NCBI GenBank assembly: GCA_038128265.1
Contig: JAYPJE010000016.1
Coordinates: 1-64,000, forward strand
Direction: 5' to 3'
Source: Gemmatimonadota bacterium
Lineage (GTDB): Bacteria; Latescibacterota; UBA2968; UBA8231
Length of the DNA: 64,000 nucleotides
The notes below the pieces were generated by a model. It did not search any database. It had not been told where the DNA came from and saw nothing but the letters and a program-made list of their open reading frames with translations. The translations under genes and the position numbers were made by a program. Shown here in pieces: positions 1 through 64,000 of the stretch (its first letter is position 1; every line of letters starts with the position of its first letter).

Positions 1-848
1 GCCGCATTTTCCTTGACCTGCTTGATATTCTTCATCGCCGACACGGCGCCGGCAATGCGCTCGTCGGCCCACACGGCCTTGAGCGCGGCCTGGTGCGGAT
101 TAAAGCCCTTGGCTTTGAATTTGTCGACGCTGTCGGCAAACGAAACGGCCCCGCCCTGCGTCTTCATCGCAATCAGCCCTATATTCGCCTTGTGCATCTT
201 ATCGATGGCCTTGTTGAGCGCCGCGTTGTCGTAGTCGCGAAAGTTGTACTTGAACATGACCGCATCGACAAAGCCCACTTCGGCCGCCCGCTCCAGCGTT
301 GCCACCATATTGCCATGATGCGAAGAAAAGCCGAAAAAGCGAATCTTGCCCGATTTCTTAAGGCTTTCCGCCGTCTTCATCATCTCGTCGTCAAGGCGAT
401 CGGGATTGCCCAGATTGTGCAAGAAGTAAAGGTCGACAGAGTCCATGCGCAGGCTCTCGAGGGAACCGTCGAGGTTGGATACAAACGACTCCGGGTCGTG
501 GTCCGTGCTCTTGGTAACGATAAAGCACTCGTCGCGCCGGCCGCTCTTTTGCAGAATCGTGCCAACCATCTTTTCACTCTTGCCGCCGACGTAGCTCTGG
601 GCCGTATCGATATAGCTGATTCCTTCGGCCAGCGCCGCGTTGAGCAAGGGCGGCGTAACGGGCAGGGCCGTCCCCATGGTCAGAATGGGTATCTCGACGC
701 CCGTTTTACCCAAAACGCGCTTGGGCATCGGCTTGTCTTCCGCCGCTTCCGCTCTGCCGACGGCCGAGGCCAGCACAGCTCCTGCTCCTATCGCACCGCT
801 CGCGGCAATAAATTCGCGCCGCGTCAACTTTTTATCCTTGTCGCGCAT
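1..848 (-). CDS. Tat-signal aldo/keto reductase (partial, 3' end runs off the window)
   Basis: Not in the ORF track. Manual translation from ATG at 848 gives MRDKDKKLTRREFIAASGAIGAG (twin-Arg) ... MPKRVLGKTG ... YIDTAQSY ... IVTK ... SLESLRMDSVDLYFLH, which are AKR motifs. GGGAGA RBS upstream. Confidence 0.85.
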   Translation of the reverse strand, partial: MRDKDKKLTRREFIAASGAIGAGAVLASAVGRAEAAEDKPMPKRVLGKTGVEIPILTMGTALPVTPPLLNAALAEGISYIDTAQSYVGGKSEKMVGTILQKSGRRDECFIVTKSTDHDPESFVSNLDGSLESLRMDSVDLYFLHNLGNPDRLDDEMMKTAESLKKSGKIRFFGFSSHHGNMVATLERAAEVGFVDAVMFKYNFRDYDNAALNKAIDKMHKANIGLIAMKTQGGAVSFADSVDKFKAKGFNPHQAALKAVWADERIAGAVSAMKNIKQVKENA

Positions 849-862
849 GCTCTTTCTCCCCA

Positions 863-2488
863 TTAGGCGTTTTTACTCAAATCGATTTGTAGCAGTCCGC
901 TGCTGTCCTTCTTACCACTGCTGCAGCCGCATCCGCCGCCGGTATGGCCACCACCACCACAGCAGCCCTCCTTGCCGCTGGCCATACCTAGCAACAGCGA
1001 GCGCTCCTTCGAACGCGTTTCGCCGACGGCCGTCACGCGAATGGCGCGATGGTCCTGCACCGGGCACTCGTGCTCACAGATACCGCAGCCGATGCACACT
1101 TCTGGGTCGACATAGGGGCGCGTCAGCACCACTTTTTCGCCCCAGCGGTTGGTAATTTCCACCTCGCGCGAGTAGATCGCCTTGGGCGAGGTCGGGCACA
1201 CTTCTTCGCAGACGACGCAGGGCGTATCCATAGCCCACGGCAGGCAGCGACCGCGATCGTAAAAAGCCGTGCCCGTCTTGACCGGCCCCATATCGGTGAA
1301 CTGACCGATGCCCAACTTTTGCTCGATAGAAATCTTCTGGATGGCCCCAGTCGGACAGACCTCGCCGCACAGCGTGCAGTTTAGCTCGCAGTAGCCCGTG
1401 CGCATGTTCATAATCGGCGTCCAGATGCCTTCTAAACCGCCCTCCAGCATAGCCGGCTGCAGGACGTTGCTCGGACATACGCGTATGCACTGGTCGCACT
1501 TAATACAGCGCTCGAGAAACTCGTTTTCGGCCACCGAACCGGGTGGGCGCACGACCTCTTTTTTAAAGAGCTCGTCAACGTCGCCGCTGCGCCGCGAAAA
1601 GGGAAAGCTCAGTGCGCCGATCAGGCCGGCCATCACCGCGCGACGGCCGTTGATCTGCGGCCCGGTCACTTCGCCCCGTATATCGGGCATAAAGTCAAAA
1701 GAAAGCGCATCGTGCGGACAGTCGTCGATGCAGTTGAAACACACAAAGCACTCCGACTTGCGCAGATTTGTATGCGGATCGGATGCCCCTTCGCAGCGCT
1801 GCAGGCACAGGTCGCAGTCGACGCACTTGACCGTATCGCGGTGGATGCGCCACAGCGAAAAGCGCGATAGCAGACCCAGCGTCGCGCCGAGCGGGCAGAG
1901 CACGCGGCAGAAAAAGCGCGGTATGACGAGGTTCATACCGACGAGAAAGAACAGCAGAAATCCGACGACCCAGCCCAGCTGATGCACGTGCGGGCGCACG
2001 TAAAACCACTCGGTCGGCATATCCAGCGCCGGCAGCACCGCCACGGTAAAGGAACGGAAGAGCAAGCAAATGGGGTCGAGCAGACCGATTTGCAGCGAGC
2101 CAAACAGCGCGGCGCCCCCCATGCCAATCAGGATATAGTACTTGAGCGCAAAGACCTTGCGATAGCGATTGCTCTCGATGTTTTCGGTAATCGTGCGGCG
2201 ATTAAAGAGCCAGCCCGTGAACTGGTGCAGAATGCCGTACGGGCAAATCCAGTTGCAGAAAAAGCGCCCGAGAAAGAGCGTCGGTATCAGCAGGACCAGC
2301 GACCAGACGAGCCCCTGATACAGCGTGTGCGTAGTAATGGCCGTCGCAATGGCCACCAGGGGATCTACTTCGAGGAAAATCGATACCGGATAGCCTTTTA
2401 AGTAGCTGAACTGCGTCACAAAGCAGAAAAAGAGAAACAGCCCCATAAAGAAAATCTGAGTGATCAGGCGAACGATTGTTATGCGCAT
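863..2488 (-). CDS. Membrane polyferredoxin (NapH/MauN-like membrane domain fused to NapG/NapF-like 4Fe-4S domain)
   Basis: Several TM helices, FCNWICPYG and FCRVLCPLG motifs, multiple CxxCxxCxxxCP motifs, RPPG...FLERCIKC. Confidence 0.85.
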
Positions 2489-2497
2489 AATAGGCTC

Positions 2498-3478
2498 CTA
2501 TCCGACCTGTATTTCACGCCAGTTGAGGCGCTTCCAATCCGTCGTGCCCAATCCGCGCTCAGCCGCCTTGTGCAAGTACTGCAAATTAGCCGCATCGCGA
2601 CCCAGCAGCGAGTAGCCATACGTATCGACGGCGACCATATCCGTGCCGACAACCAGCGTATCGCCAACGGCCACGTCGCTCAGACTGCCGCCGGTCGGCC
2701 CGTTGCGCATCAGCACGCGCGTCGCATCGAGCAGTACCAGCGTCGGCTTGACCATGTGCGGAAAATCGGAGACGATGCCGTGGATGGCCTGGTGAAACTG
2801 GTTGCGGCGACCGCCCAGCATGCCGTACCAGTTTTTCATCGTCATGGAGCCGGAGCACAGGTTGTGATCCTTACACGGAGCAATGCCAATCACTTTGTCA
2901 GCAGCCGCGAAAGGCTCGTAAAACGTCGTCCACGTGCCAAGCACTTCGCCGTCGATTTTAACCTCTTCAAAAGACGAATTCTTGGGCAGCATGAGTTCGG
3001 CACCGATCTCGTCGGCAGCGGCCTTGATACCCGACTTAAAAAAGCATCCTTCGGGCTGGTTGATTGGATTGTCGGCCACGATAATTTTTCGGGCACCGGC
3101 GTCGCGACACAGGGCCGCAACGGCTTTGAGCACACCCGGACTCGTCGTCGCGCCGAGCAGCGGCGCACGGTCAAAGGCGACGTTGGGCTTGAGCAGCACC
3201 GAATCGCCCTTGCTAATAAAACGCTCAATGCCGCCCATCTCTCCTATGGCAGCGCGCACCATGGCCTCGGCGTCGGTGCCGTGGGCAATGGCCATAGACA
3301 CGGCGCTGGCACCGCGGTCCACGGCAAAAGAAGGCAGCACCTTCGCAGCGGCAATCTGCGCATCGCGAAAGTACTGCCCACCGCCGCGCGGATCGTAGAG
3401 CAGCCCGGCGCCCAAACCCGAACCGGCAACGGCCAGTCCCGTCAGCCCCGCTCGGCGTAGAAAATCGCGTCGTTCCAT
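2498..3478 (-). CDS. DUF362 domain protein with Tat signal
   Basis: Likely start MERRDFLRR (ATG 3478); motifs VLLKPN, TTSPGV, KDH, MKNWYG, VAVD. Confidence 0.8.
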   Translation of the reverse strand: MERRDFLRRAGLTGLAVAGSGLGAGLLYDPRGGGQYFRDAQIAAAKVLPSFAVDRGASAVSMAIAHGTDAEAMVRAAIGEMGGIERFISKGDSVLLKPNVAFDRAPLLGATTSPGVLKAVAALCRDAGARKIIVADNPINQPEGCFFKSGIKAAADEIGAELMLPKNSSFEEVKIDGEVLGTWTTFYEPFAAADKVIGIAPCKDHNLCSGSMTMKNWYGMLGGRRNQFHQAIHGIVSDFPHMVKPTLVLLDATRVLMRNGPTGGSLSDVAVGDTLVVGTDMVAVDTYGYSLLGRDAANLQYLHKAAERGLGTTDWKRLNWREIQVG

Positions 3479-3578
3479 GGTCTCGTGCCGTTCGTTAATG
3501 AGTAAGCGCACACAGCCGGTCGACAAACCACCTGCGCACGAACAAAAGCGTATTCATCGAGTCGTCAATTCACTTTTT

Positions 3579-4640
3579 CTACTGCGCAACCGCGCGCAGC
3601 AAATCGTCGGCACCGCGCTCTGCCACTGTGCGCCCTTCAGCCAGATTGACCCCGGCAAAAAGGGTCCCGCGCTGGAAAATCACATCGTAAAAACCGCCAA
3701 AGTCACCCGTAAAAACCTGCGTGCCGTCCACCGTGCGGGGCGCGGCGACTTCACCGTAGTCACGGAGATAGGCCAAATATTGTTCCATGGTCGCCGCGGC
3801 CGCCTCCGGCGTGTCGTGCAGCGCGACAAACGACGTCCATTCACCGTCCGCGCTGCGATACTTGGCCGTATAGGTCTCACTGAGAAAGTCGAGGCTGAGT
3901 GCATCGCGCTTGAAATACTGGACGAAAAGCCTGTCTTCGCGCGGAAGATTTTCCAATCCCCACACGCTACCTTCGCGACCGGGCAGTCGCTCGACCAGCG
4001 TGCGCGCGATATTTTCGCTAGCCGCGCGCATCTCTTCTCCTACATCGGAGGCTATGATCTGCCCGTAATAGGTGCCCTTCCAAAAAAAGTAGCTACTCTC
4101 AGCTCGATAGCCCTGATCGCCCAGTGCCTGCAGTTCGGCATCTTCCGGACGTTCAACAGCATAGATGCCGAAGGCGTTGTCCACCGCCGCCATGTCGTAG
4201 ACGAATACGTCGATAAACTGGCCATCGCCGCCGGCCAGACCGACAAAATCCATGCCAGCGACATCGTAGGCCACATACTGTTCAGCGCGGCCGTTAATTT
4301 TCTCGTAGAGCGTCTCGGCAGTAAACGATTCGACGGCGCCCAGATCGCGCCAGCCGTCGGGCGCCAGACCGCGCAGCGGCGCGGATTCCACCGCCGCGGC
4401 CGAACCGACAACGCGCCCCTCACCGCTCTCCTCGACCAGCTTGATCTGTTGTCGGACGGGTGCCTGCTCTGACAGCAAGCTCTGATCGAGCGCAAAGAGA
4501 TTGGGGTCGTAGTGCTGCCCCTTTATATAGGTGCCGACGCCGAGGGCGGCGACCAGCAGCAGCAGCAGGGCACCAATACTCGTCTCCATAGCGGAGATTT
4601 CCGTGCGCTCAAAAGCGCGTTTACCAACGCCACCAAACAT
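3579..4640 (-). CDS. DUF6599-like membrane-anchored periplasmic protein
   Basis: N-terminal TM helix; LYEKINGRAEQY, VYDM...NAFGIY and FWKGTYY motifs; co-located with DUF362. Confidence 0.6.
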   Translation of the reverse strand: MFGGVGKRAFERTEISAMETSIGALLLLLVAALGVGTYIKGQHYDPNLFALDQSLLSEQAPVRQQIKLVEESGEGRVVGSAAAVESAPLRGLAPDGWRDLGAVESFTAETLYEKINGRAEQYVAYDVAGMDFVGLAGGDGQFIDVFVYDMAAVDNAFGIYAVERPEDAELQALGDQGYRAESSYFFWKGTYYGQIIASDVGEEMRAASENIARTLVERLPGREGSVWGLENLPREDRLFVQYFKRDALSLDFLSETYTAKYRSADGEWTSFVALHDTPEAAAATMEQYLAYLRDYGEVAAPRTVDGTQVFTGDFGGFYDVIFQRGTLFAGVNLAEGRTVAERGADDLLRAVAQ

Positions 4641-4679
4641 GGTTCTTGCTTTCCTGTAAAAGTTGCTTCCCGCTCTGCT

Positions 4680-5564
4680 TCAGCGGATTAGCGTGCGCGG
4701 CCGCTCGACCAAATTGCGCAGATAGTCGCAGTAGGCATTGCCTTTGGCCATGCCGGCGATTGCCAGCAGCTGCTCCGCTCCGATGTAGTTTTTCATATAG
4801 GCGATTTCTTCGATACAGCCCACCTTTAAACCCTGCCGATGCTCTATGGTCTGCACGAAGTTGCTCGCCTCCAACAGGCTTTCGTGGGTGCCCGTATCCA
4901 GCCAGGCAAAACCGCGCCCCAGCACTTCGACACCCAGCTTGTCGCGCGACAGATAGACCTTGTTCAGATCGGTAATCTCCAGCTCTCCGCGCGCCGACGG
5001 CTTTAGACTGCGCGCGATATCGACGGCCTCTCCATCGTAAAAATACAGGCCGATCACCGCGTAATTGGATCGCGGATTCTGTGGCTTTTCCTCGATGCCA
5101 ACCGCTCTCTTATCGGCGTCAAACTCGACGACGCCGTAGCGTTCTGGATCCTGGACGTAATAGGCGAAGACCATACCGCCCTCTTCTATTTGGCCGGCGC
5201 GCTGCAGCATATTCGATAGCCCATGGCCATATAGAAAATTGTCGCCGAGGATCAGCGCGCTCGGCTCGTTGCCAACAAAATCAGCGCCGATGGTATAGGA
5301 CTGTGCGAGCCCTTCGGGGCGCGGCTGCACGGCGTATTGAATGTCCATGCCAAGCCGCGAACCATCGCCGAGCAGCTGGCGGTACAGATCGATGTGCTCG
5401 GGCGAAGAAATAATGAGCACTTCGCGAATATCGGCCAGCATAAGCACTGACAGGGGATAGTAAATCATCGGCTTGTCAAAAACGGGCAAAATTTGCTTTG
5501 ACAGCGATACGGTCAGTGGATAGAGCCGCGTTCCCTGACCTCCCGCCAGTATAATACCTCTCAT
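4680..5564 (-). CDS. rfbA: Glucose-1-phosphate thymidylyltransferase
   Basis: GIILAGGQGTRLYPLT, SKQILPVFDKPMIYYPLS, RGELEITD, GRGFAWLDTGT. Confidence 0.96.
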   Translation of the reverse strand: MRGIILAGGQGTRLYPLTVSLSKQILPVFDKPMIYYPLSVLMLADIREVLIISSPEHIDLYRQLLGDGSRLGMDIQYAVQPRPEGLAQSYTIGADFVGNEPSALILGDNFLYGHGLSNMLQRAGQIEEGGMVFAYYVQDPERYGVVEFDADKRAVGIEEKPQNPRSNYAVIGLYFYDGEAVDIARSLKPSARGELEITDLNKVYLSRDKLGVEVLGRGFAWLDTGTHESLLEASNFVQTIEHRQGLKVGCIEEIAYMKNYIGAEQLLAIAGMAKGNAYCDYLRNLVERPRTLIR

Positions 5565-5700
5565 AGAGCTTCCTTAAGCGAGTCTCCAGTAAATACATTT
5601 GATGCGCACTGCAACGCCCATAGACATACCGCCAGCGCGCCGTACATTCTATGTAAATATGGAGTATAACTCAATTGGCAACCACCCCAAAAGGAGTGCA

Positions 5701-6225
5701 ATGAAGATCGTTCTCGTCGGCTACCGGGCGGCCGGCAAATCTACGTTGGGAAAAATGATTTCTGAGAAATTGGCCATGCCATACCTAGATATCGACCGCG
5801 GTATAGAGGAGCGCATCGGCGAGCAAACGCTAACGGAGTTTTACGGACAAGTAGGCGAGGACGGATTCCGCCCCATTGAGACGGACGTCGTAGTCGAAAT
5901 GTGCCGCTCTGAACGCGCTGTTATCGCCTTTGGAGCAGGCTCCTTGATGCGCGAACGCAATCAGCAAGCGGCCAAACACAACGCCCTCATCGTCTATTTA
6001 CAGGTGCCGGTTGACGAACTGTGGCGGCGCATCTGCTCCGATCCCAATAGCGGCCACACCCGCCCCAACTTGGCCGGCGGCGGCGCGCAGGAAGTGGAAC
6101 ACATGCTTGCCCTGCGCGAACCCACCTACATCGCCTGCGCCCACCTAGTGCTCGATGGGACACAAGCACCCGAGGTGTTGCTGCAACGCGTAGTCGATTC
6201 GTACAAAGCGGCAGGCGGCGCGTAG
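5701..6225 (+). CDS. aroK: Shikimate kinase
   Basis: Start MKIVLVGYRAAGKSTLG after AGGAG RBS; Walker A, DID, GEDGFR, RP lid motif. Confidence 0.85.
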   Translation: MKIVLVGYRAAGKSTLGKMISEKLAMPYLDIDRGIEERIGEQTLTEFYGQVGEDGFRPIETDVVVEMCRSERAVIAFGAGSLMRERNQQAAKHNALIVYLQVPVDELWRRICSDPNSGHTRPNLAGGGAQEVEHMLALREPTYIACAHLVLDGTQAPEVLLQRVVDSYKAAGGA

Positions 6226-6237
6226 GGCGCCGCTCGC

Positions 6238-7125
6238 CTAGCCCGCATAGGCAACCGAAGCGACGCCGCGGCTCTGTGGATCCATCTTGACTAGTGAGCC
6301 GGCCAGCGGCTGCTCTGCCAGCGCTTTTTCGTCCAGCTGCTGGCAAGCTGAGGTGACGTACAATTCTTCCATATTTTCGCCACCAAAAGCACAGGACGTG
6401 ACGTTGGAAAAGGGCATGGCAAATTCGGCCATCAGCTTTCCACTGAACGGATCGTAGCGCTTGACGGACCAGCCGCCGTAGACGGCGATCCACAGCGTGC
6501 CTTCTGCGTCGATAGCCATGCCGTCAAAAATGCCGGCGCCCTCGTTTTCGCATGCGATGCGCTCGTTGTCGATGGCCCCCGTCTCTACGTCGTAGTCATA
6601 GGCCCGCACGTTGTTGAGCGGCGAGTCAATGTAGTACATGGTGCGCCCGTCGGCAGACCAGACAATTCCATTGGAAATAGACACCGGCGCCAGGCGCCTG
6701 TGCACGCTGTGGTCGACGTCCAGACAGTAGAGCGCCCCAGCATTTTGGGCGCCCCTGAATTCCATAGTCCCAGCCCACAGCCTGCCAACCGGATCGCACT
6801 TGCCATCGTTGAAGCGGTTGGTCGGCACGCCGCGCTCTGGATCGTCGCCAACCGGCGTCATTTTCTCGCTGTCTAGGTCGATGTGAGCAAAACCGTTGTG
6901 GAGGGCCACTATCAGCCCTCCACTCTGGCGCGGAACCACTGTGCCGACCGCCTGACAGGTATGCAACGTGCGATTGGCACCGCTAAATGGGTCGTATATA
7001 TAGACTTCGCAGCCTAAAATATCCACCCAGTAGAGCACCTTTCTATCGCTATCCCACAGCGCCCCCTCGCCCACTACAGTGCGATTTTCTACGACCAGCT
7101 GAACGTCAACATGCTCTACGGCCAT
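6238..7125 (-). CDS. SMP-30/gluconolactonase/LRE family protein
   Basis: GEGALWD, NRFNDGKCDPVGRLWAGTM, SNG, DGMAID, TSCAFGG. Confidence 0.93.
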   Translation of the reverse strand: MAVEHVDVQLVVENRTVVGEGALWDSDRKVLYWVDILGCEVYIYDPFSGANRTLHTCQAVGTVVPRQSGGLIVALHNGFAHIDLDSEKMTPVGDDPERGVPTNRFNDGKCDPVGRLWAGTMEFRGAQNAGALYCLDVDHSVHRRLAPVSISNGIVWSADGRTMYYIDSPLNNVRAYDYDVETGAIDNERIACENEGAGIFDGMAIDAEGTLWIAVYGGWSVKRYDPFSGKLMAEFAMPFSNVTSCAFGGENMEELYVTSACQQLDEKALAEQPLAGSLVKMDPQSRGVASVAYAG

Positions 7126-7162
7126 CGCGCAAATCTCCGCATTCGGATGCTATACAATCACG

Positions 7163-9841
7163 TTAGCGAACTAGTCTGTTGACTTCGGCTAGCAGAATCG
7201 CCGAACGGACCGGCTTCATCACCAGTGCATCCACGTCAATCGCCGCCCCTGAAGCGTTCGCTTGGCCCTTTCTATCGGGCATTTTTAAGCCCAGGATGGG
7301 CATGTGGATATTTTGACGCCCCATCGCGTCTCGCAGCGAAGACACCCGCTGTTCCCAATCGGGTATCTTCATATCCATATCGACCAGCGCAATATCAATA
7401 CCGTCCGCATCGTCCTCTGCCGGGGCCTTATCGCGCCCGGCCAAGACAACGGTCCAGCCGGCTTTGTCCAGCATGCCGCTCACCAGAACCTGCTGGAACG
7501 GATCGTCAGCAAGAAGCAGCGCGCGTCGCCCCGAACGGGCTCCATTCTCGTCCGCTCCAGAGACAGTCGCGTCGGGGTCTTGGTCGAGCCGGACAGTAAA
7601 GCTAAACGTACTGCCCTCGCCGACCTGGCTTTGCACATCCATACTACCACCCATCATTTTCACCAACTCGGCACAAATGCTCAGGCCCAACCCCGTGCCA
7701 CCAAACCGGCGGGTCGTCGAAGCGTCCTCCTGCTGGAAGGCGCCAAAGATGGATTGCAGTTTATCTTTGGCAATACCGATGCCCGTGTCGCGCACCGATA
7801 CATCAACTACGACGCTGGTGCCTTCGAGATGGCTACCAATCGCGAGCTCAACCCAGCCGCTTTCTGTAAATTTTGCGGCGTTGCCAAGCAGGTTGACCAC
7901 GACCTGACGCAGGCGGACCGGATCTCCAAGCACGCGCGTTTCGGAAACTTCCAGCGCATCATAGCGCAGCTCGACTTTGCCGCTTACAAAGCGACTTTCC
8001 ATCAGCTTTACAATGGAGTCGCATTCCTCGCGCAGATCAAAGCCGATTCGCTCCAGATCGAGCTTACCCGCCTCAATTTTAGACAAGTCGAGAATGTCGT
8101 TGAGAATGCTCATCAGCTGTTTACCCGCCACTTGCACGATGCCTAGTGACTCGCGCTGATCGACGTTCAACGGCGAATCGAGCACCAGCTCCGTCATGCC
8201 GAGAATGGCATTCATCGGCGTGCGTATTTCGTGGCTCATATTAGCCAAGAATTCGCTTTTAGCCCGGTTGGCGCCATCAGCTACAGCACGCGCCTCTTCT
8301 GCCTGTTTTAACGCATCGCGCATTTGCTCTTCGGCATGGTCGCGTTTAGACAAATCCATCAGGCGCAAACTGGCCACGGAAATCTGGCTGCACAGGTCTA
8401 CCATAACCTCTATCAACGACGTATTGCAGCCCAGGTCGGAACGCAAGCCAGCAGCTAGTGACCCCTGCACAAAGGGCACATCAATAACCAGTGAGGGTTT
8501 GTACTCCTTACCCAACCCTCCATAATGCCTGGACTCTACGCTGCGCTCCCACACTTCATTGCGCTTCCAGTGATGAATTAGTGTGGGTAACTCGTCCGCC
8601 GTAATACGTACTTCCCTAAATATCACCCGTTCATTGAGATAATTATACGAGCGCACGACTCCGTTTTGCTCATCAATTAGGTTTACACCCCAGGCTTGAA
8701 TGTCGACATCTAATTCGTGGAATCCTTCTCCAATCGCACTAACCACCGACTCAAAGTCTTCTACGCGTTCCATTTGCAGAATGGCGTTCTGAATGCGCAA
8801 TTTAACCGACTCTACGCGCATTTTAAGTTCGCGCAGCACGTTTTCTCGGTACCTAGGCAAATCAAACAGCTCCACCCACTGCTCCATCGCGGCTTGGTCC
8901 TCGATTGAGCAGTCGCCCGCTTCACTCGGATACATACTTACCGATCCCCCACCCTCTAGAGGAATTTCTATCAGGCAGCACGTATCTTCTATACCTGCCG
9001 CGTGCAGACGCTCCTTACCAACTACAACCGTACTACGAGATTGCCACACTTCGCCGATCCAAGGCCGGTCGGCTAGCGAATTGGCATGGTTCTCAACCAA
9101 GAAATTTTTCGCTATATGTGTCGCATCGACATAGTAGCCATCGCGCGTAGAGGGAAAGTGTACCTCCAGCTTGGCGATGCGCCAGCCGAGTCCCTGCATC
9201 GCACTAACGAGCTCTGTATCAATGATGCGCTGTTGTTCGGCGAGCGTGTTCGCTTCGATCATGAGTTTGCGAAGGCGACTCTGCTCTATTTGAGTTTGCA
9301 GTGCACGCTGCGACTGTTTCTGCGCATCGGCTAACTGCTGTTGAACTTCTAACAGCTCTACATAGCCCATCTCTCTCTCGACAACGTTGGCCAACTGGGT
9401 TAGGATGAGGTTGTCCTCTTCGCTAAACAGCCGTGGCTCGGTATCGATGATACATAGAGTTCCAACCAATTGCCCGTCGGGAGCTGCCAGCGGCCGCCCC
9501 GCATAGAAGCGGATATGCGGCTCTCCGGTCACCAGTGGGTTGTCGGAAAATCGGCTGTCCTCTAGCGCATTTTCGACGATAAATGTCGAGGGCCTGTGTA
9601 TGGCGTGTCCGCAGAAAGAGACGTCGCGAGAGGTTGATTCGGCATCCAACCCATAGCATGCTTTAAACCACTGCCGATCTACATCGACTAGGCTAACGAG
9701 TGCGATCGGTACGCGGAAGATGGCCCCAGCCAATCGCACGATGCTGTCAAAACGCTCCTCCGGCTGCGAATCGAGCAGGTCCAGCTTTCTCAACGAATCT
9801 ATTCGCAGCTCTTCGCCATCCGGCAACTCGGGTTTTAGCAT
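7163..9841 (-). CDS. Hybrid sensor histidine kinase (GAF, HisKA, HATPase, degenerate receiver)
   Basis: N-terminal GAF (SFCGHAI...RFYAGRPL), H-box [15 protein letters not shown]-box [11 protein letters not shown]-boxes DTGIGI and GGTGLGL. Confidence 0.92.
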
Positions 9842-9987
9842 ATCATTACCATTTCATTGCATGTTAGCACATCTACAGCGCGGGGGCGATAACGCCCCAA
9901 ACGATCAATGTACACATCAAACAAAACCGCGCCATGTTTGTTGTTATGATGGGCGTGAGACCGCCAACTGCTCGGCGCGCATACATC

Positions 9988-11088
9988 CTAATAATCGGCA
10001 ACGGATCCGTCGCGCAGGCGGTTGTCCGGCCATTGAAATCGATTTTGTGGATCGCGGCCCGCGGCGATGGCCTTTTCCTCGTCTATTTCCACACCGATGC
10101 CCGGCCCCTCTGGCAGCGATACAAAGCCTTCGTCGTCCATCGTCCACGTCTTGTGGGCCACGCCGTCAACCATCTGATTGTCGTAGCCTTCGTGGATTAA
10201 AAAGAGCGGTATCGTCGCCGCCACGTGTAGACTAGCCGTCAACCCCAAGTACGACATGGTGCAGTGCGGGGCAATGGGGACGTGATGGGCTTCGCAGAGA
10301 GCGGCAATCTTGCGCATCTGGCTTATGCCGCCCGTGTGCCCAACGTCTGGCTGTAGAATATCGATGACCTGGGCTTCGAGCAACTCGCGCACTTCCCATA
10401 TCGTGCGGTCGCGCTCTCCGGTAGCCAGCGGCACGGACACGCTCTGGCGCACTTTGGCCATCGCCTCAATATTTCCCGGCACCCAAGCCTCTTCCAAGAA
10501 GAGCAGATCATCGGATTTGAGATAGCCGGCAAACTGCTTTACAAGCGGCAACGGCAGCATGCTGTGTGCATCGAACATAACCGCGCCGTCGCGCCCGACC
10601 TTTTCGCGCGCAGCGCGCACCCGACTGACTAGGTCCTCTACCTCAGCCGGCGTGCCGGCGTGGTACTGCGCCCCGCCGGGGCTCACTTTGATGGCCTTCG
10701 GGCTGGGATATTTCCAAATCTTATCGCGCACCGGCCCGCCTAGCAGGCGATATATAGGCACGCCATAGAGCTTGCCCGCAATGTCCCACAGCGCCATATC
10801 AATGCCCGAAATCACGTGCACCATCAATCCGCCACCGCGCAGGTTGCGATGGGCGCGGAACAGGCGCTGCCAGTGGTGCTCGATGCGCGTGGGATTCTCT
10901 CCGACGATCATTTCTCCGAGCGACTCGGCTAGGGCACAGGCGACGGCCGTATCCATATTGTTGATCTCGCCCCAGCCCGTAATGCCCATATTGGTCTGTA
11001 TCTTTACATAGCCTTTGCGGCCGGCGGGAATGGCGCGCAGCGACTGCACGCGGATTTGCGAACCCCTGTCGGCAACTGGATCCGTCAT
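9988..11088 (-). CDS. Mandelate racemase/enolase superfamily sugar-acid dehydratase (galactonate dehydratase-like)
   Basis: GITGWGE, SGIDMALWDIAGK, DAH, LEE, ATGER, QPD, APH. Confidence 0.88.
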   Translation of the reverse strand: MTDPVADRGSQIRVQSLRAIPAGRKGYVKIQTNMGITGWGEINNMDTAVACALAESLGEMIVGENPTRIEHHWQRLFRAHRNLRGGGLMVHVISGIDMALWDIAGKLYGVPIYRLLGGPVRDKIWKYPSPKAIKVSPGGAQYHAGTPAEVEDLVSRVRAAREKVGRDGAVMFDAHSMLPLPLVKQFAGYLKSDDLLFLEEAWVPGNIEAMAKVRQSVSVPLATGERDRTIWEVRELLEAQVIDILQPDVGHTGGISQMRKIAALCEAHHVPIAPHCTMSYLGLTASLHVAATIPLFLIHEGYDNQMVDGVAHKTWTMDDEGFVSLPEGPGIGVEIDEEKAIAAGRDPQNRFQWPDNRLRDGSVADY

Positions 11089-11089
11089 A

Positions 11090-12262
11090 TCAGCGACCCT
11101 TGGCCTCTTTTTCTTCGTGAAGCGCGCGCATAATCGGGTGATGACTCATGCCCTGCGCGCGCAGTTCGGCGTAGCGCTTCTCGTCGACGCCCTCGCGGTT
11201 CAAATAGCCGCGTATATCGTAGCGCCCCTTCTGCGTAGGCTCGAGCAGCCCTTCCTGCAGCATCAGCTCGAGCGGATAGCCCTTTTCCTGCAGGGGCAGG
11301 CGCACCATCTGATTTCTGCGCGCCGATTCGAGTAGCGCCATAAGTATTTCGACCGTAGCACGCGCATTATGGCCTGCACCGCGGTGGCCTTCGCCACCCT
11401 CGATCCAAGCGATGAGCTCTTTGGTCTGGCGCGCGTTGGCCATGCCACCAATGGTGTCGATTTTTTCCGGCGCAACACCCAAGTCTTCCATGCGCCAACC
11501 GCCTGTTTCGGCGTTAAAAAGGCGCGTCCACGTCTCCGTCGTCTCCACCATGCCCTCGGTCCCGCGAAAGACAAAGCGCGCACAGGAGGCATCTTGCATA
11601 TCCAAATCGCACTGCATAAAGATCTGCGAGCCATCGGCCATATGGATCAACCCCATACAGCCGTCCTCAATGGGCGTATCCCGCTCAAAGCGCTCGCTCT
11701 GGCGCTCGACGGCTCCCATCACCCACTCCGCCTCGGGGTCGCCCATGATAAAGCGCATCCCGTCAATGGCGTGCGTCCCACAGTTGAGCAGGCCGGCGGC
11801 CACCTTGGCATCGGCGCGCAGCAGTTGACCGATTGCGCCGCCCTGCACCAGTGCTCGTGCCCGTTCCCAGCCCGGCGTAAAGCGGCGCTGGTGGCTAATG
11901 ACAAGCTTGGTGCCGCTGCGCTCGCAGGCCTCTACCATTTGGTCGGCCAAGCCCATGCCCACGGCCATCGGCTTTTCGCATATGACCCCTTTGACGCCGG
12001 CATTGGCCGCGGCGATCGTCGGCCCAGGATGCAGCAGATGCCAGGTACACACGCTGACGATATCCGGCTGCGCTGTGCTCAGCATCTCTTCCACAGAAGA
12101 AAAGGCGTGGGCAATACCATACTCGTTTTGAAACTGCGCGCGTGCGACTTCGAGCGGGTCGACTACGGCAACGACCTCAACGCCAGCCAGCTGATAGCCG
12201 CGCAGGTGACTGTGGGCGATATCACCGCAGCCGACAATAGCCGCTGTATACGTACGAGCCAT
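11090..12262 (-). CDS. Gfo/Idh/MocA family oxidoreductase
   Basis: IVGCGDIA Rossmann motif, CEKPMA, HQRRF, GTHAID. Confidence 0.9.
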   Translation of the reverse strand: MARTYTAAIVGCGDIAHSHLRGYQLAGVEVVAVVDPLEVARAQFQNEYGIAHAFSSVEEMLSTAQPDIVSVCTWHLLHPGPTIAAANAGVKGVICEKPMAVGMGLADQMVEACERSGTKLVISHQRRFTPGWERARALVQGGAIGQLLRADAKVAAGLLNCGTHAIDGMRFIMGDPEAEWVMGAVERQSERFERDTPIEDGCMGLIHMADGSQIFMQCDLDMQDASCARFVFRGTEGMVETTETWTRLFNAETGGWRMEDLGVAPEKIDTIGGMANARQTKELIAWIEGGEGHRGAGHNARATVEILMALLESARRNQMVRLPLQEKGYPLELMLQEGLLEPTQKGRYDIRGYLNREGVDEKRYAELRAQGMSHHPIMRALHEEKEAKGR

Positions 12263-12326
12263 CAACAACCTCCCCTATACCGTGTTGGAGAGAGCGGCGA
12301 GCACCTTGCCCGCTCCCTGTATGGTC

Positions 12327-13139
12327 CTATTCACCGCGGTCCTGCTTGCCGATGGCCCTTAGAATAACGGACTCGGCCCACTGCGGTCGCAGCGCGTAGA
12401 CGGCGGCCAGCAGCTTGAGCTTCCAGGGCATTACCAGCTGGCGCGGCCGCTCCTGCATCGCGCGGGCTATGCGCGTGCTGGCCTCTTCTAGGGTAATCGA
12501 CTCGCTGCTGTGACGGCGCGACGTCGCGCCCAGCGCACGGCCGTCTGCACCCAGCGCGCTCTGGCGCAGGTTGGTGCCGCGCAGCCAGTGCGGCAGGACG
12601 ACCAGTACGTCGACGCCGGTGCCGCGCAGCTCGAGGCGCAGCACGTCGCAAAACCCCTGCACGGCGTGCTTGGAAGCCACGTAGCCACTGTGCAGCGGAA
12701 CGGGCACCTTACCCTGCACCGACGACACGGCGACAAAGAGTCCCCGACTGGCTTTGAGATAGGGCAGCGCCGCGTGCGCGCAGTGCACCACGCCCATATA
12801 GTTGACGTCCATCAAGCGCCGAAAGACATCGGTATCTTCGACTTCATCAAAACGGACCCACATGCTGATACCGGCGTTGGCGACGACAAAATCAATGCCA
12901 CCCCACGCCTGCACAGACGCCTCCATGGCAGCGCGAACATCGTCTATGCACGTCACATCACCGACCTGCACCAGCACGTCAACACCGTGCACTCGACACT
13001 GGCTGGCAACTTCTTGTAGGCGCTCTGCACTAGTGGCAAAGAGCACGAGCTTGGCTCCCTGAGCAGCCAATTCCTGGGCCAGCGCTGCGCCCAAGCCAGA
13101 CGAAGCCCCGGTCAGCACAACCCGCTTGTCTTTCAGCAT
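12327..13139 (-). CDS. SDR family oxidoreductase (DHRS7/11beta-HSD1-like subgroup)
   Basis: TGASSGLG, NAG, YVASKHA (YxxxK); start overlaps the stop of the upstream gene. Confidence 0.88.
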   Translation of the reverse strand: MLKDKRVVLTGASSGLGAALAQELAAQGAKLVLFATSAERLQEVASQCRVHGVDVLVQVGDVTCIDDVRAAMEASVQAWGGIDFVVANAGISMWVRFDEVEDTDVFRRLMDVNYMGVVHCAHAALPYLKASRGLFVAVSSVQGKVPVPLHSGYVASKHAVQGFCDVLRLELRGTGVDVLVVLPHWLRGTNLRQSALGADGRALGATSRRHSSESITLEEASTRIARAMQERPRQLVMPWKLKLLAAVYALRPQWAESVILRAIGKQDRGE

Positions 13140-14905
13140 AGCGGATCGCCGAATGCGCCGTTGCCTATCGAAAAAATATTATTGGGATCCATGGCGCGCT
13201 TGGCCTGGCGCAGCACTTCCATGCCGTTGGCACTGTGCACCTGCGGCAGAAAAGCGCGGCGCACCTTGCCGACGCCGTGGTGATGTGAGAGCGAACCACC
13301 GTGATCGAGAACGACCTGACGCAGCACGCCCTCGACGTCGTGGTAGGTGTGCTCGGGGTCTTCCAAACCGGCGCTTGAAAAAGCCATGGTAAAGTAAATG
13401 CATACGCCGGTGTGGTAGGTCTGGGTGACGCGAAACGACAGGTAGGGCCTGCCTTTAACACCGCGCTGCTGGCACTCTTCCCACAGCCGCGCGCGAACGG
13501 CCGACGTCACGTCTAAAATGCGATCCCATGGAACGGAAGTCTCGAATGTTTCCCCGAGAATGCCGAATTGATTGAAGAAGTCGCGGATATAGGCAATGCC
13601 AAAAGTCAACATGTAGCCGCGCTGACCGTTACTGGCACCGCCCGAAACGGCACCAAATTTTTTGGCTGTAGAAAAGATGGTCTTTTCCTGGTGCGCGACC
13701 TCGCTGGCCGTTCCCTCCATGGCAATGGTGCAAGCAGCCAGCTCATGCACGTCAAAGCCCTTCACCTTAAACAGGAAAAAGCGCTGTATGCGCTGCTCGA
13801 TCTTCTTCAGCCCCACCGCTTCGGGCTTGAGCGCCTGGCCAAAGCGAAATTCATTGTTATTAACCAGCCGGATACTGGCCGGCAGCACGCCCTCTCCCTG
13901 GCGCAGCTCTTTTAAAAACGCCACGCCCGTGGCGAAGTTGGGAAAGACGAGCGAACCAAATTTGCGCACTTTGGGCAAGGGGTAAATTTTGAGCACGGCC
14001 TTAGTTATGATGCCAAAATTGCCCTCGCTACCAAAGAGCAAACCGCGCGGCTGCACGCCCGTGGAATTGCGCGGCGTCGCCCGCAGCGTTTCCACCGCGC
14101 CCGTCGGCGTGATCAGCGTCGCCTCGAGCACGATATCCTCTATATTGCCGTACTTGTTTTTCTTCATGCCGCTGGCGTTGGTCGAAATCCACCCACCCAG
14201 CGTCGACAGCTCAACGCTATCGGGATCGTGTCCCGATGTGTAGCCCTGCGATGCCAGTTCGCGCTCCAAGTCGCGCCCGCAGATACCCGACTCCACGCAG
14301 GCCATCAAATTGTCTCGATCAAGCGATAGGATGCGGTTCATCCGGCTCATGTCGACCGAGGCTATTGGACGCTCCTCTTTGCTGCGCAGCGACAGCGCAC
14401 CGCTTACGTTGGTACCACCTCCGTAGGGCACCAGACAAACGCCGTGAATATTGGCCGCTTCGACAATGCTCTGCACCTGCTCTTCGCTCTGCGGATAGAG
14501 CACGAGGTCGACAAAGCGCTCCAGCGGCGCGCCGTACAGCACCCGATACACCTCGTTAACGCTGAGCTGGCCATGGCTGTGGCGCAGGCGCTCGGCGTCG
14601 GAGTCGACGATCTGGTCCTGTGCTAACACGGTGCTCAACTGTTCGATAAAAGCCGCATTGTGCCGCGCTGCCGGCAGCGGATCGCGTGCGCGTTCAGGCA
14701 GCACGTCCTGCGGACGAAACGACGTGCCGAGCACGTCTTCGGCAAAGGGGATAAAGTAGGGCATGGTATAGCCGCAGATGGGATAGCGATTGCCCGTCAC
14801 CCGCACGCTGCGCTCATCGACAAACTCAAAGTGCGTGTCGGTATAGCCCCATTTGTGGGCGTGGCGCTCGCCGGCTTCATACGAATAGCTCCCGTTGCCT
14901 CTCAT
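13133..14905 (-). CDS. agpS: Alkyldihydroxyacetonephosphate synthase-like FAD-linked oxidoreductase
   Basis: WGYTD, PYGGGT, GHDPDS.E.STLGGW, ASGMKKNKYGNIED, GSEG, PASIRL, ETSVPW, RVTQTY, CIYF and GGSLSHHHGVGK are colinear with eukaryotic AGPS as I recall it. Confidence 0.85.
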   Translation of the reverse strand: MRGNGSYSYEAGERHAHKWGYTDTHFEFVDERSVRVTGNRYPICGYTMPYFIPFAEDVLGTSFRPQDVLPERARDPLPAARHNAAFIEQLSTVLAQDQIVDSDAERLRHSHGQLSVNEVYRVLYGAPLERFVDLVLYPQSEEQVQSIVEAANIHGVCLVPYGGGTNVSGALSLRSKEERPIASVDMSRMNRILSLDRDNLMACVESGICGRDLERELASQGYTSGHDPDSVELSTLGGWISTNASGMKKNKYGNIEDIVLEATLITPTGAVETLRATPRNSTGVQPRGLLFGSEGNFGIITKAVLKIYPLPKVRKFGSLVFPNFATGVAFLKELRQGEGVLPASIRLVNNNEFRFGQALKPEAVGLKKIEQRIQRFFLFKVKGFDVHELAACTIAMEGTASEVAHQEKTIFSTAKKFGAVSGGASNGQRGYMLTFGIAYIRDFFNQFGILGETFETSVPWDRILDVTSAVRARLWEECQQRGVKGRPYLSFRVTQTYHTGVCIYFTMAFSSAGLEDPEHTYHDVEGVLRQVVLDHGGSLSHHHGVGKVRRAFLPQVHSANGMEVLRQAKRAMDPNNIFSIGNGAFGDPLC

Positions 14906-14939
14906 GGGCTCACTCCGTCCTTCTATTGTTTATCAATAA

Positions 14940-15683
14940 TCAGAATACCGGCAGTTGGGCCAGTTTGCTACCGGCTACGTTTTCGCCCCTACAGTGCCAT
15001 ACGCGGTGCGACGCATTGCGCTCGGCCAGCACCTTGGAAGTCAAGGCAAAGTAGCGCATGGTGTACCCACAGCGGCGCGTTGCGCTGCGATTGGCCGTCG
15101 CGCCGTGAACGATGCGCGCGTCGTGTAGCGAGCATTCGTTGGGCTGCAGTTCAAAGTACACCGCCTGCGATTCGTCGAGCTGGTCGGCGACGATCTGGCG
15201 TGGAAACGTATTGTTCTCACGGTCTACTTCTTCGTAGTCGGAAAATCCGTTGACCTGCGTGCCGGGCAGAACCCGCATGCAGCCGTTGTCGCGCGTCGAG
15301 GGATCAATAGCCAGCCACACGGTAACGATCTGATCCATCCTATCCATGCGTCCGTTCCAATAGGCAGAATCTTCGTGCCACGGCGTGGCGCGACCCACCA
15401 TCGCTTCTTTGCAAATAAAGTGACTGCTCCACAGCCCGATGTGCGGACCGATAAATGGCTCGACCAGGTCGAGCACTTCATCGGCGAGTAGAAACTCAAA
15501 AAGGGCCGGACAGGTAAAATGCGGCACGTCAAGCTGGTCGGCGCGCCGATCCTCCCCTTTGGAAGCCAGTAATTCCTCGAAAAGCGCTGTCAGACGGGCA
15601 AATTTTTCATCGCTAAATAGCGGCTCGTGGTGCAGCCAATAGCCATTTTCTTCGTAAAATTGAGCGGCGTTATCCGCAAGCAC
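14940..15683 (-). CDS. Phytanoyl-CoA dioxygenase (PhyH) family Fe(II)/2OG oxygenase
   Basis: Likely GTG start at 15683 after GGAGG; TPWHED (HxD), WLAID, NGCMRVLPG, H...HG, RRCG. Confidence 0.88.
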   Translation of the reverse strand: MLADNAAQFYEENGYWLHHEPLFSDEKFARLTALFEELLASKGEDRRADQLDVPHFTCPALFEFLLADEVLDLVEPFIGPHIGLWSSHFICKEAMVGRATPWHEDSAYWNGRMDRMDQIVTVWLAIDPSTRDNGCMRVLPGTQVNGFSDYEEVDRENNTFPRQIVADQLDESQAVYFELQPNECSLHDARIVHGATANRSATRRCGYTMRYFALTSKVLAERNASHRVWHCRGENVAGSKLAQLPVF

Positions 15684-15844
15684 ATTCGACCTCCAGCACA
15701 GGGTATCAACGGCGTTAACAAAGTACGATGCACACCGCCCACTTGCAAGCTGTATACCGCTTCCCCATTGGATGGGCATCGACAATATGCTACCTTAGAT
15801 CCTCGGCACAAACCCGTGCCTATCTGCCTCACCGAGGAGAAAAC

Positions 15845-16645
15845 ATGGCCAAGAAAATTGTGACGCCTGATATCAAGCGTCCTCCCAAGAAATTGATCAA
15901 AGCCCTCGAGGGCATTAGTGCGGCAACCGCAGCCGGCGAATTGCGCAAGCTGGGGATCCGCGACCCGAGCTTTGTCGGACCCGTGCCGCGCACACCGGGC
16001 AAGAAAGTCATCGGCCCAGCCATCACGCTACAGTTCATGCCGATTCGCGAAGACGTATATGCCGTAGGCGAATACACCGATCCCGAACTCCAGCTTCACC
16101 GTCATGCCCTCTATCACACGCAGCCGGGCGACATTGTCTGCGTCGATGCGCGAGGCGATATGCAGAGCGGCGTGTTTGGCGAAATGATGTTGACCTATTT
16201 TGCCGGCGCCGGCGGTGCTGGCATTGTAATAGACGGCTGTATCCGCGACTTTCCCCACGTAGTTGAAGATCTCGATATTGGACTGTGGATCAAGGGTACA
16301 ACACCCAACTTTCACACCCAGACCAACATCTTTCCCTTCGCCGTCAACGTGCCCATTGCCTGCGGTGGCCGCCTGGTCATGCCCGGTGATATTATCATTG
16401 CCGACGACGACGGCGCCGTGCTAGTGCCCGCCAAACTGGCGCCGCAGCTCATCACGGCCGCGCAAGCGCACGCTGAGTGGGAGGTCTTCAGCAAAATGCG
16501 CCTGTCTCAGGGAGGCCATCTGCGCAAGTACTACCCTCTCAGCGCCGAGGCACGCGTCGAGTACGAAGCGTGGAAAAAGGAGCAAGAAGAGCCTGCGGAG
16601 CATTCCGCTCCCAAGAAGAGAGCCAAGAGCAAGACAAAGAAATAG
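15845..16645 (+). CDS. RraA-like / HMG aldolase family protein
   Basis: ATG at 15845 after GAGGAG; GPAITLQF, GVFGEMM, DGCIRD, PGDIIIADDDG. Confidence 0.87.
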   Translation: MAKKIVTPDIKRPPKKLIKALEGISAATAAGELRKLGIRDPSFVGPVPRTPGKKVIGPAITLQFMPIREDVYAVGEYTDPELQLHRHALYHTQPGDIVCVDARGDMQSGVFGEMMLTYFAGAGGAGIVIDGCIRDFPHVVEDLDIGLWIKGTTPNFHTQTNIFPFAVNVPIACGGRLVMPGDIIIADDDGAVLVPAKLAPQLITAAQAHAEWEVFSKMRLSQGGHLRKYYPLSAEARVEYEAWKKEQEEPAEHSAPKKRAKSKTKK

Positions 16646-16690
16646 CTTTAGCGCAAGCGCCTGGTAGTTAGCGCGTGCCGCGTCGCCGTT

Positions 16691-18523
16691 TTGCAGCGCG
16701 GCACGCGCCCCCACCCCATAACTGGACAATGCCCCAAGGACCATCCCCCGCGACCCAACATCGTTTTTGTCCTCACCGATGACCAGGGCTATGGCGACCT
16801 GGGTTGCCACGGCAACGAGGCGATACACACTCCGAACATCGACCGCTTTCACAGCCGCGCCGTGCGCTTTAGCAACTACCACGTCGGCAGCACCTGCGCC
16901 CCAACGAGAGCAGGTATTCTAACCGGACACTACTGCAACAGCGCCGGCGTCTGGCATACGATTGGCGGTCGCTCGCTGCTGCGCGCCGACGAATGGACGC
17001 TAGCTGATGCTCTGCGCGAGGCGGGCTACCGCACCGGCCACTTTGGCAAGTGGCACTTGGGCGACAGCGCTCCCTATCGCCCACACGAGCGCGGCTTTGA
17101 GGAAACCGTCTACCACGCCGGCGGCGGCATTGGCAATACGGGCGACGCCTGGGGCAACGATTACTTTGACGACACCTATTTTAAAAACGGCGAACCCGCA
17201 CCCTTTAGCGGCTACTGTACAGACGTGTTTTTCGACGAAGGTATGCGCTTTATTGAGGAACACCGAGACGAGCCTTTTTTCTGCTATATCGCCACCAATG
17301 CGCCGCACGGCCCGCTCAACGTCGAGCCGCGCTACATCGACCCCTATCGCACAACGACACCGCACGAAGACCGCGCGCGCTTTTACGGCATGATCTCCAA
17401 TATCGACGAGAATTTCGGTCGCCTCATCGACCAGTTAGAAGCACTGAATATCGCCGACCAAACGATCCTGATATTCATGACGGACAACGGCACGGCGACC
17501 GGGGTCGAGCTAGACGCCGAGCAGTTTCCGCTTGAGGGCCCCGGATCGTTTAACGCCGGTATGCGCGGAAAGAAGGGATCGCCCTACGAGGGTGGCCATC
17601 GCGTGCCCTTTTTGCTGCGCTACGCCGACGGCGGCTTTGCGCACGGACACGACATCGATGCCCTGACGTCCTACGTCGACTTCATGCCGACCCTGCTCGA
17701 CCTGTGCGGCATCGACGTGCCATCCGAACGATCGTTCCACGGACACAGCCTGATGCCCCTGCTGCGCGGTGACAGCGACGTGCCCTGGACTGAGCGCACG
17801 ACCTTCTGCGATACGCAGCGCGTCGCCCGCCCCGTCAAATGGCGACGCAGCGCCGTAATGCAGGGCCCCTGGCGCCTGATAGACGGGCGGGCGCTATACA
17901 ACCTCGAAGCCGACCCGGGCCAGCGCAGCGATATTGCCGCGCGCCATCCCGATCGCGTCATCGCCCTGCGCGCAGCCTACGAAGACTGGTGGGCGCTCAT
18001 TTCAGCTCAATTTGACCGCGACGAACCCATCGCTCTAGGCGCAGACGGCGACGCCGTGAAGATTACGACGCACGACTTGCGCAACGAGAGCTGCAACGTC
18101 GCTTGGAATCAGGGACAGGTGCGCGCTGGACAGGTGTGCAGCGGCTATTGGGCGGTATATATCAAGCGATCTGGGTGCTACCACATTGAGCTGCGCCGCT
18201 GGCCAGAGGAAACAGGCTATGCCCTGCAGGCGGGCATTGACGGCGACGATAGCCACTGGCGCCGCGACAGCATCAAAGCCAGCGATGCCCATTTATACGA
18301 AGGTGGAGAAGCCATCGCCGTCCAGTGGGCACAGGTCGAGATCGCCGGCACGACGCTGCAAAGCGAAGTCTCAGCCGATGATGAAAGTGCGCAGTTCTCG
18401 CTCCAGCTAACAGCGGGTCCTGCGCAGCTCTTTGCCGCTTTCTACGATGGCAAAGAGCGCTGTATGGCTCCTTACTACGCCTACGTGCGCTATACTGACG
18501 ATGCGCTCCGCGAAGACCTTTAG
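16691..18523 (+). CDS. Arylsulfatase (formylglycine-dependent S1 sulfatase); start uncertain
   Basis: PNIVFVLTDDQGYGD, CAPTRAGILTG (CxPxR), GKWHLG, NAPH, DNG, KGSPYEGGHRVP. Confidence 0.92.
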   Translation: MQRGTRPHPITGQCPKDHPPRPNIVFVLTDDQGYGDLGCHGNEAIHTPNIDRFHSRAVRFSNYHVGSTCAPTRAGILTGHYCNSAGVWHTIGGRSLLRADEWTLADALREAGYRTGHFGKWHLGDSAPYRPHERGFEETVYHAGGGIGNTGDAWGNDYFDDTYFKNGEPAPFSGYCTDVFFDEGMRFIEEHRDEPFFCYIATNAPHGPLNVEPRYIDPYRTTTPHEDRARFYGMISNIDENFGRLIDQLEALNIADQTILIFMTDNGTATGVELDAEQFPLEGPGSFNAGMRGKKGSPYEGGHRVPFLLRYADGGFAHGHDIDALTSYVDFMPTLLDLCGIDVPSERSFHGHSLMPLLRGDSDVPWTERTTFCDTQRVARPVKWRRSAVMQGPWRLIDGRALYNLEADPGQRSDIAARHPDRVIALRAAYEDWWALISAQFDRDEPIALGADGDAVKITTHDLRNESCNVAWNQGQVRAGQVCSGYWAVYIKRSGCYHIELRRWPEETGYALQAGIDGDDSHWRRDSIKASDAHLYEGGEAIAVQWAQVEIAGTTLQSEVSADDESAQFSLQLTAGPAQLFAAFYDGKERCMAPYYAYVRYTDDALREDL

Positions 18524-18591
18524 CGCAACGCTTCGATATCGCGCTACCCGGTCGCGATGCGGAGCGCGCGCATAGACGGGCGGGTACGGCG

Positions 18592-19311
18592 CTATTCGGC
18601 TGCTTCGATACGGCCCAAGTACGCTTCGACTTCGGCGATATCGAGCACGTCGCCCAGATCGATATCGATATCGAGCATATTGACCTCGTGCAGCAGTTCG
18701 CAGCGCTCGCCCACGGCCTGGCGCGGCACCACAACGCGAAAGGTATGGGCCGCATCGCGGCACGTCGCATAGACGCAGTGACTCGTGCTGACCCCGGTTA
18801 CAATCAGCGTATCCACATCGAGCGCCGTCAGCATATCGAGTAAGTTGGTTCCCTTAAAAGCCGAGGCATACTTCTTGCGCACGATGCGCTCGTCGTCGCG
18901 CCGTTCGACGCGCGGATCGAGTCCAAACAGCGGCATGTCTTCCGGGTGTATATTGTCGGCGCACTTGCCGTCGTGCGGCGTCGGTGGGTCGGCTGGATCG
19001 TAGTCATAGGTTGTAAAGATGATCGGAATACCCGCCGCGCGCGCCGACCGCAGTACCTGACAGGTTCCTTCTACAACGGAGTCGACATTACTGCCCATCG
19101 GTGGCCTACCCGGTCGCGTCCACCACAGAGCCAAGTCGATGACGATTAGCGCCGGGCGCGTGCCAAACCCCGCGCGCGTGCCCCAACCCAATTCCAAATA
19201 GCGCTCCTTGAGCTCGGTGATATGTGCTTTCAACGGCCCTCGCAGCGCGTCAGGTAGACGCAGCGCCGGCGAGCCAAAAGGCGGCGGTCCCTCTGTTTGA
19301 TGTGATGTCAT
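18592..19311 (-). CDS. Isochorismatase/cysteine hydrolase family protein
   Basis: PALIVID, KKYASAF, TGVSTSHCV (Asp-Lys-Cys triad). Confidence 0.9.
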   Translation of the reverse strand: MTSHQTEGPPPFGSPALRLPDALRGPLKAHITELKERYLELGWGTRAGFGTRPALIVIDLALWWTRPGRPPMGSNVDSVVEGTCQVLRSARAAGIPIIFTTYDYDPADPPTPHDGKCADNIHPEDMPLFGLDPRVERRDDERIVRKKYASAFKGTNLLDMLTALDVDTLIVTGVSTSHCVYATCRDAAHTFRVVVPRQAVGERCELLHEVNMLDIDIDLGDVLDIAEVEAYLGRIEAAE

Positions 19312-19512
19312 AGTTGCCCCCTCTAATGGATAGTGATACTCGCTGCGGTCAATCCGCCGCGCGTGTGGTTAGGTGGTCAATATAGAGTACGACCACAGCC
19401 AGCACAGCACGCTTCTACACTATTTCACCGCCGCGAAACCGCGCCGTGCCATAGTGCGTCCTTTTCTAGCACGGGTAGACTAGCCCACCTACCAAGAAAA
19501 ATGAGTGGCGCT

Positions 19513-19541
19513 GGAATAAACACCGAACTGAACCTGTCTAA
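19513..19541 (+). promoter_or_regulatory. Putative ECF sigma promoter GGAAT-N18-GTCTAA
   Basis: The same boxes with the same spacing occur upstream of the second Spy/CpxP-like gene (21376-21404, minus strand). Confidence 0.6.
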
Positions 19542-19667
19542 CGTGTGAATAGGGTCCTTTGCACAGTTGATGCGACAGCGCAGCGAGGCGTTTTCCGAGG
19601 GGGATGCATCTGACCGAAAACTAGACCGACCCAGTCTTACTAAACTCTCATTAGGAGATTTGTCTGA

Positions 19668-20705
19668 ATGCATATAAAACATATGGCGGCGTTGGCCCTG
19701 CTAGTAATTGCGGCACAGGCGCTTCCCGCGGAAGCACACGGACGAAAAGGGCAACGCGATGTTTCAATCGCCCAGCTGGAACTGAGCGAAGAGCAGCAAG
19801 TCCAGTTAGAAGCGATACGCGCAGACTTTGACGCGCGTGCCCAGGCGCTGCGCGAAGCGCACCGGGCCGATGAGCTAGCGGTATTGAGCGAAGAGCAGTT
19901 GGCGACGCTAACGGCCTACGGGAGCAATGACGGTGAGCGCAAAGGCCGCCGCATCGACCTGGGTCTCAGCGAAGAACAGATTGACGCAATAAAAGCACTT
20001 GATGCCACCTATAGAGAAGCGCGCAACGCACTCAAGCAGGAGCGCAAAGAGGCCGTAGCCGCCCTGCTGACCAACGAACAGCTAACCGCTCTCGAAGCAC
20101 TGCGCAACGCGCAACCACCGCGCGGGCAGCGCATCTCTCTAGCCGCCCAGCTAGGGCTGAGCGAGGAGCAGCAAACGGAAATCGCAGCGCTGCGCACAGA
20201 CTATGCCGAGAGCGCACGAGTCCTGCTCGAAGCACACCGAACCGAAGAACAGGCCGTTCTAACGGCAGATCAGCTAGCGGCACTAACGGCCTATCAAGAC
20301 CAGAGGCATCGCCGCGGCAATAGATACCTCGAATTAGGCCTAAGCGACGACCAAATCAGCGCTCTTAACGACCTCAATGCGACCTATCGCGAAGCACGTG
20401 CATCCCTGCAAACAGCTCACCGGGAAGCCGTGGCCGCCCTGTTGACCGACGAGCAGCGGGCGCTGCTCGAAGCACTGCACAGTGCACCGCCGTTCCGCGG
20501 CATGCACCGCGGACGCCATGGCGAAGGCCACGTCGACGCAGAGGGTGACGACGATGCAGACGAATCCATCGACGGGCTCGCCGATGGCGGCACCCTGAGT
20601 GAGCAGACGGGCGAATCCTCCCTGCTGTGGTCTGATACTATTGAGCTGACAACCGCGGTAGAAGACGTCAGTTGGGGACGCATTAAGAGCGATTTGTCCG
20701 AGTAA
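19668..20705 (+). CDS. Secreted Spy/CpxP-like LTxxQ-repeat protein with C-terminal AVE..SWG.IK tail
   Basis: Signal peptide; four helical units L(E/G)LS(E/D)(E/D)Q...L(S/T)xxQ; ends TTAVEDVSWGRIKSDLSE. Confidence 0.72.
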   Translation: MHIKHMAALALLVIAAQALPAEAHGRKGQRDVSIAQLELSEEQQVQLEAIRADFDARAQALREAHRADELAVLSEEQLATLTAYGSNDGERKGRRIDLGLSEEQIDAIKALDATYREARNALKQERKEAVAALLTNEQLTALEALRNAQPPRGQRISLAAQLGLSEEQQTEIAALRTDYAESARVLLEAHRTEEQAVLTADQLAALTAYQDQRHRRGNRYLELGLSDDQISALNDLNATYREARASLQTAHREAVAALLTDEQRALLEALHSAPPFRGMHRGRHGEGHVDAEGDDDADESIDGLADGGTLSEQTGESSLLWSDTIELTTAVEDVSWGRIKSDLSE

Positions 20706-20743
20706 AAGCGTCTGGCAACACGCGTCAGAGAAGGACCCAAAGC

Positions 20744-20779
20744 AAAAGGGTGCTGCGGTATCGCTACCGCAGCACCCTT
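20744..20779. terminator. Rho-independent terminator between convergent genes
   Basis: Perfect 15-bp inverted repeat AAGGGTGCTGCGGTA-tcgc-TACCGCAGCACCCTT, with a short U-tract on the minus strand. Confidence 0.8.
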
Positions 20780-20811
20780 GCGCGTTCTACGCTTCGCTAA
20801 TATCCTGCCGC

Positions 20812-21333
20812 TTAAAACCCACGCGGCCCACCACCACCGCCACCACCGCCGCCACCACCCCACTGGCCGCCCCCGCCGCCACCGCGCTGACCGCCGCCAC
20901 CCCACTGGCCGCGACGGGCCTGTGCCTCTTCCATCTGCTGGTTAAACTTGGTCAGCTGCTCTTCGTTGAGCACCTGTCCCAGCGTTGCCATCACCTCCTC
21001 GCGCATGTTTTCCATATTCTCGCGCATGGTCTCGCGCATCGCCTGCCAATCTCCGCCGCTGGCCATATCGGCCATCATATTTTGCTGCTTGACATAGGTG
21101 GCCTTGAGCCCTGCCCGCAGCTTGACCAACTGCTCGTCCGTAACGGCATATTCGTCGTCAAAAGCAAGCATGCCCAGCACTTGCTCGGGAGACAATCCCC
21201 CACCCATCATGCCACGACCACCGCCGCCGCCCATACCGCGCCCACCGCCACCACCGCCGGGCTGCGCGATGGCCGGCAGGGCGACCAACAGACAGCCCAG
21301 CGCCGCACCCAATATCCACTTTCTTTTCAGCAT
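20812..21333 (-). CDS. Secreted Spy/CpxP-like protein with Gly/Arg-rich termini
   Basis: Signal peptide (AIA|QPG); VTDEQ and VLNEEQ LTxxQ-like motifs; Met-rich helix; poly-Gly ends. Confidence 0.65.
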   Translation of the reverse strand: MLKRKWILGAALGCLLVALPAIAQPGGGGGGRGMGGGGGRGMMGGGLSPEQVLGMLAFDDEYAVTDEQLVKLRAGLKATYVKQQNMMADMASGGDWQAMRETMRENMENMREEVMATLGQVLNEEQLTKFNQQMEEAQARRGQWGGGGQRGGGGGGQWGGGGGGGGGGGPRGF

Positions 21334-21375
21334 TTCCCCGTTCTCCTTTTGTTTAAGAGGGCTTTTGATGCCCCA

Positions 21376-21404
21376 TTAGACAGCAGTGGGCGCCGTTGCA
21401 TTCC
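21376..21404 (-). promoter_or_regulatory. Putative ECF sigma promoter GGAAT-N18-GTCTAA
   Basis: Minus strand reads GGAATgcaacggcgcccactgctGTCTAA, about 43 nt upstream of the ATG at 21333. Confidence 0.6.
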
Positions 21405-21467
21405 CCCGCAATCGAATCTGATGGCCACCCTCTGCCCGCATGGCTCCCATTGGCCGGAATTCGACAT

Positions 21468-22628
21468 TCAATCTGCGAGCTGCTCCCCGAGAAATTCAAA
21501 GGCGCGGCGCGTGGCCGCTACGTGCCCTTCAGCGTGTTCGATAAACTCAAAGCGCGCCGCTACTCCTAGCTGCTGGTAATGGGCGGCCGCGCGCTGGCCC
21601 TCCCGCCGTGCCGCCTCCTGATCAACGGCCCCATCTCGCATGCCCGCTTCGACGGCAAAGGCGCGCGGCGCTACAAGCGAAGCGATGTCGGCGTCCGAGA
21701 AAGCGGTAGCCTGCGCCGGCAGGATCTGCCCTTCGGCAAACCAGTCGATATAGTTCGTGCGGCTGTAGGGGCCAATGAGCTTAGGCAGGCGTTCATTGAA
21801 ATAGGCGCTGCACACGCTGGCGCGCACCCTCCGATCGAGTGCCGGCAAATACAGGGCCGTTTGGCCACCGCGCGACAGGCCATAGCATCCTATGCGCCCA
21901 GCGTCGACGGCCTCGTCCTGGACGAGCAGATCGACGCCGCGCGATGAGGCCATGACGTCTAGACCCAACAGCGTGCCGCCCGCCAGCACGCAGAGGCGGT
22001 GCAGGCGATTCTTGCCGTAGTGCACGTCGCGATCGGCAAAGTCGGGCAGCGGCACGTCGACCGCATCGCTATCCGTTCCATAGCCGCTGGGATGGTGCGG
22101 CGCAACGACGCAGTAGCCGCGCCGCACTGCCCGCAGCCCCATAGAGCGGTAGGCATAGTCTTCGGCGTTGGCACTGGCTACTAAGCCACAGGCCATTTCC
22201 GGCGTGCCCATATAGCCGTGCTGCACCAACAGAGCGGGATGAGGCCCCGGCGATTTGGGCCGCATGCGCACCGCATAGGTTTGCAGGCCGGGCAACACCT
22301 CGTAGAAAAAGCGCGTGGCAATGGCCCCCTCGTCTTCCCATAACAGCATCTCTTCTTGGGCGATAGCCGGTGTGCGCACCGATGGCTCAGACCAAAAGCC
22401 CAGCATGCGCGCAAAGCGCTGGCGCATAGGCTCCACGCTCTCTACGTAGGCTTGACTACTGGTGTAGTCGCGCAGCCACTGCGTTGACCGCACACCGTCT
22501 AGGTGAACCAAGTGATCGCGCAGATAGCGCTCATAGGATTGATATGTCCGACGGCGATGATCGTCTACGGCCCGCGGATCAACGGGCTCTACATCCGCAG
22601 CACCGGCCGGCTGCTCAATTTCGTGCAC
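21468..22628 (-). CDS. Alpha/beta hydrolase (dienelactone hydrolase/acetylxylan esterase-like)
   Basis: PALLVQHG, nucleophile elbow GLSRGG, APRAFAVEAG, C-terminal GH; start probably GTG at 22628. Confidence 0.78.
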   Translation of the reverse strand: MHEIEQPAGAADVEPVDPRAVDDHRRRTYQSYERYLRDHLVHLDGVRSTQWLRDYTSSQAYVESVEPMRQRFARMLGFWSEPSVRTPAIAQEEMLLWEDEGAIATRFFYEVLPGLQTYAVRMRPKSPGPHPALLVQHGYMGTPEMACGLVASANAEDYAYRSMGLRAVRRGYCVVAPHHPSGYGTDSDAVDVPLPDFADRDVHYGKNRLHRLCVLAGGTLLGLDVMASSRGVDLLVQDEAVDAGRIGCYGLSRGGQTALYLPALDRRVRASVCSAYFNERLPKLIGPYSRTNYIDWFAEGQILPAQATAFSDADIASLVAPRAFAVEAGMRDGAVDQEAARREGQRAAAHYQQLGVAARFEFIEHAEGHVAATRRAFEFLGEQLAD

Positions 22629-22632
22629 GACG

Positions 22633-25191
22633 TCAGCCGTCCAGCAGCCGCACGATGCCGTGCGTTCCATCGACCTCTACTTCCATACCCTCCTCCAATA
22701 CGCGCATCGCCTGCGCGGCATTGACTACCGCAGGCAACCCCAATTCGCGCGCCACGAGCGAAGAGTGACTGGCACCGCCGCCGATTTCTACAATCAGGGC
22801 CCCGGCGACGAGCATTAGCGGCGTCAGCTGCGGGCTGGCAGCGTGCGTTACCAGAACATCCCCTTCGCCCAACACCAGATCGGTCTGACCGGTCCGCACA
22901 AAGCGCACGCGGCCGCGCCGGATGCCCGGACTGACGCCTTGGGCTACAATCCGTCGACCCTCTGCATCGTCAAAGTATCCCTTTTCCGCGTCGCGCTCTT
23001 CGGCTTTACCCAGCACATCGGGCGCATCCAACTGACGCCATTCTTCCCAAGTGCGGCGCCGTCCCTCAGCCACTGCCTGCAGCGATACAACCTGCTGGCC
23101 CTCTTCCAGGGCCTGCAGCGCACCAACAAACTCGTCGCGTTCGAGAAAGAAGACCGCTTCGGTCGCCTCTACGATGCCGCCATCGACCAGGCGCGTGGCC
23201 AGTTCCAGCACGGCGCGCCGCATCAGCGGCCAGCCGTACTGTAGATAGAAGTTGGCGTCTTCGCGCGCCGACGCATTGGTCTGATAATAGTCGATAAGCG
23301 CTGCCATCATCTCGCGCTCAGCCCCTTCAACCTGGCCCAGCACGCGCTCGACGGTCGCATCGCGCAGCACCGCGGCGCGCGCGCGCTGCTGCTCAGGGGC
23401 GACTAACTGGCGACGCGCAAACGCAGCTACCATGCGGCACAGACCTGCCACATCTTCGCCGGAGGTCGGCCAGAAAAAGTCGATGCTCGTCAGCTGATGG
23501 CCGTATTGGTCTGCATAGGAACGCACGCGCTCGGCCAGCCAATCGGGCAGCTGTTCGAGCGACGGTTCCGTTTCCAGTAGTTCAACTAACCCATCGGCAG
23601 CGCGCACCTGCTGGGCCAGTTCGTAGAGCGCTTGCTGCCCGTCAAACACGCGGCTCGGGTAGCCGCTAAAGAGCACGCTAAAGTGTTCGCGCCCTTCTTC
23701 GGGTATCTTTTCCTCATAGTGGGGCTTAAACCCCATTTCTTCAAAGCCGTAGCCGATCGGCGCGATGATATACCATATTTCACCAGCCTCTTCGGCCAGC
23801 GTTTCGACCCATTCAACCAGTTCGCGCGCACGGCCCTGCGCGACATCGCGTCGACGATGCTGGTCGAAGTGTTCGACGTAGCCCGGCAGCAATGTGCGAT
23901 GCCAGTGGCGCAGGTGCTCTTTGCCCTCCTGCATATGACGCAAGCGCTCCTGGCGCTTCTCTTCTTCGCTCTTTTCCGCTTCGCCCTCTTTCTTGCCGCG
24001 ATGGGGAAAATTTTGTCGCGTATAGAAATAGCCATTGACCAGGCAAAACCACGGATGCGGCATCGAAAAAGTAGGGCGGTGCTTCCATCCCAATCGACCG
24101 GTACCAAACTGCTCGCGCGCCGCCACTAGCTTCGGCAGAATCCACGAGCCAAACAGCGGCGTCACCGCTTCGGGCAACCACTCACCCAGGCGCCAGTTGC
24201 GCCGCCAGCGCGCGTTGGGAATGGGCGTTTTCCATTCGACGCCTTCGCTTTCGCGCCGCTGCACTAGGGGGCGCGCCTGCAGCAGGTAGAGCTGGTCGTC
24301 GACCAGCGCCCACTCCACGTCCTGCGGATCACCCCCTAGCCCTTCTTCTACGCTAAGGGCAAGCCTAGCGACGCGGCCGGCCTCTTCGTCGCTCAGTGCA
24401 CGTCCAGACCCGTCGACAGATACCGCTTCGGTACCGCCATCTTCTCCGGCTACAATCTGCTCGCTCTGGCCGCCCGCCTCGTAGCTGAGCACAGCGCCCG
24501 AGGTGCGCGCAATCACCACCTCATCAGCTGCTACCTGACCGGATACCGTGCCCTCGCCCAAGCCCAGCGCCGCCGATACGTAAACCTGCTCGTAGTCGCC
24601 GCTGAGCGGGTGTACGGTAAACGCAACGCCCGCCGTCCGAGCCGGTACCATAACCTGTATGACGACGCCCATGCGCAGCGGCTGAGCCGACATGTCGAGG
24701 GCGCGCAAATAGCCTATGGCCCGATCGCTGTACAGCGAAGCCCACACGCCCTTCAACGCATCGATGCAGGCTTCCAACGAGCGCAGATTGAGAAAGGAGT
24801 CGTGCTGTCCGGCAAAGGACAGATCGGCGCGGTCCTCCAGCGTCGAAGAGGAGCGCAGCGCCACCGGTTCATTGCCCAGTGCGGCCAGCGCTTGGCGCAG
24901 CGCTTCACACACATCATCTGGCATCTGGCCGGCAGCGATCAGGTCGCGCAGGCGGGCCGGCCGCGTGCCCAACTCGGCCGGCGGGCACGCGTCGATTTCG
25001 CCCAGTAGCTCGGCGGCGGCATCCGCGCTGCCGTTGGCCGCCAAGAAGTGCGGGAGGACATCGCCCGTTATGGCGAAACCAGGCGGCACGGCAAAGCCCG
25101 CCGCGCTGAGCTGCGAGAGGCGCGCTGCCTTGGGGCCACAGCGCCAGGCCGCATCGCCGTGCGCCTGACCAAACGGCCGTATGTAGTCCAC
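22633..25191 (-). CDS. PEP/pyruvate-binding plus His-swivel protein (rifampin phosphotransferase/PEP synthase-like architecture)
   Basis: VPPGF, RSSSTLED, SFAGQHDS, GLGEGTVSG, DVEWA, LLQARP; central helical domain; C-terminal GGGASHSSLVARELGLPAV. Confidence 0.85.
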   Translation of the reverse strand: MDYIRPFGQAHGDAAWRCGPKAARLSQLSAAGFAVPPGFAITGDVLPHFLAANGSADAAAELLGEIDACPPAELGTRPARLRDLIAAGQMPDDVCEALRQALAALGNEPVALRSSSTLEDRADLSFAGQHDSFLNLRSLEACIDALKGVWASLYSDRAIGYLRALDMSAQPLRMGVVIQVMVPARTAGVAFTVHPLSGDYEQVYVSAALGLGEGTVSGQVAADEVVIARTSGAVLSYEAGGQSEQIVAGEDGGTEAVSVDGSGRALSDEEAGRVARLALSVEEGLGGDPQDVEWALVDDQLYLLQARPLVQRRESEGVEWKTPIPNARWRRNWRLGEWLPEAVTPLFGSWILPKLVAAREQFGTGRLGWKHRPTFSMPHPWFCLVNGYFYTRQNFPHRGKKEGEAEKSEEEKRQERLRHMQEGKEHLRHWHRTLLPGYVEHFDQHRRRDVAQGRARELVEWVETLAEEAGEIWYIIAPIGYGFEEMGFKPHYEEKIPEEGREHFSVLFSGYPSRVFDGQQALYELAQQVRAADGLVELLETEPSLEQLPDWLAERVRSYADQYGHQLTSIDFFWPTSGEDVAGLCRMVAAFARRQLVAPEQQRARAAVLRDATVERVLGQVEGAEREMMAALIDYYQTNASAREDANFYLQYGWPLMRRAVLELATRLVDGGIVEATEAVFFLERDEFVGALQALEEGQQVVSLQAVAEGRRRTWEEWRQLDAPDVLGKAEERDAEKGYFDDAEGRRIVAQGVSPGIRRGRVRFVRTGQTDLVLGEGDVLVTHAASPQLTPLMLVAGALIVEIGGGASHSSLVARELGLPAVVNAAQAMRVLEEGMEVEVDGTHGIVRLLDG

Positions 25192-25202
25192 GAGCGCTCT
25201 CC

Positions 25203-26138
25203 CTAACTCGTCAAGATGGCACCGAGCGCCTGCCTATCTTCGCCGCTCAGTTCCCACTCGACGCCGGCGGCATTGGCCACGACCTGTTCGGGCTGCGTCG
25301 CTCCGGCGATAACTGACGACACGGCCGGCTGGGCGCACAGACCGGCAATGGCCAGCTCCAGCAGCGAGTGCCCGCGTTCCTGCGCAAAGGTTTCTAGCGC
25401 TTCGAGTATGGAAAAATTGGCGTCGGTGAGCAGCTGCTCGCCGCGCTCCGATCCGGTCAAACGCGCTCCTTCGGGCGGCTCCTGGCCGCGGCGGTACTTG
25501 CCGGTCAACAGGCCCGATTCCAGCGGGAAAAAGGGTATTATGCCCACGCCGTACTCCTCGCAGTAGGGCACGACCTCACCCTCGATATCGCGCTTGAGCA
25601 GGTTGTAGTAATTTTGCACCGAAACAAAGGGCTCCAGCCCGTCGCGCCGTGCCGCCCACTCGGCTTCGCACAGGTGCCAGGCGGCAAAATTTGAGCAGCC
25701 TATATAGCGCACTTTGCCCTGACGCACCAAATCATCTAAGGCGCGCAGCGTCTCTTCTATCGGCACGCTGCGATCGACGCGATGAATCTGGTAGAGGTCG
25801 ATATAGTCCGTCTGCAGGCGCTGCAAGCTCGCCTCGACGCAGGTCATAATATGCTGGCGCGACCCCCCCATCCCCATCGGACCGTCGTGCATCTTCATGC
25901 CAAATTTCGTGGCGATCAACACGCTGTGGCGACGCCCTCTGAGCGCTTGACCGATGTGCGTCTCAGACTCGCCTGCTGAATAGATATTGGCCGTGTCAAT
26001 AAAGTTTACGCCCACCTCCAGCGCCGCATCGAGCACGCGTGCGCTCTGAGTTGCATCGCAGCGCCTACCGAAGTTATTCGTTCCCAATCCCAACAGCGAT
26101 ACTTCGAGGCCGGAGCGACCCAGGCGTCGGTATTTCAT
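25203..26138 (-). CDS. Aldo/keto reductase
   Basis: MKYRRLGRSGL, FIDTANIY, ATKFG, SLQRLQTDYIDLYQIH, IGCSNF. Confidence 0.93.
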   Translation of the reverse strand: MKYRRLGRSGLEVSLLGLGTNNFGRRCDATQSARVLDAALEVGVNFIDTANIYSAGESETHIGQALRGRRHSVLIATKFGMKMHDGPMGMGGSRQHIMTCVEASLQRLQTDYIDLYQIHRVDRSVPIEETLRALDDLVRQGKVRYIGCSNFAAWHLCEAEWAARRDGLEPFVSVQNYYNLLKRDIEGEVVPYCEEYGVGIIPFFPLESGLLTGKYRRGQEPPEGARLTGSERGEQLLTDANFSILEALETFAQERGHSLLELAIAGLCAQPAVSSVIAGATQPEQVVANAAGVEWELSGEDRQALGAILTS

Positions 26139-26207
26139 AGCACACCCCTTTGTATGAGAGAAGTAGATCCGCGCAGAGCGCAAACGTTTCTGGGACCGTC
26201 TTTGACT

Positions 26208-27989
26208 TTAGGTTAGTTGGGCACTCCCCGCGCCGGCTTCGCCATCTCTGTACTGCAGCTGATGCAGGCGGTAGTAGATGCCGCGCTGTGCCAGCAATTC
26301 TTCGTGGCGTCCCTCTTCGCGGATCTCGCCGTGGTGCATCACCAAAATATTATCCGCGTTGCGGATGGTCGACAGGCGATGGGCAATAACGATCGACGTG
26401 CGGCTCTGCATTAGGTTTTCCACCGCTTCCTGAATCCACATTTCCGTTTCCGTATCGACGCTGGCCGTCGCCTCGTCGAGCACCAGTATATCCGGGCTGC
26501 TGGCCAGGGCGCGTGCAAAGGAAATGAGCTGGCGCTGACCGGCCGAAAACGACGCGCCGCGTTCGCCGACCTGATGCCCATATCCATCGGGCAGCTTGTG
26601 TATAAAGCGATCGGCATTGACGCTGTGCGCGGCCTGCTCGACCTGCGCGCGCGTTATGCTGTCACTGCCAAGCGCGATATTGCGCTCGACGTCGCCACTG
26701 AACAAAAAGACGTCCTGCTGCACAATACCCACTCGGCGGCGCAGGGCCTGCACGTCCCACTGGCGAATATCGACCCCGTCGACGCGAATAGCCCCACGCT
26801 GAATATCGTAAAAGCGGCAAACGAGGTTGATAATGGTGCTCTTGCCCGCGCCAGTGGCGCCGACGATAGCCACGCTCTGACCGGGTTCGACGCGGAACGA
26901 AACGTCGCGCAGCACCCAATCCTCGTCGTTATAGGCGAAAAACACGCCGTCAAATTCTATGGCCCCCTGCAAATTCGCCTGCGCGTATCCATCGCCAACC
27001 GGCTCGGGTGCGCTGTCGACCAGCTCGAATATGCGCTCGGAAGAAGCCATGGCAATTTGCAGCGTATTATAGCGCTCGGCAATATCGCGAATCGGCATAA
27101 AGAAGCGCGGCACATACTGCAGCATAGCCACCAGCACACCCCACTGGATTTCCGCGCCAATCACCTGGCCTCCGCCATACCAAAGAATGAGCGCCAACAG
27201 CGAAGACCCGGCCAATTCCATAAAGGGGAAATAGATCGAATGGTAGAGCGTGCTCTGCACGCGCGCTTCGAGATAGCTGTCGTTGCCGCGATCAAAGCGC
27301 TCGGCGGCTCGGCGCTCAAAGCCAAATAGCTGCACGACCTCAATACCGGATAAACTCTCCTGCAGCGACGCGCTAAAGCTATCAAAGCGCGTGCGCGCGA
27401 TGCGATAAGCCTGAAAGGTTTTTTTCTGCAGCCAGAACGTGACCGCGGCGGCCAGCGGCAGGACCGCACAGGTCAGCGCGCCCAACTCGACGTCCATGTA
27501 AAATATGTAGGCGAGAATGGTCAGGATGGTGAGTATATCGCTCAGCATCGACACCACGCCATCGGTAAATAGCTCGTTAAGCGCATCGACATCGCTGGTG
27601 TTGCGCGCCATTAAACGCCCAATGGGGGTGCGGTCAAAAAAGCGCAGCGGCAGCTTCTGCATGCACGAAAAGATCTGCGCGCGCACGTCGCGCATGGCCC
27701 ACTGGCCCACCATACTGGTGGTCCAACTCTGCGCATAACCGACGATAAACTGCACCACGAGCAGGCCGAGAAAGATGCCAATAATCCAGCCCAACCCCTC
27801 GCGATCACCGGTCAGCACATAGTCGTCAATCGCGACCTTGGTGAGGAAAGGCCCCCCCTGGCGCGCGGCCGACGATACGAGGATGAGCGCAAAAGTAAAG
27901 ACTACCCAACCCGCATAGGGTCGCAGATACCCTAACAGACGCACCAGTAGCTTGGGATCGACGCCTTTGGTCTCAAGCGCTTCTTCCAC
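26208..27989 (-). CDS. ABC exporter half-transporter (TMD+NBD), consensus Walker B
   Basis: GATGAGKS, FSAGQ, ILVLDE, IAHRLS. Confidence 0.93.
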   Translation of the reverse strand: MEEALETKGVDPKLLVRLLGYLRPYAGWVVFTFALILVSSAARQGGPFLTKVAIDDYVLTGDREGLGWIIGIFLGLLVVQFIVGYAQSWTTSMVGQWAMRDVRAQIFSCMQKLPLRFFDRTPIGRLMARNTSDVDALNELFTDGVVSMLSDILTILTILAYIFYMDVELGALTCAVLPLAAAVTFWLQKKTFQAYRIARTRFDSFSASLQESLSGIEVVQLFGFERRAAERFDRGNDSYLEARVQSTLYHSIYFPFMELAGSSLLALILWYGGGQVIGAEIQWGVLVAMLQYVPRFFMPIRDIAERYNTLQIAMASSERIFELVDSAPEPVGDGYAQANLQGAIEFDGVFFAYNDEDWVLRDVSFRVEPGQSVAIVGATGAGKSTIINLVCRFYDIQRGAIRVDGVDIRQWDVQALRRRVGIVQQDVFLFSGDVERNIALGSDSITRAQVEQAAHSVNADRFIHKLPDGYGHQVGERGASFSAGQRQLISFARALASSPDILVLDEATASVDTETEMWIQEAVENLMQSRTSIVIAHRLSTIRNADNILVMHHGEIREEGRHEELLAQRGIYYRLHQLQYRDGEAGAGSAQLT

Positions 27990-27990
27990 C

Positions 27991-29760
27991 CTAGAGCGCC
28001 TCCAACTCGCTGCTCAAGTTCTGGCGTCGGCACATATCGGCGTAGATCCCGTCATGCGCTACCAGCTGTTCATGCGTACCCAATTCCACCACGCGCCCCT
28101 CGTCGAGGACGGCAATTTGATCGGCGTCTTTCACGGTCGATATGCGATGGGCAATGATGATGGTCGTGCGGTCGGCCATAATGCCGCGCAGCCCTTTGAG
28201 AATCTCCTCTTCGGTGTGGGTATCGACAGCGGCCAGCGCATCGTCGAGTATGAGGATTTTCGGTTTGCGTATGACGGCGCGCGCTAGGGCCGTGCGCTGT
28301 TTTTGGCCACCCGAAAGCGTGACGCCGCGCTCGCCCACAACGGTTTCTAGCCCCCGCGGAAACGACGACAGATCCGTTGCCAGCTGTGCGACCTCTACGG
28401 CTTCCTCTACGGTTCCCTCGATCGAATGCTCGGAGCCGAGCAGCACGTTTTCGCGCAGCGTCTCGGAAAAGAGAAAGGTCTCTTGGGGCACATAGCCGAT
28501 GGCTTCGCGCAAATCGCCAAGGGGAATTTGCCCAATGGGCACGCCGTCGACCAGCAGCTGACCGTCGGTGCCTTCGATGAGCCTCGGGATAAAGCGCGCC
28601 AGCGTCGTCTTGCCCGAGCCAACGCGTCCGACAATAGCCAGCGTGCTGCCGGCCGGCACGCGCACGCTGACGTTCTCCAGCGCCGAACGGCCATCGTACG
28701 AAAATGAGGCCGAGCAGAATTCCACCTCGCCGCGCAGCGCCATGCGCTCGGCCCCGCCCAGCGACTGCGGCTGCTCATCGAGCACGCTCTGAATGCGTCC
28801 CATCGAAGCAACGGCGCGCTGGTATTCGTCGACGATGCGTCCCAGCAGCATCATCGGCCGACCCATGCGAATTAAATAGGCGTTAAAGGCGACAAAAGCA
28901 CCCAAGCTCATCGCCCCGTCGATTACGCGCAGCCCACCCAACCATAGGATAACCAGCATCGAAGCGCCGTTGAGCAGAAATGTAAAGGGGAAAAACAGCG
29001 CGCGAATTTTAACGAGTCGGCGGTTGTGTTCGACGTATTCCTCGTTGAGCTTGGCAAAGTCTTCGACCTCGGACCCTTCCAGCGCATAGGCCTTGACCAC
29101 GCGCATACCGGAGAGGTTTTCCTGAATGTGCGCTACCATTTCGGCAAACTGTTCCTGGACTTTGCGGTAGCCGCTGCGCACTTTCTCGCCCACCCAGCGC
29201 GTAGTCAGCACCATAACCGGCATGGGCAGCAGCGACAGCACAGCTAGCTGCCAGTCGATAAAGCACATCAGAACCAGCGTGAGCACAAAGGTCAGCGCTC
29301 CCGTCAGCGACATGCGAAAGGCATGGTGCAAAAAGCGCTGAATCGCCTCAACATCGTTGGTGGCACGCGCCATCAGATCGCCGACGCGTCGCTGGTGAAA
29401 GTAGGATAAGGGCAGGCGCAGCAGGTGGTTGACATAGGCGCTGCGGATATCGCGCTCGACCTTGCGCGAGACGATTGTCAGATAGTAGCGCATGCCGATC
29501 GACAGCAGCCAGTTGAGCAGGGACAAACCAGCGATGAGGCCGGCGTAGAAGACCAGATCGCCTCTGATACTGCCCGTTTGATAGGTCGGTGCAGCCGCGT
29601 CGCTCAGCGCCATTTCGATCGCCTCAATGCCCCACTGCATCAGCTTGGGAATCATCAGCGATATGGCCAGCGTCACAAAGAGCAGAAACAGGCCGAGTCC
29701 GACTTGGCCCCGATAGGGTTGGAGAAAATGGGCAAAGGGTTGAAAGAGATTAAAACGCAA
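27991..29760 (-). CDS. ABC exporter half-transporter, degenerate Walker B
   Basis: GRVGSGKT, LSGGQ, ILILDD, IAHRIS. Confidence 0.93.
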   Translation of the reverse strand: MRFNLFQPFAHFLQPYRGQVGLGLFLLFVTLAISLMIPKLMQWGIEAIEMALSDAAAPTYQTGSIRGDLVFYAGLIAGLSLLNWLLSIGMRYYLTIVSRKVERDIRSAYVNHLLRLPLSYFHQRRVGDLMARATNDVEAIQRFLHHAFRMSLTGALTFVLTLVLMCFIDWQLAVLSLLPMPVMVLTTRWVGEKVRSGYRKVQEQFAEMVAHIQENLSGMRVVKAYALEGSEVEDFAKLNEEYVEHNRRLVKIRALFFPFTFLLNGASMLVILWLGGLRVIDGAMSLGAFVAFNAYLIRMGRPMMLLGRIVDEYQRAVASMGRIQSVLDEQPQSLGGAERMALRGEVEFCSASFSYDGRSALENVSVRVPAGSTLAIVGRVGSGKTTLARFIPRLIEGTDGQLLVDGVPIGQIPLGDLREAIGYVPQETFLFSETLRENVLLGSEHSIEGTVEEAVEVAQLATDLSSFPRGLETVVGERGVTLSGGQKQRTALARAVIRKPKILILDDALAAVDTHTEEEILKGLRGIMADRTTIIIAHRISTVKDADQIAVLDEGRVVELGTHEQLVAHDGIYADMCRRQNLSSELEAL

Positions 29761-29784
29761 GTGGCCTCTTCAGGTTGGTCTGTA

Positions 29785-31599
29785 TCAGGTTGATTCTATG
29801 TGCTCACCGCGCCACAGATGCCGCATTTCCTCGCAGTCCTTGAGCAGCTCGCGCAGCGTGCCCACCGCTTCTATTCGGCCCTCTTTTAGCACGATAATTT
29901 GGTCGGCTCGCTCCAGCGCCGGCCGCCGGTGCGATACCACCAGCGATGCCCCGCGGCGAGCGGCAAATACCCTATCCCACAGCACATTTTCCGTTTCTAT
30001 ATCGAGCGCCGACGAAAGGTCATCAAATACGTACAGCCCAGCGTGTCGCACAAACATCCGCGCCGCCGCCGTGCGCTGCATTTGCCCTCCCGAGAGCTTG
30101 ACGCCGCGCGGCCCGACCAACGTATCAAGCCCTCCTTCCAGCGTCGGCAGATCGTCCTCCATAACGCCCAAGCGAATGGCTTCGACAACCGCGTCCGGCT
30201 GGTAGGGCACGCCCATCAATATATTATCAAGCAGTTTTTCGCTAAACAGACGTGGAACCTGTGGCGTATAGGCGCAGCGCGGTGGCACAAAAAAGGATCG
30301 GGCATCTTCTACGGCCTGACCATTCCAAACGATGCGGCCGTCTTGCTTGGGCAATACGCCGAGCAGAGTGCGCAACAGCGTAGTCTTACCGGAACCAATG
30401 CGTCCGGTCACGACGTTAAACGAATCGGGGCCGAGGTCGAAGTCGATGTCGTGCACGCCGTTGGTCGAGTTGTCAAAAACGTGCTTGAGGCCGCGCACTT
30501 CTAGCCTTTCCAAGCGACCGCTATCAACGGCTGCGACCCCAGCAACATCCGGCGCTTCTTCCGTCAAATAAACCGGCCCGTGCTGAACCAATTCATCGGA
30601 GCGGCCTAATTCAGCCGTGCGCTCCATGCGGGCGAGCGAGACTTCGGCGCGCCGGTGCTGGGCCATAACCGAGCCAATGAGCGAGCCGCTGCGCGCCACT
30701 TCCCCCACGTAGGTAGTAAAGAGCGCAAAGTCGCCGACGGTGAAATGCCCCGTGCGCATTTGCTCTGCCACCATAATTAGAATGGCGCCGGTGGCAATAT
30801 GGCTGATGTTAAAGTTGATCGAAAACAGCATCTGCGTGAATAGGTTATCGACCAGCGTCGACTTGCGCCGCGCATCGTTGAGGCGACGGAAGCGATTGAC
30901 TACCGGCTCTTCGGTGGTAGCAACCTGAATCGCCAGCACCGAGCTAAACATTTCGTTGGCGAAATTGGTCGCCGCTTCGGTCGCTGCACGCTGGGCCGCT
31001 CGGTAGCGCTGGATGTGCTTGCGAGCAATATCTACGATAGTGACGATGAGAATACTCGGCACGACAGTGACCGCCGTAACGGCTACGTCTATCTTGGCCA
31101 TATAGCTAACGGCCAAGATGGCAAAGATCATATTGCCCCATAGGTTGACGTATTGCTCCAGATAGCGCACCACCGCCTCCACATCGTCGCGAAAACGGTT
31201 GGTCGCCTCGCCGGACGAGACGCTGACCCGGCGCGGATTCTGCACTTCTAACACGGCTTTCAGCAAGTTTTTGCGCAGCAGCGATTCGACGTGAAAACGC
31301 CAGCGGACGCCGACGAGTGCCGCAATAAAGAGCGTGGCGCGATCGCCAAATTCTAGCAAGATAAAAAATACCACCAGCGTCCAGGCGTTGAAGCCGACGG
31401 CCGCCTCTCCGCTCAGCGCGTTAAAAAACGCCTGCATGATCAGTCCGACCGCGAAGGGCTGCAGATCGTCGAGGCCGCGAAAAAATACGGTGGCCAGAAA
31501 CAGCCCCGGCCGATAGCGCAACAGCTTGAGCGCCGTCTGTCCCGTCGTCATACCATCTGTCTCGGAGAAGGCCGTGCTGTCTGCAGATTGCGCGCTCAT
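29785..31599 (-). CDS. ABC exporter half-transporter, degenerate Walker B
   Basis: [22 protein letters not shown]. Confidence 0.92.
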
Positions 31600-33308
31600 A
31601 CCAAGACCTTCTCCAACCCTGCAGATAGCAGCTGGGAAAAGCGCGATTGGGGGTCGCGTGCCAGCGCCGCGCGATCGCCGTGTTCGGCGATTTGCCCGCC
31701 CTGAAGCACCATGATCTCATCGACTTTTTCCACCGTCCCCAGGTGGTGTGCGATGATAATGCCCGTGCGCCCCTGCAGCAGCTTTTGCACGGCGCGATCA
31801 ATGCGCGCCTCCGTGGCCGGATCGAGGCGCGATGAGGGCTCGTCGAGAATGACGATGCCCGGATCCTTGAGGAAGACGCGGGCGAAGGCCAGTAGTTGCG
31901 CTTCCCCTGCCGACAGTGCACCGGAACTGACGTTGGAGTCTAGGCCTTCGGGCAGCGCGCGATACCACGGCCCCAACCCAAGTTCTTCAATGGCCTCCAG
32001 CAAGCGCTCATCGGCTATTCCTTCGGTAAAGAGCGACAGGTTTTCGCGCAGGCTAGCGTTGAAAATCTGCACGTCCTGCGTGACCATGCCCACCTTGCCG
32101 CGCAGGGCCTCTAAGCGCACTTGGTCTAGCGGCTGTCCACCGACGCGGATCTGCCCTGTATCTACATCGTAAAAGCGGAACAGCAGACGCGTCAGCGTTG
32201 TCTTGCCACTGCCAGTGCGTCCAAGCAGACCCAGCACGCGCCCCGGCTGCAGGGCAAAGGAGACATCGCGCAGCACCGGCTCGCCGTCAAAATAGCCAAA
32301 GGTAACCCCGTCGAATTCGACCCCAAGCGCTTGGCCTGTAGGCAGGTCGCCTGTGCTATCCGCGATGCGCGTGCGCGTGCGAAAGAGTGCCTCAATACGT
32401 TTAAAGCCCGCTGTGGCTTTCTGCAGGTCGTTGATTTGTCGACTGATTTGAAAGAGCGGCCAGCGCAGCATTGACGTATAGTGAAAAATGAGATAGACCG
32501 CACCGATGGTGAATATGCCCTCACCATACAGCCAGATGCCCATACCCATCGAAAGCGCATGGCCAAAGGTAAATAGAATGGTCGTGATAGAGCGCAGCAC
32601 CGCGCCCATAGTCTCGGAGCGCACGGCGCGCCCGTAGGCATCTCGGTTGACACTAAAAAAGCGGTTGGCAATATAGGCGACCGCCCCGTTGGGGCGAATA
32701 TCTTCGATGCCGGCCAATCGCTCCTCTAAAAAGCCGTAGAGACGGGAATAGCCTTCGCGCTCGGCCGCGTAGTGCGGCACCGCCATACTGCGCGTGAGGT
32801 TGTAGACAAAAAAGGCAATGATGGTAAACACGCTCATCGCCACGCCAATGCGCCAGTCCTCGCGAAAGAGCAGTGCCAATACACCGAAGAGAAAGAAGAT
32901 GCTGCCGATGACCTGCACGACAAATTCGGAAAAAAAATTGGATAGCGCCGTGGCATCGCCGTCGACGCGCTCGACCATCTCACCCGGCGTGCGCTCGTGA
33001 TGAAAGGACATATCTAAGCGCAAACAGTGCTCGGCCAAATCGCCGCGCATGGTATTGGTTGCCCGCCACCCAACGTCCTGTCCCAAGTACGAACCGGCCA
33101 AATAGACCAGCTGTCGACAAATACCGATAGCCAAAAAGAGCAGCGCGGCATTGGTCAATTCGCCCACCGCGCCGCCCTCGCGCGCCGTATCGATAAAGTA
33201 GCGGACGATCTGCGGGTTGAGCAGGTTCATGCCAATACCAGAAAAAATACAGACCGACAGCAGCACCACGCGCATCTTGTAGGGTTTTAGATACTGGCCC
33301 AGCAGCAC
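31596..33308 (-). CDS. ABC exporter half-transporter, consensus Walker B (start may lie further upstream)
   Basis: [21 protein letters not shown]; the frame stays open upstream of 33308. Confidence 0.92.
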
Positions 33309-33422
33309 CGCATACGCGCGTAGAGGGACGCGCTCGACGGCGGTGCCATCTTCGGCACGCGTGCTTTTTATCTGTTCTTCCAGAGGGATCTGATCCGTAG
33401 AGAGGGTTGACCGGCAACTTGC

Positions 33423-33436
33423 ACTGACCGGTCAGT
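33423..33436. promoter_or_regulatory. Perfect 14-bp palindrome ACTGACCGGTCAGT, candidate repressor operator
   Basis: Intergenic, upstream of the four-ABC operon; related site TTGACCGGCAA at 33407-33417. Confidence 0.55.
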
Positions 33437-33523
33437 TCAGTTTATGGGCAAAAAATATATCAACGGGCCTGTTCACTGCGCAAGCCCACAGCGAGCATAC
33501 CGCTTAAAATACCTTAGAAACCA

Positions 33524-34462
33524 TCACAATGTGACCACGCCCTTAATATAGCCGCCGATCTGTCCTCCCACTAAGCGCTGCATAAAATCGGGATACTCTT
33601 CCAGCGGCAGCACGTGCGTAACCAGCGACTCCAGATTAATCACGCCCTTATCCAACAGGCGAATGGCCGGTGGAAAGGGATCGCGCAGCCGAGCGGAAGG
33701 GGCTGAGTTGACGATCGTCAGACCTTTGGTATGCCAGACACTGGGATTAAAATAGGCCCGCTCGCCTTTGATCCAGCCAAATAGATTGATCCGACCGCCA
33801 CGCCGGGCGATATCGGCCGCCAAATCCAAACCCTGCTGCGAACCGCTCGTATCGACAACGACGTCTATATCGCGTGCTTTTAATGCCGCTTGCACCTCGT
33901 CAAAATTGGTCTCCGTCACGTCGTATATTTCGTCGGCTCCCATCTGTTTGGCCAGCTGCAGCCGATCCGCGTCGACGTCAAGAGCGACAATCTGCTCACA
34001 GCCCATGCCCGACAGCCCCTGCAGCATCATCAGGCCCATAAAACCGCAGCCGATCATAGCGAGCCGTTCGCCCACGCGCAGCTGGCACTGGTCGATTCCC
34101 GTCACCACGCAGGAAACAGGTTCGACAATCCAATAGGGATCTTCGAGGTCGGAAGGCGGAATGGCGTAGAGCTGAGAGGCACTGACGTTGCGCAGACGGG
34201 CAAATCCTCCACCCACGACGCGCTGACCCCGTTCTACGCCTTCGACGCCTGGCCCCAGCTTGCTCACATAGCCAACCCCTTCGTGACCGGGGGGCGCGGC
34301 AAACGGCGCGGCGCTTCCTGCCCTACAGGTTTGAATATCCCACGCGCAAATACCACAGGCTGCCACCTCGATCTGCACCTGTCCCGGACCGGGATCGCCC
34401 ACTTCTACGTCGATCAGCTCGACGCCGCCCTCTGCTCTATACTGCACGCTGCGCACTTTCAT
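33524..34462 (-). CDS. Zinc-dependent (MDR family) alcohol dehydrogenase
   Basis: CGICAWD, GHEGVG, EP, GCGFMG; lacks the structural-Zn Cys cluster. Confidence 0.88.
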   Translation of the reverse strand: MKVRSVQYRAEGGVELIDVEVGDPGPGQVQIEVAACGICAWDIQTCRAGSAAPFAAPPGHEGVGYVSKLGPGVEGVERGQRVVGGGFARLRNVSASQLYAIPPSDLEDPYWIVEPVSCVVTGIDQCQLRVGERLAMIGCGFMGLMMLQGLSGMGCEQIVALDVDADRLQLAKQMGADEIYDVTETNFDEVQAALKARDIDVVVDTSGSQQGLDLAADIARRGGRINLFGWIKGERAYFNPSVWHTKGLTIVNSAPSARLRDPFPPAIRLLDKGVINLESLVTHVLPLEEYPDFMQRLVGGQIGGYIKGVVTL

Positions 34463-34544
34463 ATCGGCTCCTCCTGATCCAGCAGGCCCCTCAATGCCGA
34501 GGTAGACTAGGCACGGCGTTTCCTCCGTGCGGAACGAAAAATGG

Positions 34545-36428
34545 CTACGGGCGCCGGGTGCTACGGGTGCTGCGACGCGGCCGGCGCGCCGACTTGCCGT
34601 CGCTGCGGCGCGGCGAACCCAACAGTTTCTCCAGCAAATCGGGCCGTCTCAAGCGCTGCAATACCTGGCGAATCCAGGCCGCATTTTCACCCTTGTACCA
34701 GAAAAAGAAACGGTGCTGATCGCGCTTCTCGCGCTCGCTGCGCGCCGTCGGCACTTTTTTCAACGTATAGGGATCGTAGCCGGAATAGTACATCACGGTT
34801 GCCACCGTCATCGGCGTCGGCGTGAAGTCCTGTACCTGCTCGAGTTGGAAACCGGCATCCTTGGTCTTACAGGCCAGGTCGGCCATATCCTCTAGCTGCG
34901 ACCCGGGATGGCTAGAAATAAAATAGGGAATCAGCTGCTGGCGCAGGCCCGCCTTTTTATTAAAGCGTTCAAATTTCTCTTTGAAGGCATCAAAGAAGGC
35001 GAACGACGGCTTGCGCATAAGCTTGAGCACGGCGTCCGACGTGTGCTCGGGCGCAATCTTTAGCCGTCCCGAAACGCGGTTTACTACGAGTTCCTCAATA
35101 TACTCGTCGCAGCGATTGGCACGCTGCTCTTCATCCGAACCGCGCACTAGCATATCGTAGCGAATACCGCTAGATACAAAGGCCTTTTTTACCTGCGGGT
35201 GAGCCGAAGCGCTGCGATAAATATCGAGCAACGGCTGGTGGTCCATATCCAGGTTGTGGCAGATCGTCGGGTGTATGCACGAAGGGCTTACACAGCGATC
35301 GCAGATCGCCTGCACCTTGCCCTTCATCTTGTACATATTGCCCGATGGGCCGCCCAAATCGCTGATGTAGCCCTTGAAACCGGGCATCTGAGTAATCTGG
35401 TCGACTTCCTTCATAATGGACTGCTTGGAGCGGCTGGCGATCATCTTACCCTGATGGGCGGAGATCGTGCAGAAGCTGCATCCGCCAAAGCATCCACGGT
35501 GCATATTGACGGAAAACTTGATCATCTCAAAGGCGGGAATGGCACCGCGCTTCTCGTATTTAGGATGCGGCAACCGCGTATAGGGCAAATCAAACGACGC
35601 GTCGATTTCCGTCTCGCGCATCGTTTGATACGGCGGGTTGACCACCAGCAGCTGATTCCCCACTCGCTGCAGCAGACGGCGGCCAAACTGCTTGTTCGAC
35701 TCCTGCTCTATATACTTAAAGTTACGGGCAAAAGCCTTCTTATCGCGCACGCACTGCTCGTGCGAGGCCAGCTCAAAGCTATCCCAGTTCTTGTTTTTGG
35801 GCAGCGCCTCGTCGACCGGCTGCAAAAATGCCGTTTGCGGAATCGTACGCAGCGATTCAAAGGGAACGCCGCGGTTGAGCAAGCGCAGCATTTCGCGCAG
35901 CGGCTGTTCGCCCATGCCGTAGACGAGCAGATCGGCGCCGCTATCGGCTAGAATAGAGGGTTTGAGCGCATCTGACCAGTAATCGTAGTGCGTCACCCGG
36001 CGCAGCGAGCCTTCAATGCCGCCGATGACGACGGGGGTATCTGGATAGAGCTTCTTGAGAGTTTGTGCGTAAACCGTCGCGGCATAGTCGGGGCGAAAGC
36101 CAGCCTGACCGCCCGGCGTATACGCATCGGTCGAACGCTTTCTCTTGGCCGCCGTATAGTGATTGACCATCGGATCCATGCAGCCAGAAGAAATGCCAAA
36201 AAACAGCCGTGGCACCCCCAATTTTTTAAAGTCGCGCAGGTCGTCGCGCCAGTTGGGCTGCGGCACGATGGCGACGCGAAATCCCTCCGACTCGACGATG
36301 CGCGCAATGACCGCATGGCCAAAGGCCGGATGGTCGACATAGGCATCGCCGGCAATAATGATGACATCCAGCTCATCCCATCCGCGCGCTTCGACTTCTT
36401 TTTTGGTCGTGGGCAAAAACTCGTTCAT
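34545..36428 (-). CDS. ygiQ: YgiQ family (UPF0313) radical SAM protein
   Basis: GDAYVDHP, RGCFGGCSFC, SDLGGP, SGIRYD, APEH, YFISSHPG, QVQDFTPTPM. Confidence 0.92.
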   Translation of the reverse strand: MNEFLPTTKKEVEARGWDELDVIIIAGDAYVDHPAFGHAVIARIVESEGFRVAIVPQPNWRDDLRDFKKLGVPRLFFGISSGCMDPMVNHYTAAKRKRSTDAYTPGGQAGFRPDYAATVYAQTLKKLYPDTPVVIGGIEGSLRRVTHYDYWSDALKPSILADSGADLLVYGMGEQPLREMLRLLNRGVPFESLRTIPQTAFLQPVDEALPKNKNWDSFELASHEQCVRDKKAFARNFKYIEQESNKQFGRRLLQRVGNQLLVVNPPYQTMRETEIDASFDLPYTRLPHPKYEKRGAIPAFEMIKFSVNMHRGCFGGCSFCTISAHQGKMIASRSKQSIMKEVDQITQMPGFKGYISDLGGPSGNMYKMKGKVQAICDRCVSPSCIHPTICHNLDMDHQPLLDIYRSASAHPQVKKAFVSSGIRYDMLVRGSDEEQRANRCDEYIEELVVNRVSGRLKIAPEHTSDAVLKLMRKPSFAFFDAFKEKFERFNKKAGLRQQLIPYFISSHPGSQLEDMADLACKTKDAGFQLEQVQDFTPTPMTVATVMYYSGYDPYTLKKVPTARSEREKRDQHRFFFWYKGENAAWIRQVLQRLRRPDLLEKLLGSPRRSDGKSARRPRRSTRSTRRP

Positions 36429-36664
36429 AGAAGCACCTCCACACTCCGTGCTCTATAAAAGTATGCATTGCATGCCATAAGTAAACCGCGCCTCCCTCTT
36501 GCCATCGATCCCACCATTGCTTGCATTGTACGTGCGATCGCTGCGCTCGGCCACTCTTCGCAGTGAAAGCCCGGCAGGGTGAGCCCTTGCCTGCAGTAGG
36601 TATATCGAGGTTTTACGGCTGAGATGCACCGGACATTGAGTCAATTATTACTAGAGATAGGAGA

Positions 36665-37606
36665 ATGGACGTGGAAAAGATTGCGCTAGGGCGCGCGGGG
36701 TTTGCCGTTTCGCGGATGGGCATCGGCGGTGGCGGTCCCAGCCAGTTGGGACGACGAACGGGCAAGAGCATCGACGAGTCAGCGGACATACTGCGCCAAG
36801 CCTTTGACGCGGGAGTCAACTTTGTCGACACCTCTGAAGACTACGGCACCGAACCCATCATTGCCCGCGCGCTGTCCTCGCGTGCGCGCGACTCGATCGT
36901 AATCTCTACCAAAAAGTCGACGCGCCATCAGCAGGTAACGCCACAGGCGGTGCGCGAGAGTATAGAGCAGAGCCTGCGCCAGCTCGATACCGATTACATA
37001 GACCTCTACAATCTGCACGGCGTCGTGCCGCAGGACTACGACTACCTAGCCCAGGATATACACCCGGAGCTGGTAAAGGCGCGCGAGGCTGGTAAGATTC
37101 GCAGCATGGGCATTACCGAGATGTTCAACGAAGACATGGGACACGAAACGATGGTGCGCGCAGCACGCGACGGCCTATGGGACGTGCTGATGGTCGGATT
37201 TAACCTGCTCAACCAGACGGCGCGCGCGCGCGTCTTCGCCGAGGCACGCAAAAACGACATCGGCATACAGGTCATGTTCGCCGTGCGCAAGGCGCTGCGC
37301 TCTCCCGACGACCTGCGCCCTTTTGTAGTCGACCTAATCGAACGCGGCCAACTCGATCCGAGCGAGATCCATGCCGATCGCCCGCTGGACTTTCTGCTCG
37401 AATCCGGACTGGCCGAATCACTAACGGACGCGTCCTACCGCTTTTGCCGCGACGAGCCCGGTGTGCACGTCGTGCTATCGGGGACGGGCAACCCCGACCA
37501 TCTAGCGCAAAACATGCGCTCTTTTGAGCGGCCACCTCTACCCGCCGACACGACCGAACGCCTGCGCCACATTTTTCGCCACGTCGACTCGACGACGGGT
37601 CAGTAG
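36665..37606 (+). CDS. Aldo/keto reductase
   Basis: FVDTSEDYGTE, ISTK, SLRQLDTDYIDLYNLH. Confidence 0.88.
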   Translation: MDVEKIALGRAGFAVSRMGIGGGGPSQLGRRTGKSIDESADILRQAFDAGVNFVDTSEDYGTEPIIARALSSRARDSIVISTKKSTRHQQVTPQAVRESIEQSLRQLDTDYIDLYNLHGVVPQDYDYLAQDIHPELVKAREAGKIRSMGITEMFNEDMGHETMVRAARDGLWDVLMVGFNLLNQTARARVFAEARKNDIGIQVMFAVRKALRSPDDLRPFVVDLIERGQLDPSEIHADRPLDFLLESGLAESLTDASYRFCRDEPGVHVVLSGTGNPDHLAQNMRSFERPPLPADTTERLRHIFRHVDSTTGQ

Positions 37607-37655
37607 CAAACACGGCAAAATGCCGCGAAGCAACGGCCCTGCAGAGCCGCCGTGT

Positions 37656-38717
37656 TTATTTGCCCTCCGCTACCGACTGCACCGCCTGCAGCATGGCTTT
37701 GATGTAGCCAAATTGATAGGCAAAAGCCTGCTCGTGATGGCCAGGCGCATCGTGTGCCGGCGCGTGATCGGGCACCACCATATGCGGATAGCCTACCTCC
37801 CACAGCGTTTTCATAAGCTCGTACATATCCATCACGCCTTCGTCCGGATAGACTTCTTGAAACTTACAGCGCCCACCAAAAATATTGCGAAAATGGATCA
37901 GGTGTATTTTTTTGCGCTCTCCGAAGTAGCGCAAAATATCCGGCACGTCCGTCGCCGGATTTTCGACACTTTCGGCCATACAGCCCAAACATAGGTTGAG
38001 TCCGTGATAGGGGCTGGGACAAATATCGATAAAGTGCTTGAATCCCTCGGCCCCGCCCAATACGCGATCGACGCCTTTAAAGCCGGGCGGCAGCCAGGGG
38101 TCGCACGGATGGCAGGCCAGACGCACCTGAGCTTTTTCAGCTACGGGCACTACCCGCTCTAGAAAAAACGCGATGCGCTCCCAGTTTTGCTCAGCGCTGA
38201 CGGGCTCGTCGTAGCGCGGGGTTGCTGCGTCGGCTTCGTCCAAGTCAAAAGTCGAGTAGCGCACGCCGCCGCGCCCGAGCGGCACGCTCTCCGTGCGCTG
38301 GTTCTCCATTTCGCAGAGAAAGTACTTGAGTGCGGGAATACCGGCCTCTCCCGCCGCGCGCACCATCTTACAGGCAATCTCAATCTCTTCTTCGCCCTTG
38401 CTAAAATCACCGCGCATAAACGCCGGTATGTAGGAACCATCTTCATTGATACTCTGCAAGGGCAGAGCGACCATCTCCAACTCGATGTCGTACTCGGCGC
38501 ACTTGGCCTTTTGCGCGGCCAACCACTCTACATCCCAACCGATTTCACGGTCCACCGGCATGCGGTTGATCGCCATATTAGACACGCCGTGGCGGTTGAG
38601 AAAATTGAGATCTTCGTCCGAATTAGTGAAGCGCTGCGTGCCGATGTGCATCTTAGGCTGTCCCGGCTGCCACAGGCTGTGCGGATCGTTCATGCCGATC
38701 GGTTTTCCATTGCTCAT
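37656..38717 (-). CDS. uxuA: Mannonate dehydratase (UxuA) family
   Basis: FLERVVPVAE, LACHPCDP, GLNLCLG, IHFRN, PDEG, VPDHAP. Confidence 0.8.
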   Translation of the reverse strand: MSNGKPIGMNDPHSLWQPGQPKMHIGTQRFTNSDEDLNFLNRHGVSNMAINRMPVDREIGWDVEWLAAQKAKCAEYDIELEMVALPLQSINEDGSYIPAFMRGDFSKGEEEIEIACKMVRAAGEAGIPALKYFLCEMENQRTESVPLGRGGVRYSTFDLDEADAATPRYDEPVSAEQNWERIAFFLERVVPVAEKAQVRLACHPCDPWLPPGFKGVDRVLGGAEGFKHFIDICPSPYHGLNLCLGCMAESVENPATDVPDILRYFGERKKIHLIHFRNIFGGRCKFQEVYPDEGVMDMYELMKTLWEVGYPHMVVPDHAPAHDAPGHHEQAFAYQFGYIKAMLQAVQSVAEGK

Positions 38718-38852
38718 ATCCAGCTCCCATAGGCTACGTATGCGATGCGACAGATTGCGGTAAACCTAGGGTACGATTGGAGCGCGGTCCACTCGATTTT
38801 GCCTCGGCGCCAGAGCCAAAACGACGGGGAGCGCGACGGGGGCGAAAGGCCC

Positions 38853-40157
38853 CTAACCGGCGCGGCGGTACGATGCGGCGAGTAGGATATCGCGCCCGCG
38901 CCGCGTGCTGATACGCGGCTTGAGCTGCATGAGCAGAGCGTAGAGCCCAAAGAGCAGACGGTTGACGAAGATAAAGTGCTTGGAGGCGCGGATATCGCGC
39001 CACTGCATAGAGGCGCGAATGTATTCGTTGAGCTGACGGCGAAACTCGGGATCGCCAAAGTCAAAACAATCGCTCGTATACGGAGTGAGGACAAAGCGGC
39101 CAAACTCCCGCAAAAAAGCGTAGAGTTCGTCCTGCGGCTCAGACGAGCGCTCGTCGAGAATACCCACTTCGCGATAGCAGGAGCGAATGGCGTCGGCGTC
39201 GTCTTCGACGTGGGCGGCCAGCATATAGACGCACGTGTCGAGGAAGTCGCGCGGGAATTCCTTAATGCAGCCAAAGTCGATAATGCCGAGACGATCGTCT
39301 TCGCGAAAAAGAAAGTTTCCCGGATGAATATCGGCGTGAAAAGAGTAAATACCGCGCTCCACTTGGTCGTGGATAAAGTCCCACAGCAGCTGACCAAAGT
39401 GATCTATGCGCTGCTGGTCGGGCTGGCCAGCGAGAAACTCACCGAGGTGCACGCCCCCTACATAGGTCATTGTCAGCACGCGTTCGCTGCTCAACTCCGG
39501 CAGCCACTGCGGCATGACAACCCGCTCGTCGCCGTCATACAGGCCGCCAAACGATTCGATCTGCCGCCCCTCGTTAAGGTAGTCGGTTTCTTCGAGCAGT
39601 TTGTCTCGTATTTCCGTGAAGTAAACGTCTATATCCTCGCCCTTGAACAGCGGACGAAACAGCGTGCGCGCCATAGCAAGGTCGGAACTGATTGTATCGC
39701 GCACGTTGGGATACTGGAGCTTAACGGCCAGTTCCCGCCCGTCCTGCCCCTGCGCCCTATGCACTTGACCGATGGATGCGGCGGCAACCGCCTCGTCGTC
39801 AAAGCGCGCAAAAAGCGCCTCGGGAGCAGCTTTCAACTCGCGGCGAATTTGCGTGCGCACTAGCGCGCGGCTCATTGGTGGAACGCGGTACTGGGCGTCG
39901 GCCATCACTTCGATAAATTCGTCGGGCAGCACGCCGGTATCCATGCTCAGCGACTGCGCCAGCTTTAGTGCCGTGCCGCGCAGGCGCGTGAAATCTTTGA
40001 ATACTTGAGTAGCATTTTCGCGATTGAGCTGGCTCCGCGACGGCTCGCTTCCCGCCGATCGGCGCGCGTAATAACGAGCGTAGTTCTTGCCCACCTTGAG
40101 ACCGGTCGCGGCCAGTATCTTCCCGCGCTGCAGTTTACCAGAGGGAAATTCGCTCAT
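38853..40157 (-). CDS. AarF/ABC1/UbiB family atypical kinase
   Basis: LRGTALKLAQ (KxGQ-like), AAASIGQVH, AVKLQYP, EETDY, HADIHPGNF, IDFGC; ATGA overlap with the upstream gene. Confidence 0.9.
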   Translation of the reverse strand: MSEFPSGKLQRGKILAATGLKVGKNYARYYARRSAGSEPSRSQLNRENATQVFKDFTRLRGTALKLAQSLSMDTGVLPDEFIEVMADAQYRVPPMSRALVRTQIRRELKAAPEALFARFDDEAVAAASIGQVHRAQGQDGRELAVKLQYPNVRDTISSDLAMARTLFRPLFKGEDIDVYFTEIRDKLLEETDYLNEGRQIESFGGLYDGDERVVMPQWLPELSSERVLTMTYVGGVHLGEFLAGQPDQQRIDHFGQLLWDFIHDQVERGIYSFHADIHPGNFLFREDDRLGIIDFGCIKEFPRDFLDTCVYMLAAHVEDDADAIRSCYREVGILDERSSEPQDELYAFLREFGRFVLTPYTSDCFDFGDPEFRRQLNEYIRASMQWRDIRASKHFIFVNRLLFGLYALLMQLKPRISTRRGRDILLAASYRRAG

Positions 40158-40822
40158 CGCACCCACTGCAGCGCCTTGCCCAAGAGTGCGTTGCCGAAGG
40201 GCAGCTTGATCACGTTGTTGGCCATCAGGTATTTGAGTAAGTCTCCGCCGGCGTATATCAGCTCGCGCGAACGCAGCGCCTGTCCAATAAAGGCCACGAT
40301 CTTATCAACCAATGCCGTAGTGCGCTCGCCATCGATGCTGTCGTCTGCCACCCAAAAACGCACCAGGTGTATGTACTCCTTCGCAAAAAAAGCAGCCAGC
40401 TGTGTTGGCGCACAGGTATCGGACAGCATCTCGGCAAATAGCGCCTCAACTTCGCGCTGAAACTGCGTGGCGCCCGTAGATCGAAAAATCTCGCTGACAA
40501 AGTGCTCTTCGACAAACTCGCGCTGCTCCTGCAGCATGTCGAACATGGCATAGGCGAAGTTGGCCAACTTTTCCTCGGCAGGCCAGTCTGCGTAATCGGG
40601 GACCTCGTCGATCATAGCCCGGTAGCGCAGCACGCAGAGCGGATAGTAGTACTTCAGTATCCCGCTGCGCGAGTGGAAGAGGCGAATGATGTCGACCTTT
40701 TTAACGCGAGTCTTGCGCGCCAGGTTAGCCGTGGTAAAGTTGGCGCGATCATCTACGTACAACTCTATAGCCGCTTCGACGATTTTTTGCTTTTGGGCTA
40801 GGTCCCTATCCGTGCCCGACAT
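40154..40822 (-). CDS. TetR-fold protein
   Basis: N-terminal KIVEAAIELY HTH-like region; C-terminal FWVADDS...ERTTALVDK motif. Confidence 0.7.
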   Translation of the reverse strand: MSGTDRDLAQKQKIVEAAIELYVDDRANFTTANLARKTRVKKVDIIRLFHSRSGILKYYYPLCVLRYRAMIDEVPDYADWPAEEKLANFAYAMFDMLQEQREFVEEHFVSEIFRSTGATQFQREVEALFAEMLSDTCAPTQLAAFFAKEYIHLVRFWVADDSIDGERTTALVDKIVAFIGQALRSRELIYAGGDLLKYLMANNVIKLPFGNALLGKALQWVR

Positions 40823-41115
40823 GCCTCAACGCTCACTTTCTTTACAGTAAAAGCAGATGGTTTTGACTGTGACTTCTCCCTGGGAAGAAGATTTCCAAGA
40901 GTGGTCAAAATGCAAGAAGCAACGGAAAAAAAAGACGCTCTGCACGGGGACCACACGGCGCAGCATGCGAAACGGCTATGTAAAGGGAGATTGTACGGCA
41001 GCAAAAAACGGCAGAGAGAATTAAGGCGCCCGCCCGAACGGACAAAAAAAGACGCACCGTAGGCCCGTAGAAGCACACCAGTGCGCGTGCTGCGCCCATA
41101 CTACCCGGCCACTGC

Positions 41116-41520
41116 CTAATTCAAATCGTAGTGTTTCTTGCAGTAGCCACGCGCAAAATGCCTACCCTGGCACTCGTCGACTGTGCAGGACGTGCGCCCG
41201 TAGACCCTCTCGCGCTCCGGCGTAAGTCGCCCATGACGACGCAGCTGCTGATAGTGGCGCGGACAGTAGCCCTTGGCAACGGGCGTGGCCTTGCAGCCGT
41301 TTGCCCTACACGCACAGGATGCGTCGCTGCGGCTGGTTTCGTACTCCGACTCCGGCGTAAGCCGACCGTGGCGACGCAGCTGCTGGTAATGGCGCGGACA
41401 GTAGCCGGCGGTGCGCGCCGTCTGCGAACACGACGGCGCCTGACACCGCTCTTTGAGCGGGCCATACCGCCCGTTTTCCTGCCGATGATCGCGCATTAAG
41501 TCCGACATATACACGTCCAA
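41116..41520 (-). CDS. Small protein with three C-x4-C-x9-C-x2-H putative zinc-finger repeats
   Basis: CQAPSC..GYCPRHY, CRANGC..GYCPRHY, CTVDEC..GYCKKHY; start may be ATG at 41508. Confidence 0.7.
   Translation of the reverse strand: MDVYMSDLMRDHRQENGRYGPLKERCQAPSCSQTARTAGYCPRHYQQLRRHGRLTPESEYETSRSDASCACRANGCKATPVAKGYCPRHYQQLRRHGRLTPERERVYGRTSCTVDECQGRHFARGYCKKHYDLN
41215..41406. repeat. Two ~57-bp imperfect direct repeats inside the Cys-rich gene
   Basis: 41215-41271 and 41350-41406 both encode GYCPRHYQQLRRHGRLTPE, with only synonymous differences. Confidence 0.8.
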
Positions 41521-41543
41521 TTACCCACTTACTGCCGACCGGT

Positions 41544-42452
41544 CTACCCCTTGACGGCGCCCAGCTGAATGCCGCTTATAAACCATCGCTGGCAAAGCAC
41601 GAATACGATGATCATAGGTATCAACATTAAGACGGAGCCCGCGCAGATAAGGCCGTAGTCGTTGTTATACAAATCCGATAGCTTGGCCAAACCAACGGGC
41701 AAGACCATCATCGAGTCGGAATCCGTCATGATTAGCGGCCATACAAAAGAGCGCCAGTTGCCCAGGAAGGTAAAAATGGCCAGCGCACCTAGGGCCGGTT
41801 TGGCCAGCGGCAGCACGACGTGCCAGAAAACGCCCCACGTCGAGCAGCCGTCAATATAGGCCGCCTCTTCGATTTCACGCGAAACGCCGAGCAGAAACTG
41901 GCGCAGCATAAACGTGCCGTAGGCGCTAAAGCACCCCGGTGCAATCAGGGCAAAGTAGCTGTCCAAACCGACCGGATGACCAATGTACTGGCTTCCAAAA
42001 TAGAGAAAGCCACTAAAAAAGTTTGTGTCGCCAAAGGCGTTCAGCCACAGCGGAATTTTCTTCATCAATACAAATTGGGGAATCATCAGCACGTCGGAGG
42101 GAATCATCATTGTCGCTAGATACCCCAGAAAAATCACGTCGCGGCCGCGAAACTGCAGGCGCGCAAATGCGTACGCCGCCAGCGCGCTAGTGGAGACCTG
42201 CACGGCCGTAACCGTGCTGGCGATAAACAGCGAGTTGGCATAGTAGCGCGCAAAGGCAAATGCCTCTACGACGCCCGTGTAATTGTCCGAGGTCCAGCGC
42301 GGCGGAATCCAGCCCAGGGTCACGTCGACGTTATACTTAAACGATGTGAGTAGAGTCCACACCAGCGGCACGGTCATAAGACACATTAGGACGACGAGCG
42401 CGCCGTAAATAGCGCCCATCTGCCAGCGTGCCTGCGCAGATATAGCCGACAT
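41544..42452 (-). CDS. Carbohydrate ABC transporter permease (MalG-like)
   Basis: AAYAFAR, EIEEAAYIDG EAA motif, ends GAVKG. Confidence 0.92.
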   Translation of the reverse strand: MSAISAQARWQMGAIYGALVVLMCLMTVPLVWTLLTSFKYNVDVTLGWIPPRWTSDNYTGVVEAFAFARYYANSLFIASTVTAVQVSTSALAAYAFARLQFRGRDVIFLGYLATMMIPSDVLMIPQFVLMKKIPLWLNAFGDTNFFSGFLYFGSQYIGHPVGLDSYFALIAPGCFSAYGTFMLRQFLLGVSREIEEAAYIDGCSTWGVFWHVVLPLAKPALGALAIFTFLGNWRSFVWPLIMTDSDSMMVLPVGLAKLSDLYNNDYGLICAGSVLMLIPMIIVFVLCQRWFISGIQLGAVKG

Positions 42453-43396
42453 CAAGACGTCTCCAATCGACTGCCGCCGTAGCGCCAGTTGATTAGCGTA
42501 GCAACAAAGATGAGGGCGAAGAGCACCATGGAGATAGTCGCCGCATAGCCAACTTCTAGCTGCTGATACGCTTGCGTGTAGATGTAGTAGCTAATCGTCG
42601 TCGTCGAGCCACCCGGTCCCCCACCCGTCATGATATAAGCCGCTTCGAATCCCCCCTGCAAACCGCCGATCACGCTGGTGACAAAGATAAAAAACGTAGT
42701 CGGTGCCAGCTGTGGAATCGTTATGTAGCGCAGCTTCATCCAGCCGTTGGCTCCGTCGATATCGGCTGCCTCATACAGCTCAGGAGGAATGTTCTGCAAG
42801 CCGGCCAGATAGAGAATCATGCTAAACCCACCGGCACTCGCCCACACGAAAACGATAATCAGCGCCGGCTTAGCCCAGCGCTCGTCGATTAACCATCCGG
42901 GCAACAGCGCCGCAGCATCGGCACCCGTGATGCCAAAAATGTGGTATAACTTCCAAAGAAATCCATTTATGATACCGACGTTGGGCTCATAGGTAAGCAG
43001 CATCGTCCACACCATGTAAATGGCAATGCCGCTACACAGATGCGGTATGAAAAACAGGGTGCGGAACACGACGCGACCGCGTATCTCGCGGTTTAGCAGC
43101 ACGGCCAGCAGCAGCGCACAGATCATGGAGAGCGGAATGTTGAGCATGAGAAACAGCGTGTTGGCCAAGTACTGCCAGAAATACGGATCGCGCGCCTGCC
43201 ACGCGCCATCGACGCTATCAAACCACAGCAGGTCAGCAAAATTGCCCAGCCCGACAAACGATGGCGTGCCGGTGGCCAGCTGGTAGCGATAGAGGCTCAT
43301 ACCGGCAGCCACGAGAACGGGGCCCAGCGTGAAGATGACAAAGCCCAGTAGATTGGGCAGTAAAAAAAGAACCGCCGCACGCCCCTGCCGCTTCAT
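42452..43396 (-). CDS. Carbohydrate ABC transporter permease (MalF-like)
   Basis: Start MKRQGRAA (43396); FVGLGNF, LAGLQNIPPELYEAADIDGA. Confidence 0.92.
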   Translation of the reverse strand: MKRQGRAAVLFLLPNLLGFVIFTLGPVLVAAGMSLYRYQLATGTPSFVGLGNFADLLWFDSVDGAWQARDPYFWQYLANTLFLMLNIPLSMICALLLAVLLNREIRGRVVFRTLFFIPHLCSGIAIYMVWTMLLTYEPNVGIINGFLWKLYHIFGITGADAAALLPGWLIDERWAKPALIIVFVWASAGGFSMILYLAGLQNIPPELYEAADIDGANGWMKLRYITIPQLAPTTFFIFVTSVIGGLQGGFEAAYIMTGGGPGGSTTTISYYIYTQAYQQLEVGYAATISMVLFALIFVATLINWRYGGSRLETS

Positions 43397-44682
43397 AGGT
43401 CGTCCCCCTGCGCATAAATCCGATCCAGGTAGTCGTTGGTTGTCTGGTGCGCGCGGGCCAGCGCCTCTTCGACCGACTCGCGTCCCGCCAGGGCCGCGTC
43501 TAAATCGTCGAGCATAAAGCGGTACAAATCCTCCCACCAGAGTTCCTGCGGAAAGAGATGGACGTCGTACTCCATCGATTCGACAAAGGTTTCTTCAGAC
43601 CACGGCGTATCGTCGCGCACAAAAGCACGGCGGGCCACCGATCGCTGCGGCGGCATATCGCTGCCGAGCTGGGCCATTGCCGCCGTAGCCTGCGAGCCCA
43701 CCATGTGCTTGACCAGATCCCAAGCCAACTCGGGCTGCTTGCTGTTTTTCCAGATGGTAAAACCAACGCTTGCGTAGCGCGTTTTGCGCCCGTCGGGCCC
43801 TTTGGGAAACAGGGCCGTATCCCACTCAAAGCGATCGAGGTACTGGTACTGCGGTATGCGCCACGGGCCGGAAATATCGATGGCAATGCGCCCGGCTTCA
43901 AAGGTGAACGTGCTCATCGTCGCGTCCGTACGCATGCCAGGGCGCGGCGGACTGACCTGGTGCTTGAAGTATAGATCGACGTAAAACTGGACCGCATCGC
44001 GCACGCTGGGATCGTCGAGGTTGGATACGTAGCGACCGTCTTCCATCCGCAAAAACTTTCCCCCGCCGCTCCAAACGTAGTTCGCGATGTCGTAGGGAGA
44101 GCAACCGTACACGTCGTATAAGCCGTCTTGATCGACGTCGATGGTGAGCTTTTTGGCTTTTTCAAGCAGCTCATCCCACGTCCAGTCGGGCGATGGGTAC
44201 TCGACGCCGTACTGGTCGAACAAATCTTTATTGTAAAAGCACGTGACCGTGCTGCCCTTAACCGGTAGACCATAGAGCGTGCCGTGGTAGCTATAGGCTT
44301 CCAAGCCAACCGGATAATAATCACCGACGTCGATACCGTCGCGTTTGACGAGTTCATCGAGCGGCAGCAGCTGCCCCGTGCTAGAGACCTGCGCCATTTG
44401 TCTCCAGTGCAGCACGCAAACATCGGGCGCATGCCCTGCATCCATACCGGTGAGTAATTTTTGCACTACGCTGCGCCCGGGCACAACCTCCAAGCGAAAA
44501 AGCTTATCGGGGTTTTCGCGCCGGTACTGCTCTGCCATGCGCCGAAAGAGCTGTGCTTCCTGTGGCGAGCCGTATACCCACACAGTGAGCATATCTTCCG
44601 CAGGATGCCAGTTGATGTAGCGCGCACCAACAAATGCGACGAGCACTGCGGCACACGCAGCGAATAGCCTTATATACAGCAT
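43393..44682 (-). CDS. Sugar ABC transporter substrate-binding protein (SBP family 1)
   Basis: Start MLYIRLF (44682) with N-terminal hydrophobic anchor; APDV, LYGLP, YNKDLF, WTWDELL, GPW. Confidence 0.88.
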   Translation of the reverse strand: MLYIRLFAACAAVLVAFVGARYINWHPAEDMLTVWVYGSPQEAQLFRRMAEQYRRENPDKLFRLEVVPGRSVVQKLLTGMDAGHAPDVCVLHWRQMAQVSSTGQLLPLDELVKRDGIDVGDYYPVGLEAYSYHGTLYGLPVKGSTVTCFYNKDLFDQYGVEYPSPDWTWDELLEKAKKLTIDVDQDGLYDVYGCSPYDIANYVWSGGGKFLRMEDGRYVSNLDDPSVRDAVQFYVDLYFKHQVSPPRPGMRTDATMSTFTFEAGRIAIDISGPWRIPQYQYLDRFEWDTALFPKGPDGRKTRYASVGFTIWKNSKQPELAWDLVKHMVGSQATAAMAQLGSDMPPQRSVARRAFVRDDTPWSEETFVESMEYDVHLFPQELWWEDLYRFMLDDLDAALAGRESVEEALARAHQTTNDYLDRIYAQGDDL

Positions 44683-44702
44683 GGCTGAGCCTTGGCAGGA
44701 AT

Positions 44703-44740
44703 AAAAAAATCCCCATCCATCAGAAAGTCGAACGGATGGG
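44703..44740 (-). terminator. Putative Rho-independent terminator
   Basis: Minus strand CCCATCCGT-loop-ATGGATGGG followed by GATTTTTTT. Confidence 0.65.
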
Positions 44741-44797
44741 CTCGAGCGAAATTTCGCGCCGTGCAAGGAGAACACAGCTGCGAAGAACACCACGCGT

Positions 44798-44832
44798 TTG
44801 CTGCGACAGCTCGTGAGAGTCTGTCGCAGCAA
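44798..44832. other. Perfect 12-bp stem-loop
   Basis: TTGCTGCGACAG-N11-CTGTCGCAGCAA, 40 nt downstream of the stop at 44873. Confidence 0.7.
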
Positions 44833-44872
44833 TCGCCGTGATTGATACCACAACTACTACATTGCTACTAGC

Positions 44873-45763
44873 TTAGAACTGAGCTTTGATCATACCCCAG
44901 CTAGCGGCTTCAACAGCGGTAGAACCGCCTTCCGGCCATGCAATAGCCGGATCCAACGGAGCAATCAACAGGTCCATATCGGCATGGCAGCAACCCTCAA
45001 CCTGGGTGCCCCACTGACCGATGCGGTTGTCGCCTTCACCTTCACCACCATCAACCTCGTTGACGATGAAACCGACGTGAATCGTCTCGCCTTCGGTCAG
45101 GTTGTGGATATTGACCTCAGCCTCCGTAGCTTCCGAGTTCTTCGGCATGCTGCTGATCGGCTGAATTGAGACTTCGTAGGTGTAGGTGCTCTCGCCATAC
45201 TCTTCACCTTCGAAGCTGTAGTCCACGGTGAACCACTGCGAACCGCTGGTCAACCAGGGTAGGGTCTTGTTGGGACGCAGCCACTCGAAGGTGCCTTCGA
45301 CCGGCGGAAAAGCGAACTTGTACGAAAAGCTCGTGGCCGTCTCGCCAGCGTTGTGCTGGTCGCGGGACTCGTGCAGTGCGTTGACGTCGATTTCCCAGCT
45401 ATCATCCCAGAAAAACTTACCCGGGTCCTGACGGCGAATCACGTGGATATCGTCGTAGACGCGGCTCGTCATGTAGAGATTGTTGCTTGCTTCGTTCCAA
45501 CCGGCCAGGTGGCGAATGTTCAACGAGCTAGCGTCGAGCTCTTCGATACCAGCCGCTTCGGCAAAGCCGTCCAGCGAGTTGAGACGGTCGTTCTGAATGC
45601 CGTACACATCGACGGGAATCATGGCCCAGTCGGCATCGCTACCGTCGATCATAGGCTGATTGCCATCGGGAAACTGCACGGCAACCATCAGACCGTTGTC
45701 GTGGGCCTGTGCGGAAAACGCACCGACCAAAACAGCCGTCATCGCAATGATTGACTTCCTCAT
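44873..45763 (-). CDS. Secreted protein with CBM9/DOMON-like domain and C-terminal AVE..SWG.IK tail
   Basis: Start MRKSII after GAGGAG; signal peptide; PMIDGSDADW, GWN...LY...VYDD, DSWEI, YEV pattern; ends STAVEAASWGMIKAQF. Confidence 0.65.
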   Translation of the reverse strand: MRKSIIAMTAVLVGAFSAQAHDNGLMVAVQFPDGNQPMIDGSDADWAMIPVDVYGIQNDRLNSLDGFAEAAGIEELDASSLNIRHLAGWNEASNNLYMTSRVYDDIHVIRRQDPGKFFWDDSWEIDVNALHESRDQHNAGETATSFSYKFAFPPVEGTFEWLRPNKTLPWLTSGSQWFTVDYSFEGEEYGESTYTYEVSIQPISSMPKNSEATEAEVNIHNLTEGETIHVGFIVNEVDGGEGEGDNRIGQWGTQVEGCCHADMDLLIAPLDPAIAWPEGGSTAVEAASWGMIKAQF

Positions 45764-45898
45764 TGTGTTTCTCCTCAATAAACAAGGTGGTTAAAAAAGA
45801 CTTCACGTTTTGCCGTTAACAGCACGGCGAACTACTCCTTTACCTCCTTTCACTTTCAACAAATGCAGCGATAGACACTGCACAGATGGACTGTTGGG

Positions 45899-48547
45899 CT
45901 ATTCTAACCCAGCATACACGGTAATAAATGCCTGTGTTCCCGTACTGGATTCTGCTGCAGCAAAGTCCTTACGCTCCATGGACAGGCCGACGAGCGCCTT
46001 GATAACGTATCCCTGATAGGCTGACGTATTGTTAAACTGCACGGCGCCCAAAAGGGAATTAAAGTCATTTACATCGTTATCCAAGTCGTTGAAGATCACG
46101 TACTCGACACCTGCCTGCAGTGATGTCACTTTGAGCAGCGGCAGTTCCACCAACGTCGAGAAGATCTCCGTCAGCGATTTATTGCCGCGCTGAGTAAACA
46201 GGTCTCGACTCTGGTTTATGTATTCACTCTTCCAGCGCGGTTCGACACGAATACGGCCCAGATCGCGCTTGTAGCTCACTTTGTTGATAAGTCCGAAGAA
46301 GAAGTCCGACTTGTCCACGTTGTACTGCTCGCGCAGCTGGCGGTTCATTAACTGCCGATAGAGCATGTAGTTCACCTTGTTGGTCAGTTTAAACGCACCA
46401 ACGCTCAGGTTATGCCCCAAATACGACTGGTTGACAAACGAATCGCGCGCGATGAGCGGGTCTTCTATGCGCGTTAGGCTACCGCCGCGCAGCGTATTAT
46501 CGGGAGCCCACTGCAGCAGCGGATTGGCAATATCGTCTGCGACCTTCTTGTTCATTTGAAAGAAACGCACATTGCCGTAGCGCGGAGAGCTTCCATCATA
46601 CGTGAGTAACACGTAATCACCGTGGTTTTTTTGGTCCGAAGAAATGAGCTCTTCGCGCAGTAAACCGACCATCAGGCGCATTCCCGGCAGCAGATTGACG
46701 CCGCCGTACACGTTGTATCCACGGTGGTCTTTGCGATACGGGTAGTCAGGCAATTCGTCGTTTTCGTACTGGTCGACCCAAAAGTTGTTGTTCATATCCA
46801 TGCCGAACAGGAACTCTGGTCGATCTACGGAAAAGCGCAAAAAAGGCTCTTCGTAATCGGGCAGAGAGTTCATCTTTACCCGGTTATCATTCTGGTTCAG
46901 ATCAGGAAGAAAATCGTTATTGGCATCCCAGCCGGGAAAGACTTGACGATCGGGCGCATTCCAATCGGCTCTAAACCAATCGGGAATGCGGTCCTGGTCG
47001 TCGTTATCCTCGACCAATTCAACTATGCTGCCCGGATGTGAATAGTCGATGTCTCCCTGAGTGTCCGTAACAAACGACTGCGTATTGTAGAAGGGATCCA
47101 TCGAGTAGGCCTCGCCGTATGCGAAAAAGCGCTCCGACCTTTTGGACGCATTGATCATCCAAGCCGGCGACTTGCTCTTACCGCGTATACCCGATGTGGC
47201 CCTATGCGACTCCTCGATTTGGTTGGGATATTTGCGAAAGCTCCAGCTTAAATCGTACTCGGCATACAGATCGAGCCCCCACAGATCAGATATGTTCAAC
47301 GTCCAACCCAAGACGCTGGTAGAGGTGGGAAGACCGTAATCAAAACTGACGGTGCGCAGGTTGGTGATGTCCTGAATATTGCCTTCTGCTTGGGCCACCA
47401 TCAGCAGCACGGGGTTTCCGCTGCGATCCGTCTGGCGGTCCGACGTCATCCAAATCTGATAGTCGTTGGCGACCACCAATTGGAACTCGACGCCCACCAC
47501 TTCGGAAGCATCCCCCTTGGCCCGATTGACAAAGGCCGGCGCGTTGAAGTCGTAGAGGATGCGAATTTCTTCGTTTCCATCGGCGGAAATATACCCTCTA
47601 TCGACCACACCTCCCTCGACGACGGGCAAGAATCGCAGGTCACTGCCCCGATCAACGGAACCGTCGCGATAGGTTATGACAATATCCGAACCCGAAGGAA
47701 AATACGCCGCACCGCCGGTTCCATCTTCGGGTGAATCATCCCGCAGGACGACCTGTATGGTAGATATCGTCTGGTTCTGCCGCGTAGTTAACCCTCCGCG
47801 CAGCTGGTTCTCCACCAAATCATCCGAGCGCGTATTGGAATTGTGCGAGTTAACGGCGTGTGCGCCAATCTTGACAAAATCGCCGACCTGCGTGGCGATG
47901 CGCGTCCCGAACAGCGTCGTATTATTGGTCTGCGAGACCTCTACGCCCTGGGTGCCGCGCGGCCCCGTAAAGCGCGCATAGACTATCGAGGCTTCGTGCT
48001 TGTCGTTTGCCAGGTCAAACTGAATGCCGTCCAAGCGCGGCTTGGAAAATGACATCGGCGTAAACGTCGTGCGCAGGTTCGAACTGATAGTCAGCCCGTA
48101 GTGGTACTGGCCCCGGTGATCGCCTGCGACCACGAGTTCGGCAAACCAAGAGCGAAAGCGATTGGCCTTGAATAGGACGTTGCCAAAGTCTTGTCCACTG
48201 GTCTCACCGCTGTTAAATATTAGCCATCCCTGCGATAGGCGGTTGCCGTACAAATCGTAGAAGTAGTCACCCGTCAGGCTGATATCGACCGGCCGAAGAT
48301 ACGGTTCGCGCGCGTAGTTGGTATACTCCCACTGGCGCCAGCGATACTCTGGGTAAAGCTCTTGAGGGACGTACCAACGCCGCACAGCGGGATCAACCGT
48401 CCCGACGTTTACATCGACCCCCTGTGGAGCATAGCTGATATCGTCTCTAAACTGCTGTCCCAATAGCGTTCCGTAGTTGATCTGAGCCTCTGCGGAATGG
48501 CAAAGCAGCATGAGAAAGAAGAAACTATGGCGGCACAATTTATGCAT
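45899..48547 (-). CDS. Uncharacterised secreted / putative outer-membrane protein (paralog of 54647..57319)
   Basis: Start MHKLCRH (48547); signal peptide AEA|Q; Asp/Asn-rich loops; amphipathic beta-strand-rich C-terminal third. Confidence 0.65.
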   Translation of the reverse strand: MHKLCRHSFFFLMLLCHSAEAQINYGTLLGQQFRDDISYAPQGVDVNVGTVDPAVRRWYVPQELYPEYRWRQWEYTNYAREPYLRPVDISLTGDYFYDLYGNRLSQGWLIFNSGETSGQDFGNVLFKANRFRSWFAELVVAGDHRGQYHYGLTISSNLRTTFTPMSFSKPRLDGIQFDLANDKHEASIVYARFTGPRGTQGVEVSQTNNTTLFGTRIATQVGDFVKIGAHAVNSHNSNTRSDDLVENQLRGGLTTRQNQTISTIQVVLRDDSPEDGTGGAAYFPSGSDIVITYRDGSVDRGSDLRFLPVVEGGVVDRGYISADGNEEIRILYDFNAPAFVNRAKGDASEVVGVEFQLVVANDYQIWMTSDRQTDRSGNPVLLMVAQAEGNIQDITNLRTVSFDYGLPTSTSVLGWTLNISDLWGLDLYAEYDLSWSFRKYPNQIEESHRATSGIRGKSKSPAWMINASKRSERFFAYGEAYSMDPFYNTQSFVTDTQGDIDYSHPGSIVELVEDNDDQDRIPDWFRADWNAPDRQVFPGWDANNDFLPDLNQNDNRVKMNSLPDYEEPFLRFSVDRPEFLFGMDMNNNFWVDQYENDELPDYPYRKDHRGYNVYGGVNLLPGMRLMVGLLREELISSDQKNHGDYVLLTYDGSSPRYGNVRFFQMNKKVADDIANPLLQWAPDNTLRGGSLTRIEDPLIARDSFVNQSYLGHNLSVGAFKLTNKVNYMLYRQLMNRQLREQYNVDKSDFFFGLINKVSYKRDLGRIRVEPRWKSEYINQSRDLFTQRGNKSLTEIFSTLVELPLLKVTSLQAGVEYVIFNDLDNDVNDFNSLLGAVQFNNTSAYQGYVIKALVGLSMERKDFAAAESSTGTQAFITVYAGLE

Positions 48548-48575
48548 AAAATTCCCTGCCCAATTAAGACCTCGG

Positions 48576-50591
48576 CTAATAGGCGACCGAAACGATACCG
48601 GTAGCCATCTTGCTGCCGCCGTCCACGTCGAGTTCAACCTGATACATGTATATGCCCGGGCTAACCAGCACGCCAACCTCGTCGCGGCCATCCCAGGCAA
48701 TTCCAAACGATCCGCTGCGCGTCAATTCGTTGCCTATGCGGCGCACTAAACGCCCCGTTAGGTCGAATACGTTTACCGCAACCTCCGCATTGCCCTCGAC
48801 GTTGCGCACGTCGTATTCGATAAGCACCTGGTCGTTGATTCCATCGCCGTTGGGTGTCAATACGTTTGACGATAGCTGCACATCGCTAATCAACTGGCCG
48901 CTCATCGGCGTGCGCACAGCTAGTACATCTCCGCCAAAGCGAAAGGTCGCATTGCCCGGTTTAATCTGCTGTTTCAACTCCGGCTCTGCGCTGTCGTATA
49001 CCCAACCCGTAAACTCCGTGCCAAACCGCAGCACCTTGGCATCGAATACCACCTCTATGCGCTTTTCGTTATCCTGCGGAGCCACCAGTCGGTCAAAGCT
49101 CAATACAATTCGATCGTCCTCGATCTCAGGCGGAAAGCGATCGATCATCTCGACGCCGTCGACCAATACCGACTGAACCGACTGAACGCGCGTCTGCGTG
49201 AAGATCTCTAGTTTGTCAAAGCCCTTGTCGCCCGTATCGAGCAGCGGCCGCACGACGTAGGTGAACGTGTGCACGTCAAAGCTCTCCGTCACCAACGGCC
49301 AGATCTCGCCCAGGACTTCCTGCGCGGCCGGCTGTTCATCAAAGAGAAATGCCATCTCGTCTATGCGCGGTGCAATCTGGCCGCTGCTGCGAAAAACAAC
49401 CTGAAACTGCAGATAGCGCGTGGGACTCGGAGACTGCACGACGACGCCATCTACCCACTCTTCACTCGGGTACTGTTCGTCTTGCAGACCGGCGTTAAAA
49501 TCGTACGGCGGCGACCAGGTCGACCATGCTTCGCGGTTGTATTCGCGCCGAATCTGGCCATACAAACCCGAGTTGTATGCGCCGCGATACTCGCTTTGTG
49601 TCACTTGCTCGAACTCCCCAGTGCTACCCACGCGCCAGAATATGTACGGCTGAGGCGTGTTGCCGGTCCGCGTGCGCAGCATGATCTCGCTGCCCTCGGG
49701 AAACGCACCCTTCCAGCGCACCTTACTCCATGCAACGGGTTTGCCAAAGTCCAGCACAGGGCTGGTATAGCTCGTGTTGGTGACATAGCCATCGCCGTAA
49801 ATTTCAAATTCGGCAATCTCCCAATCGCGTTCGGCATTGATCGGGCGTATTGCAATCCAATGCAAATCGCGCGTTGGAAAACGCAAATCCACTACGGCGT
49901 CCAAGTTTTCCGTGTTGCGCTGCAAAATATCCAGAGCCGGGTCGTTGGCCGCTGTTAGCGTGCGATCAATGTCATAGTACCAGCGCTTGCCGGGCTGGTT
50001 CATCCCCGGAGCCGCAACAAAGGGCGCCGTGCCATCCGCCACGCCAATCTCGTACCACTGCAGATAGTTTTCTTCAAAACCCGGGCGGGGATAAAATCGG
50101 ATGCGGTTAATAGGCAGCTCTGCTCCCAGGTTAACTATCAGGTTTTTCACATAACCGATGTTGAGACCCTGTAAACGCGGCGAAAACTCAACGCGCCGCA
50201 GCAGCGCAGTTGAGGGATCGCCATCAATCAGTACCTGCAATGCCTTCGTTGCCTCACGCGCGTATGAAGCACTCACGCTGGAGTTGAGGTGGCCTTTGCG
50301 ATCGGCCAGGCTGCGCGATAGGTTTTCGTTTGGATCGATCCACACCGGACCGATACTGTTATTGGCGTAGTCAATCATCGTGTCGATACCCGCAACTTCC
50401 GGCGCATAGTTGACCGAGCCCGTCGCCGTAACTACACCGCTCCGATCCACGATCAGATAGACCGCATTTTCGCCCGTTATCAGCCCCTGCCACGTGTTGC
50501 CATCAACGCCGCCCAGACGAAACTCGGATCGAGCCCACAGGCCATCGGCCAAAAACAAGAGCAATCCCATAAAGACTAATCGTCGCATCAT
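48576..50591 (-). CDS. Secreted protein with C-terminal FlgD-Ig / T9SS type-B-like domain
   Basis: Signal peptide; NLGAELPINRIRFYP discoidin-like motif; LTPNGDGIND...FDLTGRLVR...WDGRD...PGIY...VAY. Confidence 0.75.
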   Translation of the reverse strand: MMRRLVFMGLLLFLADGLWARSEFRLGGVDGNTWQGLITGENAVYLIVDRSGVVTATGSVNYAPEVAGIDTMIDYANNSIGPVWIDPNENLSRSLADRKGHLNSSVSASYAREATKALQVLIDGDPSTALLRRVEFSPRLQGLNIGYVKNLIVNLGAELPINRIRFYPRPGFEENYLQWYEIGVADGTAPFVAAPGMNQPGKRWYYDIDRTLTAANDPALDILQRNTENLDAVVDLRFPTRDLHWIAIRPINAERDWEIAEFEIYGDGYVTNTSYTSPVLDFGKPVAWSKVRWKGAFPEGSEIMLRTRTGNTPQPYIFWRVGSTGEFEQVTQSEYRGAYNSGLYGQIRREYNREAWSTWSPPYDFNAGLQDEQYPSEEWVDGVVVQSPSPTRYLQFQVVFRSSGQIAPRIDEMAFLFDEQPAAQEVLGEIWPLVTESFDVHTFTYVVRPLLDTGDKGFDKLEIFTQTRVQSVQSVLVDGVEMIDRFPPEIEDDRIVLSFDRLVAPQDNEKRIEVVFDAKVLRFGTEFTGWVYDSAEPELKQQIKPGNATFRFGGDVLAVRTPMSGQLISDVQLSSNVLTPNGDGINDQVLIEYDVRNVEGNAEVAVNVFDLTGRLVRRIGNELTRSGSFGIAWDGRDEVGVLVSPGIYMYQVELDVDGGSKMATGIVSVAY

Positions 50592-50619
50592 AATCGCATC
50601 TCCGAGCTCAGATTACACA

Positions 50620-52716
50620 TCAATACGCCACGCCAAATGGCTGAATAGTAGCACTAGAACGCGCATCGCCCTCCACTTCAACTTGTAGCAAATAGAGACC
50701 CGGCGGCACCAACTCCCCGCCGTCATTGCGACCATCCCAGTTCAACTCGGGCTGGCTGTCGGCGTTGTAAATTCCGTTGTCGGCCAGTCCAACATACAGT
50801 CTGCGCACGCTCTGTCCCGCCAGGTTGAATATTTCCACGGAGACCCGTGCCTCACCGACGACGGCGAGAATTTCATAGCTCATTTGCAAGCGGTCGTTTA
50901 CTGCGTCGCCGTTGGGCGTCACCACGGTTGTTGAGACATTTAACGCACCGACCAGGCTGCCCGAGTTAACGCTCGGGCTCAGCACCGTAATGTCAGATTT
51001 AAACGGCACGTCTTCGTCGTCGAGCAAAGCCGCATCGCCGGCAACGACGCCCTGAAAAGCCTCCTCAGCCAACAGCAGCACCCGACCTTCAAAGGTCGTG
51101 CTAAAGGACAGCACGCGGCTGACAAAGTGCACTTTAACCACCGAATTGTTGTCCAATACGCGCGGAAAGCGCACCACAAACCCATCGTCTGTTATGGAGA
51201 CAATCTCCACATCGTCCTCTGCAGTGGGACGATCCTGAGTAACAAACGTGTGATCAATCACGGCACTGCCTGTACCATCCAGAATTTCTATTCGATCAAT
51301 GCTCTTCACGCGCGTGCCCGTGGTCAATTCGAGCGTGTCAAAGCCCTGTATCTGTCCGCTGGTCATGTCGGTGCGCAGCGCATACACAAAGGGAATGTCC
51401 GTAGCCGCCGGCACTTCGCGCGGAAAGATTTCGCCAACGATCTCATCGGCCAGCGGCGGCGAGGTAAAGTCAAAGGAAAGCTGATCCAGCGCGTAGCTGG
51501 CCTCTAGGTCTTCGCTGAGAAAATCGACGCGAAACTGAATATACTGACGAGGTCCAGGTGATATGATGGGCACGCCGTTTTCACTGGTGCCGTCTTCTAG
51601 TGAGTAGGGTGAAGTCCACGGGCTCCAGTTTTCAAGATCGTCGCGCACCGAACCGCGTTCCCATTCATCAGACTGACCACCTTTTTCGGGCAGGCGAAGA
51701 TATTCACGACGCTCCAACGGCTGCGTGGGGTCGCTCACCGAGAGCGGTATCTCTTGTGCATCCTGCAAACCGACGCGCTTGCGCGTGTAGGCGAACGGCG
51801 TGGAATCGCTGCCGCTGCGCGAGCGAATCTGCATATCAACCCGATCTGCATTGCCAACCAAATTCTGCAGCCAGCGCAAGCGCCCCCAGTTGGCAGGAGA
51901 CCCCATGTCGATTACGGGCGATATGTAGCGCGCCGTAGGAAAGAACCCCTCTCCAAATACCTGAATTTTCTCTATTTCAAACGGAATCGAAGACGTCGCA
52001 CGCAGACGCAAAAAACGCAGCAGGCGAGGGGGGTCGATGTTGATTTCCGTTATCGGGCTGTCGTTGTTGGTGCGCGTTTCGTATAGCTCCCAGATCGGAT
52101 TACCCGCTTCTGTCAGCACCACGCCATCGTTGATACTCACTTCAAAGTTTTTGAGGAAGTCGCCTTGAAACGGCGTGGCTGGAGACGGGAATACGGTATT
52201 CCGAGGAAAGAATCGCAGCTGATTCACCCCAAAGCGCCCACCCAGATCCAACACCATGAGCGTGCCGAGAACAAAGTTCCCCTTGCGCTCAAATGCCCTT
52301 CCATTCGGCGACGACGTAATGAGTTGGTCGAGCGTCTGTCGCAGCTGTGCATCAGATATATCGAGCACCGTTGGCGTCGTGAGCCGACCGCCCCGTTCGC
52401 TTATTTGCGTCGCAATGTTTTCGCCGACACCGACGCGGCCCGGCAATATACTACCGGGGAAATCGGCGCTGGAAAAATCGATCAGCTTCGAGGGCGTATT
52501 CCCTATTTCCGTAACGGTGGGATCGAGCGGCGAGCGATATTCGGGATCAATTGCAGAGAATACAACTCCGCTTACCACGTCGCCCTCCCAACTGATCTGA
52601 CCGTCTCTGCCGAGCGTTAATACCTCGGCTGCGTCTGCGCTAGGCAGACTCCCCAGACAGGCCAGCAGAGCGCCAGACGCGCACCAACTCAGCAACTTGC
52701 TTCTCATGCTCCTCAT
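50620..52716 (-). CDS. Secreted protein with C-terminal FlgD-Ig / T9SS type-B-like domain
   Basis: Signal peptide; DLGGRFGVNQLRFFP; VTPNGDAVND...FNLAGQSVR...WDGRN...PGLY...VAY. Confidence 0.75.
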   Translation of the reverse strand: MRSMRSKLLSWCASGALLACLGSLPSADAAEVLTLGRDGQISWEGDVVSGVVFSAIDPEYRSPLDPTVTEIGNTPSKLIDFSSADFPGSILPGRVGVGENIATQISERGGRLTTPTVLDISDAQLRQTLDQLITSSPNGRAFERKGNFVLGTLMVLDLGGRFGVNQLRFFPRNTVFPSPATPFQGDFLKNFEVSINDGVVLTEAGNPIWELYETRTNNDSPITEINIDPPRLLRFLRLRATSSIPFEIEKIQVFGEGFFPTARYISPVIDMGSPANWGRLRWLQNLVGNADRVDMQIRSRSGSDSTPFAYTRKRVGLQDAQEIPLSVSDPTQPLERREYLRLPEKGGQSDEWERGSVRDDLENWSPWTSPYSLEDGTSENGVPIISPGPRQYIQFRVDFLSEDLEASYALDQLSFDFTSPPLADEIVGEIFPREVPAATDIPFVYALRTDMTSGQIQGFDTLELTTGTRVKSIDRIEILDGTGSAVIDHTFVTQDRPTAEDDVEIVSITDDGFVVRFPRVLDNNSVVKVHFVSRVLSFSTTFEGRVLLLAEEAFQGVVAGDAALLDDEDVPFKSDITVLSPSVNSGSLVGALNVSTTVVTPNGDAVNDRLQMSYEILAVVGEARVSVEIFNLAGQSVRRLYVGLADNGIYNADSQPELNWDGRNDGGELVPPGLYLLQVEVEGDARSSATIQPFGVAY

Positions 52717-54611
52717 TCCCCGAATTGTCTCAGTACGGCGTTCAAATCGTCTTCCATCGCTTGCTGCACTTCAGCGCGCCGCTTGCGCGTTTCGAATAGT
52801 CTGCGAGCGGCTTCTGCTTCTTCCAATCGCCCCACGCGATAGTATAGCTTGCCGAGAAAGAAATGCGCTCGGTAGCCATCGGGCTCTATATCCCGCAGGC
52901 GCTCAAATACGGACAGCGCCTCTACAAAGCGCTCGTCAACGGCCAACAGCTTGCCCAACTCCCACAGGGCCGAAGGCTGGTCGGAATCCATGGCCAACAC
53001 GGCATTCAACGCCTCCTCGGCGGCTTGCCTTTCGCCTCGCTCGACCAACAAGACCGCCGAACGCCAACCGGCCTCTACGCTCCAGGCCGAGTGCGCGCTC
53101 AACAAACTATACGCTTCCAACGCTTCGTCTAGGCGCCCTACCGATTCACACAATCGGGCCAATCCATAGCGCACGCGCGCGCTGTCCGGATGGCTAACCA
53201 ACGCCTCGCGATAGGCTTCTAACGCCCCTTCTACATCTCCCATGAGCAGGCGAGCATCGCCGAGAACACCCAGCCAGCGATCGCCTTTGGGGTCGCCGTC
53301 GCTCAGTGCCTGATATTCTTTCGCTGCCTCGCGCGGCATATCGGCGAGCATATACGCACGGGCCTGCTCGGCGCGAATGTTCAGACCAATCGCATCGGTG
53401 AATTTTGCCCGCGCTTGCTCATAGACCCGACCGGCGCGCCGATAGTCACCCATTTCCCCATAGAGTCGAGCTAGGCCCACATATGCTCCAACTGGGGCCG
53501 AATCAAATCCAATGGCTGACTCGTACTCCCTTGCCGCATTGGCACTCATCGCCAATTGCTCGTAAGCACGTGCGCGCACCTGACGCTCATGCACTGTTCC
53601 CCGTTCCTGCCAGACGTGCCCCCCGCGGTTGCACACGACGACAAGCGCCGCAAGCACGACCCAACCCAGCACCGCGCGCCGACCGGGCAGCACGCCTACC
53701 CACAGTTGCACGATCCCCTGCGCCGCTGCCAGCAGCAGTATTGGCACAGCCACTGTGCGCAGCGCGGGATGCCCACCGTATGGGACGGTGAGGGCTATGA
53801 CCGCTAGGCAAGCCACCAGAACGAACTTTTTTTCTGCGACCGCTCTGCTCCGCCAAAGGGCGAACAAACCCAACAACATTAGAGGCCCTATTGCACCCCA
53901 GGGAAAAAACAGCCACCGGTGCCACAGCAGCGCGGCAACGATGGTTCCCTCTGTCGCCAGATAGGGATCGGCCAAATCGGCCCATTCTCCGCCCCAGAAA
54001 AATCGCGCCAAAGCCGAAGGCCAATCGGCCGCCCCTGCAGGCTGTAGCGCTGACCATCCTCCGGTCCACAGCAGCATCGAAAGCAGGCCCAGCAGCCAAC
54101 CAACCACCATAAACGCCGCATGGCGCGATGCCCTTTTGCCAGCACACCAAATGCCGACCACGACCAGCAGGCGAACCGGCCCCGATAGCGCGCCCGCCAT
54201 GCCAAGCAGGAGTCCGGTCCAGACTGAATGGACGCGCCAGACGACCAGCGACGTCAGACCGACAAGCGATAAGAATGCGGCCCAAGATCCAGCACCGACC
54301 TGTCCTTCCATGTATATAGACGGACCGTAACAAGCGGCCATTGCGCCCGCTAAAAAGCCCACCCCGTGGTCCAACAAGGTCGCTGCCAACTTCCAAACCA
54401 GCAGGCAGTTGACCACGCCGATACCCAGTTGAAGACCGATCAGCACCCCCTGCGATACACCCCACTGGCTCCACATGCCATCGGCTTGCGCCGCCGCGCT
54501 CAAGGGATCCTGGCCGACCTGCCATAGATAGACGACTCGCCACAGCAGGGCCACTAGCCCAATGGCCACTACAGCCAAGAGCGAACCTCCACTCGCGCGC
54601 TCCCAATTCAC
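52713..54611 (-). CDS. Multi-pass membrane protein (degenerate GT-C/ArnT-like) with C-terminal TPRs
   Basis: About 10 hydrophobic segments; YGPSIYMEG resembles GT39/ArnT-TPR proteins; several TPR-like repeats in the C-terminal half. Confidence 0.65.
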   Translation of the reverse strand: MNWERASGGSLLAVVAIGLVALLWRVVYLWQVGQDPLSAAAQADGMWSQWGVSQGVLIGLQLGIGVVNCLLVWKLAATLLDHGVGFLAGAMAACYGPSIYMEGQVGAGSWAAFLSLVGLTSLVVWRVHSVWTGLLLGMAGALSGPVRLLVVVGIWCAGKRASRHAAFMVVGWLLGLLSMLLWTGGWSALQPAGAADWPSALARFFWGGEWADLADPYLATEGTIVAALLWHRWLFFPWGAIGPLMLLGLFALWRSRAVAEKKFVLVACLAVIALTVPYGGHPALRTVAVPILLLAAAQGIVQLWVGVLPGRRAVLGWVVLAALVVVCNRGGHVWQERGTVHERQVRARAYEQLAMSANAAREYESAIGFDSAPVGAYVGLARLYGEMGDYRRAGRVYEQARAKFTDAIGLNIRAEQARAYMLADMPREAAKEYQALSDGDPKGDRWLGVLGDARLLMGDVEGALEAYREALVSHPDSARVRYGLARLCESVGRLDEALEAYSLLSAHSAWSVEAGWRSAVLLVERGERQAAEEALNAVLAMDSDQPSALWELGKLLAVDERFVEALSVFERLRDIEPDGYRAHFFLGKLYYRVGRLEEAEAARRLFETRKRRAEVQQAMEDDLNAVLRQFGE

Positions 54612-54646
54612 TTGGCCGATATCTCATGGCGCGTTTGCATACCCTA

Positions 54647-57319
54647 CTAGTTCAGACCAGCGAAAATGGTGATGAAAGACTGACTCGTTAGCCGCGCTTT
54701 CTGACCGGAGAAGTCCTTGCGCTCCAGCGACCAACCCACCAAAGCGCGCAGTCGATAGCCGAGGTAGTCGGACTCATTGCTAAACTGCACTGCACCGACG
54801 AGTGAATTGAAATCCATCGAATCGTCTTCCAGATCGTTGAAGTACATGTACTCAATACCAGCCTGTAGCATGGTGACCTTCAGCACGGGCACCCGAAAGA
54901 GAGCCGAGGCCAACTCCGTCAGCGAAGTCTCATCATTCTCGGAAAACAGACCGCGGCTCTGTTTGCGAAATTCGCTTTTAAAACGCGGCTCTATGACGAC
55001 GCGTCCGATATTGCGGCGATAGCCAATCTTGTTGATGACGCCGAAAAAGAAGTCCGACTTGTCGAGCCCGTGCATCTGGCGATCAGCCCGACTCATCAGC
55101 TGGTTGAAGAGCACGTAGTTGAGCTTGTTCATCATGGAAACCGAACCGCGCTGCAGCGCGTGCCCGAGAAACGACTGACTCACAAACGTATCCCTTGCGA
55201 GCAGCGGATCTTCCACCTGCGTCAACTCGCCGCCCAGCAGCGTGTTGTCCGGAGCCCACTGCAATAGGTTGTTGGGAATGTCGTCCTCGACCTTTTTGAC
55301 CATCTGAAATACGCGCAGCCGACCAAGGCGCGGTGAATCGCCGTCGTAGGTCATCATTCCATACAGACTGTGGTTTTTCTGATTTGATGAGATCAATCCC
55401 TCGCGCAGCACGCCCAGCGACACGCTCATTTCAGGCGTGATATCGGCCTTGCCATAGACGTTATAACCACGGTGGTCTTTGCGGTAGGGATAGTCCGGCA
55501 GTTCGTCGTTCTCGTACTGATCTATCCAGAAGTTGTTGTTCATATCGACGCCGAATAGAAACTCGGGGCGATCCGACGCATAGCGCAGAAACGGCTCCTC
55601 GTAGTCAGGCGTTACGTTTGAGCGAACGAGGTTGTCGTTTTGGTTGATATCGGGGATGAAGTCGTTGTTCTGGTCCCATCCGGGAAATACGCGCGAATCG
55701 CCCGGCAGCCAGTCGAAGCGCACGGTGTCGGGATTGCGATCCTGATCGTCGTTATCCTCAACCAGTTCGACCATGCCGCGACGCTCGCTGTCATACTCTA
55801 TGCCGCCAGCCCCCTGCGTGATAAAGGTCCGCGTATTGTAGTGCGGATCCATGCTGTATGCTTCGCCAAACAGAGAAAAAACCGATGACTTCTTCGACGC
55901 ATTGATCATCCAAGCAGGTGCGCTGCGCTGCGAGCCTACGCCAGAATACGCCTTGTGGCTCTCCTCGTTTGGATTGGGGTACTTGCGATAGTTCCAGTTC
56001 AGATCGTATTCGCCGTAAATATCGATTCCTTTGAAGTTGCGCACTTCAATCGTTCCGCCAAAAATATGCGTCGCCGTCGGAAGGCCGTACTCAAAGCGAA
56101 CGGTTTCCAAATTCGTGATGTCCTGGACGTTGCCCTCAGCCTGCGCCACGAGCAGCAGCACCGGCTGACCGTCCGTATTGGTCTGCTGATCGGACGTCAT
56201 CCAGATCTGGTAGTCGTTGCCGACCGAAAGGCGAAACTCAACTTTCTCAATTTCTTCTTTGGCCTGGCTGGACTGGTCGACAAAAGACGGGCTGTTGAAA
56301 TCGTAGAGCAGGCGGATTTCTTCGGAGCCGTTAGCGGCAATAAAGCCCTGCTCAACAAATCCCCCTTCGACGATAGGCTCAAAGCGGATATCTTTCCCCG
56401 AGTCTACCGTGCCGTCGCGATACGTGATAACCACGTCGGAACCGGCGGGGAAGTAGGCCGCTCCGCCTACGCCGTCTTCCGGCGAGTCGTCGCGCAGAAC
56501 GACCTGGATAAAGCCGACCGTCTTGTTTTGTCCGACGGTGAGCGCTCCGGCGAATGGATTGCCGGCGAGTTTGTCCGACAGCGTATTAGACTGGTGTGCG
56601 TTGACCGTATGGAGCGCCACTTCGACGAAGTCACCAAGCCCAACGCCAAAGCGCCCGCCAAGCAGCGTCGTATTGTTCGTGCGCGGAACTTCCAATTCGG
56701 CGGTAGACGATCCACCCGGACTGCTGATGCGCGAGTAGATCAGCGTCGCCTCGTAGCGATCCGTGCCCAAGTCGAACTGAACGCCGTCAAAGCGCGGCTT
56801 GGAAAAGACCATCGGACTCAGCACCGAACGCAGTTGGCTACTCACGGTCAGCGCGTAGTGGTACTGGCCCTGTTGGTCGGTAGCCACCACGACGTCGGAA
56901 AACCACTGGCTGAAGCGATCCGATTTAAACAGCGTATTACCAAACTGCAGAGGGCGGATCTGCGCGTTGTTAAAAATCAACCATCCGCGCGTCACGTAAT
57001 TGCCGTAAAGGTCGTAAAAGTAATCGCCCTCCAACGTGGTTTCCACGTAGCGCTGATAGGGGTTGCGCGCGTAGTTGGTATACTCCCACTGCCGCCACTG
57101 ATACTCCTTGTACAACTCCTGCGGCACATACCAACGGCGCATCGCCGGATCCAGCGCTCCCAGCATAACTCCGGGACCCTGCGGCGCGTAGCTCGTTTCG
57201 GTCTGCGATTGGAGGCCCAACCGCGTTCCGTAGTCTACCTGTGCGCTTCCCGTCTCCGTGATCGCCAGCAAAGCTACGGCTAGCGACGAGGCGAAAAGTA
57301 CTTTAGAAATCGCTTTCAA
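54647..57319 (-). CDS. Uncharacterised secreted / putative outer-membrane protein (paralog of 45899..48547)
   Basis: Likely TTG start at 57319 after GGGAGG; signal peptide GSA|Q; long blocks near-identical to the paralog. Confidence 0.65.
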   Translation of the reverse strand: MKAISKVLFASSLAVALLAITETGSAQVDYGTRLGLQSQTETSYAPQGPGVMLGALDPAMRRWYVPQELYKEYQWRQWEYTNYARNPYQRYVETTLEGDYFYDLYGNYVTRGWLIFNNAQIRPLQFGNTLFKSDRFSQWFSDVVVATDQQGQYHYALTVSSQLRSVLSPMVFSKPRFDGVQFDLGTDRYEATLIYSRISSPGGSSTAELEVPRTNNTTLLGGRFGVGLGDFVEVALHTVNAHQSNTLSDKLAGNPFAGALTVGQNKTVGFIQVVLRDDSPEDGVGGAAYFPAGSDVVITYRDGTVDSGKDIRFEPIVEGGFVEQGFIAANGSEEIRLLYDFNSPSFVDQSSQAKEEIEKVEFRLSVGNDYQIWMTSDQQTNTDGQPVLLLVAQAEGNVQDITNLETVRFEYGLPTATHIFGGTIEVRNFKGIDIYGEYDLNWNYRKYPNPNEESHKAYSGVGSQRSAPAWMINASKKSSVFSLFGEAYSMDPHYNTRTFITQGAGGIEYDSERRGMVELVEDNDDQDRNPDTVRFDWLPGDSRVFPGWDQNNDFIPDINQNDNLVRSNVTPDYEEPFLRYASDRPEFLFGVDMNNNFWIDQYENDELPDYPYRKDHRGYNVYGKADITPEMSVSLGVLREGLISSNQKNHSLYGMMTYDGDSPRLGRLRVFQMVKKVEDDIPNNLLQWAPDNTLLGGELTQVEDPLLARDTFVSQSFLGHALQRGSVSMMNKLNYVLFNQLMSRADRQMHGLDKSDFFFGVINKIGYRRNIGRVVIEPRFKSEFRKQSRGLFSENDETSLTELASALFRVPVLKVTMLQAGIEYMYFNDLEDDSMDFNSLVGAVQFSNESDYLGYRLRALVGWSLERKDFSGQKARLTSQSFITIFAGLN

Positions 57320-57380
57320 GCGTGCCTCCCTTAAATATGCAACCATTCGTCCCGGTCTGAACTCGGCGTGTCGCGCCCTA

Positions 57381-60300
57381 TTAGTACGCCACACCAACCA
57401 ACTGCACCAACTGCTGCCCCGAAACATCTTCGGCATCGGTTTCTACGTCCACTTGGGCAATGTATAGCCCTGGCACGACCAAGACCCCATCATCGGCCCG
57501 GCCGTCCCAATGAAACTGCTGTGACCCACCCGACACGACGCGCTCTATGGTGCGCACGCGCCGCCCGTCCAAGCTGTAGATATGCACACTTACTGGGCGA
57601 GCGGCATGCACCTTGAACAGAGAGAAAGAGATGATCGTCTGGTCGTTAATCGCATCGCCGTTGGGCGTAAACGGGTTGGGCGCCACCTGCATTTTTTCGA
57701 CCACATTGCCCGCGCCTTGGGCCAAGATCTCCAGACCAACGCCCGGTACGACTTCCGTTACGTCTTCCGCGCTCGCCTCCTGCCACACCCCGCCGCTCGC
57801 GCCGTTGCGCACGGCGACCTTGATATTGGATCCCTGTAGAAAAATGCGCGAAGCAATGCGCAGACGTATCAAATCGCCCAAACTAACTACGGCTCCTCGA
57901 CGGCTGGTCGGCAGACGATTGTAGTCGGTCTCCGTCAACAGCTCACCGTCGTCATCGTAGGGCGACTCTTCGCCCAGGGCCGCAACGATGCGGAAGTAGC
58001 GGACGGGGCCGCGCTCCTCGACGGGCAGATCTTCGTACTCGTCGCGATCCACTTCGGTCAGCCCGCTTTCCCGCTGGCGAAAATAGCGGATATCGCCCTG
58101 TTGATCGATCGGTAGTATCGAATGCGAGGTCGCTGTTAGCAGCAAACCGTCCACCGTCGTCGGCACCGAATCGCCGACTTCCAACCTGCGATTGAATACG
58201 CTAGCCGCCCCCGCCGCACTCTCGAGCGGCTGTGGGAAGCGCACCCAGACCGAATCGCTCTGGTCGCCTGCAACCTGCACAATACTTCCCGCCGCGCTAG
58301 CCAACCCGTCGCCGTCTGGCAGGTCGTAGATGACAGCAGGCGACTCGTTCTGAAAATCCTCTTCCGTGCCGACAGCCACATCGATCAGGTTCATATCCCA
58401 TTGGGGCTCAGAGCGCAGCAGCATCTCGTCGAATCCGGGCTGAACGAGCGCGATGGGCTGTGTGAGAAAGCCCGGGCGTAAAAACACTTCGAACGTGTCG
58501 AGAATACCGGCCTGCGTTTGCGCCGGCCACAGTTCGGCGCGCAGTTCCTGCGCAACCGGATTGTGCAGCTGCACCGATATGCGCTCAAGTGCCGGCGCGA
58601 CAATTCGGCTATTGCTAATCAAGCGGGCCTGAATTTGCATGTAGCGACGCAAACTGGGCGACGTAACCCGGTCTCCCCGGTTGATGTATTTCTGGCTCCA
58701 CGGACTCCAGTCAGGCCCCAGAGACAGGGTTGTATCGGTCACGCCCTTTAGAAAACCGGGTAGCTTACTATATTGCTCCTCCGTCTGCTCCTCACCGCTA
58801 TTTTTAAAGTAGCGCACAATCTGAAAGAGCTGGTTACCCGTCCGCGTGCGGATTTCGACCTGCGTGCCAGGCGGCGTGCTGGCCTCCCAGTCAATAGCAC
58901 CGAGGTTGAAATTGCCCGGCAATTCGATCAAGTCCGACTCGGCCACCACTTCGGCCGCCGGTCCCTCTGAAAAGATCTGCACTTCCGCAATCCAGGGCCA
59001 AAATTCGTCAATGCCAGCCCCAATATTATCCAAGTTAGTGTTGATAAAGGTGGTCAATTCGAGATAGCGGAGTTTGACCGGTGGATCCACCACGTCGTTT
59101 AGCGTAGTGAAGGAGCCGTTGTCGATATTCTTTTCGCGCTCGGGCGGACTCAAGGCCTGCCACAGCAGTTCGCCTCTGGCATCGCGCGCACCGGAAGAGC
59201 CGCGCATCAGGTACCCTCGTATGCCATCGGTGAAATAGCGAATTTCCTTAAGCCAGATCGACCCACCTAGGTCGACTATGAGGATATTGTCGTCGGGCTT
59301 TTCCGGATCGCGCGACGCGTGCTGATATCGGGTGGCACCATCTCCATCAAAAGCGGCTATAGGCGCCGCATTGGAAAAGGTGTGGCTGATCGATCCTCCC
59401 AATCGCGCCAATCCCATACTCAGATTGTCGCCCATAGCCCAAGCGCCGACTTCAGCGAGGCGGGGCAGCTCGCGCCGATAGTACAGGCGCCGTCCCTGGC
59501 GTTCCGGTTCCAACGCCAAGTAGGTCGCTTCGTCTACCGGTTCTTCTCGGCCAGTTAGATCTTGGACGAAGTACTCTATGTCGCCGCGCTCGTTCACAGG
59601 CAGCGCCTGCCAGGCTTCCTCGCTTATCAGCTCGGCTCGTCCAAAGCGCGAATCGGTGATGACGATGCGGATCGTCTCAATCTTGCGCCCCGTCCACTCA
59701 AAGTTGCTCACATTGGATACGAAGTTCGACTGATGACGGCCTGTCGCTACGCTGGCCGCCGAGAAGCGCTTTGACTCAACCGGCACATCGACCGGCAGCC
59801 CGTCGCTGACGGAACCGCTCTGAAAGATATAGGTGCGCTGGTCGGTGTTGGGCGCCTCGAAAGGCACGAAGCGCGAAAAGCGCAGGTTTCCTTCTTCAAA
59901 ACGACTGGGCGTCTGGCGCTCGCTCAGCAGTAGAATAAACTTGTGGAAGGGATCGCCCTGCTCCTCGTCGACAAACTGCAGGCGCAGCTGTTCCAACGGC
60001 ACGACGCGCGCCAGGTCGACCTCGATCCACCACTGACTAATTGGGTCGTTCGGATCCGGCTCCCAGTAGGTATTAGGGTCACCGTCAAAAATATTGGCGG
60101 CCATCTGCGGGTTCGATCCTACGCGACTCACGCCGGGGCGCACGGCATAATCAAAGATGGCCTTTCCTTGCGTATCGAGTAGAATTTCACCCTTGTCGTT
60201 GATGCGCACCGTGCTGTCAATCGTCGCGATGCGCGCATCCTTGCTAAAGATTTCCAGCGGGCGTCGAAAACTCGTATCGGCTAAGACGTTGTACACCGTT

Positions 60301-60515
60301 CGGAACGATTTGGGAGCGATGCGTCCCAGCGAATCGACGTATGCTAAGTTGGCCGGGATGGTCCAATTGGACCAGTTGGCACGCCCCTCGACCACAACCT
60401 GCTCTGCATCGATTCGATAGCCCAGCTGCGCATTACTCGGCGCGACATGCAGCGCCAGCCACAGCGCCGCCAACGCCAGCCGTACTACACGCCCGTGCAT
60501 TTTCTCTTTCTTCAT
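57381..60515 (-). CDS. Large secreted protein with discoidin-like domains and C-terminal FlgD-Ig / T9SS type-B-like domain
   Basis: Signal peptide; IFDGDPNTYWEP...WWIEVDLAR (F5/8-like); PNPFTPNGDAIND...YSLDGRRVR...WDGRA...PGLY...VAY. Confidence 0.75.
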   Translation of the reverse strand: MKKEKMHGRVVRLALAALWLALHVAPSNAQLGYRIDAEQVVVEGRANWSNWTIPANLAYVDSLGRIAPKSFRTVYNVLADTSFRRPLEIFSKDARIATIDSTVRINDKGEILLDTQGKAIFDYAVRPGVSRVGSNPQMAANIFDGDPNTYWEPDPNDPISQWWIEVDLARVVPLEQLRLQFVDEEQGDPFHKFILLLSERQTPSRFEEGNLRFSRFVPFEAPNTDQRTYIFQSGSVSDGLPVDVPVESKRFSAASVATGRHQSNFVSNVSNFEWTGRKIETIRIVITDSRFGRAELISEEAWQALPVNERGDIEYFVQDLTGREEPVDEATYLALEPERQGRRLYYRRELPRLAEVGAWAMGDNLSMGLARLGGSISHTFSNAAPIAAFDGDGATRYQHASRDPEKPDDNILIVDLGGSIWLKEIRYFTDGIRGYLMRGSSGARDARGELLWQALSPPEREKNIDNGSFTTLNDVVDPPVKLRYLELTTFINTNLDNIGAGIDEFWPWIAEVQIFSEGPAAEVVAESDLIELPGNFNLGAIDWEASTPPGTQVEIRTRTGNQLFQIVRYFKNSGEEQTEEQYSKLPGFLKGVTDTTLSLGPDWSPWSQKYINRGDRVTSPSLRRYMQIQARLISNSRIVAPALERISVQLHNPVAQELRAELWPAQTQAGILDTFEVFLRPGFLTQPIALVQPGFDEMLLRSEPQWDMNLIDVAVGTEEDFQNESPAVIYDLPDGDGLASAAGSIVQVAGDQSDSVWVRFPQPLESAAGAASVFNRRLEVGDSVPTTVDGLLLTATSHSILPIDQQGDIRYFRQRESGLTEVDRDEYEDLPVEERGPVRYFRIVAALGEESPYDDDGELLTETDYNRLPTSRRGAVVSLGDLIRLRIASRIFLQGSNIKVAVRNGASGGVWQEASAEDVTEVVPGVGLEILAQGAGNVVEKMQVAPNPFTPNGDAINDQTIISFSLFKVHAARPVSVHIYSLDGRRVRTIERVVSGGSQQFHWDGRADDGVLVVPGLYIAQVDVETDAEDVSGQQLVQLVGVAY

Positions 60516-60518
60516 CGA

Positions 60519-62204
60519 TTACGACTCCTCGTCAGCAACCAGACGATCGGGAAACTGCACCACCCGATCTGCATATTTCTCTCGCAAGCGGCTGATAAAA
60601 CGCCCCACCAACTCGCTCTCATTCTGCTGGCGCAGCAGCGCCTCTACGCGCGGACGCGCTCCGTCAAACGGTTCGATCTGTTCCTCGCGGCGACCAAGCA
60701 CCTGAAAGACGGCAAAGTGACCGTCTTTGGTCTCAATGGGGCCAACCCACTCGCCGTCCGCCGCGGCAAAGGCCGCGTCAAATAGCACGGGATAACGCGA
60801 GCGAAAAACCGGCGTTAACGCCATTTCGCCCGTGCGCGGCTTGCCGTGCGTTTCGGCATCGCGGCGAATCAACAGGCGTCCGATGGGGGTCCCATCTTTT
60901 AACTGCTGGAGAAAACCTTCGGCGTCTTCGAGCGTGCTGGCGGACAGTTCGCGAATCCGCACCTCGCGCGGAATGACGAAGCGGCTCTTATTGGCTTCGT
61001 AAAAGGCGTGCACTTCACCTTCGTCAAACGCCTGGCTGGCCACCGTTTCTCTGGCCATTAGCGCCGTCAAAATCAGCTTGTTTTTTTCCTGCTGATGCCA
61101 GCCGACAAATTCGTCCTCTCGATTCCATCCGCGCTCCTGCGCAACCCGCTCAAATAGCAGCGGACGAAGCAGCAGATCCTCAAATAGGCGCTGGGCAAAA
61201 ACCGAGTCGGGCGGCGGCCCCGATGCGCCTTGTGCCTTCAGGTAGTCTATGCCCTCGCCCACCGTCATCTGCCCTTCGCTCAGACTGAACAACACCTGCC
61301 CATCGGTAGCCACATCGAGCTTATCGGCTCGACGCTTGCGCAATGCGTCGATGAGTGCTCCCATCGCCTCTGCGCGCACCTCCACTCCATAGCGGTGCTT
61401 CAGCTGCTCGAATTCCTCGCGATTGCCCGCCTGCCACTTGCGATCGCGCACCAAGCGGTATACTTCCTGCTGATAGGTAGCTAACTCCGGCGTGCGCTCA
61501 TCCAAAAAGCGGTAGATCTGCCAGCCGCGCGAAAGCCGCACGGGCGGCGCCACTTCATCCAAGCCGACCGTAAAGAACACGCGGCGAGGTATGAGAAAAC
61601 GCCGCTCGGCTTCGGAGCCATTAAACCATCCGACGACGCCATCGCCTTCGGCGATTGCATCGTTGGGGGCAAATTCATCGACCAATTCGGCGAAAGACCG
61701 ACCGGCGGCCAACTCGGACAGCACGCGGTCGCGATCCGCCTCGCTGCGCACGAGTATGCGACTCAGCAAGCGTTCGCTGTTCAATCGGCTGTCGACAAAC
61801 TCGCGCTGCAAGTCCTCTTCCGTGACTTCAATGCTCGGCGCAATTTCGCGAACCTGGTAGAGTTCGGACAGGCGGCGACGCGTGATAAAGGCGAGTTCCT
61901 GCTGAATTTCGACGTCTTCGTACAACCCGCGCTCGGTTGCTTCCAGCAGGAGCAACTCGCGGTCGACCATCGCCTGCAAGTAGCCTGCCTGCGAAGCGGC
62001 GTCGCGCCGCACGTTTTCCTTTATGGGCGATAGGTTGCTAACAAATTGCTCATATTCAACGCGCGTGATCTCAACTTGGCCGACGCGCGCCAGCACGGCG
62101 TCGTTATCACCGCACCCGCTCGATATCGTTAGCACACACGCAAAGGCCACTGCGAACCAAGTAAAGCGATGTACCGTGTGGACCCATTTTTTGCGAGCAC
62201 TCAT
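60519..62204 (-). CDS. PrsA/SurA-like peptidyl-prolyl isomerase lipoprotein with two parvulin-like domains
   Basis: Start MSARKKW (62204); lipobox-like SSG|C; VLARVG, LSRILV...GRSFAELV...GVVGW; second domain GPIETKDGHFAVFQV. Confidence 0.75.
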   Translation of the reverse strand: MSARKKWVHTVHRFTWFAVAFACVLTISSGCGDNDAVLARVGQVEITRVEYEQFVSNLSPIKENVRRDAASQAGYLQAMVDRELLLLEATERGLYEDVEIQQELAFITRRRLSELYQVREIAPSIEVTEEDLQREFVDSRLNSERLLSRILVRSEADRDRVLSELAAGRSFAELVDEFAPNDAIAEGDGVVGWFNGSEAERRFLIPRRVFFTVGLDEVAPPVRLSRGWQIYRFLDERTPELATYQQEVYRLVRDRKWQAGNREEFEQLKHRYGVEVRAEAMGALIDALRKRRADKLDVATDGQVLFSLSEGQMTVGEGIDYLKAQGASGPPPDSVFAQRLFEDLLLRPLLFERVAQERGWNREDEFVGWHQQEKNKLILTALMARETVASQAFDEGEVHAFYEANKSRFVIPREVRIRELSASTLEDAEGFLQQLKDGTPIGRLLIRRDAETHGKPRTGEMALTPVFRSRYPVLFDAAFAAADGEWVGPIETKDGHFAVFQVLGRREEQIEPFDGARPRVEALLRQQNESELVGRFISRLREKYADRVVQFPDRLVADEES

Positions 62205-62304
62205 AACGCCGACTTGCGATCTCTCCAGTTTAAACCATGCACTAGCTAAACCAGGCCAACGAAAATCGGCCCATACAACAAGCAATACCGATTGGTCGAC
62301 CGGG

Positions 62305-62319
62305 TTGTAAAATTTACAA
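62305..62319. promoter_or_regulatory. 7-1-7 inverted repeat TTGTAAA-A-TTTACAA, candidate operator
   Basis: Lies in the AT-rich intergenic region upstream of the 62.2-44.9 kb cluster. Confidence 0.45.
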
Positions 62320-62512
62320 ACTTGTTATCGCCAATACATCTTATATTGGTCGAGTTTTTTGGACATACCATGCTACAATATAGACATAATATCACTTTTG
62401 GGACATTAAAGCAAGAAAAGCGACCTCTCACTACACCATCCCAACATTGTGATACCTCTGATTCACACTTGAGCGTCTATGCCCAACCCCGCACAGACCA
62501 GCCATTCCAAGA

Positions 62513-64000
62513 CTAATACATGTTGATCCGATTGCCCGTCATGCCAGTGAATCCATCGATGATCAACCACAACCCGCCGACGACAAACTGGCCAAGAATC
62601 AGTCCCATAAACAGCCAGCGCGTATGGCGGTACCCCACTGGTCCGGCATACTTTAGCACGACGCTCTTCATACACCAAGCCAAAAAGATGCTGAACCAGA
62701 TGCTGTCCATAATCCACGTGCCGCTCACGACATAGCCTATGGGGTGCAGCGGCCACCAGACAAAGTGATGACGCAGCAGCATCAGCAGTGCCATAATCGC
62801 GGCCCCCAACCCATTCCAGCCCCACCCGGCCCAATTCGGCTCAACAGGCGTGTTGATGAACTGGGCCGCCAGCTTGAACGGCTCCTGCGCAAACCAGGAA
62901 AAATACTGCTGGTGCATATTCAGCGCTCCATACTGGTAACCCAACCGCAGCGTGATATAGATCGAGCCGAGCAGAGCGATCAGCAGCGCAGCCGCAAGCA
63001 TAGCCAACACGCGCCGGCGGTTGCCTTTTACTTCGTGCAGCAAGCGGATGCCGTTGGCGACCGGTGCCATGGCAAAGACCAGCAGGTCACCGGCCCACGT
63101 CAGGGTATAGCCGATGGCAACCAAACCGCTCGGTCCCAGCAGCGAGGAACCAAAGCCCGAAACGACAAAGCCGCCGGCCGTCAGCCCTTCTACTGCCGAC
63201 GACAGACCCGCTTCGACGATCACGCGGGTTAGAGCAAAGAAGATGGCAAAGGCGGCAAACAAAAAAATGGGCACGGCCCAGGCAGGCATGCCCGCCCTCC
63301 ACAGCCACACGCCCATGATGGCGAGCCCCACGCCCAGGCCGATAACGGCCGCGCGGTAGCTGAGCAATTCGCCATCGTCCCTTTTTTGATCGGACGACCA
63401 CGCCTGATCCCACACGGCGCGCAGGTGCGTTCGCGCCGTCCATAGCCCCATCAGCAGCAGCACGACCATCGCCCCCAGCGTCTGGTGGCTCAGCATGCCG
63501 GTCGTAGCACCCATATGCCCGAAGCGACCCAACTGCTCCGCGCTGTAAATTCCCAGCACTCCACAGATGGCCTGCTGCGCTTTGGCCAGCACGAAAAACA
63601 CCCATAGGCTAAACGACACGCCGGTGTTTATCAGATAGGCCAATCCGAGCATCAAGTAGTTGAGTCGCACTCGTATAGCCGGCATATCGGGCACGACGTC
63701 AAACCTCAAGTTCAGCGTCGTGCTTGGAATAAAGGGGTAGTAATTGCTCAGCGAGTCGATCGTATTAAAGATGAGGGGAATGGCAAAGCCCACCCACAGC
63801 AGCGGTCTCTTGAGAAAGGGCTTTACGAGTTGATCATCCTTTCCATCGATCATGGCCAGCGGCACCTGCACGAGCGGATAGAGCAAGCGTTCGTTGTCCA
63901 TCCACTGGCGCCGCATAATCACCATAGCGCAGATAATTGTGCAGTACAAACCCGCCATAAACAGCAGCCACCATCCCAGCGGCTGTAGCCACACATCCCA
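62513..64000 (-). CDS. DUF6785/DUF6784-like polytopic membrane protein (partial, 5' end outside the window)
   Basis: RRQWMDNERLLYPL, SFSLWVF, RVIVEAG, WWPLHPIGY and GLILG motifs; many TM helices; frame open to the window edge. Confidence 0.65.
   Translation of the reverse strand, partial: WDVWLQPLGWWLLFMAGLYCTIICAMVIMRRQWMDNERLLYPLVQVPLAMIDGKDDQLVKPFLKRPLLWVGFAIPLIFNTIDSLSNYYPFIPSTTLNLRFDVVPDMPAIRVRLNYLMLGLAYLINTGVSFSLWVFFVLAKAQQAICGVLGIYSAEQLGRFGHMGATTGMLSHQTLGAMVVLLLMGLWTARTHLRAVWDQAWSSDQKRDDGELLSYRAAVIGLGVGLAIMGVWLWRAGMPAWAVPIFLFAAFAIFFALTRVIVEAGLSSAVEGLTAGGFVVSGFGSSLLGPSGLVAIGYTLTWAGDLLVFAMAPVANGIRLLHEVKGNRRRVLAMLAAALLIALLGSIYITLRLGYQYGALNMHQQYFSWFAQEPFKLAAQFINTPVEPNWAGWGWNGLGAAIMALLMLLRHHFVWWPLHPIGYVVSGTWIMDSIWFSIFLAWCMKSVVLKYAGPVGYRHTRWLFMGLILGQFVVGGLWLIIDGFTGMTGNRINMY

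Follow-up and report, generated by a model that had tools for sequence, protein, structure and literature searches.

Overlapping genes for an AGPS-type flavoenzyme and a classical SDR in a Latescibacterota genome: a candidate bacterial ether-lipid module

To our knowledge, the AGPS-type ether-lipid pathway has been genetically tested in bacteria only in Myxococcus. The operon of M. xanthus, as described in the available part of PMC13012113, consists of MXAN_1676 (AGPS), MXAN_1675 (a FAR-GNPAT fusion), and MXAN_1674 (NAD-dependent epimerase family), and deletion of MXAN_1676 affects ether-lipid production. AGPS homologs in the phylum that we discuss here have already been reported from BLAST screens (PMC11868695; bioRxiv 10.64898/2026.06.23.733905), so this lineage is not a new source of AGPS; the accessible text of the preprint also reports standalone elbD hits in Latescibacterota MAGs. 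The next step of the pathway, the reduction of alkyl-DHAP, is catalyzed by SDRs in mammals, yeast, and Dictyostelium, according to the available portions of PMC13200781 and PMC13256971. The latter portion also states that the yeast and Dictyostelium enzymes, Ayr1p and ADHAPR, are hard to identify by sequence, with SDR identities that rarely exceed 30%. In the literature that we searched, some of it available only as partial text, we found no bacterial gene assigned to the reductase step.

We analyzed a locus within a 64-kb window (the whole stretch of DNA, from contig C16 of its genome). It includes these features, with the guinea-pig residue numbers taken from the alignment to PDB entry 4bby:

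12327..13139, minus strand: classical SDR, P0002, 270 aa with an ATG start; proposed acyl/alkyl-DHAP reductase
13133..13139, minus strand: 7-nt overlap ATGCTGA of the AGPS stop and the SDR start, read from the sequence
13133..14905, minus strand: AGPS-type flavoenzyme (homolog of alkyl-DHAP / alkylglycerone-phosphate synthase, EC 2.5.1.26), P0001, 590 aa with an ATG start
13274..13288, minus strand: SHHHG loop, His541-543 = guinea-pig His615-617 (4bby alignment)
13391..13402, minus strand: CIYF motif, Tyr504 = guinea-pig Tyr578 (4bby alignment)
13865..13882, minus strand: PASIRL motif, Arg346 = guinea-pig Arg419 (4bby alignment)
14940..15785, minus strand: PhyH-family Fe(II)/2-oxoglutarate dioxygenase, accessory (Pfam PhyH, 99.4 bits)

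Both ORFs lie where an earlier sequence-only reading had placed them on the minus strand, and the SDR start does overlap the AGPS stop, by 7 nt. The two genes are likely to be translationally coupled through this overlap. An RBS-like AAGGA..GGAG precedes the ATG of AGPS. Scanning positions 9500-17000 for signals turned up no promoter-like site and 9 that resemble terminators (7.1 expected), which does not inform the limits of the operon. A search of sequencing runs listed no RNA run for this sequence, and the one run listed contains only 0.06 of its words. About 60 nt after the SDR, on the same strand, there is a GFO/IDH/MocA oxidoreductase and then a galactonate-dehydratase-like (enolase-superfamily) enzyme; these two neighbors are kept only in the closest relatives. 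The sequence-only reading had also stated that no FAR or acyltransferase is in the window. This holds, because the genome's 19 matches to PF07993 and 2 matches to PF01553 are all off contig C16.

Sequence comparisons confirm that P0001 is an AGPS homolog. Among all PDB chains (phmmer), it is similar to guinea-pig peroxisomal AGPS (4bby; E = 2.2e-148, 498.5 bits) over its full length, as residues 18-579 align to residues 95-653, and to AGPS from Dictyostelium (2uuu; E = 1.6e-86, 294 bits). The best non-AGPS chain is 3pm9, a putative oxidoreductase (E = 3.9e-27, 98 bits). One might instead take P0001 for a generic FAD oxidase of the GlcD or D-lactate dehydrogenase type: it contains both a PCMH-type FAD-binding domain and a FAD-oxidase C-terminal domain, which are generic Pfam domains (FAD_binding_4, PF01565, 129.6 bits; FAD-oxidase_C, PF02913, 132.2 bits), and although no NCBIfam model is over its cut-off, the best one is glcD, at 159 bits versus a cut-off of 568 bits. 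We can hardly credit this reading, as no GlcD-like structure scores above 98 bits. Also, the alignment to AGPS spans query residues 18-130, which are N-terminal to the FAD-binding domain, whereas the GlcD-like matches start at residue 86 or later. Conserved catalytic residues, synteny with FAR and with an acyltransferase, and fusion to that acyltransferase in relatives (see below) likewise argue for AGPS.

All nine AGPS motifs that were listed by the sequence-only reading are present in the translation of P0001, which is far more than expected by chance. Its statement that the Arg, Tyr, and His-triad positions are retained is borne out by the alignment to 4bby and by the other members of the clade. 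(We take Arg419, Tyr578, and the His615-617 loop of guinea-pig AGPS to be catalytic positions; PDB entry 4bca differs from 4bby in having Phe at the Tyr578 position.) Across the 132 rows of the AGPS clade, Arg and Tyr are each kept in 132 and the three His in 130, 131, and 131. These residues do not distinguish AGPS from its sister clade, because the 12 rows of the sister clade keep Arg, Tyr, and HHH too. In trees built with FastTree (144 rows) and with IQ-TREE under LG+C20 (53 rows), with clades anchored by the PDB scores of their members and named eukaryotic and M. xanthus sequences not among the rows, P0001 lies inside the AGPS clade (support of 100) and not with the outgroup. This clade also holds P0136, which scores 717.7 bits against 4bby. 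What did not stand is the description of P0001 as "eukaryote-like," which fits the bacterial AGPS family as a whole: a myxobacterial-type representative has a higher score than P0001 against guinea-pig AGPS (568.8 versus 498.5 bits), and the window's sequence belongs to a separate AGPS clade (support of 99) that is nested in a large bacterial clade. Both the bit scores and the two trees speak against any special closeness of the window's AGPS to animal AGPS.

P0002 is a classical SDR (Pfam adh_short, 169.3 bits; NCBIfam NF004825, 284.2 bits versus a cut-off of 215 bits), with the motifs TGASSGLG (residues 10-17), NAG (88-90), Ser139/140, and YVASK (153-157). Its PDB matches do not include DHRS7B, DHRS7, or Ayr1; its best human relative of solved structure is HSD11B1 (11-beta-HSD1; E = 2e-25), and the DHRS7 subfamily is phylogenetically near HSD11B1 (PMC13200781, available in part). 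P0002 has no N-terminal membrane anchor such as is found in DHRS7B. The maximum Kyte-Doolittle mean over 19 residues is 1.16 and sits on the Rossmann strand at residue 7; the enzyme is probably a soluble protein or a peripheral one. Strand 2 ends without an acidic residue (..LFATSAE..), which would be compatible with NADPH as the cofactor. Searching a protein atlas with P0002 returned generic SDR clusters only, the first of which is mostly Latescibacterota, and SDRs are numerous, with 32 to 90 first-look candidates per genome. Given its synteny and co-occurrence with AGPS, P0002 is most likely an acyl/alkyl-DHAP reductase.

The linkage of the SDR to AGPS is strongly conserved. Among the 74 loci with at least 900 nt of downstream sequence, 56 have an SDR homolog directly downstream of AGPS and on the same strand; the record titles of these linked loci name Latescibacterota, Gemmatimonadota, Poribacteria, Acidobacteriota, Marinimicrobia, and Planctomycetota. 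There is no adjacent SDR in the other 18 loci, which include all 7 that are labeled as Chloroflexota. Co-occurrence is exact across 41 relatives: the ortholog of P0002 is present in 36, precisely those whose AGPS match is at least 62% identical, and is absent from the 3 relatives without AGPS and from the 2 with only an AGPS type that is 46-47% identical. (A relative with the 46% type, L094, has an SDR of its own that overlaps that AGPS.) By comparison of coordinates, 33 of the 36 pairs are within 2 kb and on one strand, and in two complete genomes of the class (G027 and G030), AGPS and the SDR are megabases apart.

This conservation bears on a different explanation, in which the SDR acts on some other substrate, perhaps together with the sugar-acid genes downstream of it on the same strand, while alkyl-DHAP is reduced by a different enzyme. 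What an SDR does is notoriously difficult to deduce from its sequence, and the myxobacterial-type loci have an extended SDR instead, both of which would suit that explanation. But the SDR is rarely followed by the GFO gene (6 of 80 loci, with weaker GFO-like matches at other positions in another 4), and only 5 of the 80 have a match to the enolase-superfamily gene. It is AGPS that the SDR follows across phyla, and its presence and absence in the 41 relatives are identical to those of this AGPS type. We consider another substrate to be very unlikely and prefer a role for P0002 in reducing the product of AGPS.

The pathway would also need a fatty alcohol and an acyl-DHAP. Profile searches of the window genome (PF07993 and PF01553) identified a FAR of 544 aa on contig C2 (NAD_binding_4, 196.3 bits, and a C-terminal Sterile domain, 57.2 bits) and a divergent, putative acyltransferase (AT) of 631 aa on contig C12, neither of which is linked to AGPS. 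The AT is a marginal match to PF01553 (23.8 bits versus a cut-off of 23), and just 2 of the 17 members of its family match that model. It has the motif HQSVFD, where the family consensus has HX4E. A profile of the family has no match among PDB sequences at E up to 1. The best fold match of a structural model of the AT (pLDDT 76.9, pTM 0.83) is to PlsC 5kym (E = 9.8e-4, TMt 0.59, probability 1.00), and there are further fold matches to plant GPATs (probability 0.96-0.98), PatA, and human GPAT1. In 16 related loci, FAR, AT, AGPS, and, downstream of these, the SDR make up one operon in this order. Identity to these operon copies is 39-42% for the FAR of the window genome and 43-46% for its AT. 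AT-AGPS and FAR-AT-AGPS fusion proteins also exist. A FAR ortholog is found in 40 of the 41 relatives, and in several relatives from the same family, the best FAR match is the N-terminal part of a FAR - AMP-binding - acyltransferase protein of about 1440 aa (L096).

According to the sequence-only reading, a single operon in a probably non-myxobacterial lineage encodes two successive steps of ether-lipid synthesis. This core inference is supported by the full-length homology to AGPS, the catalytic residues, the adjacency and co-occurrence of AGPS and the SDR, and the operons with FAR and the acyltransferase in relatives. We are fairly confident that the products of the overlapping genes act one after the other in the aerobic (AGPS-type) ether-lipid pathway.

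The same chemistry could serve another purpose, namely salvage or remodeling, in which fatty alcohols taken from the environment (wax esters and host lipids are possible sources) would be built into lipids instead of an ether membrane being made de novo. In the window genome, neither FAR nor AT is linked to AGPS and the SDR, the record titles of many relatives point to MAGs from the sea or from sponges, and in the closest relatives an oxygenase of the PhyH family adjoins AGPS or is fused to it. In the window, the PhyH gene ends 34 nt upstream of AGPS. (Its TTG start at 15785 is a mechanical call and the true start may be further downstream.) The best PDB matches of the protein are EvdO2 (6e-15) and human phytanoyl-CoA dioxygenase 2a1x (2.4e-11). 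A PhyH gene precedes AGPS in 7 of the 80 loci, and PhyH-AGPS fusions include an 849-aa ORF in L009 and the 845-aa database proteins P0016 and P0017. On the other hand, nearly all of the relatives have a FAR, and in the 16 loci described above it shares an operon with AT and AGPS, so the alcohol is more likely to be supplied by the cell itself. Also, AGPS is near-universal in the class (38 of the 41 relatives, and 91 of 97 genomes of families f1-f4), as expected of a core function. So salvage seems unlikely to us, and we favor de novo synthesis.

In the de novo pathway that we propose, FAR would convert acyl-CoA to a fatty alcohol, and the 631-aa acyltransferase with its probable GPAT/PlsC fold would supply acyl-DHAP. 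The AGPS flavoenzyme would swap the acyl chain of 1-acyl-DHAP for the fatty alcohol to give 1-O-alkyl-DHAP. The SDR, probably co-translated, would then use NAD(P)H to reduce the keto group and yield 1-O-alkyl-sn-glycerol-3-phosphate, and the same SDR probably reduces acyl-DHAP to 1-acyl-G3P as well. A PlsC-type enzyme would acylate the product of the SDR. What we observed is homology, catalytic residues, gene order, co-occurrence, and fusions; from these we infer every enzymatic activity and cofactor in this scheme, and also that the chain is placed on DHAP and not on G3P. We predict alkyl (plasmanyl) lipids as the products, and not vinyl-ether plasmalogens, because we found no CarF/PEDS1 desaturase (PF10520) in the window genome, which is 84% complete, or in two relatives. 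As a positive control, PF10520 was found in a Myxococcota-labeled MAG, the only one of the 5 genomes tested to have it. A plasmalogen product via CarF/PEDS1 was rejected on these grounds.

The acyl-DHAP route may reach further than ether lipids. Searches for PlsY and GpsA found neither in the 97 genomes that we sampled from families f1-f4, although many of these are single contigs; 21 of 24 genomes from other families of the phylum have PlsY, and the same 21 have GpsA. The divergent AT has the complementary pattern, being present in 99 of these 121 genomes, including all 97 from f1-f4, but related genomes are not independent and the PlsY/GpsA/AT pattern may reflect one or two evolutionary events. 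Similarly, no PlsX was over the cut-off in the 41 relatives. Each of two complete genomes has a single PlsC-size match to PF01553. It seems that the way in which bacteria usually start to make membrane lipids has been lost in the class. With PlsX, PlsY, and GpsA not found and AT distributed in this complementary way, we tentatively suggest, while leaning against it on balance, that glycerolipid synthesis in the class starts mainly or solely through the acyl-DHAP route, which would then be no side branch. The backbone would enter as DHAP and be acylated by the divergent acyltransferase (631-646 aa), AGPS would optionally make the alkyl form, and only afterwards would the SDR carry out the reduction, to lysophosphatidic acid. 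Two genomes (G031 and G035) have FAR and AT but are without AGPS, this SDR, PlsY, and GpsA, so these two must either use a different reductase or obtain G3P in some other way. In them, FAR-AT-HAD is followed by a Zn-ADH and a LarA-like gene. If the DHAP-entry idea is true, then a whole bacterial class builds its membranes via DHAP without PlsX, PlsY, PlsB, or GpsA, and would clearly depart from the textbook scheme of phospholipid synthesis in bacteria. The SDR would be a core enzyme of lipid synthesis, and ether lipids would be constitutive and possibly dominant in the membrane.

We found no published report of the loss of PlsY and GpsA in this phylum or of an AGPS-SDR gene cluster, but the supplementary tables of PMC11868695, PMC13159169, and PMC13012113 may list such genes. 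Because the function of SDRs is hard to assign by sequence, an anchor from gene order is useful, and the conserved, coupled AGPS-SDR pair is a concrete candidate for the bacterial reductase step. More broadly, the analysis defines a putative four-gene module (FAR, a new and divergent acyltransferase family, AGPS, and the SDR) in abundant uncultured lineages from the sea, sediments, and sponges. Such a module is relevant to the debate over where alkyl glycerol ether biomarkers come from.

How does this system compare to those that are known? The four enzyme types of the animal peroxisomal pathway (FAR1, GNPAT, AGPS, and DHRS7B/DHRS7) are also those predicted for the window's lineage. P0001 aligns with animal AGPS over its full length and has the same catalytic Arg, Tyr, and HHH; the NAD_binding_4 plus Sterile architecture of animal FAR is shared by the window genome's FAR; and the mammalian reductase is likewise a classical SDR (PMC13200781, available in part). 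Unlike the animal pathway, this one is bacterial, so there is no peroxisome, and we saw no PTS2. P0001 lacks the N-terminal extension of the guinea-pig enzyme (the alignment begins at residue 18 versus 95), and P0002 lacks the membrane anchor of DHRS7B. The acyltransferase is very divergent, AGPS and the SDR are probably coupled in translation, and PEDS1/CarF was not found in the window genome or in the two relatives searched.

The operon of M. xanthus is also a bacterial AGPS operon with a reductase of the SDR superfamily, and four of our loci (L064, L069, L071, and L072) have this myxobacterial-type architecture, in which a FAR-AT fusion and an extended SDR come after AGPS. In the window's lineage, in contrast, FAR and AT are separate proteins, the AT is from another, divergent family, the candidate reductase is a classical SDR of 270 aa rather than an extended one, and AGPS forms a separate clade. 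The elb (ElbD) cluster of myxobacteria and of Acidobacteria SD4 does not include the AGPS route. The protein of about 1440 aa in same-family relatives fits the standalone elbD hits, whereas the window genome's FAR stands alone. Finally, yeast Ayr1p and Dictyostelium ADHAPR (EC 1.1.1.101) are classical SDRs that reduce acyl/alkyl-DHAP, and we liken P0002 to them by class only: its proposed assignment comes from gene order.

The window encodes an FAD enzyme of the alkyl-DHAP synthase (AGPS) type and an SDR within a run of genes on one strand:

14940-15785, minus strand: PhyH-family dioxygenase
13133-14905, minus strand: FAD enzyme of the AGPS type, 590 aa, 34 nt after the PhyH gene
12327-13139, minus strand: classical SDR, 270 aa, with a 7-nt overlap (ATGCTGA) with the AGPS stop
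11090-12268, minus strand: GFO/IDH/MocA oxidoreductase, about 60 nt beyond the SDR gene
9988-11088, minus strand: enolase-superfamily dehydratase, galactonate-dehydratase-like
7163-9841, minus strand: histidine kinase, 892 aa (GAF - HisKA - HATPase plus a C-terminal extension), downstream of the cluster

The sequence-only reading had described an AGPS-like gene and an SDR gene with overlapping start and stop, and both open frames are correct. The PhyH, AGPS, and SDR genes are arranged head to tail, and none of these three proteins contains a hydrophobic segment of membrane-helix length. Among genomes sampled at one per GTDB species, an AGPS relative is encoded in 347 stretches; we refer to the best 80 of these as L001-L080. 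The PhyH gene is upstream of AGPS in 7 of the 80, and some close relatives have PhyH-AGPS fusions of 845-849 aa (L009:5221-7770; proteins P0016 and P0017). In two same-genus genomes the open frames measure 854 and 858 aa. In animals, both PHYH and AGPS enter the peroxisome as PTS2 proteins. Downstream of the SDR, the GFO and enolase-superfamily pair is conserved in the closest relatives only: the GFO gene is kept in L001-L005 and L009, and both genes in L001 and L009 (the enolase match in L005 is weak).

As far as sequence can tell, the 590-aa protein is an AGPS, as had been claimed. A search of all PDB chains pairs it with guinea-pig peroxisomal AGPS (E = 2.2e-148, 498.5 bits), its residues 18-579 aligning with 95-653. 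Dictyostelium AGPS scores 1.6e-86, and the next chain after the AGPS structures, a GlcD-like oxidoreductase, drops to 3.9e-27. In the PDB-match alignment, Arg346, Tyr504, and His541-543 align with guinea-pig Arg419, Tyr578, and His615-617, the catalytic positions of AGPS; of the 132 AGPS-clade rows in a 144-row alignment, 130-132 keep them. No NCBIfam model is over its cut-off for this protein (glcD, 159 bits against 568), so automatic annotation gives "FAD-binding oxidoreductase" for such proteins. JGI names many of its relatives "alkyldihydroxyacetonephosphate synthase."

A word-indexed search scored 8000 candidates, 4702 of which are relatives (the best 120 are all at least 63% identical), and 1.84 billion cluster representatives, searched exhaustively, yielded 1027 at E < 1e-30. 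Titles among the best 80 of the 347 loci name Latescibacterota, Gemmatimonadota, Poribacteria, Chloroflexota, Acidobacteriota, Marinimicrobia, and Myxococcota, and one names a Thermoplasmatota archaeon. Submitters' phylum labels are inconsistent for the window's lineage. They differ among the five closest loci (77-94% identity), and the titles of L001-L010 (67-94% identity in AGPS) give Gemmatimonadota, Planctomycetota, Latescibacterota, or "uncultured bacterium"; the wider window clade is mostly titled Candidatus Latescibacterota.

In AGPS trees (FastTree, 144 rows; IQ-TREE LG+C20, quick search with SH-aLRT as the only support, 53 rows, with the root placed on a 12-row sister clade), the window protein lies inside a clade with support of 99. 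Its sister is a set from Chloroflexota, Acidobacteriota, and Marinimicrobia, the two together having support of 100, and beside them branch the myxobacterial-type proteins (97) and, as a further clade, multi-domain fusions. Two representatives that look eukaryotic, as judged from PDB scores, branch outside the 42-row bacterial clade (100): P0136, with 717.7 bits to guinea-pig AGPS and a PTS2-like N-terminus, and P0147, with 531.9 bits. Against the same guinea-pig protein, a myxobacterial-type representative scores 568.8 bits, more than the window protein's 498.5. Because that representative outscores the window protein and the eukaryotic-looking rows branch outside, the description of this AGPS as eukaryote-like holds for the whole family and is not particular to the window's member. 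The labels "eukaryote-like" and "DHRS7-like" add nothing specific to the window genes.

The linkage to the SDR, whose non-conservation would have counted against the proposed module, is conserved. The sequence continues for 900 nt or more 3' of AGPS in 74 of the 80 loci (three of the six set aside have a partial SDR match). In 56 of the 74, a homolog of the window SDR starts between -60 and +900 nt on the same strand as AGPS, with a median implied gap of 51 nt. Homologs in the window clade are 45-90% identical to the window SDR, and those in loci labelled Acidobacteriota, Marinimicrobia, or Planctomycetota are 28-39% identical. The 18 loci without an adjacent SDR are L027 (where an SDR is 1.8 kb from AGPS), L028, L037, L079, L068, all 7 Chloroflexota-labelled loci, and 6 of myxobacterial type. 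In two of the latter (L072 and L071), AGPS is followed by a FAR-acyltransferase fusion, FAR being fatty acyl-CoA reductase, and then by an extended SDR of the "Epimerase" family, assigned by Pfam in L072 and by domain match and cluster membership in L071; L064 and L069 have the fusion only. On L068, the contig of a Thermoplasmatota-labelled archaeal MAG, we see an SDR (upstream, opposite strand), AGPS, and a FAR-acyltransferase fusion, an arrangement due either to transfer of the genes to an archaeon or to faulty binning.

Within the window's genome and its 40 nearest, AGPS is present in 38 of 41 genomes and an SDR ortholog in 36, and these 36 are exactly the genomes whose AGPS shares 62% identity or more with the window's. 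The other five comprise three without AGPS, in one of which the contig ends at the neighbouring gene, and two whose sole AGPS is of a 46-47% type; the locus of one of the latter (L094) has a different SDR overlapping its own AGPS. By manual comparison of coordinates, AGPS and SDR are within 2 kb of each other on the same strand in 33 of the 36 genomes, far apart in 2 (G027 and G030), and split across contigs in 1.

As had been noted, neither a FAR nor an acyltransferase is in the window, but both are found elsewhere in its genome (4.29 Mb, 102 contigs, 84% complete). The one strong NAD_binding_4 match is a 544-aa protein on contig C2 with a C-terminal "Sterile" domain, the architecture of a FAR. 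There are two PF01553 matches, both outside the window: a PlsC-size open frame of 311 aa, and a 631-aa protein on contig C12 with its acyltransferase part (HQSVFD) in the C-terminal third, which we call AT. By open-frame calls, FAR (about 544 aa), AT (about 646 aa), and AGPS follow one another in that order on a single strand, ahead of the SDR, in 16 of the 80 loci; a further locus has AT alone and another FAR alone. The window genome's copies are 39-42% (FAR) and 43-46% (AT) identical to those in the 16 operons, and orthologs of each are present in 40 of the 41 genomes.

The AT family is very divergent: the Pfam Acyltransferase model reaches 2 of 17 members, and a family profile had no match among PDB sequences. 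An AlphaFold model from a 17-sequence alignment (pLDDT 76.9, pTM 0.83) has as its best Foldseek match Thermotoga maritima PlsC (E 9.8e-4, probability 1.00, TMt 0.59 for this predicted structure), followed by plant GPATs, PatA, and human GPAT1. Domain fusions give further, independent support. AT-AGPS fusions of 810, 1043, and 1324 aa exist (P0131, P0151, and P0160 are of this shorter kind), as do ACBP - DegT-like - FAR - AT - AGPS proteins of 2100-2700 aa (P0155, P0157, P0170, P0190, and P0162), and together they form their own clade in the AGPS trees.

The surroundings of these genes vary. On contig C2 (L081), FAR lies between a divergently transcribed YegS/DAGK-type lipid kinase and prolipoprotein diacylglyceryl transferase (Lgt); this kinase type also terminates the FAR-AT operon of G035. 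FAR is stand-alone in the window's genus; several other genera of that family match it best with the N-terminal part of an ElbD-like FAR - AMP-binding - acyltransferase protein of about 1440 aa (for instance L096:2383-6711, minus strand, in G027). A Pfam scan of the Marinimicrobia-labelled L065:3045-8548 found an aldo/keto reductase, a 383-aa protein of the HMG-CoA reductase family, a 240-aa acyltransferase, AGPS, and SDR. Open-frame clustering places an HMG-CoA-reductase-like gene upstream of AGPS in six loci (L065, L062, L066, L075, L032, and L041), at least three of them with a small acyltransferase in between. This enzyme, a four-electron thioester-to-alcohol reductase, may substitute for FAR.

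Barring desaturation by some other enzyme, we predict that the products are alkyl ether and not vinyl-ether lipids, because searches with PF10520 (CarF/PEDS1) had no match in the window's genome, in that of its 94% relative, or in one complete Latescibacterota-labelled chromosome. The same model scored 148 bits in one Myxococcota-labelled MAG that served as a control.

The usual bacterial entry into membrane-lipid synthesis appears to be missing. PlsY (PF02660, TIGR00023), PlsX (PF02504), and GpsA (PF07479) gave nothing over cut-off in the 41 genomes, about 10 of which are single-contig and 92-99% complete; PlsX had three weak matches, all below cut-off. In an evenly sampled set of 121 genomes from the phylum, PlsY and GpsA each occur in the same 21 genomes: 21 of the 24 outside the four families of the window's class (f1-f4), versus 0 of the 97 within them. 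Since both are found outside f1-f4, their absence within is not a sensitivity problem. AT has the reverse pattern: every one of the 97 f1-f4 genomes has it, as do G048 and G061, which makes 99 of the 121. G061 has both systems, and G058 and G064 have neither. AGPS is in 93 of the 121, only in f1-f4 and G061. In two complete genomes, the sole PF01553 match is one PlsC-size protein.

The simplest reading would be that this class replaced entry by PlsX, PlsY, and GpsA with acylation of DHAP and then reduction, with AGPS acting between. We give this well short of even credence, because DHAP as the acyl acceptor of AT is a prediction, related genomes are not independent, and there are two exceptions. 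G031 and G035 lack AGPS, the window-type SDR, PlsY, and GpsA, yet they have FAR and AT, so another reductase or another source of G3P must serve there. Their operon (L095 and L093, respectively) encodes an acyl-CoA synthetase, FAR, AT, a HAD phosphatase, a variable gene (a Zn-ADH in G035, a 428-aa protein without assignment in G031), and a LarA_N-like protein, with an additional YegS/DAGK-like kinase in G035. It could be an AGPS-independent, elb-like route.

How does this compare with known systems, as far as the accessible portions of the sources go? In Myxococcus xanthus, deletion of MXAN_1676 (AGPS) alters ether lipids, its operon includes a FAR-GNPAT fusion and an NAD-dependent epimerase-family protein, and the origin of AGPS was not traceable, the phylogenetic signal being too small (PMC13012113; bioRxiv 10.1101/2025.10.10.681575). 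For the Black Sea, BLAST screening found 67 of 92 Latescibacterota MAGs to carry agps homologs, which also turned up in Marinisomatota, Chloroflexota, and other groups (PMC11868695). Further reports place them in Poribacteria, Acidobacteriota, and Latescibacterota living as symbionts of sponges (bioRxiv 10.64898/2026.06.23.733905) and in certain genomes with Ger homologs (PMC13159169). So the gene family is not new in the window's phylum. Acyl/alkyl-DHAP reduction is assigned to DHRS7B and DHRS7 in mammals (PMC13200781) and likewise to Ayr1p and two Dictyostelium SDRs (PMC13256971). In the main-text literature covered, we found no mention of the conserved AGPS-SDR pair, the divergent AT family, or the loss of PlsY and GpsA in this lineage. 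That one operon outside the myxobacteria would encode two consecutive ether-lipid steps, as first proposed, is well supported by comparative genomics. What is new and can be tested is a genomically anchored candidate for a bacterial alkyl-DHAP reductase (the SDR), a four-gene module with a novel acyltransferase, and what appears to be a class-wide loss of the canonical route into lipid synthesis.
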